Shown: piece after piece, positions 1-64,000 of the stretch | Layout: every line of letters begins with the position of its first letter | How positions within the stretch are numbered: position 1 is the first letter of the stretch | Made by a program: the position numbers and the translations under genes | The notes under the pieces: generated by a model | Seen by the model: the letters and a program-made list of their open reading frames with translations, nothing else | Told to the model about the DNA's origin: nothing | Databases searched by the model: none | Source: Halorussus marinus | Lineage (GTDB): Archaea > Halobacteriota > Halobacteria > Halobacteriales > Haladaptataceae | Length of the DNA stretch: 64,000 bases | Assembly: GCF_004765795.1 (NCBI RefSeq) | Contig: NZ_SBIV01000002.1 | Span: forward strand, 124,001-188,000 | Reading direction: 5' to 3'

Positions 1-473
1 GCGTCGATCACGTCGCGGACCGCGAGGAGGGTCACCTCTTCGAGGCGACGCTGGGCGCCGAGAGCTTCCTCGCGTCGCTGCTCGATTACGGCGTGCGGCC
101 CACGGAGCTGATAGCCACCCCGTCGGGGACGGAGCTGACCGTCGAGCTCCCACAGAGCGGCGACGTTCAGGCGTTCCTCCGGATGCTTCTCGACACCTAC
201 GAGGGCGTCTCGCTCCGGACGCGCCGCGAACTCGATCGGCCGGTCCGGTCGGACGCGGAGTTTCGGGCCCACTACCGCGAGCGGCTGACCGACCGCGAGG
301 CCGAGGTGCTCCAGACCGCCTACTACGCCGGCTTCTTCGAGTCGCCGCGCCGGAGCTCCGGCAGCGAGGTCGCCGAGATGCTCGGGGTTTCCCAGCCGAC
401 GGTGAACCGCCACCTGCGCCGGGGCGAGCGCAAGCTCCTCGCGATGGTGTTCGACGAGCGGGCCGACGAGTGA
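1..473 (+). CDS. Bacterio-opsin activator (Bat)-type regulator, C-terminal HTH_10 domain (5' truncated by window edge)
   Basis: Frame is open from the window start; LTDREAEVLQTAYYAGFFESPRRSSGSEVAEMLGVSQPTVNRHLRRGERKL is the typical HTH_10 motif. Confidence 0.88.
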   Translation, partial: VDHVADREEGHLFEATLGAESFLASLLDYGVRPTELIATPSGTELTVELPQSGDVQAFLRMLLDTYEGVSLRTRRELDRPVRSDAEFRAHYRERLTDREAEVLQTAYYAGFFESPRRSSGSEVAEMLGVSQPTVNRHLRRGERKLLAMVFDERADE

Positions 474-562
474 AGCTGTATTCACGCCGCCACCCCTGCG
501 GGCGTATACACTGACGCCCCAGAAATAGGGAGGTAGCGCCCCTCGTATCGGATAGAATCACC

Positions 563-868
563 ATGAACGAGCCCATCCACGACACCGCCGCCGACTCGGT
601 CCCCGTCCGAATCGTGAACGCCGTCGCCGACGCGACCGGCCGCGACCCGAACGCACTGCCGCCGCTCTACGACACGGTCGACCCCGACGCGCTGGCGGCG
701 ATCGTGGCACGCGCTCCGAACCACGCACGCGGCGGCGACGAGATCGAGGTCTCGTTCGCGTTCGCCGACTGCGACGTAACCGTCTCCCCGACCCGCGGCG
801 TCGAGGTCGCGGTCGCGGTCGGCGGCGACGCGCGGCGTCCGGACGCCCCGGCGCCGGTCGATGAGTGA
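563..868 (+). CDS. HalOD1 output-domain protein
   Basis: IVNAVADATGRDPNALPPLYDTVDPDAL...VSFAFADCDVTV is the HalOD1 signature. Confidence 0.85.
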   Translation: MNEPIHDTAADSVPVRIVNAVADATGRDPNALPPLYDTVDPDALAAIVARAPNHARGGDEIEVSFAFADCDVTVSPTRGVEVAVAVGGDARRPDAPAPVDE

Positions 869-1070
869 CGAGTCGATCGCGGAGGCCTGTCGCCGCGAGG
901 CGCCGGCCCCCGACGCCGATCGCGCCCACGTCTGTGCTGTCTGTGACGAGCCGATCGACGACGCCGAGCGCCATCCGGTCGCGACGCGGATCGGCGAGTC
1001 GGGAGCGGTGGTCCTCTACCTCTTCTGCTCGCCCGCCTGCCGGACCCGCTGGGACGAATCGAGCGACTGA
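861..1070 (+). CDS. Small Cys-rich metal-binding protein (TRASH/YHS-like)
   Basis: CAVC...YLFCSPAC motif; overlaps the HalOD1 stop. Confidence 0.7.
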   Translation: MSDESIAEACRREAPAPDADRAHVCAVCDEPIDDAERHPVATRIGESGAVVLYLFCSPACRTRWDESSD

Positions 1071-1097
1071 CCGTCGAGCGCGCCCTACCGATACTCG

Positions 1098-1283
1098 ATG
1101 AACGACACCACCCAGAAGTACACGACGCCGAACCGCTGGGGTCGCTACAACGACCGCCACGAGACGAACTACACCGCCTACACCGACTACGATCCGGACG
1201 CGGGCCCGGTCTACGTGATCGAGGCCGAGGACGGGGCCGACGCGTGGCTACAGTCGACGCGGCCCGTCGACGTCGAGCCGTGA
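1098..1283 (+). CDS. Small conserved haloarchaeal hypothetical protein
   Basis: Acidic 61-aa ORF, host-like codon usage, C-terminal ADAWLQST motif seen in small proteins of HalOD1 clusters. Confidence 0.6.
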   Translation: MNDTTQKYTTPNRWGRYNDRHETNYTAYTDYDPDAGPVYVIEAEDGADAWLQSTRPVDVEP

Positions 1284-1373
1284 GCGACGCGCCAGGAGAC
1301 GAGCGGTAGCGACGCCGCGCCGGACGGGACGATAGCGACACCCCACCGGACGTCCTGCGTCGACGCCGCGCGA

Positions 1374-1877
1374 CTACTCGCCGTCGGGACGGTCCGCGAC
1401 GGCGAACGGGCTCTCGGCGGCGGTCCAGTTCCATCCCGGGAGCCGCGTCTGGAACCCCGCCGCGAGGGCGGCGTCGAGGTCGTCGAGGCCGGCGGCTTCC
1501 GCGTCGGGGTCGCGGTGGACGAGCACGTCGGCGACGTGGAACGTCGCCTCGCCGAGCAGGCCGAGCGGCTGGGCCCCGGCGATCGTTCCGGCGAGCCGCC
1601 GGCCGAGAAACTCGTCGACCACGAACCCCGGGTAGTCGCCCTCGACGTCGAGGGCCCGGAGGATCGCGACCAGAGCCGCGACGTTGACCGCGAGGTCGCC
1701 GTCGGCGAAGACGGCGTCGACCTCTCGGCGGTAGGTCCCGGCGGTCACCTCGCCGACGTCGGCGTCGAAGCGGTCGGCGAGGTCGGCCCGCACCTCGTTC
1801 ACCAGCGGGACCACGACGGCGGCCCGCTCGCGCACCCAGCGGTACTCGTCGGCGACGGTCTCCGGAGTGAGTCGCAT
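1374..1877 (-). CDS. Conserved haloarchaeal hypothetical protein
   Basis: 167-aa acidic ORF with strong codon bias, AAGFQTRLPGW C-terminal motif. Confidence 0.75.
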   Translation of the reverse strand: MRLTPETVADEYRWVRERAAVVVPLVNEVRADLADRFDADVGEVTAGTYRREVDAVFADGDLAVNVAALVAILRALDVEGDYPGFVVDEFLGRRLAGTIAGAQPLGLLGEATFHVADVLVHRDPDAEAAGLDDLDAALAAGFQTRLPGWNWTAAESPFAVADRPDGE

Positions 1878-1926
1878 ACCGGGCGGACGCGCTCGCGGGC
1901 CTTGGGCGTGTGCGTTTTGAGAAGGC

Positions 1927-1934
1927 TTTTATAA
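1927..1934 (+). promoter_or_regulatory. TATA box (TTTTATAA) for the aCPSF1 transcript with a long leader
   Basis: Strong TATA preceded by a purine-rich BRE-like GAGAAGG; about 310 nt upstream of the ATG at 2244. Confidence 0.6.
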
Positions 1935-2243
1935 CATCGGCGACTAATACCGACTAAGCGGGTTTTCCTGCGTCCCCGAATGAGCGTCCGGTCCGCGGCA
2001 GTCCCGCCGGGGACGCGAACGCTCGCGCACTCGCGCGAGCTTCACCCCGCGGAGAAGCGAGATCTATGCTTCGCTGTACTCTACGTCGTAGTCGTCACGG
2101 TTTTGCGACCGTATCGACACGGGCATTACAACCGATAGCCCGCTCGGGACCGACACCGGTCGGTCGCCGGGACCGTAGACGCCGGACTCGGCCGCGCGCC
2201 GAGCGCCGACACCGCACCACCGACGAAGCCGACTTTTGCCACT

Positions 2244-4178
2244 ATGAGTAACGTAGACCAGCAACTCGAAGAACTGCGAGAAGAGATAAAGAGCGAGCTA
2301 CCGAGCGACATCTCGGTCTCGGACGTGAAGTACGAGGGGCCAGAGCTGGTCGTCTACACCCGCGATCCCAAGAAGTTCGCGCGGAACGGCGACCTCATCC
2401 GACAGCTCGCGAGCCAGCTCCGCAAGCGAATCACCGTCCGGCCGGACCCGGACGTGCTCTCGCGGCCCGACCGAGCCCGCGACGACGTGCTCGACGTCAT
2501 CCCCGACGAGGCCGGCGTGACCGACCTCGACTTCCACGTCGACACGGGCGAGGTCGTCATCGAGGCCGAAAAGCCCGGGATGGTCATCGGCAAGCACGGC
2601 TCGACGCTCCGGGAGATCACCCAGGAGGTCGGGTGGACGCCCGAGGTCGTCCGGACGCCGCCGATCGAGTCCTCGACGGTCTCGAACGTCCGGAACTTCC
2701 TGAAACAGGAGCGCGACGAGCGGCGCGACATCCTGGAGAAGGTGGGCCGACAGATCCACCGCGAGGAGATGTCCGACGACGAGTACGTCCGCGTGACCAC
2801 CCTCGGGTGCTGTCGGGAAGTCGGACGCGCCTCGTTCATCCTCTCGACGCCCGAGACCCGCATCCTCGTCGACTGCGGCGACAAGCCCGGCGCCGAGGGC
2901 GAGGTGCCCTACCTTCAGGTCGAGGAGGCGCTCGGGGCGGGCGCAAACACCATCGACGCCGTCGTGCTCACCCACGCCCACCTCGACCACTCGGCGCTCA
3001 TCCCCCTCCTGTTCAAGTACGGGTACGACGGCCCGATCTACACCACCGAGCCCACCCGGGACCTGATGGGACTGCTCCAGTTGGACTACCTCGACGTCGC
3101 GGCCAAGGAAGGCCGCGCGCCGCCCTACGAGTCCGAGATGGTCCGGGAGGCGATCAAACACACCATCCCGCTGGAGTACGGCGACGTGACCGACATCGCG
3201 CCCGACGTGAAGCTCACCCTCCACAACGCCGGTCACATCCTCGGGAGCGCGGTGTGTCACTTCCACATCGGCGACGGCCTCTACAACGTCGCGTTCTCGG
3301 GTGACATCCACTACGACGACACCCGGCTGTTCAACGGCGCGGTCAACGACTTCCCGCGGGTCGAGGCGCTCATCTTCGAGTCGACCTACGGCGGCCGCAA
3401 CGACTACCAGACCGACCAGGAGGACTCCGAGCGCCGGCTCAAGGAAGTCATCAACGAGACCTACGAGCGCGGCGGGAAGGTCGTCATCCCGGCGTTCGCT
3501 GTCGGGCGGTCCCAGGAGATGATGCTCGTACTCGAAGAGGCGATGCGGACCGGCGACATCCCCGAGATGCCGGTCCACCTCGACGGCATGATCTGGGAGG
3601 CGACCGCGATCCACACCACCTATCCCGAGTACCTCCGGGACGACCTGCGAGACCGGATCTTCCACGAGGACGAGAACCCGTTCCTCGCCGACCAGTTCAA
3701 CCACATCGACGGCGGCGAGGAGGAGCGCCGCGAGGTCGCCGACGGCGATCAGTGCATCGTCCTCTCGACGTCCGGGATGGTCACCGGCGGCCCGATCATG
3801 TCGTGGCTCGACCACCTCGGCGGCGACCCCGACAACCGCATGGTGTTCGTCGGCTACCAGGCTCAGGGGACGCTGGGCCGGCGGATCCAGAACGGGTGGG
3901 ACGAGATTCCGATGAACCGGAGCGGCGGTCGCGGTCGGGGCGGCCGGAACGGGTCCCTGAAACTCGAACTCGACGTCGAGACCGTCGACGGCTTCTCGGG
4001 CCACGCCGACCGACAGGGCCTGATGAACTTCGTGAAGACGATGAGCCCCCGCCCGGAGAAAGTGCTGTGTGTCCACGGCGACGAGTCGTCGACCCAGGAC
4101 CTCTCGTCGGCGCTGTACCACGAGTTCAACATGCGGACGTTCGCGCCCAAGAACTTAGAGACGTTCCGGTTCAAGTAG
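2244..4178 (+). CDS. fttA: beta-CASP ribonuclease aCPSF1 (FttA), transcription termination factor
   Basis: N-terminal KH domains (KPGMVIGKHG), MBL motif THAHLDH, GFSGHAD, CVHGD. Confidence 0.95.
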   Translation: MSNVDQQLEELREEIKSELPSDISVSDVKYEGPELVVYTRDPKKFARNGDLIRQLASQLRKRITVRPDPDVLSRPDRARDDVLDVIPDEAGVTDLDFHVDTGEVVIEAEKPGMVIGKHGSTLREITQEVGWTPEVVRTPPIESSTVSNVRNFLKQERDERRDILEKVGRQIHREEMSDDEYVRVTTLGCCREVGRASFILSTPETRILVDCGDKPGAEGEVPYLQVEEALGAGANTIDAVVLTHAHLDHSALIPLLFKYGYDGPIYTTEPTRDLMGLLQLDYLDVAAKEGRAPPYESEMVREAIKHTIPLEYGDVTDIAPDVKLTLHNAGHILGSAVCHFHIGDGLYNVAFSGDIHYDDTRLFNGAVNDFPRVEALIFESTYGGRNDYQTDQEDSERRLKEVINETYERGGKVVIPAFAVGRSQEMMLVLEEAMRTGDIPEMPVHLDGMIWEATAIHTTYPEYLRDDLRDRIFHEDENPFLADQFNHIDGGEEERREVADGDQCIVLSTSGMVTGGPIMSWLDHLGGDPDNRMVFVGYQAQGTLGRRIQNGWDEIPMNRSGGRGRGGRNGSLKLELDVETVDGFSGHADRQGLMNFVKTMSPRPEKVLCVHGDESSTQDLSSALYHEFNMRTFAPKNLETFRFK

Positions 4179-4418
4179 CGCGATCGGTGGTTCGACGACC
4201 GCTTTTTCGCGTACTCGACGGCGTGACCGCCGGGACGGCCGCGGTCCGGACGGTCACGGATGTCGGTGACGATCGGTAGCAGTTCAGAGTCCAGTACGCC
4301 GATCTCGTAGCCAATGGACTTATACTGTCGTCTGAAGTACACTGCAAAGAACGTCAGACGTTTCCATCTGCATGATTAACTTGGAAATAATTCCTGCGGC
4401 CGAAACGGGGGACCGCCA

Positions 4419-4787
4419 GTGAACGGACCGTCGCTCGACGACCTGCTGAGACTGCTCGCGAACCGCCGGTGTCGGTACGTGCTCTACTGTCTCGACGAGG
4501 CCGACCGGACCGTCCTCGGCCTCGACGAGCTGGCCGATCGGGTCGTCTGCCGGGAGTGCGAGTGGGACGACGCGGCCGGAACCGACACGTCCGCTCACCG
4601 CCGGACCGTCACCATCGAACTCCACCACAACCACCTCCCCAGACTCGCAGCCGCCGGCGCGATCGACTACGACGCCCGGACCCGGACGGTCCGGAACCGG
4701 CGCCACGCCTCGCTGGCCGAGTGGATCGACGGGGACGCAAACGAGCTCCCGCACCTCCGGTCGCTGCTCGCGCCCTCGCGAGCCTGA
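4419..4787 (+). CDS. Haloarchaeal winged-helix/ArsR-like protein (DUF7344-like)
   Basis: LANRRCRYVLYCL...LHHNHLPRLAAAGAIDYD motif. Confidence 0.8.
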   Translation: MNGPSLDDLLRLLANRRCRYVLYCLDEADRTVLGLDELADRVVCRECEWDDAAGTDTSAHRRTVTIELHHNHLPRLAAAGAIDYDARTRTVRNRRHASLAEWIDGDANELPHLRSLLAPSRA

Positions 4788-4806
4788 CCGCCAGCCGCCG
4801 GGGCAG

Positions 4807-5826
4807 TCACCGGAGTTCGAACTCGAAGCCGTCCACCCGAGAGCCGTCCTCGCCCGCGAGCGCGCTCGCGACGCCCGCCCCGAGCGCGTACGCCACCGCC
4901 TGCGAGCCGCCCCGGAGCCGCTCCATCACGTTCTTCTCGGGCTCGAACGCCCGGACCTCGATCTCGTCTTCGTCGAGCCGATCCGCGAGTCGGTCTTTCA
5001 CCTCGCGTTTCGTGCCGAGTTCGTCGACCAGCCCGATGCTCAGCGCGTCCTCGCCCAGATACACCCGGGCCTCGGTGTCACGGACCTGCTCGTCGCTGAG
5101 CTGCCGGCCGTCGGTCACCCGATCGACGAACTCCTCGTAGTAGCCGTCGATGAGCCCCTGGAGGTACTCGCGCTCGTCGTCGGTCATCTCCTTGAGCGAC
5201 GTGCCGGCGTCCTTGTACTCGCCGGCGGCGAGCCGCTCGTACTCCAGCCCGAGCTTGTCGGCCATCCCGGCGGCGTTGATCCGCGAGCCGATGACGCCGA
5301 TGCTCCCGACGACGCTTCCCTCCCGGGCGTAGATCTCGTCGCACCCGCTGGCGATCCAGTAGCCGCCGCTGGCGCAGGTGTCGGTGGCGTAGGCGACCGT
5401 CGGCCCGTCGAAGCGCTCGGCCGCGATCCGGATGTCGTCGCTCGGGACGACCTCGCCGCCGGGGGTGTTGAGCTTCAGGACGAGCGCGCGGGCCGCCTCG
5501 TCGTCGTCGGCGGCCTCGATCTGGTCGACGATGTCGTCGGCGGGCGTCCCGCCGGGCGTCGTCGGGAGCCGGCCGCCCCCGCCGTCGCGGGTGATCGGCC
5601 CCTCGACGGCCACCTCCGCCACGTCGTAGTCGGCGAACGCGCTGGCGGCCAAGCCGCTCGCGGCCCGCGCGCCGAGGACGCCCGCGAGGACCGCGAACAC
5701 GACCCCGAGGAGCCTCGCGAGGTTCCCGTCGGGGACGAACACGAACAGGACCCACCCGATCCCCACCGCGACCGCCAGCCCGGCAAGAACCACGAGCGTC
5801 TGCAGGATTCGCGCGCTATCGGCCAC
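4807..5826 (-). CDS. sppA: Signal peptide peptidase SppA (peptidase S49)
   Basis: Two N-terminal TM helices, LNTPGG, CASGGYWIAS, GSIGV, GEYKD. Confidence 0.92.
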   Translation of the reverse strand: MADSARILQTLVVLAGLAVAVGIGWVLFVFVPDGNLARLLGVVFAVLAGVLGARAASGLAASAFADYDVAEVAVEGPITRDGGGGRLPTTPGGTPADDIVDQIEAADDDEAARALVLKLNTPGGEVVPSDDIRIAAERFDGPTVAYATDTCASGGYWIASGCDEIYAREGSVVGSIGVIGSRINAAGMADKLGLEYERLAAGEYKDAGTSLKEMTDDEREYLQGLIDGYYEEFVDRVTDGRQLSDEQVRDTEARVYLGEDALSIGLVDELGTKREVKDRLADRLDEDEIEVRAFEPEKNVMERLRGGSQAVAYALGAGVASALAGEDGSRVDGFEFELR

Positions 5827-5944
5827 GACCGCTCACCTCGGTGCGCTGCATACCGGCGAGTGAGGCCGCACGGCGGTTAAGCCTTGGCTCTCCGGGGGCG
5901 AAGATCGAAAAACGCGACGCCGGGCGAGAACGAGACGGGAACGC

Positions 5945-6808
5945 TCAGTAGAACTCGCGGACGAGGTCGGTCGCGCCGTCGGGCGCGCCGTCGGGGATCT
6001 CGGACATGTTGCTGTCGAGGCCGTGGAGTTCCGAGTAGGGGACGCTCTGTTCGTTCTGGTAGAGGATGCCCTGATACTCCTTGTCGGCGTCGAGGATCTT
6101 GTCCTTGGCCGCGTCGCGGTCGGTCGGGTCGTGGTCGGTCTCGTCGAGGTCCACGATGGAGTCTCTGAAGTAGTCGTAGGTGTCGACGTCGTTGAACGTC
6201 ACGCACGGGCTGAAGACGTTCACGAAGCCGAACCCGTCGTGCTCGATGGCCTGCTTGACGATCTCGGTGTGTCGCTGGGCGTCGGTCGAGAACGACTGGG
6301 CGATGAAGCTCCCGCCCGCCGACAGCGCCAGCGCGAGGGGGTTGACCGGCGGCTGTTTGGGGCCCTCGGGGGTCGTCGAGGTCTCGAAGTCCTCGCGGGA
6401 GGTCGGCGACGCCTGACCCTTGGTCAGGCCGTAGATGCGGTTGTCCATCACCACGTAGGTCATGTCGACGTTCCGGCGGACCGCGTGGATGAAGTGGCCC
6501 GCGCCGATGGAGTAGCCGTCGCCGTCGCCGCCCGCGACCATCACTTCGAGGTCGGGGTTGGCGAGTTTGACGCCCGTCCCCACCGGAAGCGCCCGCCCGT
6601 GGACGCCGTGGAGCGCGTAGCTGTGCATGAAGGTGCCGATCTTGCCGGAACAGCCGATGCCCGCCACGACGAACGTGTCGTCGGGGCTGTTGCCGGTCTC
6701 GGCCAGCGCCTTCATCATGCCGTTCATCGTGCCGAAGTCCCCGCACCCGGGGCACCACGTCGGCTGCTTGTCGGATTTGAAGTCGGTGAAGCGTACGTCT
6801 GAGCTCAT
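5945..6808 (-). CDS. korB: 2-oxoacid:ferredoxin oxidoreductase beta subunit (likely 2-oxoglutarate)
   Basis: WCPGCGD, GIGCS, TPP motif GDGD...DNRIYGLTKGQ. Confidence 0.92.
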   Translation of the reverse strand: MSSDVRFTDFKSDKQPTWCPGCGDFGTMNGMMKALAETGNSPDDTFVVAGIGCSGKIGTFMHSYALHGVHGRALPVGTGVKLANPDLEVMVAGGDGDGYSIGAGHFIHAVRRNVDMTYVVMDNRIYGLTKGQASPTSREDFETSTTPEGPKQPPVNPLALALSAGGSFIAQSFSTDAQRHTEIVKQAIEHDGFGFVNVFSPCVTFNDVDTYDYFRDSIVDLDETDHDPTDRDAAKDKILDADKEYQGILYQNEQSVPYSELHGLDSNMSEIPDGAPDGATDLVREFY

Positions 6809-8565
6809 GCTGTAACCTCCTCCGCGCTGAGTTTCGCTCTGATCTCGTCTGCGAGTTCGTCGGCCTTGAACCTGACGCCGTTGTACTTGTTGACCCGCTT
6901 GAGCCGGGTCAGCGCGTCGTGTTCGAGCACGTCGGCGAACTGGCCGGTCTCGTTACACTCGACGACGATGACCTCGTCGGCGGCCTCGATGTCCTCGGTC
7001 AGGTCGGGCCGCGGGAAGATGTACGGCACGGAGATGAATCGCACGTCGATGTCCTCTTCGTCGAGGAATTCGAGGGCCTCGCGCAACGCGCCCTCGTTCG
7101 ACCCCCACGAGATGACGAGGTTGTCGGCGTCGGGGTCGCCGAACTCCCGGACGTCCCAGTCCTCGCGCTCGCGGGCGGTCTCGACCTTCCGGTTGCGCTT
7201 GTCGACCTGTTCGACCCGGACATCGGTGTCCTCGGTCCGGCGGCCAAGCGAGTTGTGTTCGAGACCCGTCGACATGTGGGCGGCGCCGTCGGTGCCGGGG
7301 AACGCCCGCGGGCTGATGCCGTCGGCGGTCGAGAAGTGGGGCTGGAACCGGTCTTGCTCGTCGGTCCAGGCCTCGATTTCGTCCTCGTCGACGACCTTCC
7401 CGCGGTCGATCTCGACGGCGTCCATGTCGAACTCGTCGGGCTCGAACGTCTGCTCGGTGACCGCCATCGAGAGGTCGGCGATCAGGAAGACGGGCGTCTG
7501 ATACTTCTCGGCGAGGTTGAACGCCTCGACCGTCTTGTGGAAACACTCCGCGATGTTGGTCGGCGCGACCACGAACCGCGGGATCTCGCCGTGGCCCCCG
7601 TAGAGGGCCATGTTGAGGTCGCCCTGCTCTTGCTTTGTCGGCATCCCGGTCGAGGGACCCGACCGCATCACGTCACAGATGACAAGCGGCGTCTCGCTCT
7701 GGGCGACGAGTCCGAACGTCTCGGTCATCAGGTCGATGCCCGGACCGGACGTGGCGGTCATCGAGCGCGCGCCCGCTCGGGCCGCGCCGAGCGCCATGTT
7801 GATCGCCGACAGTTCGTCCTCGGCCTGGACGACCTCGCCGCCGAACTGGTTGATGCGGCCGGTCAGATACTCCATCACGTCGGTCGCGGGCGTGATCGGG
7901 TAGCCGGCGTAGAACCGACAGCCCGCCGCGATCGCGCCCATGCCGATGGCCTCGTCGCCGTTCAGCAGGACGTAGTCGTTGTCGGTGGTGTCGAGGTCGT
8001 AGTCGAACTCGTGGTCGTACTCGTCGGCCACGAACTCCTGACCCTTCCGGGCGGCCTCCTTGTTGTTGTCCACGATGGACTCGCCCTTGCTCCCGAACTT
8101 CTTCTCGAGGGCGGAGTCGAGGTTCTCGATCGGGAAGTTCGTCACCTCGCAGGCCGCCCCGAGCGCGACGATGTTCTGCATGATCGCGCCGCCGGCCTCC
8201 TCGGCGAGGCGCTGGAGCGGCACGTCGAGTCCGATCATGCCCTCGGGCACCTCGACGTCCTGCATCTCGGTGCGCTCGCCGTCGTAGATGATGACGCTTC
8301 CCTCGTGGAGTTCGTCGAGGTTCTCGTCGATGGTGCGCTCGGTCAGCGCGACGAGAATGTCGAGGCGGTCCACGACGCTCTCGACGCGGTCGGTCGAACT
8401 CCGGATTTTGTACGCGGTGTACCCCCCACGGATGCGGGACGCGAAGTCTTTCGATGTGAAGACGTGTCGGCCCGCTCGCGAGAGCGCTTGCGCGAAGATT
8501 TTCCCCGTCGAGTCGATGCCATCGCCAGCCTCGCCGCCGATGGCCCAGTTCAGGTCGTCTGGCAT
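6805..8565 (-). CDS. korA: 2-oxoacid:ferredoxin oxidoreductase alpha(gamma) subunit
   Basis: GGEAGDG, SRIRGG, YPITPAT, QAEDE, ATSGPG; ATGA overlap with the beta subunit. Confidence 0.93.
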   Translation of the reverse strand: MPDDLNWAIGGEAGDGIDSTGKIFAQALSRAGRHVFTSKDFASRIRGGYTAYKIRSSTDRVESVVDRLDILVALTERTIDENLDELHEGSVIIYDGERTEMQDVEVPEGMIGLDVPLQRLAEEAGGAIMQNIVALGAACEVTNFPIENLDSALEKKFGSKGESIVDNNKEAARKGQEFVADEYDHEFDYDLDTTDNDYVLLNGDEAIGMGAIAAGCRFYAGYPITPATDVMEYLTGRINQFGGEVVQAEDELSAINMALGAARAGARSMTATSGPGIDLMTETFGLVAQSETPLVICDVMRSGPSTGMPTKQEQGDLNMALYGGHGEIPRFVVAPTNIAECFHKTVEAFNLAEKYQTPVFLIADLSMAVTEQTFEPDEFDMDAVEIDRGKVVDEDEIEAWTDEQDRFQPHFSTADGISPRAFPGTDGAAHMSTGLEHNSLGRRTEDTDVRVEQVDKRNRKVETAREREDWDVREFGDPDADNLVISWGSNEGALREALEFLDEEDIDVRFISVPYIFPRPDLTEDIEAADEVIVVECNETGQFADVLEHDALTRLKRVNKYNGVRFKADELADEIRAKLSAEEVTA

Positions 8566-8789
8566 TCCTAGCTAGGCCGTAACCCACCCCAAATCAAAAG
8601 CCTTCTGAAGCGCCCGTCGTCGTTCTACCGGGCTGTCGGTCGTGCGAGGCGTCGAGATTCCGGCGACGCGTTCCGGTATCTCCCGGTGTTGTCGGCTCGC
8701 CCGCACGTTTCGCCGATCGCGCCGCCGCGCCGCCCGGCCCCGAATCCGCGGGTCGCAGGGCCTTTAGTCGTCCCCGCGCAACCACGACC

Positions 8790-9452
8790 ATGGACGGCAC
8801 AGCAGTCGCGGTTCGGTCGGTCGAGTCGGTCGGCTCGGACACGGTCGCGCTGACGATCGAAACCCCCGACGGCTTCGCGGCTCACCCGGGCCAGTTCGTG
8901 CAGGTCGGCGCGACCGTCGACGGCGAGCAGGTCGCGCGCCACTACACGCTCTCCTCGCCCGGGAGCGCCGCGGGCGAAGCGGGCGCCGACGACACCTTCG
9001 AGGTGACCGTCGAGGTCGACCCCGAGGGGACACTCGGGCCCCACCTCGCGGGCCTCGACGCCGGCGCGACGATCGAGATCGCCGGCCCGTTCGGCGACGC
9101 CTACTACGAGGGCGAACAGCGCGTCGTGGTCCTCGCCGGCGGGCCCGGCATCGGCCCGGCGGTCGGGATCGGCGAGCGCGCGACCGCCGAGGGCGGCGAG
9201 GTGGTCGTGGTCTACCAGGACGACGACCCGGTCCACGAGGCGCGACTCGCCGGCCTCTCGGCGGCCGGCGCGACGGTCGCGATCACCGACGACGTCTCGG
9301 GCGAGGAGGTCGTCGGCCTGCTCGCAAACAGCGTCGGACAGGTGTTCGTCTACGGGTTCGCGGACTTCCTCGACGAGGCGACCGCCGCGCTCGACGCCGC
9401 GGGCCGCTCGACCGAGGGCGCCAAGACCGAGAACTTCGGACCCGCGCCCTGA
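8790..9452 (+). CDS. FAD/NAD(P)-binding oxidoreductase (ferredoxin-NADP reductase-like)
   Basis: PGQFV, RHYTLSS, GPFG, LAGGPGIGP. Confidence 0.85.
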   Translation: MDGTAVAVRSVESVGSDTVALTIETPDGFAAHPGQFVQVGATVDGEQVARHYTLSSPGSAAGEAGADDTFEVTVEVDPEGTLGPHLAGLDAGATIEIAGPFGDAYYEGEQRVVVLAGGPGIGPAVGIGERATAEGGEVVVVYQDDDPVHEARLAGLSAAGATVAITDDVSGEEVVGLLANSVGQVFVYGFADFLDEATAALDAAGRSTEGAKTENFGPAP

Positions 9453-9494
9453 GCCCGGGCGGCGGGCGTGGGGACGCCACGGGCCGTCTCTCGA

Positions 9495-10250
9495 TCAGTC
9501 CAGATCGCGCGCGGCCTCGATCTGGTCGGCGTAGGCGCTCGCCATCCGCTCGACGATCGCCTCGCCCGCCTCGGCGGTCCCCTCGCGGGGGTCGCCGAGG
9601 ACGCCGTTCTCGGTGACCGCCTCGAACCCCCCGTTGATCATCCGGGCCGCCGAGATCTCGCCCTCCGCGCCGGGTTCGAGGGCGTCGGTTCGCACCAGTC
9701 CCTCCTCGACCGCCAGCACGACCGCGGTCTCGGCCGCGCCGGCGTGGATCGACGGCTCCTCGTAGTCGACGCCCGCCTCGGCCATCCCCTCGTTCATCAG
9801 CGCCATGTTCTCCTCGAGGTCCGCGAGCGTCACGATCGTCGCGTCGAGTTCGCGGGCGAGTTCTGGCGCGACGGTGTTGACCGGCCCGAAGTTCCCGCCG
9901 TGGGTCGGCACGAGCGCGATGCACTCGAAGCCGTGCTCGTCGAGCGACCGGCAGTACGACTCGATCAGGTCCATCAGCGTCTCGGGCGGGATCGTGATCG
10001 TGCCGGGAAACGACATGTGGTGGCCCGAACAGCCGGGCTGGATCGGGGGCGCGGCGAGCGCGTCGCCGAGCTTCGCGGCGATGCGCTCGGTGACGGCCTC
10101 GCCCGCGATGGTGTCCATCCGGAGGGGCAGGTGCGGGCCGTGTTGCTCGATGGAGCCGACCGCCACGACAGCGGTCCGGGTCCCGTCTTCGAGCGCCGCC
10201 TCGACTTCCGTCCACGTCATGTCGTCTAACCGCAGTGTTTCGTCGGTCAT
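9495..10250 (-). CDS. Creatininase-family amidohydrolase
   Basis: GSIEQHGPHLP..D, SGHHMSFPGT, HGGN, HAGAAET. Confidence 0.9.
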   Translation of the reverse strand: MTDETLRLDDMTWTEVEAALEDGTRTAVVAVGSIEQHGPHLPLRMDTIAGEAVTERIAAKLGDALAAPPIQPGCSGHHMSFPGTITIPPETLMDLIESYCRSLDEHGFECIALVPTHGGNFGPVNTVAPELARELDATIVTLADLEENMALMNEGMAEAGVDYEEPSIHAGAAETAVVLAVEEGLVRTDALEPGAEGEISAARMINGGFEAVTENGVLGDPREGTAEAGEAIVERMASAYADQIEAARDLD

Positions 10251-10343
10251 CTACCCTCTCGGTCCCGGTCGGAGCAGTTAAGACTATGGGAGCCACTCGC
10301 AGGGGAGCCGACGCGTCGGGGCGGCGCGCGCGTCGGGGGACTC

Positions 10344-10727
10344 TCAGTGCTCGACGAACTCGATCAGCGCCCCCCCGGTCGACTTCGGGTGGAGGAACGC
10401 GACGTCGTGGCCCCACGCGCCGGGGCGGGGCTCCTCGTCGATCAGGTCGACGCCGTGGTCGCGGGCGGCGTCGAGCGCGGCCGCGACGTCCTCGGTGGCG
10501 AGCGCGAGGTGGTGGAGCCCCGGCCCGTTCGCGTCGAGGTAGCGCGCGATAGTGCCGTCCTCGATCGGTTCGAGCAACTCGAAGTAGCCCTCGCCGAGTT
10601 CGAGGAAGACGACCCGAAGCCCGTCGAACTTCTCCTCGTGGGCCACCGGCGCGTCGAACAGGTCGGCGTACAGTTCGGCGAGCCCGGCCGCGTCGTCGGT
10701 CGCGATGCCGGCGTGGTCAAAGCGCAT
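10344..10727 (-). CDS. mce: Methylmalonyl-CoA epimerase (VOC family)
   Basis: DHAGIA, ELLEP, GLHHLAL, FLHPKSTGGALIEFVE; near the mutase gene. Confidence 0.9.
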   Translation of the reverse strand: MRFDHAGIATDDAAGLAELYADLFDAPVAHEEKFDGLRVVFLELGEGYFELLEPIEDGTIARYLDANGPGLHHLALATEDVAAALDAARDHGVDLIDEEPRPGAWGHDVAFLHPKSTGGALIEFVEH

Positions 10728-10816
10728 GGCCGATGGCTCGGCTCGCTCGGAGATAACTCCGGTGATCCGGGGCGCCCGCAGTTGTCGCTTCGACAGTCTT
10801 TATCAGACCGTCGGCC

Positions 10817-11950
10817 GTGCCGACGACCATGGAGCCGACCGATCTCCGCGCTGACATCCCCGCGCTCGACCGAACGATCTACATGAACACGGGGGCGGCG
10901 AGCCCGAGCCCCGCCCGGGTTGTCGACGCCGTCGAGGACTGTCTCGAACATCAGGAGTACGAGGCGCCCGCCGCGGAGGGCGCCTACCCCGCGGCTTTCG
11001 AGGTGTTAGACGAGACTCGCGAGGTCGTCGCCGACCACCTCGGCGCGACCGTCGAGGAGATCGCGCTCACCCAGAGCACGACCGACGGGATCAATCGGAT
11101 CGCGGCCGCGCTCGACTGGGAGCCCGGCGACACGGTGGTCCGGACCGACCTCGAACACTCCTCGGGCATCCTGCCGTGGAAGCGACTCGCGCGCCGGGGC
11201 GTCGAAGTCGAGGTGCTCGACAGCGAGGCCGGACGGATCGACCTCGACGCGGCCGCCGACGCGATCGCGGACGCCGACCTCGTCTGTCTGAGTTCGCTGA
11301 CCTGGACCCACGGCACGCTCCTGCCGGTCGAGGAGATCGTCGAACTCGCCCACGACGCCGGCGCGCTCGTGCTCGTCGACGCCGTCCAGTGTCCGGGCCA
11401 GATGGAGACCGACGTGACCGAGTGGGGCGCGGACTTCGTGGCGGGCGCGGGCCACAAGTGGTTGCTCGGCCCGTTCGGCGCGGGCTTTCTCTACGTTCGG
11501 GAGGGCGCCGAGCGCCACCTCGACCCCGCACACATCGGGTATCGGAGCGTCGAGGACCCCAACGCCGAGGCGTACGCCTACGAACCGGGCGCGAACCGAC
11601 TCGAAGTCGGGACGGTCTCGCCCGCGCCGTACGCCGGGCTCGCCGAGTCGATCGAGATCGTCGAGGAGATCGGCTACGACACCATAGAGGCCCGCATCGA
11701 GGAGCTCACCGACCGGCTGAAGGCGGGGATCGTCGACGCCGACGGCGTCGAACTGCTGAGCCCCCGCGAGTACGAGTCGGGGCTCGTCACCTTCCGGGTC
11801 GACGGCGCCGACGCCGAGGCGCTGGTCGAGGAGTACGCCGACGACGGGGTGCGGATTCGGGACCTGCCGTACCCCGACGGGGCGGTCCGGGCGTCGACCC
11901 ACGTCTTCAACACGGCCGAGGACGTCGACGCGCTGGTCGAACTGCTCTGA
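10817..11950 (+). CDS. Class V PLP-dependent aminotransferase / cysteine desulfurase-like enzyme
   Basis: YMNTGA, VDAVQ, GAGHKWLLGP, RASTHVFNT. Confidence 0.88.
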   Translation: MPTTMEPTDLRADIPALDRTIYMNTGAASPSPARVVDAVEDCLEHQEYEAPAAEGAYPAAFEVLDETREVVADHLGATVEEIALTQSTTDGINRIAAALDWEPGDTVVRTDLEHSSGILPWKRLARRGVEVEVLDSEAGRIDLDAAADAIADADLVCLSSLTWTHGTLLPVEEIVELAHDAGALVLVDAVQCPGQMETDVTEWGADFVAGAGHKWLLGPFGAGFLYVREGAERHLDPAHIGYRSVEDPNAEAYAYEPGANRLEVGTVSPAPYAGLAESIEIVEEIGYDTIEARIEELTDRLKAGIVDADGVELLSPREYESGLVTFRVDGADAEALVEEYADDGVRIRDLPYPDGAVRASTHVFNTAEDVDALVELL

Positions 11951-11992
11951 GACGGGGCCTCGCGGTCGGTCGGCCGCACCGATCGGCCCGGA

Positions 11993-13675
11993 TCAGATCG
12001 CGGCGCCGGGCTGGTACTCGCCGAACGTCTCCCGGAGCACGTTGCAGACCTCGCCGACGGTCGCGTACGCCTTGACCGCGTCGACGATGTACGGCATGAG
12101 GTTGTCCTCGCCCTCGGCGGCCTCGCGGAGCGCCGCGAGCGCGGCCTCGACCGCCTCGTCGTCGCGGTCGGCTTTCACCTCGTTCAGCCGGTCGATCTGC
12201 TTCTGTTCTTCCTCCTCGGTGACCTCCTGGATGTCGACCTCGGGCTCCTCGTCGACCTCGAACTCGTTGACGCCGACGATGACCCGCTCTTTCTCCTCGA
12301 TCTCGCGTTGGCGCTCGTAGGCGACGTCCTGGATCTGGCGCTGGACCCACTGGTCCTCGATCGCCCGGCGCATCCCGCCTTTCTGGTCGACGGTGTCGAG
12401 GATGTCGAACGCCTCGGCCTCGACGTCGTCGGTCAGGCTCTCGACGTAGTAGCTCCCCGCCAGCGGGTCGATGGTGTCGGCCGCCCCCGACTCGTGGGCG
12501 AGGATCTGTTGGGTCCGCAAGGCGGTCCGGACGCTCTCTTCGGTCGGGAGCGCGAGCGCCTCGTCTTTGCCGTTGGTGTGGAGGCTCTGGGTCCCCCCGA
12601 GCACCGCCGCCAGCGCCTGATAGGCCACCCGGACGATGTTGTTGTCGACCTGCTGGGCGGTCAGGGTCGAGCCCGCGGTCTGGGTGTGGAACTTGAGCTG
12701 TTTGGACTTGGGGTTCTGGGCGTCGAAGCGCTCGTCCATGATCGTCGCCCACATCCGCCGGGCCGCCCGGAACTTCGCGACCTCTTCGAGGATGTTGTTG
12801 TGGGCGTTGAAGAAAAAGGAGAGCTGGGGGGCGAACTCGTCGACGTCGAGTCCGGCGTCGAGGGCCGCCTCGACGTACTCGATGCCGTTGCCGAGGGTGA
12901 ACGCGAGCTCCTGGGCGGCGGTCGCGCCCGCCTCCCGGACGTGGTAGCCCGAGATCGAGATAGTGTTGAACTTCGGGGTCTCGGCCGCGCAGAACTCGAA
13001 GATGTCGGTGATGATCCGCATCGAGGGCTCGGGCGGGTAGATGTAGGTGTTGCGCGCGATGTACTCTTTCAGGAGGTCGTTCTGGATCGTGCCCCGAAGC
13101 TCCTCGCGGTCGACGCCCTGCTTGTCGCCGACCGCGATGTACATCGCCAGCAGGACCGACGCGGGCGCGTTGATCGTCATCGACGTCGAGACCTCGTCGA
13201 GCGGGATGCCGTCGAAGACGGTCTCCATGTCCCGGAGCGAGTCGATCGCGACCCCGGACTTGCCGACCTCGCCGGCCGCCATGTCGGCGTCCGAGTCGTA
13301 CCCCATCTGGGTCGGCAGGTCGAACGCCATCGACAGCCCCGACGAGCCGTTCTCGATGAGGTACTCGAAGCGCTCGTTGGTCTCCTCGGGCGTGCCGAAC
13401 CCGGCGTACTGGCGCATGGTCCAGAGCCGGCCGCGGTGCATCGTCGAGTACGGACCGCGGGTGTACGGCTCCTCGCCGGGGAAGCCAAGATCCTCCTCGT
13501 AGTCGAGCTCGGCGACGTCGTCGGGCGTGTACAGCCGTTTCACGTCTTGGCCGCCGGTGTCGGTGGTGAACTCCGCTTTGCGCTCGCCGAACCGCTCGAC
13601 CGTGGGCCCGACGGTCTCGTCTTCCCAGTCCTCGCGGGCCTCGCGGATCTCCGCGAGGTCGTCGGCGTCGAACAT
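11993..13675 (-). CDS. Methylmalonyl-CoA mutase, N-terminal catalytic subunit (split type)
   Basis: [41 protein letters not shown]; no B12-binding DxHxxG domain. Start reassigned to the ATG at 13675. Confidence 0.93.
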
Positions 13676-13822
13676 TATCTGAACCGACGGCCGGGCCGGT
13701 CTTAACCCTTGGCGGATCGGAGTCGTCGCGGTCTCGGGGGCCGACCGGCGGGCTCGCGCGCCGAATTCGCCCGCCGACGCCCCCACCACGAGCTTTATGC
13801 CCGACAGCGACCCAGTTCGGGC

Positions 13823-15091
13823 ATGGAGCGCTACGACCAGCTCTACCGGCTCTACGACGAGTTCGACGCGGCGACCCTGCGCGCGCTACAGGACTTCGTC
13901 GACCTCTTTCCGCCGGTCGACTCGCGGGTCGCCCTCGAACACTGGCAGGAGGCCAGCGACGACCTCGCCGACCGCAAAGAGACCGTCCGGTCGGCGTTCC
14001 CGGACGCCGGCGAGACGTTCTGTGATCTGGCGGCCCACGCCACCCGCGATCAGGCGTTCACCGGCCTCGACCTCCACGCCAAGTACGACCGGGGGATCAA
14101 CGTCCTCGTACTCGACGTCGACGAGACCCTGCGGTCGGCCGGCGGCACCGACAACGAGATCCCCCGCGAGACGCTCCACCTCCTGACGGAGTTCCACGAG
14201 GGCGGGGTCCCGATCGTGGTCTGTACCGGCCAGACCCTCGAGAACGTCAAGGGGTTCTTGATCCAGGGGCTCGGCAACGAACTCGTCCACTCCGGGGACC
14301 TGAGCGTGGTGTACGAGGCCGGGACCGGGGTGTTCACCCCCGGCCACGGCGCGGACACCAAGCGCCTGCTCTACGAGGACCTCGACGAGGACATCCGGTC
14401 GATCTTCGACGACGTGCGCGCCCGCGTCCTCTCGGACGCCCCCGAGGCGCTCCGGCGGGGGTGTCACCTCCAGGGCAACGAGTTCAACGTCACGCTGAAA
14501 CCCAACTTCGAGACGGGGAGCCCGGAGGCCGCCGAGGTCATCGACCGAGCGCTCGTCTACGAACTCGACCTGCTGGGCGAGGCGGTCGTTCGGCGGGTCG
14601 GCACCGACGCCGCCGACCCGGAGGCGAACGCCCCTGCCAGCGAGTGGGCCCGCGCCTACTACGCCGATCAGGACCCCGAGATCCGGGCGGTCCTCGAAGT
14701 CGAGGGCCGAACGCCAGACTGCGCGCCCGACGACGCGCCCGAGCCGGTCCGGTCGGTGTTCGAGCGCATCGACGTGGCGTACTACGAGGCCGACGCCGCC
14801 GAGATCGGGAGTCTCGAACTCAACAAGGTCGCGGGCGTGCAGGCGGCCTTCGACGTGCTCGGCATCGAAGATCCCTTCACCGCGGTGATGGGCGACAGCA
14901 AGAGCGACCTCAGAGTGATGGAGTGGGTCGCGGAGAACGACTGCGGGGTGGCGGCCGCGCCCGAGCACGCCTCCCGGGACGTGCTCGACCACGTCATCAG
15001 GACCGACGAGCTCGTCTTCGACCGGGGGAAGGCCGGGGACGTGCTCCGGACGGTGTACGCGCTGAACCGGCTGGCGAGTCTGGGAGCGTAG
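13823..15091 (+). CDS. HAD-superfamily hydrolase/phosphatase
   Basis: LDVDETL motif I, CTGQ motif II, MGDSKSD motif IV; start MERYD at 13823. Confidence 0.85.
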
Positions 15092-15106
15092 CGACGAGCG
15101 ACCGGC

Positions 15107-15379
15107 TCAGACGTTGAGTTCGAACCGAACCGTATCGCCGTTTTCGAGCGAGCTCGCGGTCGAGAGCGTCTCGCCGGCGTCGACGGATTCGCGGACCACC
15201 ACGGTGTCCGAGCGCAGGCGCTCGCCGTCGAGGACGCCCGCCCGGACCTGCGGCCCGTAGGAGTCGGCGAGCTTCTCGACTACGTCCCGGAGAGTCGCGT
15301 CCTCGGGCACCGCGATGCGGGCCTCGCGGGTCCCGGTGCGGGCGACCAGCGTCCCCGTGAGCTTGACGGTCACGTTCAT
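15107..15379 (-). CDS. MoaD/ThiS-like beta-grasp (ubiquitin-like) protein lacking the C-terminal GG
   Basis: MNVTVKLTGTL...ATLRDVVEKL...LENGDTVRFELNV. Confidence 0.75.
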   Translation of the reverse strand: MNVTVKLTGTLVARTGTREARIAVPEDATLRDVVEKLADSYGPQVRAGVLDGERLRSDTVVVRESVDAGETLSTASSLENGDTVRFELNV

Positions 15380-15478
15380 ACCACACCCTCCGGATCCCAC
15401 CGACTAAAAGTTTACTCACTCTCGAAAAAGTACTCTCGCACGGAACGGCTTAAGGACGCGGCTCCCGACGCGACGAAC

Positions 15479-16396
15479 ATGGGCAACGCACCACCACCGG
15501 GTTCGGACGACCCGCTCGACGTTCGCGGGGTCGTGCCGCCGACGATCACCGCATTCGACGAGGACGAATCGGTCGATTACGAGGCGACCGCGGCCCACGC
15601 GCGGTTCGTCGTCGACCGGGGCGCCCACGGGGTCTTCCCGCTGGGGACCAACGGCGAGTTCCCGCTACTGACCCCCGAGGAGCGCGACGACGTGGTCGAG
15701 GCGGTCGTCGAGACCGTCGGCGGCGACGTCCCCGTCATCGCGGGGGTCGGCGCGCCGAGCACCCGCCAGACGGTCGCTCACGCCGAGCGCGCCGAGATGG
15801 TCGGCGCCGACGGCGTGGTCGTGGTCACGCCGTACTACTACCCGCTCGACCGAGAGGCCGCGGTCGAGCACTACCGGCGGGTGGCCGAGTCGGTCGACCT
15901 TCCGGTGTACGTCTATCACATCCCGAGCAAGACCGGCAACTCGCTGTCGCTGGAGACCCTCGACGCGCTCGCCGACGTCGACAACCTCGTCGGACTCAAG
16001 GATTCGAGCAAGGACGTGCCGTGGCTCGGACAGGCGATCGACGCCCACCCCGAGTTGACGTTTCTCGCGGGGTCGGACTCGCTTCTGTTCCCGGGGCTCG
16101 AAGTCGGTTGTGCCGGCGTCGTCAGCGCGGTCGCCAACGCCTTCCCCGAACTCGTCGTCGACCTCTACGAGGCCTACGACGACGGCGACGAGGAGCGGGC
16201 CCGGACCCTCCAGAGCGAGGTGTACGAGGTTCGGTCGGCGCTGAAGCGCGGGCCGTACATGGCAGGGGTCAAGACCGCCCTCGACCTGCGCGCGGTCGAC
16301 TTCGAACCGGGGCCGCTCCGGAGCCCGCTTCGGAAGATGGACGACGCCGATCGCGACGCGCTGGGAGACGATCTCGCCGACCTCGACCTTCTGTAG
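15479..16396 (+). CDS. DHDPS-family class I aldolase, probable 2-keto-3-deoxy-(6-phospho)gluconate aldolase
   Basis: GTNGE, VTPYY, YHIPSKTG, GLKDSS Schiff-base Lys; adjacent to gluconate dehydratase. Confidence 0.8.
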   Translation: MGNAPPPGSDDPLDVRGVVPPTITAFDEDESVDYEATAAHARFVVDRGAHGVFPLGTNGEFPLLTPEERDDVVEAVVETVGGDVPVIAGVGAPSTRQTVAHAERAEMVGADGVVVVTPYYYPLDREAAVEHYRRVAESVDLPVYVYHIPSKTGNSLSLETLDALADVDNLVGLKDSSKDVPWLGQAIDAHPELTFLAGSDSLLFPGLEVGCAGVVSAVANAFPELVVDLYEAYDDGDEERARTLQSEVYEVRSALKRGPYMAGVKTALDLRAVDFEPGPLRSPLRKMDDADRDALGDDLADLDLL

Positions 16397-16559
16397 CGGT
16401 TTCGGGCCGCCGTCCCGTTTTTATCGACCGTAAACGGTCGCAAGGCTTAACATTTTCAGTGCTAACATTTAGCACGGTGTCGGAGATCACGACTGATCGT
16501 CGACCCCGCTCGCGGAACCGCCCGACAGCTCGCCGCTCCGCCAGTCGATCCAACACATC

Positions 16560-16760
16560 ATGACACCGCTCCCATCCCGTCTCGACAAACGGACCGTCCT
16601 GGGGGGACAGTACCTGATCGTCGGTGGCGCCCTCGCCCTCCCGCCGGGCGAACCCGCGCTGGCGGCGCCGCTGGTCGCCGCCGGCGCGTACCTGCTTTTC
16701 GGCCGGCGGCGAGAGCCCGCCTGGACCGTACCCTCTAAATTTTTACTCCGTGCCAAGTAA
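16560..16760 (+). CDS. Possible small membrane protein
   Basis: 66-aa ORF with two hydrophobic segments; its 3' end overlaps the gad promoter. Confidence 0.4.
   Translation: MTPLPSRLDKRTVLGGQYLIVGGALALPPGEPALAAPLVAAGAYLLFGRRREPAWTVPSKFLLRAK
16744..16759 (+). promoter_or_regulatory. TrmB-like operator TACTC-N6-AAGTA
   Basis: TACTCCGTGCCAAGTA lies between the TATA (TTTTTA) and the leaderless ATG of gad. Confidence 0.65.
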
Positions 16761-16768
16761 GTCCCTTC

Positions 16769-18004
16769 ATGGTGCGCAACTACGCGGAGCTCCACGACCC
16801 GAACGCCGAGTACACGATGCGGGACCTCTCGTCGGCGTCGATGGGGCTGGACCGCGAGCGCGGCGACCGCGAGGTCGAGATCACGGACGTCCAGACCACG
16901 ATGATCGACGGGAACTTCCCGTGGACGCTCGTGCGCGTGTACACCGACGCGGGCGTGGTCGGGACCGGCGAGGCCTACTGGGGCGCGGGCGTCCCCGAAC
17001 TCGTCCAGCGGATGAGGCCGTTCCTCGTCGGCGAGAACCCCCTCGACATCGACCGACTGTACGAGCACCTCGTCCAGAAGATGTCGGGCGAGGGCTCGAT
17101 CGAGGGCGTCACCGTCACCGCGATCTCGGGGATCGAGGTCGCGCTCCACGACCTCGCCGGAAAGCTGCTGGGCGTGCCCGCCTACCAGCTACTCGGCGGG
17201 AAGTATCGCGACGAGGTGCGGGTGTACTGCGACTGTCACACCGCCGACGAAGCCGACCCCGAGGCCTGCGCCGACGAGGCCGAACGCGTCGTCGAGGAAC
17301 AGGGCTACGACGCGCTGAAGTTCGACCTCGACGTGCCCTCGGGCCACGAGAAGGATCGGGCGAACCGCCACCTCCGGAACCCCGAGATCGACCACAAGGT
17401 CGAGATCGTCGAGGCGGTCACCGAGCGCGTGGGCGACCGGGCGGACGTGGCCTTCGACTGCCACTGGACGTTCTCGGCCGGGAGCGCCAAGCGACTCGCG
17501 ACCGCGTTAGAGGCCTACGACGTCTGGTGGCTCGAAGACCCCGTTCCGCCGGAGAACCACGACGTCCAGAAGAACGTCACCCACTCGACGACCGTGCCGA
17601 TCGCGGCGGGCGAGAACGTCTACCGCAAGCACGGCCAGCGCCGCCTCCTCGAAGAGCAGGCGGTCGACATCGTCGCGCCCGACATGCCGAAGGTCGGCGG
17701 GATGCGCGAGACCCGCAAGATCGCCGACGTGGCCGACACCTACTACACGCCGGTCGCGATGCACAACGTCTCCTCGCCGGTCGCCACGATGGCCTCCGCC
17801 CACGTCGGCACCGCCATCCCGAACTCGCTTGCGGTCGAGTACCACAGCTACCAGCTCGGCTGGTGGGAGGACCTCGTCGAGGAGGACGTCATCGAGGACG
17901 GCTACATCGAGATTCCCGAGGAGCCGGGGCTCGGCGTGACCCTCGACATGGACGTCGTCGAGGAGAAGATGGTCGCCGGCGAGACGTTGTTCGACGAAGC
18001 GTAG
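16769..18004 (+). CDS. gad: Enolase-superfamily (mandelate racemase-like) D-gluconate dehydratase
   Basis: ISGIEVALHDLAGK, KFDLD, FDCH, WLEDP, AGEN, HN; haloarchaeal Gad-type N-terminus LHDPNAEYTMRDLS. Confidence 0.8.
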   Translation: MVRNYAELHDPNAEYTMRDLSSASMGLDRERGDREVEITDVQTTMIDGNFPWTLVRVYTDAGVVGTGEAYWGAGVPELVQRMRPFLVGENPLDIDRLYEHLVQKMSGEGSIEGVTVTAISGIEVALHDLAGKLLGVPAYQLLGGKYRDEVRVYCDCHTADEADPEACADEAERVVEEQGYDALKFDLDVPSGHEKDRANRHLRNPEIDHKVEIVEAVTERVGDRADVAFDCHWTFSAGSAKRLATALEAYDVWWLEDPVPPENHDVQKNVTHSTTVPIAAGENVYRKHGQRRLLEEQAVDIVAPDMPKVGGMRETRKIADVADTYYTPVAMHNVSSPVATMASAHVGTAIPNSLAVEYHSYQLGWWEDLVEEDVIEDGYIEIPEEPGLGVTLDMDVVEEKMVAGETLFDEA

Positions 18005-18116
18005 CTTCGTCGGGCTCGCGGAGCTTGCTCCGCGGCGTTCGACCCGGCCTAAGCCGGGTCAAACCGGCGAATCTTCGATTCGACTCGTTCGACGAAGCGT
18101 AGCTTCGTCGGGCTCG
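17989..18116. repeat. Two exact 30-bp direct repeats (17989-18018, 18087-18116) flanking three further hairpins
   Basis: GTTCGACGAAGCGTAGCTTCGTCGGGCTCG occurs twice; each copy contains the stem CGACGAAGC-GTA-GCTTCGTCG. Confidence 0.9.
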
Positions 18117-18220
18117 AAAATCTCCGATCGGAGCCGTTCGACGGCTCCGTCTCGACCGTCTGAAAACACCGCGTGGGACGTGGGTCCCGAGATTCTTCGA
18201 CGGAGGAGACCGGATGCGCG

Positions 18221-18754
18221 CTACTGAACGAGCGATTCGAGGCGTTTGCGGAGGTCTTTTGCCGCGTTTGTGACCCGTCGCCGACGGCGGGATTTGGCAT
18301 CGACCGTCGTGTCGTGGCTCTCGATCCAACGGCGCATCGTACTGCTACCGGCTTCCCGGTCGATGCCGACCTGCCGGATGTGTTTGATCGGGTGGCGCAG
18401 CCAGTTGTACTCCTCGTGGGCGAACACGTCGAGATACTCCGGCGAGTGGGCGATGAGGATGACGTGGAGCTGTCTGTCGGCCAGCCGTGACTGTCGATAC
18501 GTCCAGCTACCGTTTGGCTCCGCTCCGACCGGCGGCCGGTGGTACCACGCCAGCGGGTCCCACTCGAACCCGTGTTCTCTGAGCGTCTCCGTGAACTCGT
18601 CCAGCGGTTGCTCGATGGTGCCGACGTATTCGGTGTCCAGAAGGCGGTACTCGGGCTGGCCGAAAGTGCGCGCGAGTCGGGTGAGCGAGGGCCCGAGTCG
18701 CTGTCTCACGAGGTAGGGAACGTCCGGTTCGAGAGTTTCGACGATGCTCCGCAT
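18221..18754 (-). CDS. Hypothetical protein
   Basis: 177-aa ORF, less GC-biased codons, Trp/His-rich motifs (GSWTYR, QLHV, AHEEYNW..HP..H). Confidence 0.65.
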   Translation of the reverse strand: MRSIVETLEPDVPYLVRQRLGPSLTRLARTFGQPEYRLLDTEYVGTIEQPLDEFTETLREHGFEWDPLAWYHRPPVGAEPNGSWTYRQSRLADRQLHVILIAHSPEYLDVFAHEEYNWLRHPIKHIRQVGIDREAGSSTMRRWIESHDTTVDAKSRRRRRVTNAAKDLRKRLESLVQ

Positions 18755-18984
18755 TTAGTACCCACTGGGTTTCCAGCACCTCAAAACTATTGCACGCCCC
18801 GAGAAACGCGAGCGTAGTGAGACGCCGCGACGGCCTGATCCGAACGGGCCCACGCCGTGCTGAGACTTTCCGCCGTATCCCGGGCGATTATTGTCATCCG
18901 CCAGTAGATTCTACAGGACCGTTCGATCCCGAAACAAGTTCGCCCGAGACGGCCGGTCAAAAACGCGCTGAGAGCCCACCGGGG

Positions 18985-19596
18985 CTACTCAGACGGCACC
19001 TGAACCAACGCGGGATTCACCTGCCGACCCACCCACAGGAGACTCCCGACCAGCAACACCACCGCGGCGGGGACGAGCCACTGAAAGACGGTCACGACGG
19101 CAGTGGAGGCCTGAATTCCGAAGACGATGAGGACGATCGGCCCACAGCAGGCCGCCCCGGACGCCAGCGCCGGAACGCCGGCCAGCAGTCCCGAGGTCGA
19201 CGAGCCGATGCCACAGGCGGTCGGCTGGGTCCACGCGAGGTACGTCACGGCGAGATTGAGCCCGACGAGCACGGCGACCCCGAGCCCGACGACGGTGTTC
19301 AGCGAGAACAGATAGGTGGCGACCCCGAACTCGACGAGCGCGACCGGTTCGAACGAGAGAGCGCCGTTGGCCGGACGGAAGAGCTTCCCCATCGGGTCCG
19401 AGGCGACGAGGACTCCCACGTCGGTGCGCCCGAACGTCAGGAGATCGCCGAGCCAGAGGTACGCCACCAGATAGAGCGCCGTGACGCCGCCGAACACCGC
19501 GAATCCGTCGCGTCGGCCGAGGGCGGCGACGACCGCGTACCGAGTCCGGGAGACGGTCCGACGAATCGCCCCGCGCTCGCCGGTGTCGGTCGCCAT
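18985..19596 (-). CDS. Multi-pass membrane protein with CC motif, coupled to DUF3179
   Basis: Start MATDTGE overlaps the DUF3179 stop (TGATG); TM segments; GAACCGP. Confidence 0.75.
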   Translation of the reverse strand: MATDTGERGAIRRTVSRTRYAVVAALGRRDGFAVFGGVTALYLVAYLWLGDLLTFGRTDVGVLVASDPMGKLFRPANGALSFEPVALVEFGVATYLFSLNTVVGLGVAVLVGLNLAVTYLAWTQPTACGIGSSTSGLLAGVPALASGAACCGPIVLIVFGIQASTAVVTVFQWLVPAAVVLLVGSLLWVGRQVNPALVQVPSE

Positions 19597-20705
19597 CAGC
19601 CCACCACCGCCGTGCTCGGGTAGAACCCAGACCACGCGAACCACATGGCGTCGAACGCGTACGCTCGGTCCAGCGGGAGCGCCGCCGGATCGTGGGCGGT
19701 GGCGTCGCCGGCGATCGCCCGCCCGTCCTCGTAGTCGAACGACGCGCCGTCCGGGTTCCGGTACACGTAGCCCGTCTCGAGTTCGGAGTCGTAGACCGCC
19801 AGATGCGGAGTGTCGCCCGCCGTCCCCGACAGGAGGCGGTCCTCGCGGAGCGCGTCCGCCTCGAACGCGATCCGCCCCTCGTCGGTCCGAGCGCCGATCA
19901 CGACGCGCTTGGCCGGGAACGTGTCGTCGTCGCCGAGCGCCGGGAACAGCGTCGAGTCCCGGTCGTAGTAGCCGCCCCGATTCGGGACGTAGGTGCCGTA
20001 CGGATCGGTCCCGTAGTCCCGGACGTGACCGGTCTCCTCGGTGAGGACCGCCGTCTCGGGGACGGCCGCCTTCCACCGGCCCCACCGAGTCCAGACCAGT
20101 CGGAACTCCCGGAGGGATTCGCCCTCGAGTGGGCCCGAGATAGCGGTGCCGAGGATCTGGGGCCACCGGCTGTCGGTCTCGCGGTCGTACATGATCAGGT
20201 TGTTGTTGACCAGATCGCCCGAGACGCCGAACTCAGTCTCGCCCCGGCGAAACCCCATCGCGGTGCCGGTCAGCGGGCAGTAGGTTATCGCCACCGGCTC
20301 GCCGCCGATCGCGTCGTTCGCGACCTCGTGGTGGACCAAAATTCGGCGGGGATAGGCCTTCGCCTCGCCGTTTCGAACGACACCGAACACAACTGCCCTG
20401 TCGTCGAGGTCCGCGTCGGCCGCCTCGGCCGGCCGGAACGTCGGCTCGTCGATCGACGGGATGCCGTCTTTCGGCGGGCCGCCGTTCTGGATCTCGCTCC
20501 GGAGCGCGTCGAACTCGTGCTCGACCGGGAGCGTCGACCGGGCGAGCGGAATCCCGGCCTCGACCCGGCTCGCGGTCGGCGACGCGGTGCCCGCTGTCGT
20601 CGATTCGGCCGCGTCGTCGACCGACGGACCGGCGCTGGTACACCCCGCGAGCGAGACCGCCGCCGCGACCGCCCCGAGAAACCGCCGCCGTGAAGTCGGA
20701 GTCAT
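19596..20705 (-). CDS. DUF3179-domain Tat lipoprotein
   Basis: SRRRFL...LAGC signal; GGPPKDGIPSID, HEVAND, TYCPLTG, FGVSG.L.NNNLIMYDRETDS.WPQ. Confidence 0.88.
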   Translation of the reverse strand: MTPTSRRRFLGAVAAAVSLAGCTSAGPSVDDAAESTTAGTASPTASRVEAGIPLARSTLPVEHEFDALRSEIQNGGPPKDGIPSIDEPTFRPAEAADADLDDRAVVFGVVRNGEAKAYPRRILVHHEVANDAIGGEPVAITYCPLTGTAMGFRRGETEFGVSGDLVNNNLIMYDRETDSRWPQILGTAISGPLEGESLREFRLVWTRWGRWKAAVPETAVLTEETGHVRDYGTDPYGTYVPNRGGYYDRDSTLFPALGDDDTFPAKRVVIGARTDEGRIAFEADALREDRLLSGTAGDTPHLAVYDSELETGYVYRNPDGASFDYEDGRAIAGDATAHDPAALPLDRAYAFDAMWFAWSGFYPSTAVVG

Positions 20706-20896
20706 GCCCGCCGGTAGCCCCCGAGTATAGTTAACGCTTCTACGACTGTGGCGTCGGGACGCACACCCGCCGGTATCCCGGCACGGCGCCCCCGAGACCA
20801 CAGCCACAAACGCCAAACCGGAGAGTCTCGATTACACCCTGCGGGTCGTTCGCAGTCCGTCGCGGGCGTTCGAGAACCTACGGAGGCACACATTCG

Positions 20897-21637
20897 ATGA
20901 CGACACCATCACGAGACACGGAGCGTACTCGGCGAGCGTCCAGTTCCGACAGATCCGACCGCCCGATCGCCGACCGGGCCAAGCGCGCCGCGTCGGCCGC
21001 CGTCGGCGGCGCGCTCGTCGTCGGCGGTCTGCGGCGCCGCTCGCTCTCGGGAGCGGGGGCGGCGCTGGTCGGCGGCTGGCTGATGTCCCGAGCCCTCGGG
21101 TCCCGACCCGACCCGGACGGGCAAGACGTCCCCACCCGACCGACCGGCCCGGTGACGTTCAGCCGGTCGAAGACCGTCGGCGCGTCCGCCGACGAGTGCT
21201 ACGAGACCTGGCGGGATCCCGATCAGCTCTCCCGGATCATGGCGGAGTTCGCAGACGTGACCCGGTCGGGCGACGATCGCTTTCGGTGGACCGTCCACGG
21301 CCCGCTCGGCCGAGACGTCTCCTGGGAGACCCGGATCGCGGAGGCCGAACCGGGCGAAGTGCTCCGCTGGGAGACGCCGCCGGACGCGACGCTCCCCAAC
21401 GAGGGCGAGGTCCGCTTTCGGCCGGCGGCCGGCGACCGGGGGACGGTCGTGACGCTGTCGCTCAGCTTCGACCCGCCGGGCGGCGCGGTCGGTGGGACCG
21501 CGCTCGATCGGCTCGGTGTCGTCCCCGAGACCCTCGCGGGCGAGGCGCTGGGGCGGTTCAAGAGCCTCGTCGAGAGCGGCGAGATTCCGACGACGGAGGC
21601 GAACCCGTCGGCCCGCGGGAGCGGGGATCTGATATGA
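20897..21637 (+). CDS. SRPBCC (START/cyclase-dehydrase) family protein
   Basis: WETRIAEAEPGEVLRWE, GEVRFRPAAGDRGT, RFKSLVESGEIPT. Confidence 0.85.
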   Translation: MTTPSRDTERTRRASSSDRSDRPIADRAKRAASAAVGGALVVGGLRRRSLSGAGAALVGGWLMSRALGSRPDPDGQDVPTRPTGPVTFSRSKTVGASADECYETWRDPDQLSRIMAEFADVTRSGDDRFRWTVHGPLGRDVSWETRIAEAEPGEVLRWETPPDATLPNEGEVRFRPAAGDRGTVVTLSLSFDPPGGAVGGTALDRLGVVPETLAGEALGRFKSLVESGEIPTTEANPSARGSGDLI

Positions 21638-21650
21638 GAGGTGATCGCAC

Positions 21651-22820
21651 ATGAGAGCACTCACTTGGCACGGCGAACAGGACGTTCGGGTCGAGGAAGT
21701 CCCCAGACCCGAGATCGTGAATCCGACCGACGCGATCGTCGAGGTCACGGCCACCGCCATCTGTGGCTCGGACCTCCACCTCTACAACGGCCGGATGCCG
21801 ACGATGCGCGAGGGCGACGTCCTCGGCCACGAACCGATGGGCGAGGTGGTCGAGGTCGGGACCGACGTCGAGACCCTCGCGGAGGGCGACCGGGTCGTGG
21901 TCCCGTTCACGATCAGCTGTGGCTCGTGTTGGTTCTGCGAGAACGACATGTACTCGCTGTGTGACAACTCGAACCCGAACGCCGAGCTCGCCCGGGAGAT
22001 GATGGGCCAGTCGCCCGCGGGGCTGTTTGGCTACTCGCACCTGCTCGGGGGCTACGCCGGCGGGCAGGCGGAGTACCTGCGGGTGCCCTACGCCGACGTG
22101 GGGCCGGTGAAAGTCGACTCCGAGTTGCCCGACGAGCAGGTGTTGTTTCTCTCGGACGTCTTCCCGACCGGCTACATGGCCGCCGAGAACGCCGAGATCG
22201 AGGACGAGGACACGGTCGCGGTCTGGGGGTGTGGACCGGTCGGACAGTTCGCGATCCAGAGCGCCGAACTGCTCGGCGCCGACCGCGTGATCGCGATCGA
22301 CCGGGTCCCCGAACGCCTGGAGATGGCCCGGGAGTACGGCGGCGCCGAGACCATCCACTACGAGGACGAGGACGTCTACGACCGGCTGATGGAGATGACC
22401 GGCGACCGCGGGCCCGACCGGTGTATCGACGCGGTCGGGACCGACGCCCACGGCACGGGACTCGCCGCGGCGTCGGACCGGGCGAAACAGAAGGCGAAGT
22501 TAGAGGACGACCGCCCGTACGTGCTCCGGGAGGCGATCCGGTGCTGTCGGAAGGGCGGGACCCTCTCAGTCCCGGGCGTCTACGTCGGGCGGGTGGACAA
22601 CCTCCCGTTCGGGGCGGCGATGAACAAGGCGCTGACCATAAACACGGGCCAGACGCACGTCCAGCGCTACCTCGACCCGCTGTTGGAGACGATCGAGTCG
22701 GGCGAGATCGACCCCTCGTTCGTCGTCACCCACCGGGCGGATCTGGCGGACGGGCCGGAGCTCTACGAGACGTTCAACGACAAGGACGACGACTGCATCA
22801 AGGTGATACTGGAGCCGTAG
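21651..22820 (+). CDS. Zinc-dependent alcohol/formaldehyde dehydrogenase (MDR family)
   Basis: ICGSDLH, GHE, CGSCWFC, GCGPVG. Confidence 0.9.
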
Positions 22821-22866
22821 GGGCGGCGGGAGCGAGTCCGGGCGCGCCGCGAGCGCCGCCGGGCCC

Positions 22867-23409
<543 letters not shown>

Positions 23410-23508
23410 GGGCGATCGTAGGGGCCCCGAACGGTTAGGTCTGCGGGAAACGGAAGGCGACGACTCGGCCCGGGTCGTCGGCGGACCGAGGCCGCGGCCG
23501 CCCGACCG

Positions 23509-24162
23509 CTACAACACGTCGAGGACCACGACCGAGAGGTAGAGCTGGCCGAGCCCCGCGAGGATCATCACCACCGCGGCCGCCCGTTCGAGCGTCCCGG
23601 CGTACCGGCCGAGGTCTCGCCACGCCTCGACGCCCGCGCTCGCGAGGAGAGTGACCCCGACCAGCGGCGCGGCGACCGCGCCGGCGTAGGCGCCGAGGAC
23701 CGCGACGCCCCGGACCGGCGGGAACGCGAGCGCCTGCGTGACCACCCCGAGGAAAAGCGGCGCGACACAGCCGGCGGCCGCGACGGCGTACGCCGCGCCG
23801 AAGGCTCCAAAGCCCGCGACCGACTCGGGGCGCGCCGGGAGCGCGACCCGGAGGTCGGGCGCGCGGCCGGTCAGCGTCAGGGCGCCGAACGCGACGAGGC
23901 CGACGCCGACGACGGGTTCGAACAGCGGCAGGAGCGTCGTGACGGTCCGACCGAGCGCGAACGCGAGCGCCGCGACCGCCGCGAGCGAGACCAGCGCGCC
24001 GGACGCGGCGGCGGCCGCCGCGGCGACCGCCGACTCGTCGCCGCTCTCGTTGACGTAGTAGCCGACGTACCCCGGAAGGAGCGGGAACGCGCACGGCGCG
24101 AAGAACGTCGTCACGCCCGTGCCGGCGGCGAACGCGAGTGCGCCGACGAACCCCGAGGTCAT
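23509..24162 (-). CDS. ccdA: CcdA/DsbD-like membrane electron transporter
   Basis: FAPCAFPLLPGY and AAGCVAP Cys motifs; about 6 TM helices. Confidence 0.82.
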   Translation of the reverse strand: MTSGFVGALAFAAGTGVTTFFAPCAFPLLPGYVGYYVNESGDESAVAAAAAAASGALVSLAAVAALAFALGRTVTTLLPLFEPVVGVGLVAFGALTLTGRAPDLRVALPARPESVAGFGAFGAAYAVAAAGCVAPLFLGVVTQALAFPPVRGVAVLGAYAGAVAAPLVGVTLLASAGVEAWRDLGRYAGTLERAAAVVMILAGLGQLYLSVVVLDVL

Positions 24163-24683
24163 GGCGTCGCGAGCGCGTCGTCGACCGCCCCGCGAAGGTC
24201 GGTCGCGTCCGTGAGGCCGGAGTCGGACCACCGGACCGCGCCCTCGGCGTCGAACACCGCGACGTACGGGAGGCCGCTCGCGCCGAGCGCGGACATGAGT
24301 TCGCTGTCCGGGTCGAGGCCGAGCGCCCACGCGCCGTCGTTCTCGCGCCACCACTCGCGCAGGTCCTCGCGCGAGAGCGACCCGCCGAGTCGCTCGTTGG
24401 TGACCGAGATCATCGCCACCTCCTCGCCGTACGACTCCCGGACGGTCGCGAGGGCATCCATCTGCTCTTTGCAGGGACTACACCACGTCGCGAAGAGGTC
24501 GACGACCGTCACGGCGTCCGCGGCGGGGACGCGGCGTTCGCCCGCCTCCGACCCGGGGGCGTCCATCGTCGTCACTTCGATCGGGAGTCCCGAACCTGAC
24601 GCGGCGTCGTTGCGAACCGCCCACGCGCTCGCGCCCGTCAGGCCGAGTCCCCCGAGCGCGAGCAGGACGCGTCGGCGGTTCAT
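24159..24683 (-). CDS. TlpA-like exported thioredoxin
   Basis: Tat-like RRR signal, FATWCSPC, GLP cis-Pro motif. Confidence 0.85.
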   Translation of the reverse strand: MNRRRVLLALGGLGLTGASAWAVRNDAASGSGLPIEVTTMDAPGSEAGERRVPAADAVTVVDLFATWCSPCKEQMDALATVRESYGEEVAMISVTNERLGGSLSREDLREWWRENDGAWALGLDPDSELMSALGASGLPYVAVFDAEGAVRWSDSGLTDATDLRGAVDDALATP

Positions 24684-25345
24684 GACCGGACGGTTTCGAG
24701 GTCCGACAGTATCCGCTCGGCGTCGGGCGAGTCGGTCCGGTACGCCCGTTCGACGTACCCATCGGCGTTCACGAGCAGGGTCAGGGCCGTGTGGGTGAAC
24801 ATGTACATGTCCATGTCCTCGGGCTCGGTCCGCTCGAACATCACGCCGAACTGCTCTTGGACGACCTGCGTGGCTCGGTCTTCGGACGCCGGCCGGAGGA
24901 ACGCCCAGTTGTCGGCGTCGGTCGCGACGTTCATCTCGTCGGCGTACGTCCGGAGGCGGTCGGCGTCGTCGCGGGCCGGGTCGAACGTGGTCGGGAAGAA
25001 CGCCACCTCGTCGGCGTAGCCCTCGTTCAGCGTGTGGGTGTGGACGTTGCGCATCGTCGACAACAGCACCGGACACACCGTGTTGCAGTGGCTGTAGAAG
25101 AAAGTCAGGACGCTCGGTCTGTCGATCGCGCGGAGTTCGACCGTGCGGTCGTCGAGCGGCGCGGGGAGCGCCACGTCCGGTATCCGTTGGCCCCACGCCG
25201 GGTAGGGCGCGTCCTCGCTGTCGAACTCCCGGTCGGGTTCGCCGAGCGCGACGTTCGGGTTCGAGTCGAGGACGCTCGCACACCCCGCCGTCCCGCCCGC
25301 GAGGCCGACGGCGGCCGCGGTTCGGAGGTACTCTCGCCGGTCCAT
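24680..25345 (-). CDS. SCO1/SenC copper-chaperone lipoprotein
   Basis: DRREYL...TAGC lipobox, CNTVC, FDPARD, conserved His in FTHT. Confidence 0.88.
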   Translation of the reverse strand: MDRREYLRTAAAVGLAGGTAGCASVLDSNPNVALGEPDREFDSEDAPYPAWGQRIPDVALPAPLDDRTVELRAIDRPSVLTFFYSHCNTVCPVLLSTMRNVHTHTLNEGYADEVAFFPTTFDPARDDADRLRTYADEMNVATDADNWAFLRPASEDRATQVVQEQFGVMFERTEPEDMDMYMFTHTALTLLVNADGYVERAYRTDSPDAERILSDLETVRS

Positions 25346-25408
25346 ACTCCCGGGTAGCCGTCGCGCCCTGAAAGGTAGTCTGGTGCGATTCTCGAAAACC
25401 CGCGACGG

Positions 25409-26035
25409 TCAGCAGAGCGGCTTCGGGTCCAGCCCCATCCCGGTCAGCGTCTCGGCGTAGTCGTCGTACGCGACCTCGACGACCGACTCGGCGACCGCCA
25501 GCGCCCGGTCCCAGTCGCCCTCCTCACACCGGGCCGCGAGGAGGTCCGCGCCCGTCTCGACGCCGGCTTTCGTGTCGGCGCGCAGTTCCCGGAAGAGGTC
25601 GGCCCGGCGCTCGTCGGCCTCGTTGACGAAGAAGTTCACGACCTGCAGTTGGGTCCGGTCGCCGACGAGCGACCGACCCACCAGCCCCGCGGCGCGCTCG
25701 GCGGTGGTCTCCAGGTCCCGGAGTCGCTCGTGCATCGGGTCGAGACCGTCGGCGTGCTCGGCGTCTTCGAGTTCGGCGACGACCCGATCGTAGTGGTCGC
25801 GCTCCCGGTCGGCAAGCTCCGCGAACGTCCGGCTCGCGGCCTCGTCGGTCTCGGCCTCGGCCCACGCGGCGAACGTCTCGGCGGCGGTGCGCTCGCTCCG
25901 GGCGGCCGCCCGGAGGACCGACTCGGCGTCGAGGTCGGCGTCGGTGAGCGCCACCACCGCCTGCTGGGAGCCGAGCCGGTCGAGTTCGGTCGCCGTTCTG
26001 GCTTCGATCTCCTCGGGAAACGCGGCGGCGTCCAT
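25409..26035 (-). CDS. Ferritin-like/rubrerythrin-family protein
   Basis: ERTAAETF...ERDHY helical di-iron-type motifs, LDRLGS N-terminus. Confidence 0.7.
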   Translation of the reverse strand: MDAAAFPEEIEARTATELDRLGSQQAVVALTDADLDAESVLRAAARSERTAAETFAAWAEAETDEAASRTFAELADRERDHYDRVVAELEDAEHADGLDPMHERLRDLETTAERAAGLVGRSLVGDRTQLQVVNFFVNEADERRADLFRELRADTKAGVETGADLLAARCEEGDWDRALAVAESVVEVAYDDYAETLTGMGLDPKPLC

Positions 26036-26146
26036 GCCCGACCGTACGGGGCCGGCTCGGATGAAGGTTTGCGCGCCCAAAGCAGACAGTTATCTGATAC
26101 GTGTCTGACGTGCGTTTTATGGTCCTACCGTGGGGGTTGGGACATA

Positions 26147-26440
26147 ATGAGCGACGCCGAACAGCGAGTCGAAGAACTCGAATCGAAGGTCGAACGCCTC
26201 GAAGCCACGATCCAGGGGCTGACCGAGGAGCTCGTGGAAGTAAACCAGCGGCTCGAAACCCTCGAAGAGGACGCCGAGTCGACGAGTCAGCCGCCGGCCC
26301 GAGCCGGCGGCGAGTCGGACGCGACGCGGGCCGAGCCCGACGAAACGCCCGAAAGCGACGACGCTAAAGGCGACGAGTCCCAGACTGAAGACGAGACGGA
26401 GGACGACTCCGGGTTGGGCGACGACATCATCGTCGCGTAA
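26147..26440 (+). CDS. Small coiled-coil protein with acidic tail, upstream of smc
   Basis: MSDAEQRVEELESKVERLEATIQGLTEELVE heptads; ends GDDIIVA; 24 nt before smc. Confidence 0.8.
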   Translation: MSDAEQRVEELESKVERLEATIQGLTEELVEVNQRLETLEEDAESTSQPPARAGGESDATRAEPDETPESDDAKGDESQTEDETEDDSGLGDDIIVA

Positions 26441-26464
26441 CGCGGTCCCTCCCACGAGCAACCC

Positions 26465-29400
26465 ATGCACATCAAAGCGCTCGTCTTGGACAACTTCAAG
26501 AGCTTCGGGCGGAAGACCGAGATCCCGTTTTACGAGGATTTCACGACAGTTAGCGGTCCGAACGGCTCCGGGAAGAGCAACATCATCGACAGCATCCTGT
26601 TCGCGCTCGGACTCGCTCGAACGCGGGGCATCCGAGCGGAGAAGCTCACCGACCTCATCTACAACCCCGGCCACGCCGATGGGGCCGCCGAACGCGAGGG
26701 CGCCCGCGAGGCCAGCGTCGAGGTCGTGCTCGACAACGCGGACGGGACGCTCGACCGGGCGCAGGTCGTGAACGCCGCCGGAACCGAGAGCGTCGGCGAC
26801 GTCGACGAGATCACCATCAAGCGCCGGGTCAAAGAGACCGACGACAACTACTACTCGTACTACTACCTCAACGGCCGGTCGGTCAACCTCTCGGACATCC
26901 AAGACCTGCTGGCCCAAGCCGGCGTCACGCCCGAGGGGTACAACGTCGTCATGCAGGGCGACGTGACCGAAATCATCAACATGACCCCGTACGAGCGCCG
27001 CGAGATCATCGACGAGATCGCGGGGGTCGCGGAGTTCGACGCCAAGAAAGAAGACGCCCTCGACGAGCTGGAGGTCGTCAAAGAGCGCATCGACGAGGCC
27101 GAACTCCGAATCGAGGAGAAACGCGACCGGCTCGAACAGCTCGAAGACGAGCGCGAGACCGCCCTCGAATACCAGGGGCTCCGCGACGAGAAAGAGGAGT
27201 ACGAGGGGTTCGTCCGGGCGGCGGAACTCGAAGAGAAGCGCGAGGACCTCGCCCACACCCGCGAGGACATCGAGCAACGGGAGGCCGAGCTCGCCGAACG
27301 CCAGGCCGAGCTCGACGAAAAGCAGGGGACGGTCATCCGGCTCGAAGACGAGCTGGAGGAGCTCAACGCCGAGATCGAGCGGAAGGGCGAGGACGAACAG
27401 CTCGAGATCAAAAGCGAGATCGAGGAGGTCAAAGGCGAGATCTCGCGGCTCGAAGACGCGATCGAGACCGCCGAAGAGAAGATCGCCGACGCGGAGGACA
27501 CCCGCCGGCAGGCGTTCGTGGAGATCGACCGCAAGCAGGAGACCGTCGACGACCTCAAAGCCGACATCCGGGACATCAAGATCGAGAAGTCCTCGGTGAA
27601 AGCCGACGTCCAGCAGAAGGAGGCCGAGCTCGCGGAGATCGAGGCCGAGATCGACGCCGTCGACACCGAGTACGACGAGGTCAAAGCCGAGCTCGCCGAG
27701 AAGAAAGACCGGCTGGAGGCCGAGAAAAGCGAGAAAAACGACCTCCAGCGCGAGAAAGACCGCCTGCTCGACGAGGCCCGGCGGCGCTCGAACGCCGAGA
27801 GCGAGAAGGAGGCCGAGCTCGACGAGGCCCGCGAGCGGATCCCGGCGCTCGAATCGAAGCTCGACGACCTCGAAGACGAGCTCGCGAAGGCCGAGCGCAA
27901 CCGCGCCCAGATCGACGACGTGGTCGCGGACCTCAAACAGGAGAAACGCGAGCTTCAGGACGACCTCGACGAGGTCGAAGACCGGCTCCAGGCCGAACAA
28001 AGCGAGTACGCCCAGCTCGAGGCGAAAGCCGACGAGAGCGGCGACTCCTCGTACGGCCGGGCGGTCTCGACGATCCTGAACGCGGACAAACCCGGCGTCC
28101 ACGGCACGGTCGCCCAGCTCGGGAGCGTCGCCGAGCAGTACGCCACCGCGGCCGAGACGGCCGCCGGCGGCCGGATGGCGCAGGTGGTCGTCGACGACGA
28201 CGGCGTCGGCCAAGAGTGCATCGAGTACCTGAAGTCCCGGAACGCCGGCCGGGCGACGTTCCTGCCGATGACCGAGATGCACGACCGGACCCTCCCGTCG
28301 GCGCCGTCGGCGCCCGGCGTGGTCGACTTCGCGTACAACCTCCTCGACTTCGACGCGGAGTACTCGGGGATCTTCTCGTACGTGCTCGGGGACACGCTCG
28401 TCGTCGAGAACATGGAGACCGCCCGGGACTTCATGGGCGACTACCGGCTGGTGACCCTCTCGGGCGAACTAGTCGAGAAGAGCGGCGCGATGACCGGCGG
28501 CTCGAAGTCGGGGTCCCGGTACTCGTTCTCGACGTCCGGGAAGGGCCAGCTCGAACGGGTCGCCCGCCGGATCAACGAGCTCGAAGACGAACGCCGGTCC
28601 ATCCGGGAGGACGTCCGGGACGTCGAGGAGCGACTCGACGACGCTCGCGACCGCAAGAGCGACGCCACCGATCAGGTGCGCTCGATCGAGTCCGACATCG
28701 AACGCACCGAGGGCGAAGTCGAGGCGGCCCGCGAGCGCATCGACGACCTCGAAGACGAGCTCGTCGCGATGGAGGCCGAGCGCGAGGCCGTCAACGAGCA
28801 GATGCAGGAGCTCGAAGACGACATCGACGACCGCGAGGCGGCCATCGCCGACCTCGAAGACGAGATCGCGACGCTCGAATCCGAACTGGCCGACTCGCGG
28901 ATTCCGGAGCTCACCGCGGAGGCCGAGGAGATCGAGACCGACATCGACGAACTCGAAGACCGAATCGACGATCTCGACGGCGAGCTCAACGAGCTCCAAC
29001 TGGAGAAAGAGTACGCCGAGGACGCGATCGAGGACCTCCACGACGACATCGAGGCCGCCCAGAACCGCAAGGCCGAGCAAGAAGAGCGGACCGCGGAGCT
29101 CGAAGCGAAGATCGAAGACCAACGGGCCCTGCTCGAACAGAAGCGCGAGGCCGTCGAGGAGCTCGAAGCCGAACTCGCCGAACTCAAAGACGAGCGGACC
29201 GAACTCAAAGACGAGCTTCGGGAGGCCCAGCGAGTCCGCGACGAGAAGCAGTCGGCGGTCGAGTCGGTCGAGAACCGCCTCGAAAGCCTCCGGCGGGCGG
29301 CCGACCGGCTCGAAGACGAGATCGCCGAGCTCCGCGAACAGGTCGGGGACTACGACGCCGACGAGATTCCCGACCTCGACGAGGTCGAGGAGAACATCTC

Positions 29401-30046
29401 GCGGCTCGAACGCCAGATGGAGGCTCTGGAGCCGGTCAACATGCTCGCGATCGAGGAGTACGACGACGTGAAGGCCGACCTCGACGACCTCGAAGAGCGC
29501 AAGGCGGTGCTGGTCGAGGAGCGCGACGGCATCCGCGAGCGCATCGACTCCTACGAGTCCCAGAAGAGAGCCACCTTCATGGAGGCCTTCGAGGCGATCG
29601 ACGACCAGTTTCAGGACATCTTCGAGCGGCTCTCGAACGGGACCGGCGACCTCCACCTCGAAGACGAGGCCGACCCCTTCGACGGCGGGCTCACGATGAA
29701 GGCCCAGCCGGGCGACAAGCCCATCCAGCGCCTCGACGCGATGTCGGGCGGCGAGAAGAGCCTCACCGCCCTCGCGTTCATCTTCGCGATCCAGCGGTAC
29801 AACCCCGCGCCGTTCTACGCCCTCGACGAGGTCGACGCGTTCCTCGACGCCGCCAACGCCGAGCGCGTCGGCGAGATGGTGGACGAACTCGCGGGCGAGG
29901 CCCAGTTCGTCGTGGTGAGCCACCGGTCGGCGATGATGGAGCGCTCCGAGCGCGCCATCGGCGTGACGATGCAGGGCGACAACGTCAGCACCGTCACCGG
30001 GATTCAGCTCGGCGACGGCGAAGAGGAGGTGCCCGCCGATGACTAG
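26465..30046 (+). CDS. smc: Chromosome segregation protein SMC
   Basis: Walker A GPNGSGKSN, hinge (GRATFLP, GAMTGG), signature MSGGEKS, Walker B LDEVD. Confidence 0.98.
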   Translation: MHIKALVLDNFKSFGRKTEIPFYEDFTTVSGPNGSGKSNIIDSILFALGLARTRGIRAEKLTDLIYNPGHADGAAEREGAREASVEVVLDNADGTLDRAQVVNAAGTESVGDVDEITIKRRVKETDDNYYSYYYLNGRSVNLSDIQDLLAQAGVTPEGYNVVMQGDVTEIINMTPYERREIIDEIAGVAEFDAKKEDALDELEVVKERIDEAELRIEEKRDRLEQLEDERETALEYQGLRDEKEEYEGFVRAAELEEKREDLAHTREDIEQREAELAERQAELDEKQGTVIRLEDELEELNAEIERKGEDEQLEIKSEIEEVKGEISRLEDAIETAEEKIADAEDTRRQAFVEIDRKQETVDDLKADIRDIKIEKSSVKADVQQKEAELAEIEAEIDAVDTEYDEVKAELAEKKDRLEAEKSEKNDLQREKDRLLDEARRRSNAESEKEAELDEARERIPALESKLDDLEDELAKAERNRAQIDDVVADLKQEKRELQDDLDEVEDRLQAEQSEYAQLEAKADESGDSSYGRAVSTILNADKPGVHGTVAQLGSVAEQYATAAETAAGGRMAQVVVDDDGVGQECIEYLKSRNAGRATFLPMTEMHDRTLPSAPSAPGVVDFAYNLLDFDAEYSGIFSYVLGDTLVVENMETARDFMGDYRLVTLSGELVEKSGAMTGGSKSGSRYSFSTSGKGQLERVARRINELEDERRSIREDVRDVEERLDDARDRKSDATDQVRSIESDIERTEGEVEAARERIDDLEDELVAMEAEREAVNEQMQELEDDIDDREAAIADLEDEIATLESELADSRIPELTAEAEEIETDIDELEDRIDDLDGELNELQLEKEYAEDAIEDLHDDIEAAQNRKAEQEERTAELEAKIEDQRALLEQKREAVEELEAELAELKDERTELKDELREAQRVRDEKQSAVESVENRLESLRRAADRLEDEIAELREQVGDYDADEIPDLDEVEENISRLERQMEALEPVNMLAIEEYDDVKADLDDLEERKAVLVEERDGIRERIDSYESQKRATFMEAFEAIDDQFQDIFERLSNGTGDLHLEDEADPFDGGLTMKAQPGDKPIQRLDAMSGGEKSLTALAFIFAIQRYNPAPFYALDEVDAFLDAANAERVGEMVDELAGEAQFVVVSHRSAMMERSERAIGVTMQGDNVSTVTGIQLGDGEEEVPADD

Positions 30047-31100
30047 CGATTCTCCCGAGGAGAATCGGAAAAGCGAGCGGGGAGCACAGCGACCCGCGAG
30101 CACCGCGACTCCCGAGGAGAATCCGAACGGCGAGCGGGGAGCCACCCCAGAGCTTCGGTCTGACGGGGGCGTCCCGCTCAACATCGCGAACCACGACGAG
30201 GAGGCCGGCGAGCGCGAGGGCGAAGGCGTCGACGGCGAGTCGACCATCCTCGACGAGGTCGCGCCCGACGCGCCCGAGTCCGGCGACGAGGAGGCCGAGC
30301 CGGTCGAGCTCCTCGTCCAGTTGGCCGAGGAGGGCGAGATCGAGCCGTGGGACATCGACATCGTCACCGTCACCGACAAGTTCCTCGACCGGCTCGACGA
30401 GGCCGACCTCCGGACCTCCGGCCGGGCGCTGTTCTACGCGAGCGTCCTGCTCCGGATGAAAAGCGACGCGATGCTCGCCGACGACGACGAGGACGAGCCC
30501 GAGGAGCCGGGGTGGGACGAGTGGGACGCCCCGACGGCCGGCGACGGGGAGTTCCCGGCCCACGACCCGATCGACCAGCTCGAAGACGAGATGGAGCGCC
30601 GGCTCGACCGGAAGACCGCCCGGGGAACACCCGAGACCCTCGACGAACTCGTCCGGGAGCTCCGCGAGCGCGAGCGGGGATCGTGGTGGAAAGAGTCCCG
30701 CAGCTACGACACCTCCGACTCCCCGCAGGGGTTCGAGCGCGGCACCCAGACGCTCGACTATCGCGCCGACGACGCGATGCGGGTCGACGAGGAGCCGTCG
30801 GCCGACGACGTGACCGGCACCGCCCACGCCGAGGACATCGAGGCGGTCATCGACGACGTCCGGGCCGAACTCGCCGACCGCTACGACGCGGGGCGCGACG
30901 AGGTGCTGTACGCCGAGATCGACACCGCCGGCGGGTCGGAGATCCAGACGTTCCTCGCCCTCCTCTTTCTCTCTCACCGCGAGGCGGTCGTGCTCGAACA
31001 GGACGATCTGTTCGGCGACCTCTGGGTCCGGAACCCCGAGGCGGTCGCCGACGCCGACTCAGACGACCCCGAGACCGAACCCGAGGCGATCGCGGACTGA
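30039..31100 (+). CDS. scpA: Kleisin ScpA with an N-terminal repeat-derived extension
   Basis: GEIEPWDIDIV, SGRALFYASVLLRMKS, TFLALLFL; overlaps the smc stop. Confidence 0.92.
   Translation: MTSDSPEENRKSERGAQRPASTATPEENPNGERGATPELRSDGGVPLNIANHDEEAGEREGEGVDGESTILDEVAPDAPESGDEEAEPVELLVQLAEEGEIEPWDIDIVTVTDKFLDRLDEADLRTSGRALFYASVLLRMKSDAMLADDDEDEPEEPGWDEWDAPTAGDGEFPAHDPIDQLEDEMERRLDRKTARGTPETLDELVRELRERERGSWWKESRSYDTSDSPQGFERGTQTLDYRADDAMRVDEEPSADDVTGTAHAEDIEAVIDDVRAELADRYDAGRDEVLYAEIDTAGGSEIQTFLALLFLSHREAVVLEQDDLFGDLWVRNPEAVADADSDDPETEPEAIAD
30052..30142 (+). repeat. 34-bp imperfect direct repeat (31/34 identical), 57-bp period, inside the scpA 5' end
   Basis: CTCCCGAGGAGAATC(G/C)GAA(AA/CG)GCGAGCGGGGAGC at 30052-30085 and 30109-30142. 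Confidence 0.85.
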
Positions 31101-31176
31101 GCCGCGGTCCGCTCGCCACCGGACTTTGGAACACGTTGGCAATACACTTATCACTCCCCGAGACGTGTGGTAACAT

Positions 31177-31275
31177 ATGACGCCCGAACGGTTCCGCGAG
31201 CGGCTCGAAGAGACCGACGGTCGGGTCGATCCCTCGGAAGTCGCGGCGGCGCTCGAGTACGTCCGGGGACGTTAG
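31177..31275 (+). CDS. Putative 32-aa small protein MTPERFRERLEETDGRVDPSEVAAALEYVRGR
   Basis: TATA-like CTTATC about 27 nt upstream of the ATG (leaderless spacing); host-like codons; stop overlaps the mtnP stop. Confidence 0.55.
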   Translation: MTPERFRERLEETDGRVDPSEVAAALEYVRGR

Positions 31276-32126
31276 TCGAGGTACTCGCCGACGAACGCGT
31301 CGACCCGGTCGCGCGTCTCCTCGGGGATGGCCTCGGTCGGCGTGTTGATAGTGCCCTGCAGTGCCGACCCGCAGTCGCAGTCGCGCTCGTCGGGCATGTT
31401 CCGGATAGCGTGCTCGACGACCTCCTTGATCGCGTCCTCGTTCTCGGCGGCGTTTTCCAGCACCTCCTCGAGGGTGACCTCGCTGTCTTCCTTCCAGACG
31501 TCGTAGTCGGTGACCCCCGCGACCGTCGCGTAGCAGAGTTCGGCCTCGCGAGCCAGTTTCGCCTCCGGGATCGTCGTCATGCCGATGACGTCCCAGCCCT
31601 GCTCGCGGTAGAACTCGCTCTCGGCGCGGGTCGAGTACTGCGGGCCCTCGATGCAGACGTAGGTGCCGCCTTTCTCGTGGTCCGCGTCGGTCGCGCTCGC
31701 ACAGGAGTCAGCGAGGTGCTCGACCATGTGCGGGCAGTACGGCTCGGCAAACGGCATGTGGACCACGATGCCGTCGCCGAAGAACGTCGAATCGCGGTGT
31801 TTCGTCCGGTCGAACGTCTGGTCGGGGACCACCAGCGTCTGGGGGGGCAGGTCCTCGCGGAGGCTCCCGACCGCGTTGCTCGACAGCACGCGCTCGACGC
31901 CGACCTGCTTTAGCGCGTAGATGTTGGCCTTGTACGGCGCGTTCGTCGGCGTGTGCTGGTGGTCGGGGCCGTGGCGCGGGAGGAACGCGACCTCCTCGCC
32001 GGCGAGTTCGCCGATCGTGACCGGCGCACTCGGATCGCCGAACGGCGTGGTCACGTCCTCTTCGCGGGTGTTTTCGAGTGGCAGCGCGTCGTAGATGCCG
32101 CTTCCGCCGATGAAGCCGATCGTCAT
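31272..32126 (-). CDS. mtnP: S-methyl-5'-thioadenosine phosphorylase
   Basis: IGGSG, PRHG, NAVGSL, EGPQYSTRAES, GMT, VTDYD. Confidence 0.93.
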   Translation of the reverse strand: MTIGFIGGSGIYDALPLENTREEDVTTPFGDPSAPVTIGELAGEEVAFLPRHGPDHQHTPTNAPYKANIYALKQVGVERVLSSNAVGSLREDLPPQTLVVPDQTFDRTKHRDSTFFGDGIVVHMPFAEPYCPHMVEHLADSCASATDADHEKGGTYVCIEGPQYSTRAESEFYREQGWDVIGMTTIPEAKLAREAELCYATVAGVTDYDVWKEDSEVTLEEVLENAAENEDAIKEVVEHAIRNMPDERDCDCGSALQGTINTPTEAIPEETRDRVDAFVGEYLD

Positions 32127-32249
32127 GGGCGTGACTCGCGCGGGTAGCTACTAAACGGCTGTTCTTTGAGTCCGCTCGGAGACGGCCCGCCCGTCGAACG
32201 CGTCGCGGCGAGCCCGAGTCTTATGGTCGCGGGCGCCCGAGTCGCGGCC

Positions 32250-32744
32250 ATGACCGATCGCGAGTTCCGCAAAGTCGTCGTCGACGACCTGCCCGACGCG
32301 CCGAACCCAACCCGACGAAAGAAGGAAGTCGACGAGGCCGTCGGCGCGACCGAGTTCGGGTTCAACGTCTACGTCGCCGATCCGGGCGAGCAGTTGCCGT
32401 GGGCGCGACACCGCCACCCCGACCACGAGGAACTGCTGTACGTACTGGAGGGGACGGTCCGCGTCGAGACCTCCGACGGCGAGCACCGCGTCGGGGCAGG
32501 CGAGGCGTTGTTCGTCCCGCCGGACGCGACCCAGCGCGCGGTCGCGACGGGCGACGGTCCTGCGCGGGTGATCGCGGTCGGCGCGCCAAAGACCAGCGAC
32601 GGCGCGATCATCGAAGAGCCGTGTCCCGAGTGCGGGGCCGAGACCGACCGGGAGTACGAAGCCGTCGACGGCGGGGAGACCTACGTCCTCTCCTGTGCGG
32701 ACTGCGGCGCGGAGGTCGAGCGGCTGGTCGCGGGCCCGGAGTGA
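32250..32744 (+). CDS. Cupin-domain protein with C-terminal zinc ribbon
   Basis: HRHPDHEELLYVLEG cupin motif; CPEC...CADC. Confidence 0.8.
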   Translation: MTDREFRKVVVDDLPDAPNPTRRKKEVDEAVGATEFGFNVYVADPGEQLPWARHRHPDHEELLYVLEGTVRVETSDGEHRVGAGEALFVPPDATQRAVATGDGPARVIAVGAPKTSDGAIIEEPCPECGAETDREYEAVDGGETYVLSCADCGAEVERLVAGPE

Positions 32745-32766
32745 GAGCGCCGCGGGCCGTCTACGG

Positions 32767-32799
32767 GAAGCCTCGGGGCTTGACCCCGAGGGGGTTCAC
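32767..32799 (+). mobile_element. Isolated IS200/IS605-family end-like hairpin (remnant, no transposase)
   Basis: GAAGCCTCGGGGCTTGACCCCGAGGGGGTTCAC: 8-bp stem with CTTGA loop followed by TTCAC. Confidence 0.65.
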
Positions 32800-33503
32800 G
32801 CGTCCCCGACGTTCTCGACCAGCCGCCACTCCTCGCCGGCGTCCGCGATCACGTCCCGGCGGACCATCTCCTCTAGGACCTCGTCCATCCGGTCGGGCTG
32901 GGCGATCTCCATCTCGATGCGCTCTACGTCGTGGTACTCGCCGAGGAGGTGGCGGATCTCCGCGGTCGTGAACGTCTCGCCGTCGGCTTTCTCCATCACG
33001 CCCGCGGTGAGGTCGATCATGTCCTCGATGAAGTTCCACGGGTAGACCACCCACGCCCACTCTTCGAGGCGCTCGCCGACGTAATCGGGATCGAACTCGC
33101 TCGTCTGGAGGAGCTGGAGGGTCGCGGTCCTGACCTCCCCGGCGTCCCGATCGGTGACGTACTCGTAGGCGCGCTCGATCGACCCGCCGGTGTCGGCGAT
33201 GTCGTCGATGATGAGCACGTCCTTGCCCTCGACGCTCCCCTCGGGCATCGGATACCGGACCTCCGGATCGCCGGTCTTCTCGGCGGTCCCGACGTAGTGT
33301 TCCATCTTGAGGCTGGTGAGGTCATCGAGCCCGAGGAAATCGCAGATACACCGCCCCGCGAACCACCCGCCGCGGGCCAGCGCGACCACCACGTCGGGCT
33401 CGAAGGCGTCGCCTTTGACCTGATCGCTGACGTCGCGACACAGCCCGTAGATGTACTCCCAGTTCGTGATCGTGCACTTGAACTCGTCGGGGAGGTCGCT
33501 CAT
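32796..33503 (-). CDS. Purine phosphoribosyltransferase-family protein
   Basis: VVALARGG, PRPP motif VLIIDDIADTGGS, WVVYPW. Confidence 0.9.
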   Translation of the reverse strand: MSDLPDEFKCTITNWEYIYGLCRDVSDQVKGDAFEPDVVVALARGGWFAGRCICDFLGLDDLTSLKMEHYVGTAEKTGDPEVRYPMPEGSVEGKDVLIIDDIADTGGSIERAYEYVTDRDAGEVRTATLQLLQTSEFDPDYVGERLEEWAWVVYPWNFIEDMIDLTAGVMEKADGETFTTAEIRHLLGEYHDVERIEMEIAQPDRMDEVLEEMVRRDVIADAGEEWRLVENVGDA

Positions 33504-33634
33504 ACCACCTCGCCACTCGCATCCGTGCACACTTAACCGTTTTCAGGTGCGTTCTCGGGCGATACGGCGGGATCGGCGGACCGAGCGAACGCGGATGACC
33601 AAACGATATGAAGCCGGCGTCCGTGGGCCCGTGC

Positions 33635-34546
33635 ATGGAACCGGAACACCGACGCGCGCTCCTCGTCGACGCGTTCACCGACGCGCCGTTCGCCGGCAAC
33701 GCCGCCGGCGTGGTGCCGAACGCCGACGGCCTCGCCGACGACCAGATGCAGGCGATCGCCGACGAACTCGCGGTGAGCGAGACCGCCTTCTTCGCCGAGA
33801 CCGACGCCGCCGACCGGCGGGTCCGCTATTTCACCCCCACCACGGAGGTCGACCTCTGCGGGCACGCCACGATCGCCTCCCACGCCCACCTCCTCGACGA
33901 CGGCGTCATCGACCCCGGCACCCACACCCTCGAAACCAACGTCGGCGTCCTCGACATCGACGTCGAGGCCGACGGCACGGTGTGGATGACCCAGAACGAC
34001 CCCGAGATCCGCGAGGTCGACCTCGGCTACGAGCGGGTCGCCGACGCGCTCGGCATCGACCACGCCGCGCTCGAAGACGTCGGGGCCGACTTCCCGCTCG
34101 CGGTCGCCTCGACGGGTCTGGCCTTCCTCGTGGTGCCGGTGAACTTCCTCGAACACGTCAGCGCGATGGATCCCGACCACCGGAAGATCGAGGCGATCAG
34201 CGAGGACGTCGACGCCGCGGGCGTCTACGCGTTCACCTTCGACGCGCTCGAAGCCGACTCGACGCTCCACGGCCGGATGTTCGCGCCCGCCGCGGGCGTC
34301 CCCGAGGACCCGGTGACCGGCACCGCGAGCGGGGCGTGCGGGGCGTATCTGCGCGAGTACAGAGCCTTCGACGGGGAGTTTCCCGACGAGATGCGCTTCG
34401 AGCAGGGCCACTTCGTCGACCGGCCCGGGTACGTCCGGGTCCGAATCGGCGAGACGGTTCGGGTCGGCGGCCGGGCGGTGCCCGCGCTCGACGGCGAGCT
34501 CCGGGTGCCCGAGCCGGACGGCGACGACGAGATCATCGAGGCCTGA
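33635..34546 (+). CDS. PhzF-family isomerase/epimerase
   Basis: VDAFT...GNAAGV, SETAF, EVDLCGHAT, EDPVTGTA. Confidence 0.92.
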   Translation: MEPEHRRALLVDAFTDAPFAGNAAGVVPNADGLADDQMQAIADELAVSETAFFAETDAADRRVRYFTPTTEVDLCGHATIASHAHLLDDGVIDPGTHTLETNVGVLDIDVEADGTVWMTQNDPEIREVDLGYERVADALGIDHAALEDVGADFPLAVASTGLAFLVVPVNFLEHVSAMDPDHRKIEAISEDVDAAGVYAFTFDALEADSTLHGRMFAPAAGVPEDPVTGTASGACGAYLREYRAFDGEFPDEMRFEQGHFVDRPGYVRVRIGETVRVGGRAVPALDGELRVPEPDGDDEIIEA

Positions 34547-34617
34547 CTGTCTGGTCGCCCGACGACGCCGCCCGCGGACTGCAAAACGTTAACCAGCCGG
34601 GATTCTAACACACCCAC

Positions 34618-35157
34618 ATGGCACCGCTGTTGGACTCGCTTGCGCTGTTGCTCTTCGTCGCCGGCATCGCGCTGGCGATCGCCGAGGCGCTGATCCCCGG
34701 CGCGCACTTCATCGTCCTCGGCGTGGCGCTGATCCTCGCGGGGCTGGTCGGGCTGCTCGTTCCGCCGCTGGCGGGGCCGCTCGTGCTCGGGGCGCTCGTG
34801 CTCGGGTTCGGCGGGCTCGCGCTCTACGCCTACCGCGAACTCGATCTCTACGGGGGGAAGGGCGTCGCCCGGACCAGCGACTCGGACTCGCTGAAGGGCC
34901 AGACCGGCCGGGTGACCGAGCCGGTCACGCCCCAGGACGGCCAGATAAAGCTCCACGAGGGCGGCTTCAACCCCTTCTACGCCGCCCGGAGCATGGACGG
35001 CGAGATCCCAGAGGGGACAGAGGTGATGGTCGTCGATCCCGGCGGCGGCAACGTCGTCACGGTCGAGCCCGTCGAGGCCATCGAGGATCCGATCGACCGA
35101 CAGCTCCGCATGGAACGCGAGCGCACCGAGCGAGAGTCCGAGTCCGAGGAAGCGTGA
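34618..35157 (+). CDS. NfeD-like membrane protein (C-terminal OB fold)
   Basis: N-terminal TM helices (AEALIPG), LKGQTGRV, adjacent SPFH genes. Confidence 0.85.
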   Translation: MAPLLDSLALLLFVAGIALAIAEALIPGAHFIVLGVALILAGLVGLLVPPLAGPLVLGALVLGFGGLALYAYRELDLYGGKGVARTSDSDSLKGQTGRVTEPVTPQDGQIKLHEGGFNPFYAARSMDGEIPEGTEVMVVDPGGGNVVTVEPVEAIEDPIDRQLRMERERTERESESEEA

Positions 35158-35209
35158 GCGTCGCCGGACGGCGATACGTTTACCACGCCGCCGTCCGAGC
35201 GTCCGACTG

Positions 35210-35710
35210 ATGGCGCTTGCCCCGTTGCAGTCGTTCGCGGACGGCACCCTCTCGGCCGGCCTTCTCGCGGCCGCGGTCGTGCTCGTGACCGTCGTCCAGT
35301 CGCTCGAATTCGTCGACGGCTACGAGACGCGGGCGCTGACCGTCCTCGGCGAGTACCGCGGACTCTTAGAGCCCGGCGTCCACCTCGTTCCGCCGTTCGT
35401 CAGCGGCACCCGGAGCTTCGACATGCGGGCCCAGAGCCTCGACGTCGCGAGCGCCACCGAAGGGGCGTCCGCGACCGTGTCGTTCACGATCGAGGACGCT
35501 GAGACCGCGTTTCTGGCGGCCGACGATTACAGAGCGTCGCTCGAAGCCGCGGCGCGCGAGGGCTTCGAACGGGCGGTCGGCGACAGGACGCCCGACCAAC
35601 TCCGCGCGGAACGGGATCGTCTCGCCGACCGACTCGCGGACGAACTCGGCGAGGCGGCCGACGAGTGGGGCGTCCGGATCGACGGAGTCGAGATCCGAAT
35701 CGACGACTGA
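35210..35710 (+). CDS. Short divergent SPFH/band-7 paralog
   Basis: RALTVLGEYRGLLEPGVHLVPPFVS..FDMR and DEWGVRI match the downstream full-length SPFH protein. Confidence 0.8.
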   Translation: MALAPLQSFADGTLSAGLLAAAVVLVTVVQSLEFVDGYETRALTVLGEYRGLLEPGVHLVPPFVSGTRSFDMRAQSLDVASATEGASATVSFTIEDAETAFLAADDYRASLEAAAREGFERAVGDRTPDQLRAERDRLADRLADELGEAADEWGVRIDGVEIRIDD

Positions 35711-35804
35711 ATCGTCGCCGACCGGCCGCGGGAGGGATGTTTTCGCCCCCGTATCGGCGAGTACGAGCAGAATGTTTAACACTGGTTCTTTCTTACACCC
35801 AAGT

Positions 35805-36956
35805 ATGTTAGTTCCGCTACAAGCTACCTTCGGCGGGCTCACCGTCGTCGCGCTGCTGTTCCTCGCGTTAGTCGTCATTACCGTCTGGCAGTCGGTCGAG
35901 ATCGTCGACGCGACGGAGAAGCGCGCGCTGACCGTGTTCGGCGAGTACCGAAAGCTCCTCGAACCCGGCATCAACTTCGTCCCGCCGTTCGTGAGCGCGA
36001 CCCACCGCTTCGACATGCGGACCCAGACCCTCGACGTACCGCGACAGGAAGCGATCACCCGCGACAACTCGCCGGTGACCGCCGACGCCGTCGTCTACAT
36101 CAAGGTCATGGACGCCAAGAAGGCGTTCCTCGAAGTCGAAGACTACAAGCGAGCGGTCTCGAACCTCGCACAGACCACCCTCCGGGCGGTGCTGGGCGAC
36201 ATGGAACTCGACGACACGCTCAACAAGCGCCAGCAGATCAACGCCAAGATCCGCAAAGAGCTCGACGAGCCCACCGACGAGTGGGGCATCCGCGTCGAGA
36301 GCGTCGAGGTCCGGGAGGTCAACCCGAGCAAGGACGTCCAGCAGGCGATGGAGCAACAGACGTCCGCCGAGCGCAAGCGCCGGGCCATGATTCTGGAGGC
36401 CCAGGGTGAGCGCCGGAGCGCCATCGAGACCGCCGAGGGTGACAAGCAGTCGAACATCATCCGGGCGCAGGGCGAAAAGCAGAGCCAGATCCTCGAAGCG
36501 CAGGGTGACGCGGTCTCGACGGTCCTGCGAGCGAAGTCCGCCGAGTCGATGGGCGAGCGCGCGGTCATCGACAAGGGGATGGAGACGCTCGAATCCATCG
36601 GGCAGGGCGAGTCGACCACGTTCGTGCTCCCCCAGGAGCTGTCGTCGCTGGTCGGTCGCTACGGCAAGCACCTCACCGGCAGCGACGTCGAGACCGACGG
36701 CGACCAGCTCGACAGCCTCGACTTCGACGAGGAGACCCGCGAGCTGATCGGCCTCGACAACATCGAGGAGATCCTCGGCCAGATCGACGAGGAGGCCGAG
36801 ATGGACGTCGAAGCGATGGAGCAGGAGGCCGAGGCCATCAAGCAGGGCGAGGATCCGACCGACATCAAGAGCCCCGACGAGGTCATCCAGGAGATGGACG
36901 AGGAGAACCCCGTCGAGGACGTCGAGCCGGAGATGGACGCCGAAGTAGAGAAGTAA
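35805..36956 (+). CDS. SPFH/stomatin-like (band 7) protein
   Basis: QEAITRDNSPV, LAQTTLRAVLG, AERKRRAMILEAQG; start could alternatively be 35772. Confidence 0.92.
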   Translation: MLVPLQATFGGLTVVALLFLALVVITVWQSVEIVDATEKRALTVFGEYRKLLEPGINFVPPFVSATHRFDMRTQTLDVPRQEAITRDNSPVTADAVVYIKVMDAKKAFLEVEDYKRAVSNLAQTTLRAVLGDMELDDTLNKRQQINAKIRKELDEPTDEWGIRVESVEVREVNPSKDVQQAMEQQTSAERKRRAMILEAQGERRSAIETAEGDKQSNIIRAQGEKQSQILEAQGDAVSTVLRAKSAESMGERAVIDKGMETLESIGQGESTTFVLPQELSSLVGRYGKHLTGSDVETDGDQLDSLDFDEETRELIGLDNIEEILGQIDEEAEMDVEAMEQEAEAIKQGEDPTDIKSPDEVIQEMDEENPVEDVEPEMDAEVEK

Positions 36957-37187
36957 CCCCTACTCTTCGGACGCTTTCGTGTCTCGCGCTCGCCCGAGAG
37001 CCCCGCCGTTATCGGGCCGTCTTGGCGAGCAGATGAAACCAATTGTGACTGGGGTCCGAGAGGCCGCGACCGATCCCGGCGAGCGAGCGCCGAACGAGCC
37101 GGCTCGGCGCCGACGCCGACCCCTCTGGTGTGCGAGGGTTTGGCAAACGAAGACGTTTTAATCCTCCGTACCGAGAATCCCGTGTAG

Positions 37188-37796
37188 ATGAGTGAGCGTT
37201 CCGACGTGGACGAAAATAAGCGGGCGACGCTTCGGCGCTTCGCGGTGTTAGGCGCCGCGACGCCGCTTGCCACGCTCCGGGACGACGACGGCGACGAGAG
37301 CGAAGTCCGGGACGCCATCGCGGGCTACGTCGCGACCACGCCGGGCGCGCACTTCTCGAAGATCCGCGACGACCTGCAACTCGGGACCGGCGAGGCCCAA
37401 CACCACCTCCGAGAGCTCCTCGACGCAAAGACCCTCGAGAGCCGTCGCGACGGCGACTACCGCCGGTTCTACCCCACCGAGCAGTTCTCGGCGTTCGAGC
37501 AGGTCGCGCTCGGCTACCTCCGCCGGGAGACCCCGCGGGGGATGTTGATCGAACTGCTCAGAGACCCCGCGGCGACCGGTAGCGACCTCGCGGACGCCCT
37601 CGACGTCTCGCGACCGACCGTGAGCAAGTACGCCGCCAGCCTGGAGGAGGCCGGACTCCTCGACCGGGAGGACGGCTACGCGGTCCGCGAACCCGAGACG
37701 GTCATCACGCTCCTGGTGCGGTACGCCGACTCGTTCGGCGAACGCGCCGCGTCGTTCGCGGCCCAGGCCGACGGCTTCATCTCGTTCGACCCGTAG
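37188..37796 (+). CDS. Double winged-helix transcriptional regulator
   Basis: PGAHFSKIRDDL.LGTGEAQHHL and LADALDVSRPTVSKY. Confidence 0.85.
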   Translation: MSERSDVDENKRATLRRFAVLGAATPLATLRDDDGDESEVRDAIAGYVATTPGAHFSKIRDDLQLGTGEAQHHLRELLDAKTLESRRDGDYRRFYPTEQFSAFEQVALGYLRRETPRGMLIELLRDPAATGSDLADALDVSRPTVSKYAASLEEAGLLDREDGYAVREPETVITLLVRYADSFGERAASFAAQADGFISFDP

Positions 37797-37840
37797 CGGG
37801 CGCCTCGTTTTCCGGCGCCGCGAACCCAAAACGGACCGAT

Positions 37841-39679
37841 TCAGTCGTCGGTCGGTTCGGCGGCCTCGGCCTCGACGCGCTTGCTCTGCTCGACCGCCTC
37901 GGTCAGCGAGACGTTCAACACCAGCATCGAGCCGACGCCACCGATCAGCGTAACGACGTTTTTGACCGCGTGATCCAGGATGGCCGCCCCGAGCGCGACG
38001 CTCCAGCCGATGGGGGTCAGCCCCGCCACGAGGACCGTAAACGCCCCCTCGTAGAGGCCGATGCCGCCGGGCGACAGCGGCAACACCTTCGCGAGGTTGC
38101 CGACGCTGACCGCGAAGAAGCCGACCGCGACCATCGTGACCACCGGTAGCGAGACGTCGAACGCCGCGAGCACGAGCAAAGCGGTCGCCACGTCGAGCGT
38201 CCAGATGGCGAGGCTCGACGCCCCCACCGTGGCGAACGCGCCCCGGTCGCCCGCGACGGTCTGGACGTCGCCCGTGAACCGCTCGACGACGCCCGCGACG
38301 TACTCGGCGTACGAGTCCGAGCTGAGCCGCGAGACCGCCCCGCGGACGAAGTTGCGGTCCGACCGGGCGCTGGCGACGATGACCGCGACCGCGAGGATGG
38401 CCGCGAGGCCGACCCCGCCCGCGACGTACACCGCGGTCTGGCCGCTCGACCCGACGCCGCCCTCGGCCGGCCCGGGGCCGAGCACGGTCGACTGGAGGCC
38501 CGCGATCGAGGTCACGCCGGTGAGCGCGAGCCCGATCAGCACCGCGCCCGCGAGCACCGTGATCGTCAGCAGGTCGAAGACGCGCTCGACCGCCAGCGAC
38601 GCGAACCCGGTCGGGTACGGGATCGACCGGCGGGCCTTCACGACGTAGGCCCGGACCCCGTCGCCGAGCCGCGCCGGGAACACGAGGTTGCCGGTCTGGC
38701 TGATGAAGATCGCCCCCGTCAGGAACCCAGTCGTCTCGGTGTAGTCGAGTTCTTCGAGGATGTCCTTGTACCGGCGCCCGCGCAGGGGCCACGACAGCGC
38801 GTAGACGACCGCGGCGACCCCGACCAGCGTCGGGTCGGCCGCCCGCATCCGGGCGAGCACCTCCTCGACCGGGAGGTAGAGGGTCGTCAGCGCGATCGCG
38901 ATCACCGTCAACAGCAGACCCGCGACGATCGACACCCGACGGGTGATCCGAGGCTGGACCGAAAACTCCCACCAGCACCGCAGGATCTGGCTCCCCATGC
39001 CGAACACGTCCCGGACGATGTCGACCTTCGAGTCGCCTTTCGGGGTCCAGTCGACCGCGAACTCCTTGACGTCGTAGCCCCGCCGCTGGGCCCGGACCAG
39101 CACCTCGGTGTCCCAGAACCAGTGTTCGTCCTCGACGTCGGCCAGCACGTCGAACAGTGCCGCGCGATCGAACGCCTTGAACCCGCACTGGTGGTCCCGG
39201 AGCCCCGAGCCCAGGAACGTACGGGTCAGCCCGTTGAACCCCCGGCTGGCGACGTCGCGTTTCGCCGGCCGGTCGGCCTCGTCGCCGGGCATCCACCGCG
39301 AGCCGGTGGCGAACTCGTACCCGCCCGTCCGGACGCTCTCGACCAACTCTTCGAGGTGTCGCATGTCGGTCGCGAGGTCGGTGTCGAAGTACACCAGCGT
39401 CTCGCCGTCGGCGGCCTCGAACGCGCGGTTGAGCGCCCCGCCGCGGCCGAGTCGCTCGTCGCTGTGGAAGTGTCGGACCCGGTCGTCCTCGGCGGCCATC
39501 CGGTCGGCGATATCGGGCGTACGGTCGTCGCACCCGTCCTCGGCGACGATGACCTCGAAGGCTCCCGCGGGGAGAAACGACCCCAGCGTCGAGAGCGTGG
39601 TCTCGACCGTGTTCTCGATGGTCGCCTCCTCGTTGTAGGCCGGGAGGACGACGCTGACCTCGACTGCGCGGCCACTCAT
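37841..39679 (-). CDS. aglD: GT2 dolichol-phosphate glycosyltransferase with C-terminal flippase-like membrane domain
   Basis: VVLPAYNEE, EDGCDD, DTDL, DHQCGFK, then a multi-TM domain (PARLGD, ERVFD, PGGIG). Confidence 0.85.
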   Translation of the reverse strand: MSGRAVEVSVVLPAYNEEATIENTVETTLSTLGSFLPAGAFEVIVAEDGCDDRTPDIADRMAAEDDRVRHFHSDERLGRGGALNRAFEAADGETLVYFDTDLATDMRHLEELVESVRTGGYEFATGSRWMPGDEADRPAKRDVASRGFNGLTRTFLGSGLRDHQCGFKAFDRAALFDVLADVEDEHWFWDTEVLVRAQRRGYDVKEFAVDWTPKGDSKVDIVRDVFGMGSQILRCWWEFSVQPRITRRVSIVAGLLLTVIAIALTTLYLPVEEVLARMRAADPTLVGVAAVVYALSWPLRGRRYKDILEELDYTETTGFLTGAIFISQTGNLVFPARLGDGVRAYVVKARRSIPYPTGFASLAVERVFDLLTITVLAGAVLIGLALTGVTSIAGLQSTVLGPGPAEGGVGSSGQTAVYVAGGVGLAAILAVAVIVASARSDRNFVRGAVSRLSSDSYAEYVAGVVERFTGDVQTVAGDRGAFATVGASSLAIWTLDVATALLVLAAFDVSLPVVTMVAVGFFAVSVGNLAKVLPLSPGGIGLYEGAFTVLVAGLTPIGWSVALGAAILDHAVKNVVTLIGGVGSMLVLNVSLTEAVEQSKRVEAEAAEPTDD

Positions 39680-40051
39680 TGTCGAACGGGACAGTCCGCC
39701 GGCCTAAGTACCTTCTGCTCCGTTCCGGGAGTCAGCGACGGGCTAAGCGGGCCTTCGACGCGCTCGGGAGCCGTCGGACGGCGATCGCGGCCGACGCGAC
39801 GAGACACCCGCCGGTAACTCGGCGTTACTCTCGTTCCACGCGACGTTTCCCGCCGTTTCGACCGTTTCGGTCGCCGGCCGAATCCGCCCGGGCGGGCGGC
39901 CCGGGCGAAACTCCGGATTAACCAGCCGTACCAACACCCCGTCCCGGGGGTGTTTTGTTCGTTTCCCAGCTTGCGAAATCGCATGCGGGCGGCGTGTTAA
40001 CCGGGTGTACCAAATCCCCTAAGGCGGACGCCGCGCTACGTAGAGATAGTC

Positions 40052-40291
40052 ATGAGCACGACCGCTGCTGGCACGACCACCCTCACCGACAAGCAACAGC
40101 GCATCCTCGGGTACCTCCGCGAGCACGGCGACACCAAGACGTACTTCAAGTCCCGGCTCATCGGCGACGAACTCGGCCTGACCGCCAAGGAGGTCGGCGC
40201 GAACATGACCGCCATCGCCGAGGGGAGCTTCGACGTCGACGTCGAGAAGTGGGGGTACTCCTCGTCGACGACGTGGAAGGTCACGGCCTGA
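40052..40291 (+). CDS. Small haloarchaeal HTH-like protein (DUF7123-like)
   Basis: YFKSRLIGDELGLTAKEVG...EKWGYSSSTTWKV. Confidence 0.8.
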   Translation: MSTTAAGTTTLTDKQQRILGYLREHGDTKTYFKSRLIGDELGLTAKEVGANMTAIAEGSFDVDVEKWGYSSSTTWKVTA

Positions 40292-40413
40292 AGCCGCCCG
40301 CCGAACCCCGTCCCCGGTCGTTCCGCTGCTGGCACGCGCTCGGGGGTTTCCGCGGTTCGATTCCGCTCTCGCTTTTTCCGCAGCGTGATCGAGACCACAG
40401 CCGCCCCGCCGCC

Positions 40414-40932
40414 TCACTCGTAGCGGTCGGTCACGAACGGGCCGAGCGCGCCCGCGAGCGCCGCGGCGAGCGCGCTCTCGCGGTCGATGACCTCGCCCGT
40501 CAACACCCCGGCCGCACCCTGCCGTTCCGCGACGTCGGCGGTGCCCAAGACGTCGTCCATCACCGGACCGAGTTCCTCGCCGGCCCTGACGCGGGCGGCG
40601 ACCGACTCGGGGAGGCCGAGTCGCGGGCCCGCGCCGAGCCCCGATCGCTCGCCGTCGGTGACCGCCGCCCACATGGTCAAAAACAGGCCGTCGGCGCCCT
40701 CGACCTCGGCGACCCCGCCTTCGAGGCCGACGCCGAGATCGAACGCGCCGGCGTCGAGGGCGTTCCGGGCGCGGGTCCGCGCGCCCTCGATCGTCTCCGA
40801 CGGGCCGAACGGCTGTTCGCTCACGCCCGACCGGACGTCGACGGCGTCGACCGACGCGTCTGTGACCCCCGAGAGCGCGGTCTCGGTCGCCCGCCGCTTC
40901 ACCGGGTTCGTGCTGCCGACGGCGACTCGCAT
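40414..40932 (-). CDS. yjjX: Inosine/xanthosine triphosphatase (YjjX/DUF84)
   Basis: VGSTNPVK, SGVSEQP, GLEGG, ELGPVMD. Confidence 0.88.
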   Translation of the reverse strand: MRVAVGSTNPVKRRATETALSGVTDASVDAVDVRSGVSEQPFGPSETIEGARTRARNALDAGAFDLGVGLEGGVAEVEGADGLFLTMWAAVTDGERSGLGAGPRLGLPESVAARVRAGEELGPVMDDVLGTADVAERQGAAGVLTGEVIDRESALAAALAGALGPFVTDRYE

Positions 40933-41000
40933 ACCCGAGCCGAGACGGGCGTCCGACTTGGCGGTTGCGCTCGCGGGCCGATCCCCCGACGCGAGCCGAC

Positions 41001-41798
41001 CTACGCCTCGATCGCCGCGGGGTGGAGGACGGCCGCGAGCGTCTCGACGCCCTCGATCAGCCGCGGACTCGGCTGGTTCAAAAGCGAGTCGTCGAGGACG
41101 TGGACGTTGTCCCGTTCGATCGCCGGGAGCTCCCAGCCCCGGTCGGCCACGACCGCGGGGTCGCTCCGCTCGCCGTGCCCGCAGACGTGGAGCACGACGT
41201 GTTCGGGGCCGGCGGCTTCGACGCTCGCGGCCGAGACCTCCCGAGAGCGTTCGCCCGGCGGGACGAACGGGTAGCGCCCGCCGGCGGTCTCGATGGCCTC
41301 GGGCACCCAGTTGCCCGCCGCCATCGGCGGGTCCGACCACTCCTCGGCGTAGACGACCGGGCGGTCGCGGCCCGCCACGAGCCCCCGGACGCGGTCGAGC
41401 CGGCTCCGGGCGCGCCACGCGAGGTCGTGGCCCGCCTTCGGGAGCCCGGCGGCCGCCCCGAACGCGGCGAACGACTCGACGACGTCCGCGAGCGTGGCCG
41501 GCGCCGCGTGGAACACCTCGTGGCCGCGCTCGCGGAGGTCGGCGGCGACCTCCGCCTGGAGGTCGTCGGACGTCACCACGAGGTCGGGGTCGAGGGCCGC
41601 GACCGCGTCGTAGTCGGGGTCGAGCCAGCCGCCGACCCGCGCGGCGTCGACATCCGAGCAATGGTGGGTCGCCCCCACGACCCGGTCCAGCCCGCCGAGC
41701 GCGCGCAGGGTCTCGGTCGCGCTCGGCGCCAGCGAGACGATTCGCTCGGGCCGCGAATCGGGGGCCGTCGGCTCCGGTCGGTCGGGTGCGGCGTCCAT
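41001..41798 (-). CDS. BtuF-like (cobalamin/Fe-siderophore) binding-protein homolog without signal peptide
   Basis: RIVSLAPSATE, ALDPDLV, EEWSDPPM, LNQPSPRL. Confidence 0.82.
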   Translation of the reverse strand: MDAAPDRPEPTAPDSRPERIVSLAPSATETLRALGGLDRVVGATHHCSDVDAARVGGWLDPDYDAVAALDPDLVVTSDDLQAEVAADLRERGHEVFHAAPATLADVVESFAAFGAAAGLPKAGHDLAWRARSRLDRVRGLVAGRDRPVVYAEEWSDPPMAAGNWVPEAIETAGGRYPFVPPGERSREVSAASVEAAGPEHVVLHVCGHGERSDPAVVADRGWELPAIERDNVHVLDDSLLNQPSPRLIEGVETLAAVLHPAAIEA

Positions 41799-41929
41799 CG
41801 CGTCCCACTCGGAGCCCCGGGGGATTAAATCGTCCGCTCGCGGGGCCCCGCGCCCAGTCCGAGAGACGCGCCGTCTCCGCGGCGACTTCGCGGACCGTGG
41901 TAGCCGTTCACGCGAACCGCGAAATATAA

Positions 41930-41957
41930 TTCCGAAAATACTAAATACCTTTCGGAA
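41930..41957 (+). promoter_or_regulatory. Inverted repeat TTCCGAAA-N12-TTTCGGAA around the tfb TATA region
   Basis: Perfect 8-bp arms enclosing TAAATA in an AT-rich promoter. Confidence 0.6.
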
Positions 41958-42047
41958 GTATTGAGGTGTAAGAACTGAGGTCCGGGTTTCTCAGGTTTTC
42001 CCCCTGCCCGGTAGCCCACGGCCTCTCGCGTAATTAGAGGAGCTAGC

Positions 42048-43013
42048 ATGACAGACACCCGAATCCAGACCAGAACTGCGAGCGAGAACGAAGTCGAAGA
42101 CGAACGAGAAGACGGAACCGCCTGCCCGGAGTGCAGCGGCCACCTCATCGCCGACGACGAGCGCGGCGAGACCGTCTGCGAGGACTGCGGCCTCGTCGTC
42201 GACGAAGACCAGGTCGACCGCGGCCCCGAGTGGCGCGCGTTCGACTCGAAGGAGAAAAACGAAAAGAGCCGGGTCGGCGCCCCGACCACCAACACGATGC
42301 ACGACAAGGGGCTGTCGACCAACATCGACTGGCGCAACAAGGACGCCTACGGCAACTCGCTCGGTTCGCGCCAGCGCGAGAAGATGCAACGGCTCCGCAA
42401 GTGGAACGAGCGGTTCCGGACCCGCGACTCCAAAGAGCGCAACCTCAAGCAGGCGCTCGGCGAGATCGACCGCATGGCTTCGGCGCTCGGGCTCCCGAAC
42501 AACGTCCGGGAGACCGCTTCGGTCATCTACCGGCGCGCGCTCGACGAGGACCTCCTGCCCGGCCGCTCGATCGAGGGCGTCTCGACGGCCTGCGTCTACG
42601 CCGCGGCCCGACAGGCCGGCGTCCCCCGGAGCCTCGACGAGATCGCGGACGTGAGCCGGGTCGAGAAGAGCGAGGTCGCCCGGACCTACCGGTACGTGGT
42701 CCGAGAGCTCAACCTCGAAGTCAAGCCCGCCGACCCCGAGAGCTACGTCCCGCGGTTCGCCTCCGGGCTCGACCTCTCAGACGAGGCCGAACACCGCGCC
42801 CGCGAACTCCTCCAGACCGCCAAAGAGCAGGGCGTCCACAGCGGGAAGTCGCCGGTCGGGCTCGCCGCGGCCGCCGTCTACGCCGCCGCGCTACTCACCA
42901 ACGAGAAGACCACGCAGGCCGAGGTCAGCGAGGTCGCCGACATCAGCGAGGTCACGATCCGCAACCGCTACCACGAACTGCTCGAAGCCGAGGAAGCGCC
43001 CGCAGTCCTGTAG
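42048..43013 (+). CDS. tfb: Transcription initiation factor IIB
   Basis: CPEC..CEDC zinc ribbon, DRGPEWRAF, two cyclin repeats, EVTIRNRY. Confidence 0.97.
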   Translation: MTDTRIQTRTASENEVEDEREDGTACPECSGHLIADDERGETVCEDCGLVVDEDQVDRGPEWRAFDSKEKNEKSRVGAPTTNTMHDKGLSTNIDWRNKDAYGNSLGSRQREKMQRLRKWNERFRTRDSKERNLKQALGEIDRMASALGLPNNVRETASVIYRRALDEDLLPGRSIEGVSTACVYAAARQAGVPRSLDEIADVSRVEKSEVARTYRYVVRELNLEVKPADPESYVPRFASGLDLSDEAEHRARELLQTAKEQGVHSGKSPVGLAAAAVYAAALLTNEKTTQAEVSEVADISEVTIRNRYHELLEAEEAPAVL

Positions 43014-43065
43014 TCTCCCGAACCGAAAGACCGTTCTGTCGCCCGCGTGAGATGCCACCAAGCGG

Positions 43066-44094
43066 ATGGAGACCGAACACCGGATCCACGTCGGCGACGC
43101 TCGCGAACTCGACGGAGTGAGCGACGGCTCCGTCGAACTGGTCGTCACCTCGCCGCCGTACCCCATGATCGAGATGTGGGACGATCTGTTCGGGGCGCTC
43201 GACCCCGCGATCGAGGACCGCCTCGCGGCGGGCGAGGCCGACGCCGCCTTCGAGGCGATGCACGACGCGCTCGACCCGGTGTGGGACGAACTAGCCCGCG
43301 TGCTCGTCGACGGCGGTATCGCCGCGATCAACGTCGGCGACGCGACCCGAAGCCTCGGCGGGGGCTTCCAGGTGTTCCCGAACCGGGCCGAACTGGTGGC
43401 CCGGCTCCGCGATCGGGGGTTCGCGCTGCTGCCCGAGATCGTCTGGCGCAAGCCCGCCAACGGCCACACCAAGTTCATGGGGTCGGGGATGGTGCCGCCC
43501 AACGCCTACCCGACGCTCGAACACGAGTACGTCCTCGTGTTCCGAAACGGGACCGAACCCCGGTCGTTCGAGCCGGGCGCCGACCGGCGCTACGAGGCCG
43601 CCTACTTCTGGGAGGAGCGAAACGAGTGGTTCTCGGACCTCTGGACCGACGTTCGGGGGACCGGCCAGTCGCTCGACGCCGAAGCCCTCCGCGATCGGTC
43701 GGCCGCCTACCCCTTCGAGATCCCCCATCGGCTCGTCCAGATGTACTCGGCGTACGGCGACACGGTGCTCGACCCCTTCTGGGGGACCGGCACCACGACG
43801 CTCGCGGCGATGGTCGCGGGCCGGGACTCGGTGGGCTACGAACTCGACCGGGAGTTCCGGGCGGTGTTCGACGACCGCGTCGCCGGCGTCGGGTCGCTGG
43901 CCGACCGCGTGGCCCGCGAGCGACTCGACGCCCACCGCGCGTTCGCGGCCGACGCCGACCTCGGCTACGACGCCGAACACTACGATTTCGGCGTGAAGAC
44001 GAAACAGGAGCGCCGGATACGGCTGTACACCGTCGACGGCTACGAGCGCGAGGGCGACCGGTACGTCGTCGCCCACGAGCCGGTCGAGGAGTGA
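43066..44094 (+). CDS. Orphan N4-cytosine/N6-adenine DNA methyltransferase (beta class), probable CTAG-specific Zim homolog
   Basis: VTSPPY catalytic motif before LDPFWGTGTT SAM motif; no restriction gene nearby; tfb/aro neighbourhood typical of the haloarchaeal CTAG MTase. Confidence 0.85.
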   Translation: METEHRIHVGDARELDGVSDGSVELVVTSPPYPMIEMWDDLFGALDPAIEDRLAAGEADAAFEAMHDALDPVWDELARVLVDGGIAAINVGDATRSLGGGFQVFPNRAELVARLRDRGFALLPEIVWRKPANGHTKFMGSGMVPPNAYPTLEHEYVLVFRNGTEPRSFEPGADRRYEAAYFWEERNEWFSDLWTDVRGTGQSLDAEALRDRSAAYPFEIPHRLVQMYSAYGDTVLDPFWGTGTTTLAAMVAGRDSVGYELDREFRAVFDDRVAGVGSLADRVARERLDAHRAFAADADLGYDAEHYDFGVKTKQERRIRLYTVDGYEREGDRYVVAHEPVEE

Positions 44095-44103
44095 GGCCCC
44101 GAG

Positions 44104-44760
44104 CTACCCCGTCTCGTCGGGAAGCGTCAGCGCCGACCGGACCAGCGCCTCCGAGCCCCGGCGGATCCGCTGGGAGGCGGCGTTGGCCGAGATGCCAAGC
44201 GCCTCGCCGATCTCCTCGGCGGACGCGGCCCGCGGGACCGCGAAGTACCCCGCCTCGGCCGCCGTGACCAGCGCCTCGTACTGCGCGGGCGTCAGCCCGA
44301 ACTCGCGCTGGCGCGGTTCGGCGGGGTGGGTGAGGTGGTTGACCTCGAACGAGTGGTCGGTCTCCCGGAAGTGGGTCTGGAACGACGACACCATCTCCTC
44401 CTCGGCGAACCGCAGTCGCAGGGTCCACCGGTCGGACCGCGCGGTCGCCTCGATGATCACCGCGTGGTGGTCGATCATGTCGTGGACCAGATCGCAGACC
44501 TCGTCGGTCCACACGACCCGGTACAGCACCTCCCCGTCGGCCTCCTCCGCGACGTCGACCTCGGCGACCGTCGGGTCGTCGGCCAGCGCTCGCCGGAACC
44601 GCTCGAAGTCGCCGCCGGTCGCCCAGAGAAACGGGAACACCTCCCTCGGGCTGTGAGTTGCCAATCGGTCGGCCTCGATCGTCATCTCGGGGACCGCCGA
44701 CAGCGCCTCCGCCAGCGCGAAGGCGCGTGCGGGGATGGTGAACTCGCCGACGATACTCAT
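44104..44760 (-). CDS. Bat-like HTH_10 transcriptional regulator
   Basis: LTPAQYEALVTAAEAGYFAVPR...LGISANAASQRIRRG. Confidence 0.88.
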   Translation of the reverse strand: MSIVGEFTIPARAFALAEALSAVPEMTIEADRLATHSPREVFPFLWATGGDFERFRRALADDPTVAEVDVAEEADGEVLYRVVWTDEVCDLVHDMIDHHAVIIEATARSDRWTLRLRFAEEEMVSSFQTHFRETDHSFEVNHLTHPAEPRQREFGLTPAQYEALVTAAEAGYFAVPRAASAEEIGEALGISANAASQRIRRGSEALVRSALTLPDETG

Positions 44761-44844
44761 GGCCCTACTCCGGGAGCCGGCGAAATAAGTGCCCGGGCGG
44801 ACCCGACGGATACGCTTTTACCGGTCGGTCCCACAGGGTCGGGC

Positions 44845-45516
44845 ATGGAGTTCGACGAGTTCGTCCTCGCGGCCGCCGTCGGCGACCTCGACGCCGAGCC
44901 CCGAGCGCGCCCGCACGCCGACGCGGTCGAGTTCCGGATGGACCTCGCCGACGACCCGCTCGCGGCGCTGGCCGACTACGACGGCGAGCTTCCGGTTATC
45001 GCCACCAACCGCGCGGCGTGGGAGGGCGGCGAGGCCGGCGACGACGAGGCCCGACTCGCCGCCCTCGCCGAGGCCGCCGAACTAGCCTGCGTCGGCGCGG
45101 TCGACGTGGAACTGAAGAGCCTGACCGACGGCGAGGGCGAGACGGTCGCCGAGCGCGCTCGCCGGACCGGGACCGCCGTGATCGCTTCCGTCCACGACTT
45201 CGGGGCCACGCCGCCGACGCCCGAACTGCGCGGCCTGCTCGAATCGGCCACCGACCGGGGCGACGTCGGGAAGCTCGCGGTGACCGCCGAGGACCGGGCC
45301 GACGTGCTCGACCTGCTCGGGGTCACCCACGAGTTCGGGACGGCGGGCGCGCGGGTCGCCACGATGGCGATGGGCGCGGCGGGTCGACACTCGCGGGCGG
45401 TCGCGCCGGTGTACGGGTCGAAGATCGGGTACGCGCCGGTCGACCCCGCCGAGGCGACCGCTCCGGGTCAGTACGACCTCCGGACGCTCGCGGGGCTGGT
45501 CGAGCAGTTGCGGTGA
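44845..45516 (+). CDS. aroD: Type I 3-dehydroquinate dehydratase
   Basis: VEFRMD, ATNRAAWEGG, VDVEL, SVHDF..TP, KLAV, MAMG...SR, APGQ. Confidence 0.92.
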   Translation: MEFDEFVLAAAVGDLDAEPRARPHADAVEFRMDLADDPLAALADYDGELPVIATNRAAWEGGEAGDDEARLAALAEAAELACVGAVDVELKSLTDGEGETVAERARRTGTAVIASVHDFGATPPTPELRGLLESATDRGDVGKLAVTAEDRADVLDLLGVTHEFGTAGARVATMAMGAAGRHSRAVAPVYGSKIGYAPVDPAEATAPGQYDLRTLAGLVEQLR

Positions 45517-45559
45517 GCGGGGACAGCATTTATATTCGTCGGCCGGTAACCCCCGGACA

Positions 45560-46039
45560 GTGACTCGTACGAAATCCGGAAAGCGACCGTGGCTGGGCGC
45601 CCTACTGTCGTTTTTCCTGCCCGGTATCGGGCACGTCTATCTGAAGGAGTGGCTCCGGTCGGCGATGTGGTTCGCGCTCGCGGTCAGCGCGGTCTTGCTG
45701 TTCGTTCCGATGCCCGACTCGGTGATGGCGTCGGCCGAGGCCGGCGGGATGGAGTCGGCGTGGACCGCCGCGATGGAGGCCACCTCGGACCTGTCGCTGG
45801 AGGCGATGCTCCCCGTGCTCGTGGTTCGGATCTTCAGCGGGATCGACGCCTACTGGCTCGCGCTCCGGACCGACAGCGTCGGCGGCGACGACGGGAACGG
45901 CGGCGCGGAGTGTCCCTCGTGCGGTCGCACCGTCGACGAGGACCTCGACTTCTGTCAGTGGTGTACGGCGCCCCTTCCGGGTCGCGACGAGGGCTCGGAG
46001 GGGGAGGTCTCGGCCGAGAACGGCGCGGTCTCGCGGTAG
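45560..46039 (+). CDS. Membrane protein with C-terminal zinc ribbon
   Basis: PWLGALLSFFLPGIGHVY; CPSC...FCQWC. Confidence 0.8.
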   Translation: MTRTKSGKRPWLGALLSFFLPGIGHVYLKEWLRSAMWFALAVSAVLLFVPMPDSVMASAEAGGMESAWTAAMEATSDLSLEAMLPVLVVRIFSGIDAYWLALRTDSVGGDDGNGGAECPSCGRTVDEDLDFCQWCTAPLPGRDEGSEGEVSAENGAVSR

Positions 46040-47224
46040 TTACTTCTCGATGATGCTCTCCTCGACGGTCTCGCCGAAGTGGCGAGCGCCGCCCTCGCGG
46101 TAGACCCGGAGTTCGTCGCCGACCGCGAGATCGGTGACGGCGGTCCGGCCCTCGCGGGTCGGGACCTTGATCGTCTCGGCGTTCTGGAGCAGCGTCTCCA
46201 CCCGGTCGCCGGGGCCGCTCGAACTCTCGTCGTCGAACTCCGCCTCGACGCGGAACATCGGACGCTTCTCGATCTTGACCCGGCCGACGGTCGCCTCCCT
46301 GGTGGTGCCGTCCAGATCGACGATCTGGACTTGATCGCCGGATTTCAGCTCCGAGAGGTACTTGGTACCGCCGTCGGGCGTCCGGACGTAGGCGTGGACC
46401 GCGCCCGCGTTCACCCGGAACGGCCGGGAGGCGACGTACGGCGACTCGGCGGTCTCGGCGTGGACGAAAAAGAGCCCGCGGGACATCGACCCGACCAACA
46501 TCCCCTCGTCGTGGTCCATCAGGCTCCCGGTGTCGATACAGACCCGGTCGGCGGTGCCGGTGCGCTCGACCGCGGTGACGGTCGCCCAGTCGAACTCGAG
46601 GGTCTCGCGTTCGGCCTCGTCGCGGACCGCGACCGTCTCGCGGATCTCGTCGGGGTCGTCGGTGTCGAGCAGGACCGCGTCGCTCCCGATTTCGAGGGTC
46701 TCGAACGCGGTCTGGGCCTCGGCGGCCGTGGTGACCCCCGCGACGAGTTCGGTCTCCTCGCCGATCCGGGCGATGAGATTTTCGAGGGGGATGATCGTCC
46801 AGTCCTCGCCGACGACGAGGGTGTAGTCGGCCTCGGTCGCGGCCGCCTCGGCGAACGCCTCGTAGTCCTCGTCGAAGATGCGAACGTACGCGCCGTCGGC
46901 CCGGTCGTCGTCGCGCCGGAGCGTCGAGAGGTCCGCCGACCCCGAGAAGTCCGAGGGGAGATCGACCGTCCCGTCGCCCTCGCCGTCCTTGCCGACGACG
47001 TAGGCGTCGGGTTGGGCCGCCGATCCGGCCTCGTCGATCACTTCGGCGTCGCCATCGGTGAACGCCGCGACGTTCACGTCCCCGAGCTCCCGGACGCGTC
47101 CGACGTCTTCGCGGTCGACGAGCACCCAGTCGACCCCGGATTCGAGTCCCGCGGTGATGCGTCGCCGACGCGCGTCCCAGTCGCCGACCGCGTCGTCGGC
47201 CTTCAGCCATACCGAGCGTGTCAT
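46040..47224 (-). CDS. aroB: 3-dehydroquinate synthase II (archaeal AroB')
   Basis: DWTIIPLENLIA, DRVCIDT, RPFRVNAGAVHAY, LQNAETI. Confidence 0.93.
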   Translation of the reverse strand: MTRSVWLKADDAVGDWDARRRRITAGLESGVDWVLVDREDVGRVRELGDVNVAAFTDGDAEVIDEAGSAAQPDAYVVGKDGEGDGTVDLPSDFSGSADLSTLRRDDDRADGAYVRIFDEDYEAFAEAAATEADYTLVVGEDWTIIPLENLIARIGEETELVAGVTTAAEAQTAFETLEIGSDAVLLDTDDPDEIRETVAVRDEAERETLEFDWATVTAVERTGTADRVCIDTGSLMDHDEGMLVGSMSRGLFFVHAETAESPYVASRPFRVNAGAVHAYVRTPDGGTKYLSELKSGDQVQIVDLDGTTREATVGRVKIEKRPMFRVEAEFDDESSSGPGDRVETLLQNAETIKVPTREGRTAVTDLAVGDELRVYREGGARHFGETVEESIIEK

Positions 47225-47300
47225 ACTCGGAGGCTTGCGTCCCGGTGGCTTGAACGTGGCGGATGCGGCGACCCCACGCCCGCGCGCGGTCGGAGCCGGG

Positions 47301-48173
47301 TCAGTCCGAACCCGGCGCCGTCGTGGGCGTTTCGGCCGTCGCGTTGGTCGACCTGAGCGCGGGCGCGACCCACTTCGGGCGCTCGACCGATCGCTCGTCG
47401 AGGTCGGCGAGTTCGAACTCGTAGTGGACCCGGGTGGTCGGTTCCTCGCCCTCGTAGCCCGCCGTCAGCGAGAGTTCGTGGACCCGGCCCTCGCGGTCGA
47501 CGACCGCGGTCGCGTCGAGGTCGGTGACGTTGGCCGCGCCGGCGGGCTCGGTCGCCCGGAGGACCGCGACCTCCCGGCCGTCGCGCTCCTCGATCCGGTC
47601 GATGTCGTAGTCGCCGGCCGCCAGCGCGAGTTCGACGAGCCACGCGTTGGTGACCTGCGAGTCGAGGTCGGCCCGCGGCAGGTGGGCCCACGACTCGTCG
47701 GGGACGCCGATCCCCTCGCCCGAGCGGTTGTACGCCCGGACCCGCGTCCAGTCCTCGCGATCGTACCGGACGACGCTCGCGGTGTGGTTCGCCCAGATGT
47801 CGGTGGCGACCGCCGTCGTCTCGTCGCCGAGGTCGCGCTCGCTCGTGGAGTTGACGACCAGCGGCGCCAGCCCGGTCTCGACCCGCCCGCGCTGGACGGT
47901 CCGCTGGCTCGCGGGCCCGACCGTGACGTTCGCGCGGAACGCGAACGCGAACCCGGTCTCGTTGAGCGCGGCCCGGTGGGCCGCCACCAGCGCGGCGGCG
48001 TCCGCGACGCCCGACTCGTTCAGTCCGGGTGCGAACGTCGCGTTCGCGCCCTCGTCGGTCACCGGCGGGGCGTCGGTCGTCGTCTCGGTCGCCGTGGGCG
48101 CGACCGTCCCGCCCGAACAGCCGGCCAGAAGCGTCGCCGCCGCCAGAACCAGCGCGGCCGTCGATGCACGCAT
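47301..48173 (-). CDS. Secreted lipoprotein (DUF7537-like)
   Basis: LLAGC lipobox; ALVAAHRAAL motif; many N-X-S/T sequons. Confidence 0.8.
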   Translation of the reverse strand: MRASTAALVLAAATLLAGCSGGTVAPTATETTTDAPPVTDEGANATFAPGLNESGVADAAALVAAHRAALNETGFAFAFRANVTVGPASQRTVQRGRVETGLAPLVVNSTSERDLGDETTAVATDIWANHTASVVRYDREDWTRVRAYNRSGEGIGVPDESWAHLPRADLDSQVTNAWLVELALAAGDYDIDRIEERDGREVAVLRATEPAGAANVTDLDATAVVDREGRVHELSLTAGYEGEEPTTRVHYEFELADLDERSVERPKWVAPALRSTNATAETPTTAPGSD

Positions 48174-48267
48174 TTCCGGGACGTGGGCGCTCGTGCCTGT
48201 TAAACCGGCTCGATTGTACCGGCTCGTTTACTCGCGTAGCCGGTGCTTTAGAACGGCTAAGTCGCGG

Positions 48268-49434
48268 TTACCCGGCCGGCGTTTCGGTCTCGGACGCCGT
48301 CTCGAAGCCGAAGCTCGCGTTGACGAGCGGAGTCCCGGTCGGTCCCGCGACCACGAAACGGTACTCGCCGTCGAGCCGGTCGGCCTCGCCCTCGGCCGGC
48401 GGTTCGTCGCCGATCACGGGATCGGCGCCGTCGGCGGGGAAGTAGACGTACGCCGCCTCGCCGGGTGCGAGCGATCGGTTCAGTTCGAGCGTGACGTTCC
48501 TCGCCCCGCGACGGACGCGAACCGTCGACTCGGGCGCGAGCGTCTCGCCGCCCTCGTTCGAGACGACGAAGTGGTCGTCCGCGGAGTCGACGTCGATATC
48601 GGCGGCGACGGTCGCCAGCGCGCGGTCGGCCCACGCCGGGTACTCGACGACGACCCCGCCGAGCGTTTCGAGCGTGAACTCGTATCGGAAGCCGGTCCGG
48701 TCGGTTTCGACGGTCACGTCGAGCCGGTGGATTCGCCCGCGCTCGTCGGCGACGACCGTCGCATCGTACGTCGAGACGTTCCCGAACGCGGTCGAACTCC
48801 GGTTGGGCGCGGTCGCGCGGAGCGTGGTCAGCGTGGATCCGTCGGTCGACCCGACGTCTGCGACCTCGAACTCGCCGGCCCGGAGCGCGGTCTCGACGAG
48901 TCGCGCCAGCGAGGCCTGCTCGGTCACGTCGAACGCCGTCGAGCCGACGACCGGCTCGCCGTCGGGCGACAGCGACGCGTTGGATTTGTCGTACACCGTC
49001 CGGTTCCGGGTGCGGTACTCGTAGAGGGCGACCGACTCGTTCGCCCAGATGTCCGATCGGATCCGCCGGGTACCGTCGTCAGACTGGACGTCGGTGACCG
49101 ACCGGAGCCGGATCGGGGCGTGGTTCGTCCCGACCGCGGCGCGGGCGGTCCCCTGCTGGTCGAACGAGCCGTCGGCCGACCCCGCGGTCCGGACCCGGTA
49201 GGTGTAGCCCGTCTCGGCGAGCGCCGCCCGGTGGGCCGCCACCAGCGCGCTCGCGTTCGAGACGCCGTCGGGGCTCACTCCCGGCGGGAGGTCGGCGCTC
49301 GACGCGTCGGACCGGGCCGTCGTTTCGGTCGGCTCGCCCTCCGCGGCGGTCGTCGCCGTCTGGGCCGCGCTCCCCGCACACCCCGCGAGGACGACGAGCG
49401 CGAGTACCGCGGCTGTCGCCAATCGTGTCGACAT
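48268..49434 (-). CDS. Secreted lipoprotein, paralog of 47301-48173 with an extra C-terminal domain
   Basis: VLAGC lipobox; LPPGVSPDGVSNASALVAAHRAAL. Confidence 0.8.
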   Translation of the reverse strand: MSTRLATAAVLALVVLAGCAGSAAQTATTAAEGEPTETTARSDASSADLPPGVSPDGVSNASALVAAHRAALAETGYTYRVRTAGSADGSFDQQGTARAAVGTNHAPIRLRSVTDVQSDDGTRRIRSDIWANESVALYEYRTRNRTVYDKSNASLSPDGEPVVGSTAFDVTEQASLARLVETALRAGEFEVADVGSTDGSTLTTLRATAPNRSSTAFGNVSTYDATVVADERGRIHRLDVTVETDRTGFRYEFTLETLGGVVVEYPAWADRALATVAADIDVDSADDHFVVSNEGGETLAPESTVRVRRGARNVTLELNRSLAPGEAAYVYFPADGADPVIGDEPPAEGEADRLDGEYRFVVAGPTGTPLVNASFGFETASETETPAG

Positions 49435-49528
49435 ACCGAACGGCTCCGGCGGGTGCGGAGATAAATCGACGGGACCGTCCGCGGTCCGACCCGGGAGAAA
49501 TCGAGGGTTCGACCGCGGTAAGTCGTCG

Positions 49529-51853
49529 TTAGCGCACCGAGTCGAGCACGAGCTTCTGTTCGACGCGCTTGACCTCGTGTTGGACGTCCCGGACCGCGTC
49601 GATGTTGGCCGAGATGGAGCTGACCCCTTCGTTGACGAGGTGCTGGACCATCCGGGGCTTCGAACCGGCCTGCCCGCAGATCGAGGTCGCGACGTCGTGC
49701 TCGCGGCAGGTCTCGATGGTCTGGGAGATGAGTTCGAGCACCGACGGGTGGAGCTCGTCGAACCGGTCGGCGACGTTCTCGTTGTTGCGGTCGACCGCGA
49801 GGGTGTACTGGGTGAGGTCGTTGGTCCCGAACGAGGCGAAGTCGATCCCCTGTTCGGCCATCGCCTCGATGCCGAGGGCCGAGGCGGGCGTCTCGATCAT
49901 CACGCCCCACGTCCGCTTGTCGGGGTCGATGCCCGCGTCCGCCATGAGGTTCCGGGCCCGAAGCACGTCCTCGGCGTCGTTGACCAGCGGGAACATGATC
50001 TCGACGTTGTCGTACCCCATCTCGTAGAGGCGGGCGAACGCCTCGAGCTCGTGGGCGAACACGTCGGGCCGGTCGAGGCTCCGTCGAATCCCCCGGTAGC
50101 CGAGCATGGGGTTGTGCTCGTCGGGCTCGTCCTCCCCGCCCTCGAGCTGGCGGAACTCGTCGGTCGGGGCGTCGAGGGTCCGCACCCGGACCGGCCGGGG
50201 GTAAAACTCCTCGGCGACGCCCCGGATGCCGTCGACGATCTCGGTGACGTAGGCGTCGACCCCGTGGTCGTCGAGGTACTTCGCGGGCGTCTTGTTGGTC
50301 GAGAGGATCATGTGCTCCATTCGGAGGAGCCCGACTCCGTCGGCGCCGGTCGCCGCCGCGCGCTCGGCGGCCTCCGGGATCGAGACGTTGACCTTGACCT
50401 CGGTGGCCGTCATCGGCTTGACCGGGGTCTTCGGGCGGGCGTCCTCGATCGGCTCGCGCTCCTCGTCGGTCTCCTGACGGCCCCGGACGACGGTTCCCTT
50501 GTCGCCGTCGATGGTGATGAGCTGGTCGTCTTCGAGCGCGGCGGTGGCGTCGCCCGACCCCACGACCGCGGGACAGCCAAGCTCCCGGGAGACGATGGCG
50601 GCGTGGCTGGTCATGCCGCCCTCGTCGGTGACGATGCCGGCCGCCCGCTTCATCGCGGGCACCATGTCGGGGGTCGTCATCTCGGTGACGATGACGTCGC
50701 CCTCCGCGACCTTGTCGAGCTGGTCGAGCTTCGTGACGATGCGGACCGGGCCGCTCGCGATGCCGGGGCTCGCGCCCAGCCCGGAGACGAGTACGTCGTC
50801 GCCGCTCGACTCGGCGCTGGCGTTCGCGCCCGCGGCCGACTCGACCGCGCCGCTCCCGTCGGCGATCCCCTCGGCGCTCCCGGCGCCGGCGTCTGTCTCG
50901 ATCTCGCTCTCGTCGTCGATCGTCGTGATCGGACGCGACTGGAGCATGAAAACCTCGCCGTCGACGACCGCCCACTCGACGTCCTGCGGGCCGCCGTAGT
51001 GGTCCTCGACGCGCTCGCCCAGTTCGACGAGCCGCGCGATGTCCGACTCGTCGAGGACCTGCGACTCGCGCAGGTCGTCGTCGACGGCGCGCTCGACGGT
51101 CTCGCCCGTCTCGTCGTCTTTCTCCATCATCGTCTTCTTGTCGGCGACGGTCACGTCGACGGTCTCGCCCGTCTCGCGGTCGACGACGTAGTTGTCGGGC
51201 GAGACCGATCCCGAGACGACCGCCTCACCGAGCCCCCACGCGGCCTCGATGATGAGCTTTGGCTCCCCGGTCGAGGGGTGGCTGGTGAACATCACGCCCG
51301 ACTTCTCGGCGTCGACCATCCGCTGGACCACGACAGCGATGTCGACTTTCGAGTGGTCGAACCCCTGCTCTTGGCGGTAGTAGATGGCCCGCTGGGTGAA
51401 AAGCGACGCCCAGCACTGCTTGACCCGGTCGACGAGGTCCTCGCGAGTGATGTTGAGGAAGGTCTCCTGCTGGCCCGCGAACGACGCGTCGGGCAGATCC
51501 TCGGCGGTCGCGGACGACCGGACCGCGACGAACGGATCGTCACCGAGGTCGTCGTAGGCGGCGAGCATCTCCTCGCGCATCCCCTCGGGGAACTCGGTGT
51601 CCAGAATGAGTTGTTCGGCCCGCGACTGGGCCTCGGCGAGCGCGGCGGAGTCCTCGGTGTCGACATCGACGGCCTCGAAGAGTTCCTCCTCGATGCCGGT
51701 CTCCTCCAGGAACCGGCGGTAGGTGCCAGCGGCGACGACGAACCCCGACGGGACGGGCAGGCCCGCGCCGGTGAGTTCCCCCAGCGACGCGCCCTTCCCG
51801 CCCACCGATTCGAGGTCGTCCGCAGTGACTTCGTCCAGCCAGAGTACAGCCAT
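49529..51853 (-). CDS. ppsA: Phosphoenolpyruvate synthase (pyruvate,water dikinase)
   Basis: VGGKGASLGE, AVRSSATAEDL, GGMTSHAAI phospho-His, SFGTNDLTQ. Confidence 0.95.
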   Translation of the reverse strand: MAVLWLDEVTADDLESVGGKGASLGELTGAGLPVPSGFVVAAGTYRRFLEETGIEEELFEAVDVDTEDSAALAEAQSRAEQLILDTEFPEGMREEMLAAYDDLGDDPFVAVRSSATAEDLPDASFAGQQETFLNITREDLVDRVKQCWASLFTQRAIYYRQEQGFDHSKVDIAVVVQRMVDAEKSGVMFTSHPSTGEPKLIIEAAWGLGEAVVSGSVSPDNYVVDRETGETVDVTVADKKTMMEKDDETGETVERAVDDDLRESQVLDESDIARLVELGERVEDHYGGPQDVEWAVVDGEVFMLQSRPITTIDDESEIETDAGAGSAEGIADGSGAVESAAGANASAESSGDDVLVSGLGASPGIASGPVRIVTKLDQLDKVAEGDVIVTEMTTPDMVPAMKRAAGIVTDEGGMTSHAAIVSRELGCPAVVGSGDATAALEDDQLITIDGDKGTVVRGRQETDEEREPIEDARPKTPVKPMTATEVKVNVSIPEAAERAAATGADGVGLLRMEHMILSTNKTPAKYLDDHGVDAYVTEIVDGIRGVAEEFYPRPVRVRTLDAPTDEFRQLEGGEDEPDEHNPMLGYRGIRRSLDRPDVFAHELEAFARLYEMGYDNVEIMFPLVNDAEDVLRARNLMADAGIDPDKRTWGVMIETPASALGIEAMAEQGIDFASFGTNDLTQYTLAVDRNNENVADRFDELHPSVLELISQTIETCREHDVATSICGQAGSKPRMVQHLVNEGVSSISANIDAVRDVQHEVKRVEQKLVLDSVR

Positions 51854-51919
51854 TGTGTCCGTGTAGTCGAACACGAAGGCGAATAAAGAATGTTCCGACC
51901 GTGTCGTCGCGGTAATATT

Positions 51920-51935
51920 TACTCGAAATCGGATA
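51920..51935. promoter_or_regulatory. TrmB-like site upstream of the ppsA TATA
   Basis: TACTCGAAATCGGATA, a partial match to TACTC-N6-GAGTA, about 35 nt upstream of TTTATT on the minus strand. Confidence 0.45.
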
Positions 51936-52052
51936 CCGATACGGATTCGGAAATCGGACGACGGAGCCGCCCTCCCGGTCGGACGCGCGGTCGTGTTATT
52001 CGGCCGATACGAAACGCGTGGGTTTTATGTTCCGGGGTTCGTGGCATCGCTC

Positions 52053-52481
52053 ATGGACGCGAAACGCTCGATTCGGTGGGCGCTCACCTACGTCGCGCTC
52101 TCGGCGGTCGCCGCCGTCCTCGGTGGCGGCCTCGTCGCCGCGGGCGCCGTGCTCGGACTCGGGACCGCCTACGAACAGCTCGCCGGCGGCGCCGCGCTCG
52201 GGTCGGTCGCCGCCACCGCCGCGCCCGGCCTCGCGCTCGCGGCGCTCGGCGCGGTCGTGTGGGCGGTCGGGTCGGTCGCCGCCTTCCTCAAGGTGTTCAC
52301 CGAGGCGGTCGACGAACAGATGCGCGAGCGCTTCGACAGCGAGAAGGTCAAAAGCGAGATCCTGAGCGTGCTCGACGACCGGCTCACGGACGTCGAACGC
52401 GACACCGAGGAGACTCGCCGGAAGGTCGCCGAACTCAAGCGCGAGGAGACCGCAAGCGAGTTCGAGTTCGGCGAGCAGTGA
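52053..52481 (+). CDS. Hypothetical membrane protein with C-terminal coiled coil
   Basis: Two hydrophobic helices then an acidic heptad tail. Confidence 0.75.
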   Translation: MDAKRSIRWALTYVALSAVAAVLGGGLVAAGAVLGLGTAYEQLAGGAALGSVAATAAPGLALAALGAVVWAVGSVAAFLKVFTEAVDEQMRERFDSEKVKSEILSVLDDRLTDVERDTEETRRKVAELKREETASEFEFGEQ

Positions 52482-52491
52482 GGCCGCCGGC

Positions 52492-53193
52492 CTAGAACAC
52501 GTCGACGTCGACGCCGCCGTCGCCGTCGTCCGGAACCCCGCCGACGATAGCCTCGGTGAACGTGTCGAGCCCGCGGGTCTGGTACCACACCGTTCCCGGG
52601 CCGGTGAACTCCATCACGATCCCCTCCCCGCTCAGGAACGTCGACTTGAGGTCGCCGACCCGACGGGCGTCGAACTCGACGCCGCTCTCCCACGCGAGGA
52701 CGTGTTCGTTGTCGACGACGTACGACTCGCCGTGGTCGAGTTCGACGGTCTCGATGCCGCCGAACGCCTCGATGAACACGTCGCCGGTCCCTCTGAGCGC
52801 CAGCGGCGTGATGCTCGCGCCCGCCAGCATCGACTTGAGGCCGCCGAACTCCGAGTCGATGTCGAGGTCCGGGTTCGACGCGAGATACGCGCCGTCGACC
52901 GCATAGAGGGTCTCGTCGTTCAGCTCGTGGTGGTAGATGTCGCCCGGGGTGGGCGGTGAGAGGGTCACGGTGCCGGCCTCGCCCTCGGCGGTGAACTCGT
53001 TGGCGAACATCGACTCGCCGCCGAGCATCGACTTGGCGGAGCTGAGGAGGCCGTCCCGGGTCGAGGTTGTCTCGACTGACACCGACGGCGAGTGGCTGAC
53101 CATCGCGCCGGGTTCGGCGAGGACCGTCTCGCCTGCGCGGAGGTCGGCGACCAGATGAGCGTACGACGGGCGGTGGGTGAGTTCGAATTCCAT
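52492..53193 (-). CDS. TIGR00266/AIM24-family protein
   Basis: AEPGAMVS, GGESMF.N.F, VVDNEHVLAW, SGEG...FTGPG.VWYQTR. Confidence 0.9.
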   Translation of the reverse strand: MEFELTHRPSYAHLVADLRAGETVLAEPGAMVSHSPSVSVETTSTRDGLLSSAKSMLGGESMFANEFTAEGEAGTVTLSPPTPGDIYHHELNDETLYAVDGAYLASNPDLDIDSEFGGLKSMLAGASITPLALRGTGDVFIEAFGGIETVELDHGESYVVDNEHVLAWESGVEFDARRVGDLKSTFLSGEGIVMEFTGPGTVWYQTRGLDTFTEAIVGGVPDDGDGGVDVDVF

Positions 53194-53276
53194 GGGAATT
53201 ACCGGACGAGGAGTCTCGTCCGCGCGAAGCTATTCGTGATATCGTGTTAACGTTTTCCCACCGGAGCGCCGACGGA

Positions 53277-53471
53277 TCAGACCGCGAGCAGAACGAGCCG
53301 ACCGAACAGCGCGAGCATGGTGAGAGCGCCGAGCGCGACGAAAAAGGCGTTCTCCGCCGACGGCGACCCCGGGTGAACCGAGAGATCGAAGTCCTCGATC
53401 TCGGCCTCGGCTTCGGCGTCCTCGCCGACGTCGTCGAGTTCGTACTTCCACTCCGAGTCGGAGTCCGGCAT
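53277..53471 (-). CDS. Small membrane protein, conserved downstream of pyk
   Basis: WKYELDDVGE...PGSPSAENAFFVALG motif with a C-terminal TM helix. Confidence 0.7.
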   Translation of the reverse strand: MPDSDSEWKYELDDVGEDAEAEAEIEDFDLSVHPGSPSAENAFFVALGALTMLALFGRLVLLAV

Positions 53472-53525
53472 ACGACCCGATACGGCACCCACCGTCAAAG
53501 CCTTGGCGACCTCCTCACGCCCCGC

Positions 53526-55274
53526 TCACGGTCGGTCGACGAGGCTGATGTCGCCCTCGTAGACCACGCCCCGCTCGGCGTCGAGGGTCACGACGTCGCC
53601 GTCCCGGATCGCGGGGTCGAGGGGCGCGCCGCTGATCATCGGAACGTCGAGTTCGCGAGCCACCATCGCGGGGTAGCCCGTCATGCCCGGCCGGGCGTCC
53701 ACGATGCCGACCAGCTTCGCGGGATCGCCGGCGAACTCCCCGTCGAAGCCGGGTTCGAGCGCGAGCAACGATCCGTCGGGCGCCGCCGAGAGGTCCCCGT
53801 CCTCGGTCCGGAACACCGGCGCGGCGACCCGCCCGCGGACGACGCTCCGACCCGTGGCGATGGTCTCGGCCGCGACGTGGACTTTGAGCATGTTCGTGGT
53901 ACTGGTGTCTTCGAGCTGAGACATCATTCCCGAGAGCACGACCACGGTGTCGCCGCTCTCGGCGACCCCCGCGTCGAGTGCGGCCTGCACCGCGTCCTCG
54001 ATGATGTTGTCGACGCCCTCCGACATGGGCGTGTACTGGGCGTTGACCCCCCACGAGAGCGCGAGCTGGCGCCGGACCTCGTCGGTGGGCGTGCTGGCGA
54101 CGACCGGCATCGCGGGCCGGAACTTCGCCACCTTGAGCGCGGTGTACCCGGACTCGCTCGCGGCCACGATGGCCGAGGCGCCGATGTCGCGGGCGAGGAA
54201 CCGCGCCGACCGCGCCAGCGCGTCGGTCCGGGCGTCGTCGGCCGGCGGGACCCGCTGTTCGCGGCTCTCGTCGTACTCCGCGGAGTTCTCGACCTCCCGG
54301 ACGATGCGGTCCATCGTCTCGACGACCCGGACCGGGTCGTCGCCGATCGCGGTCTCGCCCGACAGCATCACCGCGTCGGTGCCGTCGAGCACGGCGTTTG
54401 CCACGTCCGAGGCCTCCGCGCGGGTCGGGCGGCGGGCGTGGACCATCGAGTCGAGCATCTCGGTCGCGGTGATGACCGGGACCCCCGCCCGCTGGCACGT
54501 CCGGATGATGCGTTTCTGGATCATCGGGACGTCTTCGAGCGGGCACTCGACACCGAGATCCCCGCGTGCGACCATCACGCCGTAGGCGGCGTCGACGATC
54601 TCGTCGAGGTTCTCGACCGCCCCGCGGCGTTCGATCTTGGCGACCACGGGGATGTCGGCGTCGTGGTCTTCGAGGTACTCGCTGACCTCGTAGACGTCGG
54701 CGGCGCTCCGGACGAAGCTCGCGGCGACGAAGTCGACGCCCTTCTCGGCGGCGAGATCGAGGTCTCGGCGGTCTTTCTCGGTCACGACGTCGAGGTCGAG
54801 TTCCACGCCGGGGACGTTGACGCCCTTCCGGCTCTGGAGCTCCCCGCCGCTGTCGACGCGGGCGTGGACGGCGTCGCCCTCGACCGATTCGACGGTGGTC
54901 TCGATCCGGCCGTCGTCGAGCAACACCGTGTCGCCGGGTTCGACGTTGGCGATGGCGTAGCTCAGTCCGACCTCCTCGGGCGTCGCGTCCTCGCCCTTCA
55001 CGAACCGGACCGTCGAGCCGGTTTCGAGGTGGACCGGCTCGTCGACGGGCGCGGTCCGAATCTCCGGCCCCTGGAGGTCGAGCATCACCGCCAGCGGGTT
55101 CTCGGTGGTCTCGTCGACCGCCCGGACGTGGTCGACGAGCTCGGCTCGGTCCTCGCGCGAGCCGTGGCTGGCGTTCAGCCGGGCCACCGTCATCCCGGCG
55201 TCCGCGAGCTCGCGAATCGTGCGCTGGGAGTCGGAGGCCGGCCCCAGCGTGCAGACGATCTTGGCGTTTCTCAT
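53526..55274 (-). CDS. pyk: Pyruvate kinase with C-terminal PEP-utiliser swivelling domain
   Basis: KIVCTLGPAS, DLQGPEIR, MVARGDLGVE, ATEMLDSM, MLSGETA. Confidence 0.96.
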   Translation of the reverse strand: MRNAKIVCTLGPASDSQRTIRELADAGMTVARLNASHGSREDRAELVDHVRAVDETTENPLAVMLDLQGPEIRTAPVDEPVHLETGSTVRFVKGEDATPEEVGLSYAIANVEPGDTVLLDDGRIETTVESVEGDAVHARVDSGGELQSRKGVNVPGVELDLDVVTEKDRRDLDLAAEKGVDFVAASFVRSAADVYEVSEYLEDHDADIPVVAKIERRGAVENLDEIVDAAYGVMVARGDLGVECPLEDVPMIQKRIIRTCQRAGVPVITATEMLDSMVHARRPTRAEASDVANAVLDGTDAVMLSGETAIGDDPVRVVETMDRIVREVENSAEYDESREQRVPPADDARTDALARSARFLARDIGASAIVAASESGYTALKVAKFRPAMPVVASTPTDEVRRQLALSWGVNAQYTPMSEGVDNIIEDAVQAALDAGVAESGDTVVVLSGMMSQLEDTSTTNMLKVHVAAETIATGRSVVRGRVAAPVFRTEDGDLSAAPDGSLLALEPGFDGEFAGDPAKLVGIVDARPGMTGYPAMVARELDVPMISGAPLDPAIRDGDVVTLDAERGVVYEGDISLVDRP

Positions 55275-55314
55275 GGCCCCCGGTAAGCCGCCTCGGACAA
55301 AAAAGCTCGTGATT

Positions 55315-55330
55315 AACTCGGGGTGTAGTA
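55315..55330. promoter_or_regulatory. TrmB-like site at the pyk/GYD divergent promoter
   Basis: Minus strand TACTACACCCCGAGTT (TACT-N7-GAGT). Confidence 0.5.
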
Positions 55331-55378
55331 GTCGATCTACCCAAACCACTTTATTGCGTTGCGAAGAATGAGACAGAT

Positions 55379-55663
55379 ATGCACACGTACGCGTCACTGG
55401 TCGACGTGAGCAAGGACGTCCAGAACCCCCAGGAACTCACGTCGGTCTGGGGCGACATCCGAAGCGATCTCGAAGATCGAGACGCGACGCTGAAAGACAC
55501 CTACGCCATCCTCGGAGAGTACGACTTCCTCGTGATCTTGAGCGCGCCCGACCGCGACGCGGCCTATCAGGCGGCGCTCGCGCTGGACCGCCACGGCCTC
55601 GACTCCCAGACGATGGAGATCATTCCCACCGACGAACTGGCACACGTCGTCGACGACGCGTAG
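55379..55663 (+). CDS. GYD-domain protein
   Basis: YAILGEYDFLVILSAPD. Confidence 0.85.
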   Translation: MHTYASLVDVSKDVQNPQELTSVWGDIRSDLEDRDATLKDTYAILGEYDFLVILSAPDRDAAYQAALALDRHGLDSQTMEIIPTDELAHVVDDA

Positions 55664-55680
55664 CCCGACGGGCCCGAACG

Positions 55681-57813
55681 CTACCGGACTTTCGTTCCCG
55701 GCGCGCTGTCGCCGTGGGTCGTCAGGATGTCCGCGTCCTCGCCCGCCGCCAACAGCATGCCGTTGCTCTCGACGCCGAACAGCTCGGCCTTTTCGAGGTT
55801 CGCGACGATGACCGCACGGGTACCCGCCAGCTCGTCGAGGTCGTGGAGCTGTTTGATGCCCGCGACGATCTGGCGACGCTCGACGCCGATGTCGACTTCG
55901 AGGCGCGCCAGATCGTCGGCCCCCTCGATCGGCTCGGCCGCCTCGATCTCGCCGACGCGGATGTCGAGGTCCTGAAAGTCCTCGAAGCTGATGCGGTCGT
56001 CGGCGATCGGTTCGAGATCCGGTGCGGGCTCGTCCTCGGCGTCGTCGGCGCTCTCGCCGTCGGTCTCACCGTCGTCGGCCGGGCCGGCGCTCGCTTCCAT
56101 CTCGGCGCTGAGTTCCTCGACGCGGTCGTCTTCGATCTTCTCGAACAGCTCGTCGGGCTCGCCGAAGTCGCCGGGCGGCGATTCGAGACAGGCCTCGAGG
56201 TTCGCGTCGTGGACCGACCCGTCCTCGCCGAGTTGCTCCCAGAGCCGCTGGGCCTTGCCGGGCAGGATGGGCGCCGCGAGCACCGCGACCGCCTTCGCCA
56301 CCTGCACGCAGTCGTAGATGACCTGCTCGGCCCGGTCGGGGTCGTCGTCGGTGAGGTTCCACGGCTCGTTGCGCTGGATGTACTCGTTGCCGAACCCGGC
56401 GAGCGCGACCGCCGCGTCGCCGGCCCGCTTGAGCGAGTAGTCGTTGACGGCGGCCTCAAAGTCCTCGACGGCCTCCTCGATACGGGACGCGACCTCCTCG
56501 GAGGTGGTCGCGTCGGGGGTGCCGCCGTAGTTGCGGGCCGCAAAGAGCAGGCTCCGGTAGGCGAAGTTGCCCAGCGTCCCCACCAGTTCGCCGTTGACCC
56601 GCTCTTGGAACTTCTCCCACGAGAAGTCGACGTCCTGCTGGAAGCCGCCCGTCGTCGTCAGGTAGTACCGGACGAGATCCGGGTCGAACCCTTCGTCGAG
56701 GTACTCGTCGGCCCACACCGCGCGGTCGCGGCTGGTCGAGAACGCCGCGCCGTCGAGGTTGACGAAGCCGCTCGCCATCACCGCGCGCGGTTCGTTGTAC
56801 CCCGCCGCCCGGAGCATCGACGGCCAGAACACGGTGTGGTGCTGGATGATGTCCCGGCCGATGATGTGGACGATCTCGCCGGTGTCGCGACCGGCCCACG
56901 TCTCGGCGTCGGCGGCCGCCGGGTCGTCGGCGTCGGGCGCGTTCGCCTTCCAGACGGTCTCCCAGTCGAAGGTGTCGGCGCCGACCCGCTCGGTGTACTG
57001 CTTCGTGGACGCGACGTACTCGATGGGGGCGTCGACCCAGACGTAGAGGACCAGATCGTCGCCGTCCTCGCCGGGGTAGTCGATGCCCCAGTCCATGTCT
57101 CGGGTGATACACCAGTCCTGGAGGCCGTTCTCGATCCACTCGCGGGGCTGGTTTTTCGCGTTGCTCGTGCCTTCGAGCCGGTCGAGAAAGCCCGTGAGAT
57201 AGTCCTCGAACTCCGAGACCCGGAAGAACTTGTGGGTCCGCTCGCGGTACTCGGCGGGGTTGCCCGAGATGGCCGAGACCGGGTCCTCGATCTCGCCGGG
57301 TTCGAGGTGGCGGCCACACCCCTCGTCGCACTCGTCGCCGCGGGCCTGCTCCCCGCAGTAGGGGCAGGTGCCCTCGACATACCGGTCGGGGAGCCACTGG
57401 TCGTCGGTGGGGTCGTAGGCGACCTGTATCTCCTTCTCGTAGACGTGGCCCGCCTCGTCGAGCGTGCGGACGATCTCCCGGGTGAGTTCGGTGTTGGTCG
57501 GTTCGTGCGTGTGGCCGTAGTTGTCGAACTCGACGTTGAACTTCGGGAACGTCCCGGCGTACGTCTCGTGGTGGTCGAGGGCGAACTCCTCGGGGGAGAC
57601 GCCTTCCTTCTCGGCGTTGACCGCGACTGGGGTGCCGTGCATGTCCGATCCGGAGACGAACGCGGTCTCCTGACCGAGCGTCTCCAGCGCGCGGGCGTAC
57701 GCGTCGCCGCTGACGTACGTCCGGAGGTGGCCGATGTGCAGGTCGCCGTTGGCGTACGGCAGTCCGCAGGTCACCACCGCCGGCCGGTCCGTCGGGAAGT
57801 CGTCGTGGCTCAT
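55681..57813 (-). CDS. metG: Methionine--tRNA ligase with C-terminal tRNA-binding OB domain
   Basis: LPYANGDLHIGH, zinc knuckle CPYC..C..C, YVWVDAP, FSTS, ANLEKAELFGVESNGM. Confidence 0.97.
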   Translation of the reverse strand: MSHDDFPTDRPAVVTCGLPYANGDLHIGHLRTYVSGDAYARALETLGQETAFVSGSDMHGTPVAVNAEKEGVSPEEFALDHHETYAGTFPKFNVEFDNYGHTHEPTNTELTREIVRTLDEAGHVYEKEIQVAYDPTDDQWLPDRYVEGTCPYCGEQARGDECDEGCGRHLEPGEIEDPVSAISGNPAEYRERTHKFFRVSEFEDYLTGFLDRLEGTSNAKNQPREWIENGLQDWCITRDMDWGIDYPGEDGDDLVLYVWVDAPIEYVASTKQYTERVGADTFDWETVWKANAPDADDPAAADAETWAGRDTGEIVHIIGRDIIQHHTVFWPSMLRAAGYNEPRAVMASGFVNLDGAAFSTSRDRAVWADEYLDEGFDPDLVRYYLTTTGGFQQDVDFSWEKFQERVNGELVGTLGNFAYRSLLFAARNYGGTPDATTSEEVASRIEEAVEDFEAAVNDYSLKRAGDAAVALAGFGNEYIQRNEPWNLTDDDPDRAEQVIYDCVQVAKAVAVLAAPILPGKAQRLWEQLGEDGSVHDANLEACLESPPGDFGEPDELFEKIEDDRVEELSAEMEASAGPADDGETDGESADDAEDEPAPDLEPIADDRISFEDFQDLDIRVGEIEAAEPIEGADDLARLEVDIGVERRQIVAGIKQLHDLDELAGTRAVIVANLEKAELFGVESNGMLLAAGEDADILTTHGDSAPGTKVR

Positions 57814-58099
57814 ACTGTTCGGTCCGTCGCGACGGGTGTAAAAGCCGCCGATTTCGGTGTTTCGTGCGCGGGTCGCGTCGCGTCGACCTCGCTGGATCGT
57901 ACTCCCCGGCCATCGTCTCTTATAAATGAGTTCCGAGTCGGGGCGAGCGGGCCTCAAACGACTTTTTGTGACCGACGCCCCCGCGTCGTGTCGTGACAGT
58001 GATATTGGAGGTATCGCCCGTTTCGAGCGTCGAGAGCGGATTTTTATATCTGATAATCCCGTCCAAATCTTTATTAGGTGGTCTTTTCGACTCATCTCC

Positions 58100-59350
58100 A
58101 TGTCCACTGGGTACTCACGACGATCCGTCCTCAGGCGGGGCGGCGCCGCTCTCGTCGGCGCCGGCTCGCTCTCGGGCTGTCTCGGGGAGGTCCGGGGCTC
58201 GGAGTCCGCCGTGCGGTTCGGAACGATCTTCCCGCTGTCTGCGGAGGGGCCCCTCGAAGTCCTCGGCACGCACCACCGCCGGGCCGTCGAGCAGGCCGTC
58301 GAAGACGTCCGAGCCGGCGGCGGGCCGCTGGGGCGAGACGTCGAGCTACTGGCCCGCGACAGCGAGGTGAGCCCCGAGGCCGCGGTCGAACGGTGCGAGG
58401 CGCTCCAAGACGAGAACGCCGTCGGGTTCGTCGGCGGCCTCGTGAGCGGCGTCTCGCTCGCGCTCGCCGAACACATCGCCGACGACCCGATCGCGCAGGT
58501 GAGCCAGTCGAGCACGGCCCCGGGGCTCGCCGACCGGGGGTACCGCGAGGACACCAAGTACGTCGGTCGGACCGCGCCCAACGACATCCAGCAGGCGTCC
58601 GTGATGGCGAAGGTCCTCGACGATCCCAAGTACGTCGGCGCCGACGACGTCGCCGTCCTCTACCTCGACGACGCGTTCGGCAACAGTCTGGTCACCGAGG
58701 TCACGGCGGCCGTCGACGCCGACGTGATCGCGGAGGTCCCGTTCGAGTCGGGGGCGGCGTCGTACGACGACACCATCTCGACGCTACTGGCCGACGATCC
58801 GGACGGGGTCGCCGTGGTGGGGTCGCCCGGGAGCACGAAAGACGTGCTCACTCGCGGGCTCAACAGCGACTACGACGGCGAGTGGGTGCTGAGCGCCGGG
58901 CTGGTCCCCGACGCGCTCCCTAACCTCTACACGAACGTGTACGACGCGACGGTGATGTCCCAGCAGTCGAACGGCGCCCAGAAGCTCGCCCAGCGACTCG
59001 AAGACATCGCGCCGCTGGCGCCGTACACCCAACACGCATACGACGCGCTGTTCCTGCAGGCGCTCGCGATCGAGCGAGCCGGCGAGGCGACGCCCGAGGC
59101 GATCGCGAACAACCTCCAGGCGGTGTCGGGCGGTCGGGGCCACACCGTGACGGTCGGGGAGTTCGACCGCGCCCGAAAACTGCTCGACGCCGGCCGGGAG
59201 ATCAACTACGAGGGCGCTTCGGGGAGCGTCGATCTGAACGCCGACCTCGAACCGCTCAGTCCGTACCTGATCCGGGAGGTGTACCGCGGGTCCGTGAGGA
59301 ACCGCGAGCTCGTGAAGACCTCGTTCTTCGAGGGGGGAGACGATGAGTGA
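58100..59350 (+). CDS. Branched-chain-amino-acid-type substrate-binding Tat lipoprotein (BasB-like)
   Basis: SRRSVL...LSGC; GRTAPND..QA, AYDA, INYEGASG; overlaps the transducer start. Confidence 0.85.
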   Translation: MSTGYSRRSVLRRGGAALVGAGSLSGCLGEVRGSESAVRFGTIFPLSAEGPLEVLGTHHRRAVEQAVEDVRAGGGPLGRDVELLARDSEVSPEAAVERCEALQDENAVGFVGGLVSGVSLALAEHIADDPIAQVSQSSTAPGLADRGYREDTKYVGRTAPNDIQQASVMAKVLDDPKYVGADDVAVLYLDDAFGNSLVTEVTAAVDADVIAEVPFESGAASYDDTISTLLADDPDGVAVVGSPGSTKDVLTRGLNSDYDGEWVLSAGLVPDALPNLYTNVYDATVMSQQSNGAQKLAQRLEDIAPLAPYTQHAYDALFLQALAIERAGEATPEAIANNLQAVSGGRGHTVTVGEFDRARKLLDAGREINYEGASGSVDLNADLEPLSPYLIREVYRGSVRNRELVKTSFFEGGDDE

Positions 59351-61769
59351 CGACGACTCCGGGCTCCGCGAGCGGCTGGGTCGGGCGTCGGGCTGGCTCG
59401 AACGCCGGCTCCCCAGCGCGATCCGGCGGAGCTACGCCGCGAAGTTCAACCTCGTGTTGGTGCTCGTGATCGTGCTCGTCGGCGCCATCGGCGTCTTCAC
59501 CCACTTCGACACGCAGGGGCTCGTTCGAGACGACACCGAGGCCGAAATCACCGGTATCGCCCAGCGGGAGGCGACAGCGATCCAGAACTGGGTGAACAAC
59601 AGGAAGACGACCGCGTCGTTCATCGCGACGTCGATCACCGCGGGCGACACCGCCAAGATCCAGGCCAACCTCGAACGGAAACTTGTCGAGGTGCCCGCCG
59701 ACGTCGAGTCGATACACTACATCGGCCGAAACCGCGGGACGATCATGGCGAGCACCGACGACGGGAAGATCGAGACCAGCGTCGCGGGCGAGACTCCCTG
59801 GGCGAACAACCTCACCGACCTCGAACAGGGGACCGTTCGAATGTCCGAGCCCTACGAGACCGACGCCGGGCCGGTCGTGGCGTTCGTCACTCCGGTCAAC
59901 GCCGATCGGGCGATCGTGCTGACGACCTCTCTGGAGAAGCGCTCGCTCGGATTCAGCTCCCCGATCGCCACCGGCGACATCAAGGTGGTCGACGCCGACG
60001 GCACCATCGTCTTCGACAACCGGAACGCGAACATCCTCGACCCGTACGCCGACGGCGAACTCCCAGCGGCCGTCGCGACGGGGATGAACGGCGAGAGCGC
60101 GTTCGAGACGATCTCCGCACAGACCGGGATGGAGTCGGGCAGCTACGTGATGGCCTCGGCCCCGGTCGTCGGGACCGACTGGGTGCTGGCCTACCACGTC
60201 CCGAAACAGCAGGCCTACGGCCTCCAGACGCAGGTGACCCGGAACATCGGGGGTCTGCTGGTCGTGATGCTCGTCGGACTGGGGCTTGTCGGGCTCACCA
60301 TCGGTCGCCGGACCGGCCGGGAGCTCGACGTCCTCTCGGAGAAGGCCGACGCCATCGCACGCGGCGAGCTCGACGTCGACCTCCCCGAGACGCGCCGGGA
60401 GGACGAGCTCGGGTCGCTCATCCACGCGTTCGCGGCGATGCGGACGTATCTCAACACGGTGGCCGATCAGGCGGGCGCGCTCGCCGACCAGAACTTCGAC
60501 GATCCGGTGCTCGACGAGGACGTGCCCGGCACCTTCGGCGACGCGCTCGACCGGATGCAGGGGAACCTCGAAACGATGGTCACCGACATCGAACGCGCCC
60601 GCGACGAGGCCGAGGGCGCGAAACAGGAGGCCGAGGCGCTCAACGAGGCGCTGGTCCAGAAAGCCGGGGAGTTCGGCGAGGTGATGGAGGCGGCCGCCGA
60701 CGGCGACCTCACCCGGCGGATGGACACCGACAGCGACAGCGAGGCGATGGCCCAGATCGCTCGGGAGTTCAACGAGATGATGACCGAACTCGAGGCCACC
60801 GTCGAGGAGGTCCGGAGCTTCGCCGGGAGCGTCGCCAGCGCGAGCGAACAGGTGACAGCCCGGACCGAGGACATCGCCGACACCAGCCAGCAGGTCTCTC
60901 GGGCGAGCCAGCAGCTCTCGGAGGCCGCCCGCGAGCAACAGGAGAACCTCGACACCACGTCGAACGAGGTCAACACCCTCTCGGCCACTATCCAGGAGGT
61001 CGCCGCCTCCGCCGACGAGGTCGCCAAGGCCGCCGAGAACACCGAAGCGCTCGGCGAGGACGGCCGCGAGGCCGCCAACGAGGCGATCGAGATGATGAAC
61101 GAGATCGAGACCGAGACCGAAGCGACCGTCGAACAGATCGACGGGCTCCAGTCCGAGATGGACCAGATCGGCGAGATCGTCGATCTGATCCGGGACATCG
61201 CCGACCAGACCAACCTGCTCGCGTTGAACGCCAACATCGAGGCGGCGGCCGCCGACGGGTCGAGCGACGGCTTCGAAGTGGTCGCCAACGAGATCAAGGC
61301 GCTGGCCGAGGAGTCGAAGGAGGCCGTCGACCAGATCGAAGATCAGATCGCGGAGATTCAGGCCGAGACCGACGACGCGGTCGACGACATCCGCCAGACC
61401 CAATCGCAGGTCTCGGCCGGCGTCGAGACGGTCGACGAGGCCCAGGAGTCGCTGAAGGCCATCGTCGAGAACGTCGAGGAGACCGCGGTCGGCATCCAGC
61501 AGATCAACTCCGCGACCGACGAGCAGGCCAGTTCGACCGAGGAGGTCGTGAGCATGATGGACGACGTGACCCGGCTCAGCGAGGAGTCGGCCGACGAGGC
61601 CGAGCAGGTCGCGGCCGCGACCGAACAGCAGTCCGACGCGGTCTCGGAGGTCACCGACAGCGCCGACCACCTCGCGCGGCAGGCCGACGAACTGATGGAG
61701 ATGCTGGAGGACTTCCGGGTCGAGCGCGAGGAGCCGAGCGAGTCGTCGACGAGCGCGCCCGAGCAGTAG
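59343..61769 (+). CDS. Halobacterial transducer / methyl-accepting chemotaxis protein (BasT-like)
   Basis: Two TM helices, Cache-like sensor region, two HAMP domains, IADQTNLLALNA signalling domain. Confidence 0.93.
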   Translation: MSDDDSGLRERLGRASGWLERRLPSAIRRSYAAKFNLVLVLVIVLVGAIGVFTHFDTQGLVRDDTEAEITGIAQREATAIQNWVNNRKTTASFIATSITAGDTAKIQANLERKLVEVPADVESIHYIGRNRGTIMASTDDGKIETSVAGETPWANNLTDLEQGTVRMSEPYETDAGPVVAFVTPVNADRAIVLTTSLEKRSLGFSSPIATGDIKVVDADGTIVFDNRNANILDPYADGELPAAVATGMNGESAFETISAQTGMESGSYVMASAPVVGTDWVLAYHVPKQQAYGLQTQVTRNIGGLLVVMLVGLGLVGLTIGRRTGRELDVLSEKADAIARGELDVDLPETRREDELGSLIHAFAAMRTYLNTVADQAGALADQNFDDPVLDEDVPGTFGDALDRMQGNLETMVTDIERARDEAEGAKQEAEALNEALVQKAGEFGEVMEAAADGDLTRRMDTDSDSEAMAQIAREFNEMMTELEATVEEVRSFAGSVASASEQVTARTEDIADTSQQVSRASQQLSEAAREQQENLDTTSNEVNTLSATIQEVAASADEVAKAAENTEALGEDGREAANEAIEMMNEIETETEATVEQIDGLQSEMDQIGEIVDLIRDIADQTNLLALNANIEAAAADGSSDGFEVVANEIKALAEESKEAVDQIEDQIAEIQAETDDAVDDIRQTQSQVSAGVETVDEAQESLKAIVENVEETAVGIQQINSATDEQASSTEEVVSMMDDVTRLSEESADEAEQVAAATEQQSDAVSEVTDSADHLARQADELMEMLEDFRVEREEPSESSTSAPEQ

Positions 61770-61797
61770 ACACCGAAGGTCACTCGACGGCGCGCGA

Positions 61798-62319
61798 TCA
61801 CTCGCCGTCGCGGTCGAACCGCTCGGCCGCCGATTCGAACGCGGTCTCGGACCGCTCGCGCGACCGGCGGCCCTCCTTCTCGGCGATCGCCTCGGGGTCG
61901 GGGTTCGCGTCGTCGTCGATCCGCGCCCACGAGTCGTGGACTTTGGCGTGACACCACCGACAGAGGTACACCGTGATCTCGTGGCTCAGGGTCCCGGCCT
62001 CGTCCGCGTACGAGAGGTGGTGTTCTTCGAGCAGGGGGCGCTCGTCGGAGTGGGCCATCCGGCGTTCTCCCAACCCACACCGGACGCACGCTCGATCGCG
62101 GTTCCGACACCGGTAGTGGGGACACGACTCCCAGTCGCCGTCGGGGACCGCCGGACACCGCAGGTCGTCCTCGCGGCGCTCGCGGGCGAACGCCGGATCC
62201 CGTTCGGGGTGTTCGAAGGCGTACCGGCACTTTCCCTCGTCGGTGAGATGGTCACAGAGCCCGGCGTGGTCGTAGGGATCGTCCACGCCGACGGGCGTCC
62301 CCGAGGGCGTCTCTTTCAC
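61798..62319 (-). CDS. Conserved Cys/His-rich haloarchaeal protein with HNH-like motif
   Basis: CVRC...EEHHLSY...LCRWCHAKVH; GTG start at 62319 (62328 also possible). Confidence 0.75.
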   Translation of the reverse strand: MKETPSGTPVGVDDPYDHAGLCDHLTDEGKCRYAFEHPERDPAFARERREDDLRCPAVPDGDWESCPHYRCRNRDRACVRCGLGERRMAHSDERPLLEEHHLSYADEAGTLSHEITVYLCRWCHAKVHDSWARIDDDANPDPEAIAEKEGRRSRERSETAFESAAERFDRDGE

Positions 62320-62404
62320 GCCCGCCACTCGGGGGTCTACGGATAAAAATGTGTAGCGACGCGCCAGCGCAACGCTTTTGCTCGCGCCGCGAACACCTCG
62401 GCCC

Positions 62405-62752
62405 GTGGAACTGATACACGAGTCGGGCGGCGAGCGACAGACCCTCGCTACCGACGTGGAGACGGCCGATTCGTTCCTCTCGCGGGCGAAGGGCCTGATG
62501 TTCAGGCGGTCGATTCCCGACGACTACGCGCTGGTCTTCCGGTTCGACGGCGTCGGGACCCGGGACGTCCACATGGTGTTCGTGCCGTTCGGGCTCGACG
62601 TGCTGTGGCTCCGGGACGGGGAAGTCCGGCACAAAGAGCGCCTCTCGGCGTGGACCGGGCTGGCCGAAGCCGAGGCCGACACGCTGGTCGAACTCCCGGC
62701 CGGCGCCGCCGACGGCGTGGCTGTCGGCGATGCGGTTGGGCTCGACTCGTAG
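62405..62752 (+). CDS. DUF192-family protein
   Basis: ADSFLSRAKGLMFR, HMVFVPFGLDV, VELPAG. Confidence 0.88.
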   Translation: MELIHESGGERQTLATDVETADSFLSRAKGLMFRRSIPDDYALVFRFDGVGTRDVHMVFVPFGLDVLWLRDGEVRHKERLSAWTGLAEAEADTLVELPAGAADGVAVGDAVGLDS

Positions 62753-62823
62753 GTCCGACAGACCCGCCTGTCACAAAGGCCCCCTTAAGCCGGTCGGGCT
62801 CCGAGCCCCTGTCGTGGTTTCGC

Positions 62824-62862
62824 ATGACCCGTGAACGTTTTATTCGGGGGCTTCCCGAATAG
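62824..62862 (+). other. Leader ORF MTRERFIRGLPE overlapping the cimA start out of frame
   Basis: ATG ACC CGT GAA CGT TTT ATT CGG GGG CTT CCC GAA TAG; first ATG after the TATA-like CTTAAG at about 62784. Confidence 0.6.
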
Positions 62863-64000
62863 CACACCTCTCTCAGACCGGGACGTACAGCTGTTAGATA
62901 CGACGCTTCGCGACGGCGAGCAGGCACCGGGCATCTCGCTGGCGCCCGAGGAGAAAGCCGAGATAGCCGCGGCGCTCGACGCGGCGGGCGTCTCGGTCAT
63001 CGAGGCCGGGAGCGCCTGCACCGGCGAGGGCGAGCGCGAGGCGATCCGTCGGGTGACCGACCGGGACCTCGACGCTAAGATCACCAGCTTCGCCCGCGGG
63101 GTCCGCGACGACGTCGACCTCGCGCTCGACTGCGACGTCGACGGGGTCGGCATCGTGGTGCCGGCCAGCGACCGCCACGTCGAGGGGAAGGTCGGGACGA
63201 CCCGCGAGGAGGTGGTCGAGACGACCGCCGACCTCGTGGCCTACGCCCGCGACCACGGCCTGTGGGTCGAGGTGCTCGGCGAGGACGGCTCGCGGGCCGA
63301 CCTCGACTTCCTCGAAACCCTGATGGCCGAAGCTCTGGACGCCGGCGCCGACCGGGTGTGTTTCTGCGACACGGTGGGCCACGCAGGTCCCGAGCGCACC
63401 TACGAGGCGGTCTCGCGGCTCGCCGAACTGGGCCCGACCAGCACCCACACCCACGACGACCTCGGGCTCGCGGTGACCAACGCCCTCGCGAGCCTCGCGG
63501 CGGGCGCCGACCTCGTCCACGCCACGGTCAACGGCGTCGGCGAGCGGGCGGGCAACGTCGCCCTCGAAGAGGTCGCGATCGCGCTCGACCACTGCTACGG
63601 AGTCGAGACCGCGGACACGACTCGACTCTACGACCTCGCGCGCGTGGTCGCGGACGCGACCGGCGTCGCGCTCGCGCCGAACAAGGCGGTCGTCGGCGAG
63701 AACGCGTTCGCCCACGAGTCGGGCATCCACACCGACGGCACGCTCAAAGACGAGCGGATGTACGAGCCGTACCCGCCCGAGAGGGTGGGCCGCGAGCGCC
63801 GGCTCGTGCTCGGCAAGCACACCGGTCGGGCGGGCGCGAAGGCCGCGCTCGCCGAGCACGGCGTCGAAGTCGACGACGACGAGCTCGGCGCGGTTGTCGC
63901 CCGGGTCCAGCGGCTCGCCGAGCGGGGCAAGCGCGTGACCGACGCCGACCTGCTCGCCATCGCCGAGGACGTGCAGGGACGGGACCGCGACCGGCGAATC
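62831..64000 (+). CDS. cimA: (R)-citramalate synthase, LeuA/CimA family (3' truncated by window edge; absent from ORF track)
   Basis: LLDTTLRDGEQAPG, IEAGSA, EDGSRAD, CDTVG, HTHDDLGLAVTN, NGVGERAGN, AHESGIH; apparent in-frame start is the GTG at 62831. Confidence 0.85.
   Translation, partial: MNVLFGGFPNSTPLSDRDVQLLDTTLRDGEQAPGISLAPEEKAEIAAALDAAGVSVIEAGSACTGEGEREAIRRVTDRDLDAKITSFARGVRDDVDLALDCDVDGVGIVVPASDRHVEGKVGTTREEVVETTADLVAYARDHGLWVEVLGEDGSRADLDFLETLMAEALDAGADRVCFCDTVGHAGPERTYEAVSRLAELGPTSTHTHDDLGLAVTNALASLAAGADLVHATVNGVGERAGNVALEEVAIALDHCYGVETADTTRLYDLARVVADATGVALAPNKAVVGENAFAHESGIHTDGTLKDERMYEPYPPERVGRERRLVLGKHTGRAGAKAALAEHGVEVDDDELGAVVARVQRLAERGKRVTDADLLAIAEDVQGRDRDRRI

Follow-up and report, generated by a model that had tools for sequence, protein, structure and literature searches.

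The window, a stretch of 64,000 nucleotides from Halorussus marinus, runs out inside a gene (cimA) whose product belongs to the (R)-citramalate/2-isopropylmalate synthase family (NF002085, 452 bits; TIGR02090, 429 bits) and measures 515 aa when counted from GTG 62831. The protein carries the domains PF00682, PF08502 and PF22617, combining an HMGL-like catalytic domain with the motif DTTLRDGEQ and a C-terminal LeuA_dimer domain, as is found in LeuA/CimA synthases, and the NCBI names are '(R)-citramalate synthase' and '2-isopropylmalate synthase'. Its putative assignment to CimA rather than LeuA rests on these database names and on the isoleucine auxotrophy of a Haloferax leuA1 mutant, as the accessible text of PMC8305020 reports that transposon insertion in Haloferax volcanii HVO_0644 (leuA1/cimA) leads to a requirement for isoleucine.

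The 5' end of the gene is overlapped by a leader ORF, which starts at ATG 62824 (ATG ACC CGT GAA CGT TTT ATT CGG GGG CTT CCC GAA TAG) and encodes MTRERFIRGLPE in 12 codons before terminating at TAG 62860-62862 (Table 1). The cimA frame is +1 relative to this ORF, the leader being in frame -1 relative to cimA, and opens directly after a TGA (62825-62827) that overlaps the leader ATG as ATGA. GTG 62831 is the sole ATG, GTG or TTG in this frame ahead of DTTLRDGEQ. On re-reading, the layout described by the first-pass annotation (CTTAAG, ATG 62824, the 12-codon ORF, cimA in +1 and GTG 62831) proved right, as did its remark that T-ending codons are atypical here. Among the 13,489 codons of 26 long high-GC3 ORFs in the window, ATT makes up 4.5% of Ile, TTT 9.2% of Phe and CTT 2.6% of Leu, with CGT (4.1% of Arg), TTA (1.4% of Leu) and GTT (3.0%) also uncommon. 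Two slip sites had been proposed, TTT-ATT-C (62839-62845) and GGG-CTT-C (62848-62854); the second was dropped because its position is not conserved in the alignment of leaders of the window's type, where relatives have CTC, TTC, CCA and others. Transcription is predicted to start at a conserved (G/C/A)TGG, whose G at alignment column 6 is at least 90% conserved among window-type leaders, and would leave a 5' UTR of less than about 10 nt.

Table 1. Features at the 5' end of cimA in the Halorussus marinus window.
Feature	Position	Strand	Basis or remark
TATA-like box CTTAAG, putative cimA promoter	62784..62789	+	TTTAA/TTATAT-like box 35-39 nt upstream of the leader ATG in the window-type loci shown
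Conserved (G/C/A)TGG, predicted transcription start region	62814..62817	+	7-10 nt upstream of ATG
Leader ORF encoding MTRERFIRGLPE, ATG to TAG	62824..62862	+	ATG leader in the same frame in 30/30 orthologous loci
CGTGAAC, includes in-frame GTG 62831 (annotated start, possibly secondary)	62830..62836	+	Leader codon 3 NGT in 104/126
Putative shift site CGT TTT ATT C (leader frame Arg-Phe-Ile; TTC opens the cimA frame)	62836..62845	+	Conservation
Hairpin UUAUUCGGG-GGCUU-CCCGAAUAG, Ile codon to leader stop	62840..62862	+	Folding against shuffles, 117 leaders
cimA coding region, +1 frame, continues past the window end	62843..64000	+	Protein profile matches

The conservation of this arrangement was assessed in an unbiased sample of 30 cimA orthologs from 19 genera, which were picked by protein similarity alone and not by motif. 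An ATG-started leader ORF in frame -1, reading through an Ile codon, was present in 30/30. The window's form (..CGA TTT ATT C followed by a hairpin) accounted for 27 of these, with CG(A/T) TTT ATT invariant in 27/27, and the remaining three carried a different leader of the same layout. Since it recurs in 27 of 30 loci found by protein similarity alone, the combination of ATG, frame offset and CG(A/T) TTT ATT is, by this comparison, far beyond chance. Among 126 distinct window-type leaders, which are 11-21 codons long and stop in the zero frame soon after the site, a scan of three frames placed cimA in +1 relative to the leader in 126/126. Such a leader was absent from seven non-halobacterial archaeal homolog loci, which have ordinary in-frame starts.

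The three other orthologs match the Rfam family RF03001 (leuA-Halobacteria RNA) at 73.3, 69.0 and 73.3 bits (gathering score 47.9). No RF03001 match at E up to 10 was found in window positions 62600-63100 (threshold 47.9 bits), nor in the window-type orthologs L019 and L030; the Rfam scan of the window returned a single miRNA match (E 0.52), which was judged to be chance. In other haloarchaeal families RF03001 occupies the 5' end of this gene and shares with the window a leaderless ATG ORF, a ..GAA ATT C site and an early stop. In place of the GGAUAGAGGAAGUCG..CGGCUGG block, which is absent, the window has a hairpin on the 3' side of the Ile codon. Across 114 distinct RF03001-type leaders, the leader-frame ATG is kept in 114/114, about 30 nt downstream of a TATA box, and the codons in this frame are GGN, with all four bases represented, CGN or TGY, GAA, and ATT or ATC, so that variation falls on third positions of leader-frame codons (GGN CGN GAA ATY). 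The Ile codon is invariant in 114/114 (ATT 106, ATC 8) and the leader stop is the 3rd to 8th codon counting from it. In the 105 loci in which spacing was scored, the distance from the motif to DTTLRDGEQ equals 1 mod 3 in every case across 21 different lengths, placing the gene in +1 in 105/105 when three frames were scanned, and no cimA-frame stop intervenes (0/107). Many variants read GAGTAAGTCG, with a cimA-frame TAA within the motif and the leader frame still open. The function of RF03001 was not found in print by full-text search, the supplement of the paper describing it (PMC5737381) being outside reach.

Downstream of the Ile codon the pattern of variation changes frame. Variability there is highest at cimA-frame third positions in both the window type (0.948 vs 0.743 and 0.706) and the RF03001 type (0.871 vs 0.786 and 0.737). 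Comparison of the loci establishes that the leader ATG, the frame offset, the Ile codon and the early leader stop are all conserved, and that the sequence varies like codons of the leader frame as far as the Ile codon and is constrained in the cimA frame beyond it. Public start annotations for cimA disagree, including MxDLFGG, MKF.., long upstream starts and truncated forms, e.g. MRLL and MDSDD, and a Natronomonas pharaonis record begins the protein at a GTG 3' of the RF03001-type leader. One public Halocatena marina protein (P0070) is in frame from the leader ATG and two other entries of the species are not.

The comparison also brings to light an amino-acid-matched Leu version on the paralog leuA, as the first-pass annotation had surmised in looking to leuA homologs for a CTT-C site. 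The leuA genes of the window's own genome and of 18 relatives have a TATA box, a leaderless ATG and the sequence CGA GTT CTT C in frame -1 (19/19 loci read), with the Leu codon CTT occupying the place of the cimA Ile codon in all 19. Two DUF7528 genes of Halorussus marinus, a family unrelated to cimA and leuA, carry an Ile-type and a Leu-type leader, respectively, in the +1 frame, and DUF7528 is the gene at 8 of 9 further non-cimA loci with RF03001-type leaders. No informative Pfam matches came from the genes next to these two, and no sequence relative of DUF7528 with a solved structure was found.

Overlapping ORFs with the product in the +1 frame, an early zero-frame stop and a conserved shift site with a slow A-site codon, constant at synonymous positions, are among the hallmarks of a programmed +1 frameshift. 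It is probable, judging from these alignments, that cimA is expressed mainly via such a shift at a hungry Ile codon; this frameshift reading was put forward in the first-pass annotation and is now supported by the conserved ATG, offset and Ile codon together with the Leu version on leuA. Ribosomes would initiate at the 5'-proximal ATG 62824 on a leaderless or nearly leaderless mRNA, read MTRERF and arrive at ATT (62842-62844), a rare Ile codon. Under a shortage of charged Ile-tRNA, the A site would be empty and a move of +1 base would bring the ribosome onto TTC GGG GGC.., the cimA frame; when isoleucine is plentiful, the ribosome would keep its frame and terminate at TAG 62860 after 12 codons. 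CimA, the first enzyme of the pyruvate route to isoleucine, would then be made in inverse proportion to isoleucine supply, which the leader would gauge. The exact slip position and the hungry-codon trigger are what we infer from this pattern, and the trans-frame product would be expected to continue after MTRER with FFGGFPNSTPLSDR (ATT unread) or FIGGFPNSTPLSDR (slip after Ile). As a counterpoint, the P-site tRNA would re-pair at only two of three positions after a +1 slip (UUU to UUA; GAA to AAA in the RF03001 type). In addition, the peptide LFGG.P is kept at the protein level 3' of RF03001-type leaders with ordinary codons, so the TTA-TTC of the window could also be a cimA-frame reading.

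Two further elements may contribute to the shift. A local hairpin is predicted in window-type leaders, with a mean z-score of -3.29 against shuffles over 117 distinct leaders and z < -2 in 102/117; only this local hairpin is significant, as folding of the whole 89-nt leader gave no signal (z = 0.36). Any role of the hairpin would have to account for its position, since it starts at the Ile codon and not 5-9 nt beyond, which precludes downstream stimulation of the classical kind at that moment. At the position of CGTGAAC, many relatives read GGTGATC, which is complementary to the 16S 3' tail GAUCACC, and this SD-like GUGA(U)C is possibly an internal Shine-Dalgarno-like stimulator.

An alternative, which we hold to be unlikely, is that cimA starts at GTG 62831 without any frameshift and that the ATG leader is a regulatory uORF, from which ribosomes occlude or compete with the GTG 7 nt downstream while access to it is modulated by the hairpin or by stalling at the Ile codon. 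The N-terminus would then be (M)NVLFGGFPNSTPLSDR. This GTG is the one canonical in-frame start of the window, it is kept in 23/27 window-type orthologs, databases annotate MxDLFGG, and LFGG.P is conserved at the protein level. Among the 126 window-type leaders the position reads GTG 104, CGG 17, GGG 2, ATG 2 and CTG 1, and codon 3 of the leader stays NGT in 104 of them across four amino acids (AGT 36, GGT 36, CGT 31, TGT 1), which points to selection on the GTG itself, be it as a start codon or as an SD-like GUGA. However, CGG, GGG or CTG replaces it in 20/126 leaders, and four leaders have no canonical in-frame start whatsoever; in the protein-based sample GGG, CGG, CTG and CGG stand in its place in L023, L026, L029 and L030, respectively, and L023 and L029 lack any ATG, GTG or TTG in the cimA frame. 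In RF03001-type leaders, the codon taken for a start reads GCG in 54, GTG in 47, GAG in 10 and GGG in 3 of 114, varying like a four-fold degenerate Arg codon of the leader frame; by this alignment its variable base is the third position of that Arg codon, and the "GTG" corresponds to only one of four Arg codons. A canonical in-frame start at or before this GNG is missing in 42/105 RF03001-type loci, and missing altogether in 6/105, as it is in 13/19 leuA loci. Moreover, the GTG would lie beneath a ribosome that stalls at ATT, so that isoleucine shortage would lower, not raise, initiation there, the wrong sign for feedback. The first-pass annotation had proposed to look for conservation of the leader ATG, its offset and TTTATT rather than of the GTG, and across families the former (with the -1 offset) are kept and the GTG is not universal. 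The uORF-occlusion alternative raised by the same annotation is weakened to that extent, yet the window's form does keep an in-frame GTG, which in this lineage may supply a basal, frameshift-independent start.

A second alternative, to which only a slight probability can be given, is that a structured RNA or protein-binding site, riboswitch-like or r-protein-like, with RF03001 as its larger form, drives start-codon-independent or near-cognate initiation in the cimA frame, the ATG ORF being incidental. Rfam files RF03001 as a cis-regulatory RNA, its 3' arm and tail (CGGCUGG) have exactly the sequence of the 3' strand of 16S helix 45, and a hairpin is conserved in both forms although the stem sequences differ from lineage to lineage. 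Against this reading, the variable RF03001 positions outside the hairpin (29, 32, 38) have a period of three and coincide with leader-frame third positions, the change from ATT to ATC preserves Ile, and the ATG is kept in 114/114 and 30/30 loci despite lineage differences in the surrounding bases. The leader stop always falls within a few codons, the Leu or Ile codon fits the pathway of the gene, and the leuA leader has no comparable hairpin. Correction of the frame in the mRNA, by transcriptional slippage or editing, is scarcely credible, as nothing direct favours it beyond the T4 (62838-62841) and G5 (62846-62850) runs, which are short and vary in length (G4 to G5; absent in L030-type leaders), and the RF03001 type and leuA have just A3/T2 at the site. 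TTTATT was also considered as an internal TATA box for a downstream start and rejected, the spacer to the catalytic motif being frame-locked and stop-free with no start codon following.

The proposed frameshift has its closest parallel in bacterial prfB, encoding release factor 2, which is autoregulated by a +1 frameshift at CUU_UGA_C. The two would have in common a short first ORF with the main ORF in +1, a zero-frame stop that ends non-shifted ribosomes, a shift at an A-site codon that is slow to decode and whose decoding factor is the very thing provided by the gene or pathway and, possibly, an SD-like element inside the ORF shortly before the site (many relatives have GGUGAUC, complementary to 16S GAUCACC). 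They differ in that the cimA sensor would be a sense codon (Ile) read by aminoacyl-tRNA and not a stop codon read by a release factor, and in that the cimA case is archaeal, with a leaderless or nearly leaderless message, a biosynthetic enzyme as product and other slip codons. Bacterial ilv and leu operons are controlled by attenuation, in which a ribosome translating a short leader signals how much of the end-product amino acid is available. The logic of the leader ribosome as a gauge is the same, whereas cimA has one regulatory codon and not a run, no terminator/antiterminator pair and no U-tract after the hairpin, and its main ORF overlaps the leader out of frame, so that the output would be the translational frame and not read-through. 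A leader-peptide transcription attenuator was accordingly rejected for the window, where there is one Ile codon and one hairpin, with AGCACACC after the hairpin.

In hungry-codon frameshifts and at the Ty1 site CUU_AGG_C, +1 shifting is likewise favoured by an A-site codon that is rare or starved, according to the accessible part of the review PMC5009743, and CUU, found in the leuA version, is the classical slippery Leu codon. The same part of the review regards starvation-induced shifts as mostly adventitious, whereas the cimA site is conserved across families and tied to the biosynthetic gene that it matches. A start problem in Haloferax volcanii leuA2 (HVO_1510) was described by Pfeiffer and Dyall-Smith (2021), who speculated on ribosomal slippage and on control by leucine; there the most N-terminal peptide in ArcPP begins at position 62, ahead of Met-93, which is the next in-frame start (PMC8305020). 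In its accessible text that paper concerns leuA2 only, leaves CTG versus ATG as the start undecided, does not name a shift codon and raises neither a start problem for leuA1/cimA (HVO_0644) nor a link to RF03001 or DUF7528. The literature search found no other paper on a cimA/leuA frameshift in archaea, and the accessible portions of an archaeal recoding review (PMC8211752) and of a curation paper (PMC4500146) make no mention of one.

Whether the leaders on cimA, leuA and the two DUF7528 genes form one translational regulon of modular hungry-codon frameshift leaders in Halobacteria is a question on which we judge the chances to be even. The Ile module would exist in two forms, the window's hairpin form and RF03001, and the Leu module as CGA GTT CTT C, each a leaderless mini-ORF that hands ribosomes over to the +1 frame only while the cognate tRNA is uncharged. 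To our knowledge, no counterpart of bacterial attenuation or T-boxes for branched-chain amino acids has been described in archaea. If the reading is true, this would be the first amino-acid-sensing programmed frameshift in place of attenuation in archaea, and a conserved +1 shift set off when the A site stays empty over an Ile or Leu codon would constitute a new and very compact amino-acid sensor. The orphan RF03001 would gain a mechanism, as a 5' frameshift stimulator and perhaps a mimic of 16S helix 45. Haloferax volcanii, with its tractable genetics and public proteomes, offers a direct way to test the reading. It would also explain the inconsistent start-codon assignment of haloarchaeal leuA and cimA, and would place DUF7528 in Ile/Leu physiology.

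The first-pass annotation had placed a CTTAAG box, an upstream ATG at 62824, a +1 cimA frame and a GTG at 62831 at the head of the citramalate synthase gene (cimA), and these coordinates agreed when re-read in the window. Relative to the leader, the long synthase ORF is shifted by +1 and is open immediately after a TGA at 62825-62827, and the GTG is the sole ATG, GTG or TTG in that frame upstream of the catalytic motif DTTLRDGEQ. The product belongs to the LeuA/CimA family (NF002085, 452 bits; TIGR02090, 429 bits; domains PF00682, PF08502 and PF22617), and among named proteins the closest are from Halorussus, labelled (R)-citramalate synthase or 2-isopropylmalate synthase. The T-ending leader codons had been described as atypical, which was confirmed by counts over 13,489 codons from 26 long ORFs of the window with high GC3: ATT accounts for 4.5% of Ile, TTT for 9.2% of Phe and CTT for 2.6% of Leu codons, and CGT (4.1% of Arg) and TTA (1.4% of Leu) are also rare. 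It is proposed that translation would begin at ATG 62824 and that the ribosomes would slip +1 into the cimA frame either at ATT 62842 or immediately past it; judged from comparative sequence evidence, this is probably how cimA is mainly made. The case for Ile-tRNA shortage as the trigger of the shift is evenly balanced.

Features of the cimA leader region and of the two DUF7528 genes of the same genome (G000)
Feature	Position	Strand	Remarks
808-aa ORF, methyl-accepting transducer-like	59343-61769	+	judged by eye
DUF7097 protein	61798-62328	-	281 bits
DUF192 protein	62378-62752	+	66 bits; ends 72 nt upstream of leader ATG
TATA-like CTTAAG	62784-62789	+	read in window sequence
Leader ORF MTRERFIRGLPE*	ATG 62824 to stop 62860-62862	+	ATG ACC CGT GAA CGT TTT ATT CGG GGG CTT CCC GAA TAG
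Hairpin, loop GGCUU	62840-62848 paired with 62854-62862	+	computed fold; from Ile codon to leader stop
DUF7528 gene	G000:C8:48484-48900	-	leader MTPRPSSPGDPEDRGSRQPAADREIPRRT* (ATGA, ..GAA ATT C), Ile type, RF03001-like; L507 spans 48484-48960
DUF7528 gene	G000:C1:632797-633180	-	leader MTRSVQAPDRVLLGR* with GAT CGA GTT CTT C, leuA-type module; L508 spans 632797-633260

In a sample selected by protein similarity only (41 related genomes searched, 39 matched; 30 loci from 19 genera returned), the block ATG(A/G)CC NNN G(A/G)N CG(A/T) TTT ATT, followed by a hairpin, is common to 27 of the 30 orthologs. Conservation of the GTG rather than of the leader had been named as able to refute the frameshift reading; the ATG, the -1 frame offset and TTTATT proved invariant (27/27), and the in-frame GTG is swapped for GGG (L023), CGG (L026, L030) or CTG (L029), so that the reading is supported by the tests set out for it. 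The cimA frames of L023 and L029 contain no canonical start. Within the window's genus, the GTG is found at -66, -87, -108, -129 or -156 from DTTLRDGEQ, owing to insertions whose length differences are all multiples of three and which hold zero stops. A strict block pattern, which misses the window itself (CGT there, CGA in the pattern), matched 25 of 301 genomes drawn from across the class, a single time in each and always at cimA, and gave 0 for the reversed control. In a scan of species representatives, the 80 of 111 stretches listed included a minority of bacterial chance matches, and the block was found in Halorussus, Halococcus, Halovenus, Haloarchaeobius, Haladaptatus, Halodesulfurarchaeum, Salinibaculum, some Natronomonas and others. 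Requiring DTTLRDGEQ within 300 nt left, among the matches listed, 126 distinct window-type leaders of 11-21 codons, all 126 with DTTLRDGEQ in the +1 frame and no intervening stop in a three-frame scan; ATT is followed by C (113), G (11) or A (2), the GTG site is occupied in the cimA frame by GTG (104), CGG (17), GGG (2), ATG (2) or CTG (1), and a canonical in-frame start is absent in 4. ATG, CGW and TTTATT are fixed by this pattern, and the claim of their invariance is drawn solely from the 27 protein-selected loci.

The remaining three orthologs (L024, L027 and L028) match RF03001, the Rfam 'leuA-Halobacteria RNA', with 73.3, 69.0 and 73.3 bits (gathering score 47.9); no such match was found in the window or in two loci of the window type. 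The core pattern of this sister form occurs in at least 117 stretches from Halorubrum, Natrinema, Natrialba, Haloarcula, Halorhabdus, Halarchaeum and others, and a looser pattern (at most one mismatch) matches 219 of the 301 genomes. After removal of four bacterial chance matches without GAA at +33, the set comprised 114 distinct leaders (matches listed plus matching loci fetched), in 105 of which the flank reaches DTTLRDGEQ. Among these, an ATG in frame -1 is present in 114/114, usually 21-36 nt upstream of the motif and about 30 nt past the TATA box; its surroundings vary by lineage and the ATG alone is universal. From this layout, the RF03001-type leader is a predicted leaderless mini-ORF. 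The last leader-frame codons of the motif, among the matches listed, are GGN (C 57, G 38, A 13, T 6), CGN (97) or TGY (17), GAA, and ATT (106) or ATC (8). Variation falls on three bases spaced by 3 nt, all at third positions; Ile is constant, and the cimA-frame residue there alternates between F, S and L. Counting from the Ile codon, the leader terminates at the third to eighth codon, and in many variants GAGTAAGTCG places a TAA in the cimA frame within the motif, with the leader frame open. The cimA-frame 'start' GNG is GCG in 54, GTG in 47, GAG in 10 and GGG in 3 of the 114 listed, and up to and including that codon a canonical in-frame start is lacking in 42 of 105, 6 of the 105 lacking one altogether. 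Again among the matches listed, the motif-DTTLRDGEQ distance equals 1 mod 3 in 105/105 (21 lengths, 91-229 nt), and cimA-frame stops between the two number 0/107. Downstream of the Ile codon, variability is highest at cimA-frame third positions, both in the window type (0.948 vs 0.743 and 0.706) and in the RF03001 type (0.871 vs 0.786 and 0.737); between ATG and RF03001 motif, this analysis gave no clear codon signal. The variable-base positions, stops and spacing thus point to a codon-like constraint in the leader frame up to the Ile codon and in the cimA frame after it. Separately, the RF03001 hairpin of L024, L027 and L028 matches 16S helix 45 exactly in sequence between its own 3' arm plus tail (..GGCGGCUGG) and the 3' strand of the helix (..UGCGGCUGGAUCA; L504:1-40); it has a GNRA-like loop and similar 5' flanks. 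This likeness may be rRNA mimicry or coincidence.

The genome's second synthase (G000:C9), 41% identical to the cimA product, is headed by TTAAATAGG, about 30 nt, and then ATG TCC GAC .. GAT CGA GTT CTT CGA GGG .. TGA, with the enzyme in the +1 frame and no ATG, GTG or TTG upstream of DTTLRDGEQ. Twenty relatives of this leuA paralog were fetched, 18 with the catalytic motif in the piece (L485 and L497 without), giving 19 loci with the genome's own. A -1-frame ATG and an invariant CGAGTTCTTC are present in 19/19, and a canonical in-frame start is absent in 13/19. An analogous CTT-C site had been suggested for leuA homologs, and GTT CTT C indeed stands at the matching place in 19/19: after the same CGA, the leucine enzyme has Val-Leu (GTT CTT C) and the isoleucine enzyme Phe-Ile (TTT ATT C). 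In the available part of PMC8305020, the start codon of the Haloferax ortholog set of this paralog, leuA2 (HVO_1510), is described as inconsistent; the next in-frame start is Met-93, and the most N-terminal ArcPP peptide begins before it, at position 62. It was speculated there in 2021 that a start at the ATG considered for leuA2 would require ribosomal slippage, perhaps for leucine control. That part also reports isoleucine auxotrophy after transposon insertion in leuA1 (HVO_0644), for which it raises no start problem (PMC8305020).

Relatives of the window's genus carry the RF03001-like match not at cimA but at the head of a DUF7528 gene (146 aa; PF24372, 186 bits), which lies in the +1 frame. 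The genome itself has two such genes; over the stretch read, the one on C8 lacks a canonical in-frame start. L505 and L506 are relatives of these loci. A whole-genome regex scan gave specific modules at four loci (cimA, leuA and both DUF7528 genes), plus one GATCGAGTTCTTC on C5, which probably lies in coding sequence and shows neither a promoter nor an ATG context in the 60 nt read. DUF7528-like sequence also follows in the +1 frame at 8 of 9 further RF03001-type loci without DTTLRDGEQ. Because the unrelated DUF7528 carries the same block, preceded by an ATG and always offset by one base from its frame, the block is unlikely to be merely the synthase N-terminus, and by their distribution the leaders are modular.

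Several points were counted against the frameshift reading. Among the window-type matches listed, GTG is kept in 104/126 and codon 3 is NGT across four amino acids; an LFGG.P peptide is conserved after RF03001-type leaders using ordinary codons; the P-site tRNA re-pairs at only two of three positions after a +1 slip; ordinary starts are found at 7 non-halobacterial homolog loci; and the Natronomonas pharaonis record begins at a GTG downstream of an RF03001-type leader, a position occupied in Natronomonas by a decayed window-type block (GTG ACG ACA CTA TTC GGG GAC). Initiation at the GTG with a competing uORF, set beside the leaders in which that codon is replaced, is nonetheless unlikely. A non-canonical start directed by the RNA element, set beside the codon-like constraint in the leader frame, is quite improbable, and correction of the frame at the mRNA level is barely credible.

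Natronomonas RF03001-type leaders carry a TAA in the cimA frame, and their decayed block has lost the ATG and kept the -1-frame ATT via the rare Leu codons CTA/TTA in 4/4 species read; L509 (G152; region about -160 to -40 from DTTLRDGEQ) is 100% identical to N. pharaonis P0054. Public cimA start annotations (P0001-P0120) are inconsistent, including MxDLFGG (from GTG), MKF.. (from the GNG of RF03001), long upstream forms via RIEEVA.., and truncated MRLL, MDSDDDVQLL and MALSDREVQFL. In Halocatena marina P0070 (MTGDRFIRGPPESTPLS..), the leader ATG and cimA share one frame; P0045 and P0053 of the same species (cf. L325) need the +1 shift and differ from it in a G5C7 run, either through an error in sequencing the homopolymer or through natural bypass of the frameshift.

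With regard to possible stimulators of the preferred +1 shift, local folds of 117 distinct leaders gave a mean z of -3.29 vs shuffles (z < -2 in 102/117), the first paired base lying at -3 to +6 relative to the A of ATT. Stems differ by lineage (e.g. GGGUGC/GCACCC, GGGGC/GCCCC, GGGA/UCCC) while the encoded peptide changes too, which argues that the hairpin structure itself is selected. Downstream frameshift stimulators have a classical spacing of 5-9 nt, whereas the window-type hairpin is placed otherwise; one reading is that it would hinder initiation at the internal GTG and leave the 5'-terminal ATG free. Many leaders have GGUGAUC two bases upstream of UUU AUU, complementary to GAUCACC in the 16S rRNA 3' end (..CUGCGGCUGGAUCACCUCCU); the window has only GUGAAC there. 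The prfB gene has an SD-like stimulator, which the GGUGAUC of these leaders may resemble.

Autoregulatory +1 frameshifting is a mechanism class already known. According to the literature searched, a hungry sense-codon sensor matched to its pathway and the archaeal host domain are apparently new, as are the links of the frameshift leader to RF03001 and to DUF7528.
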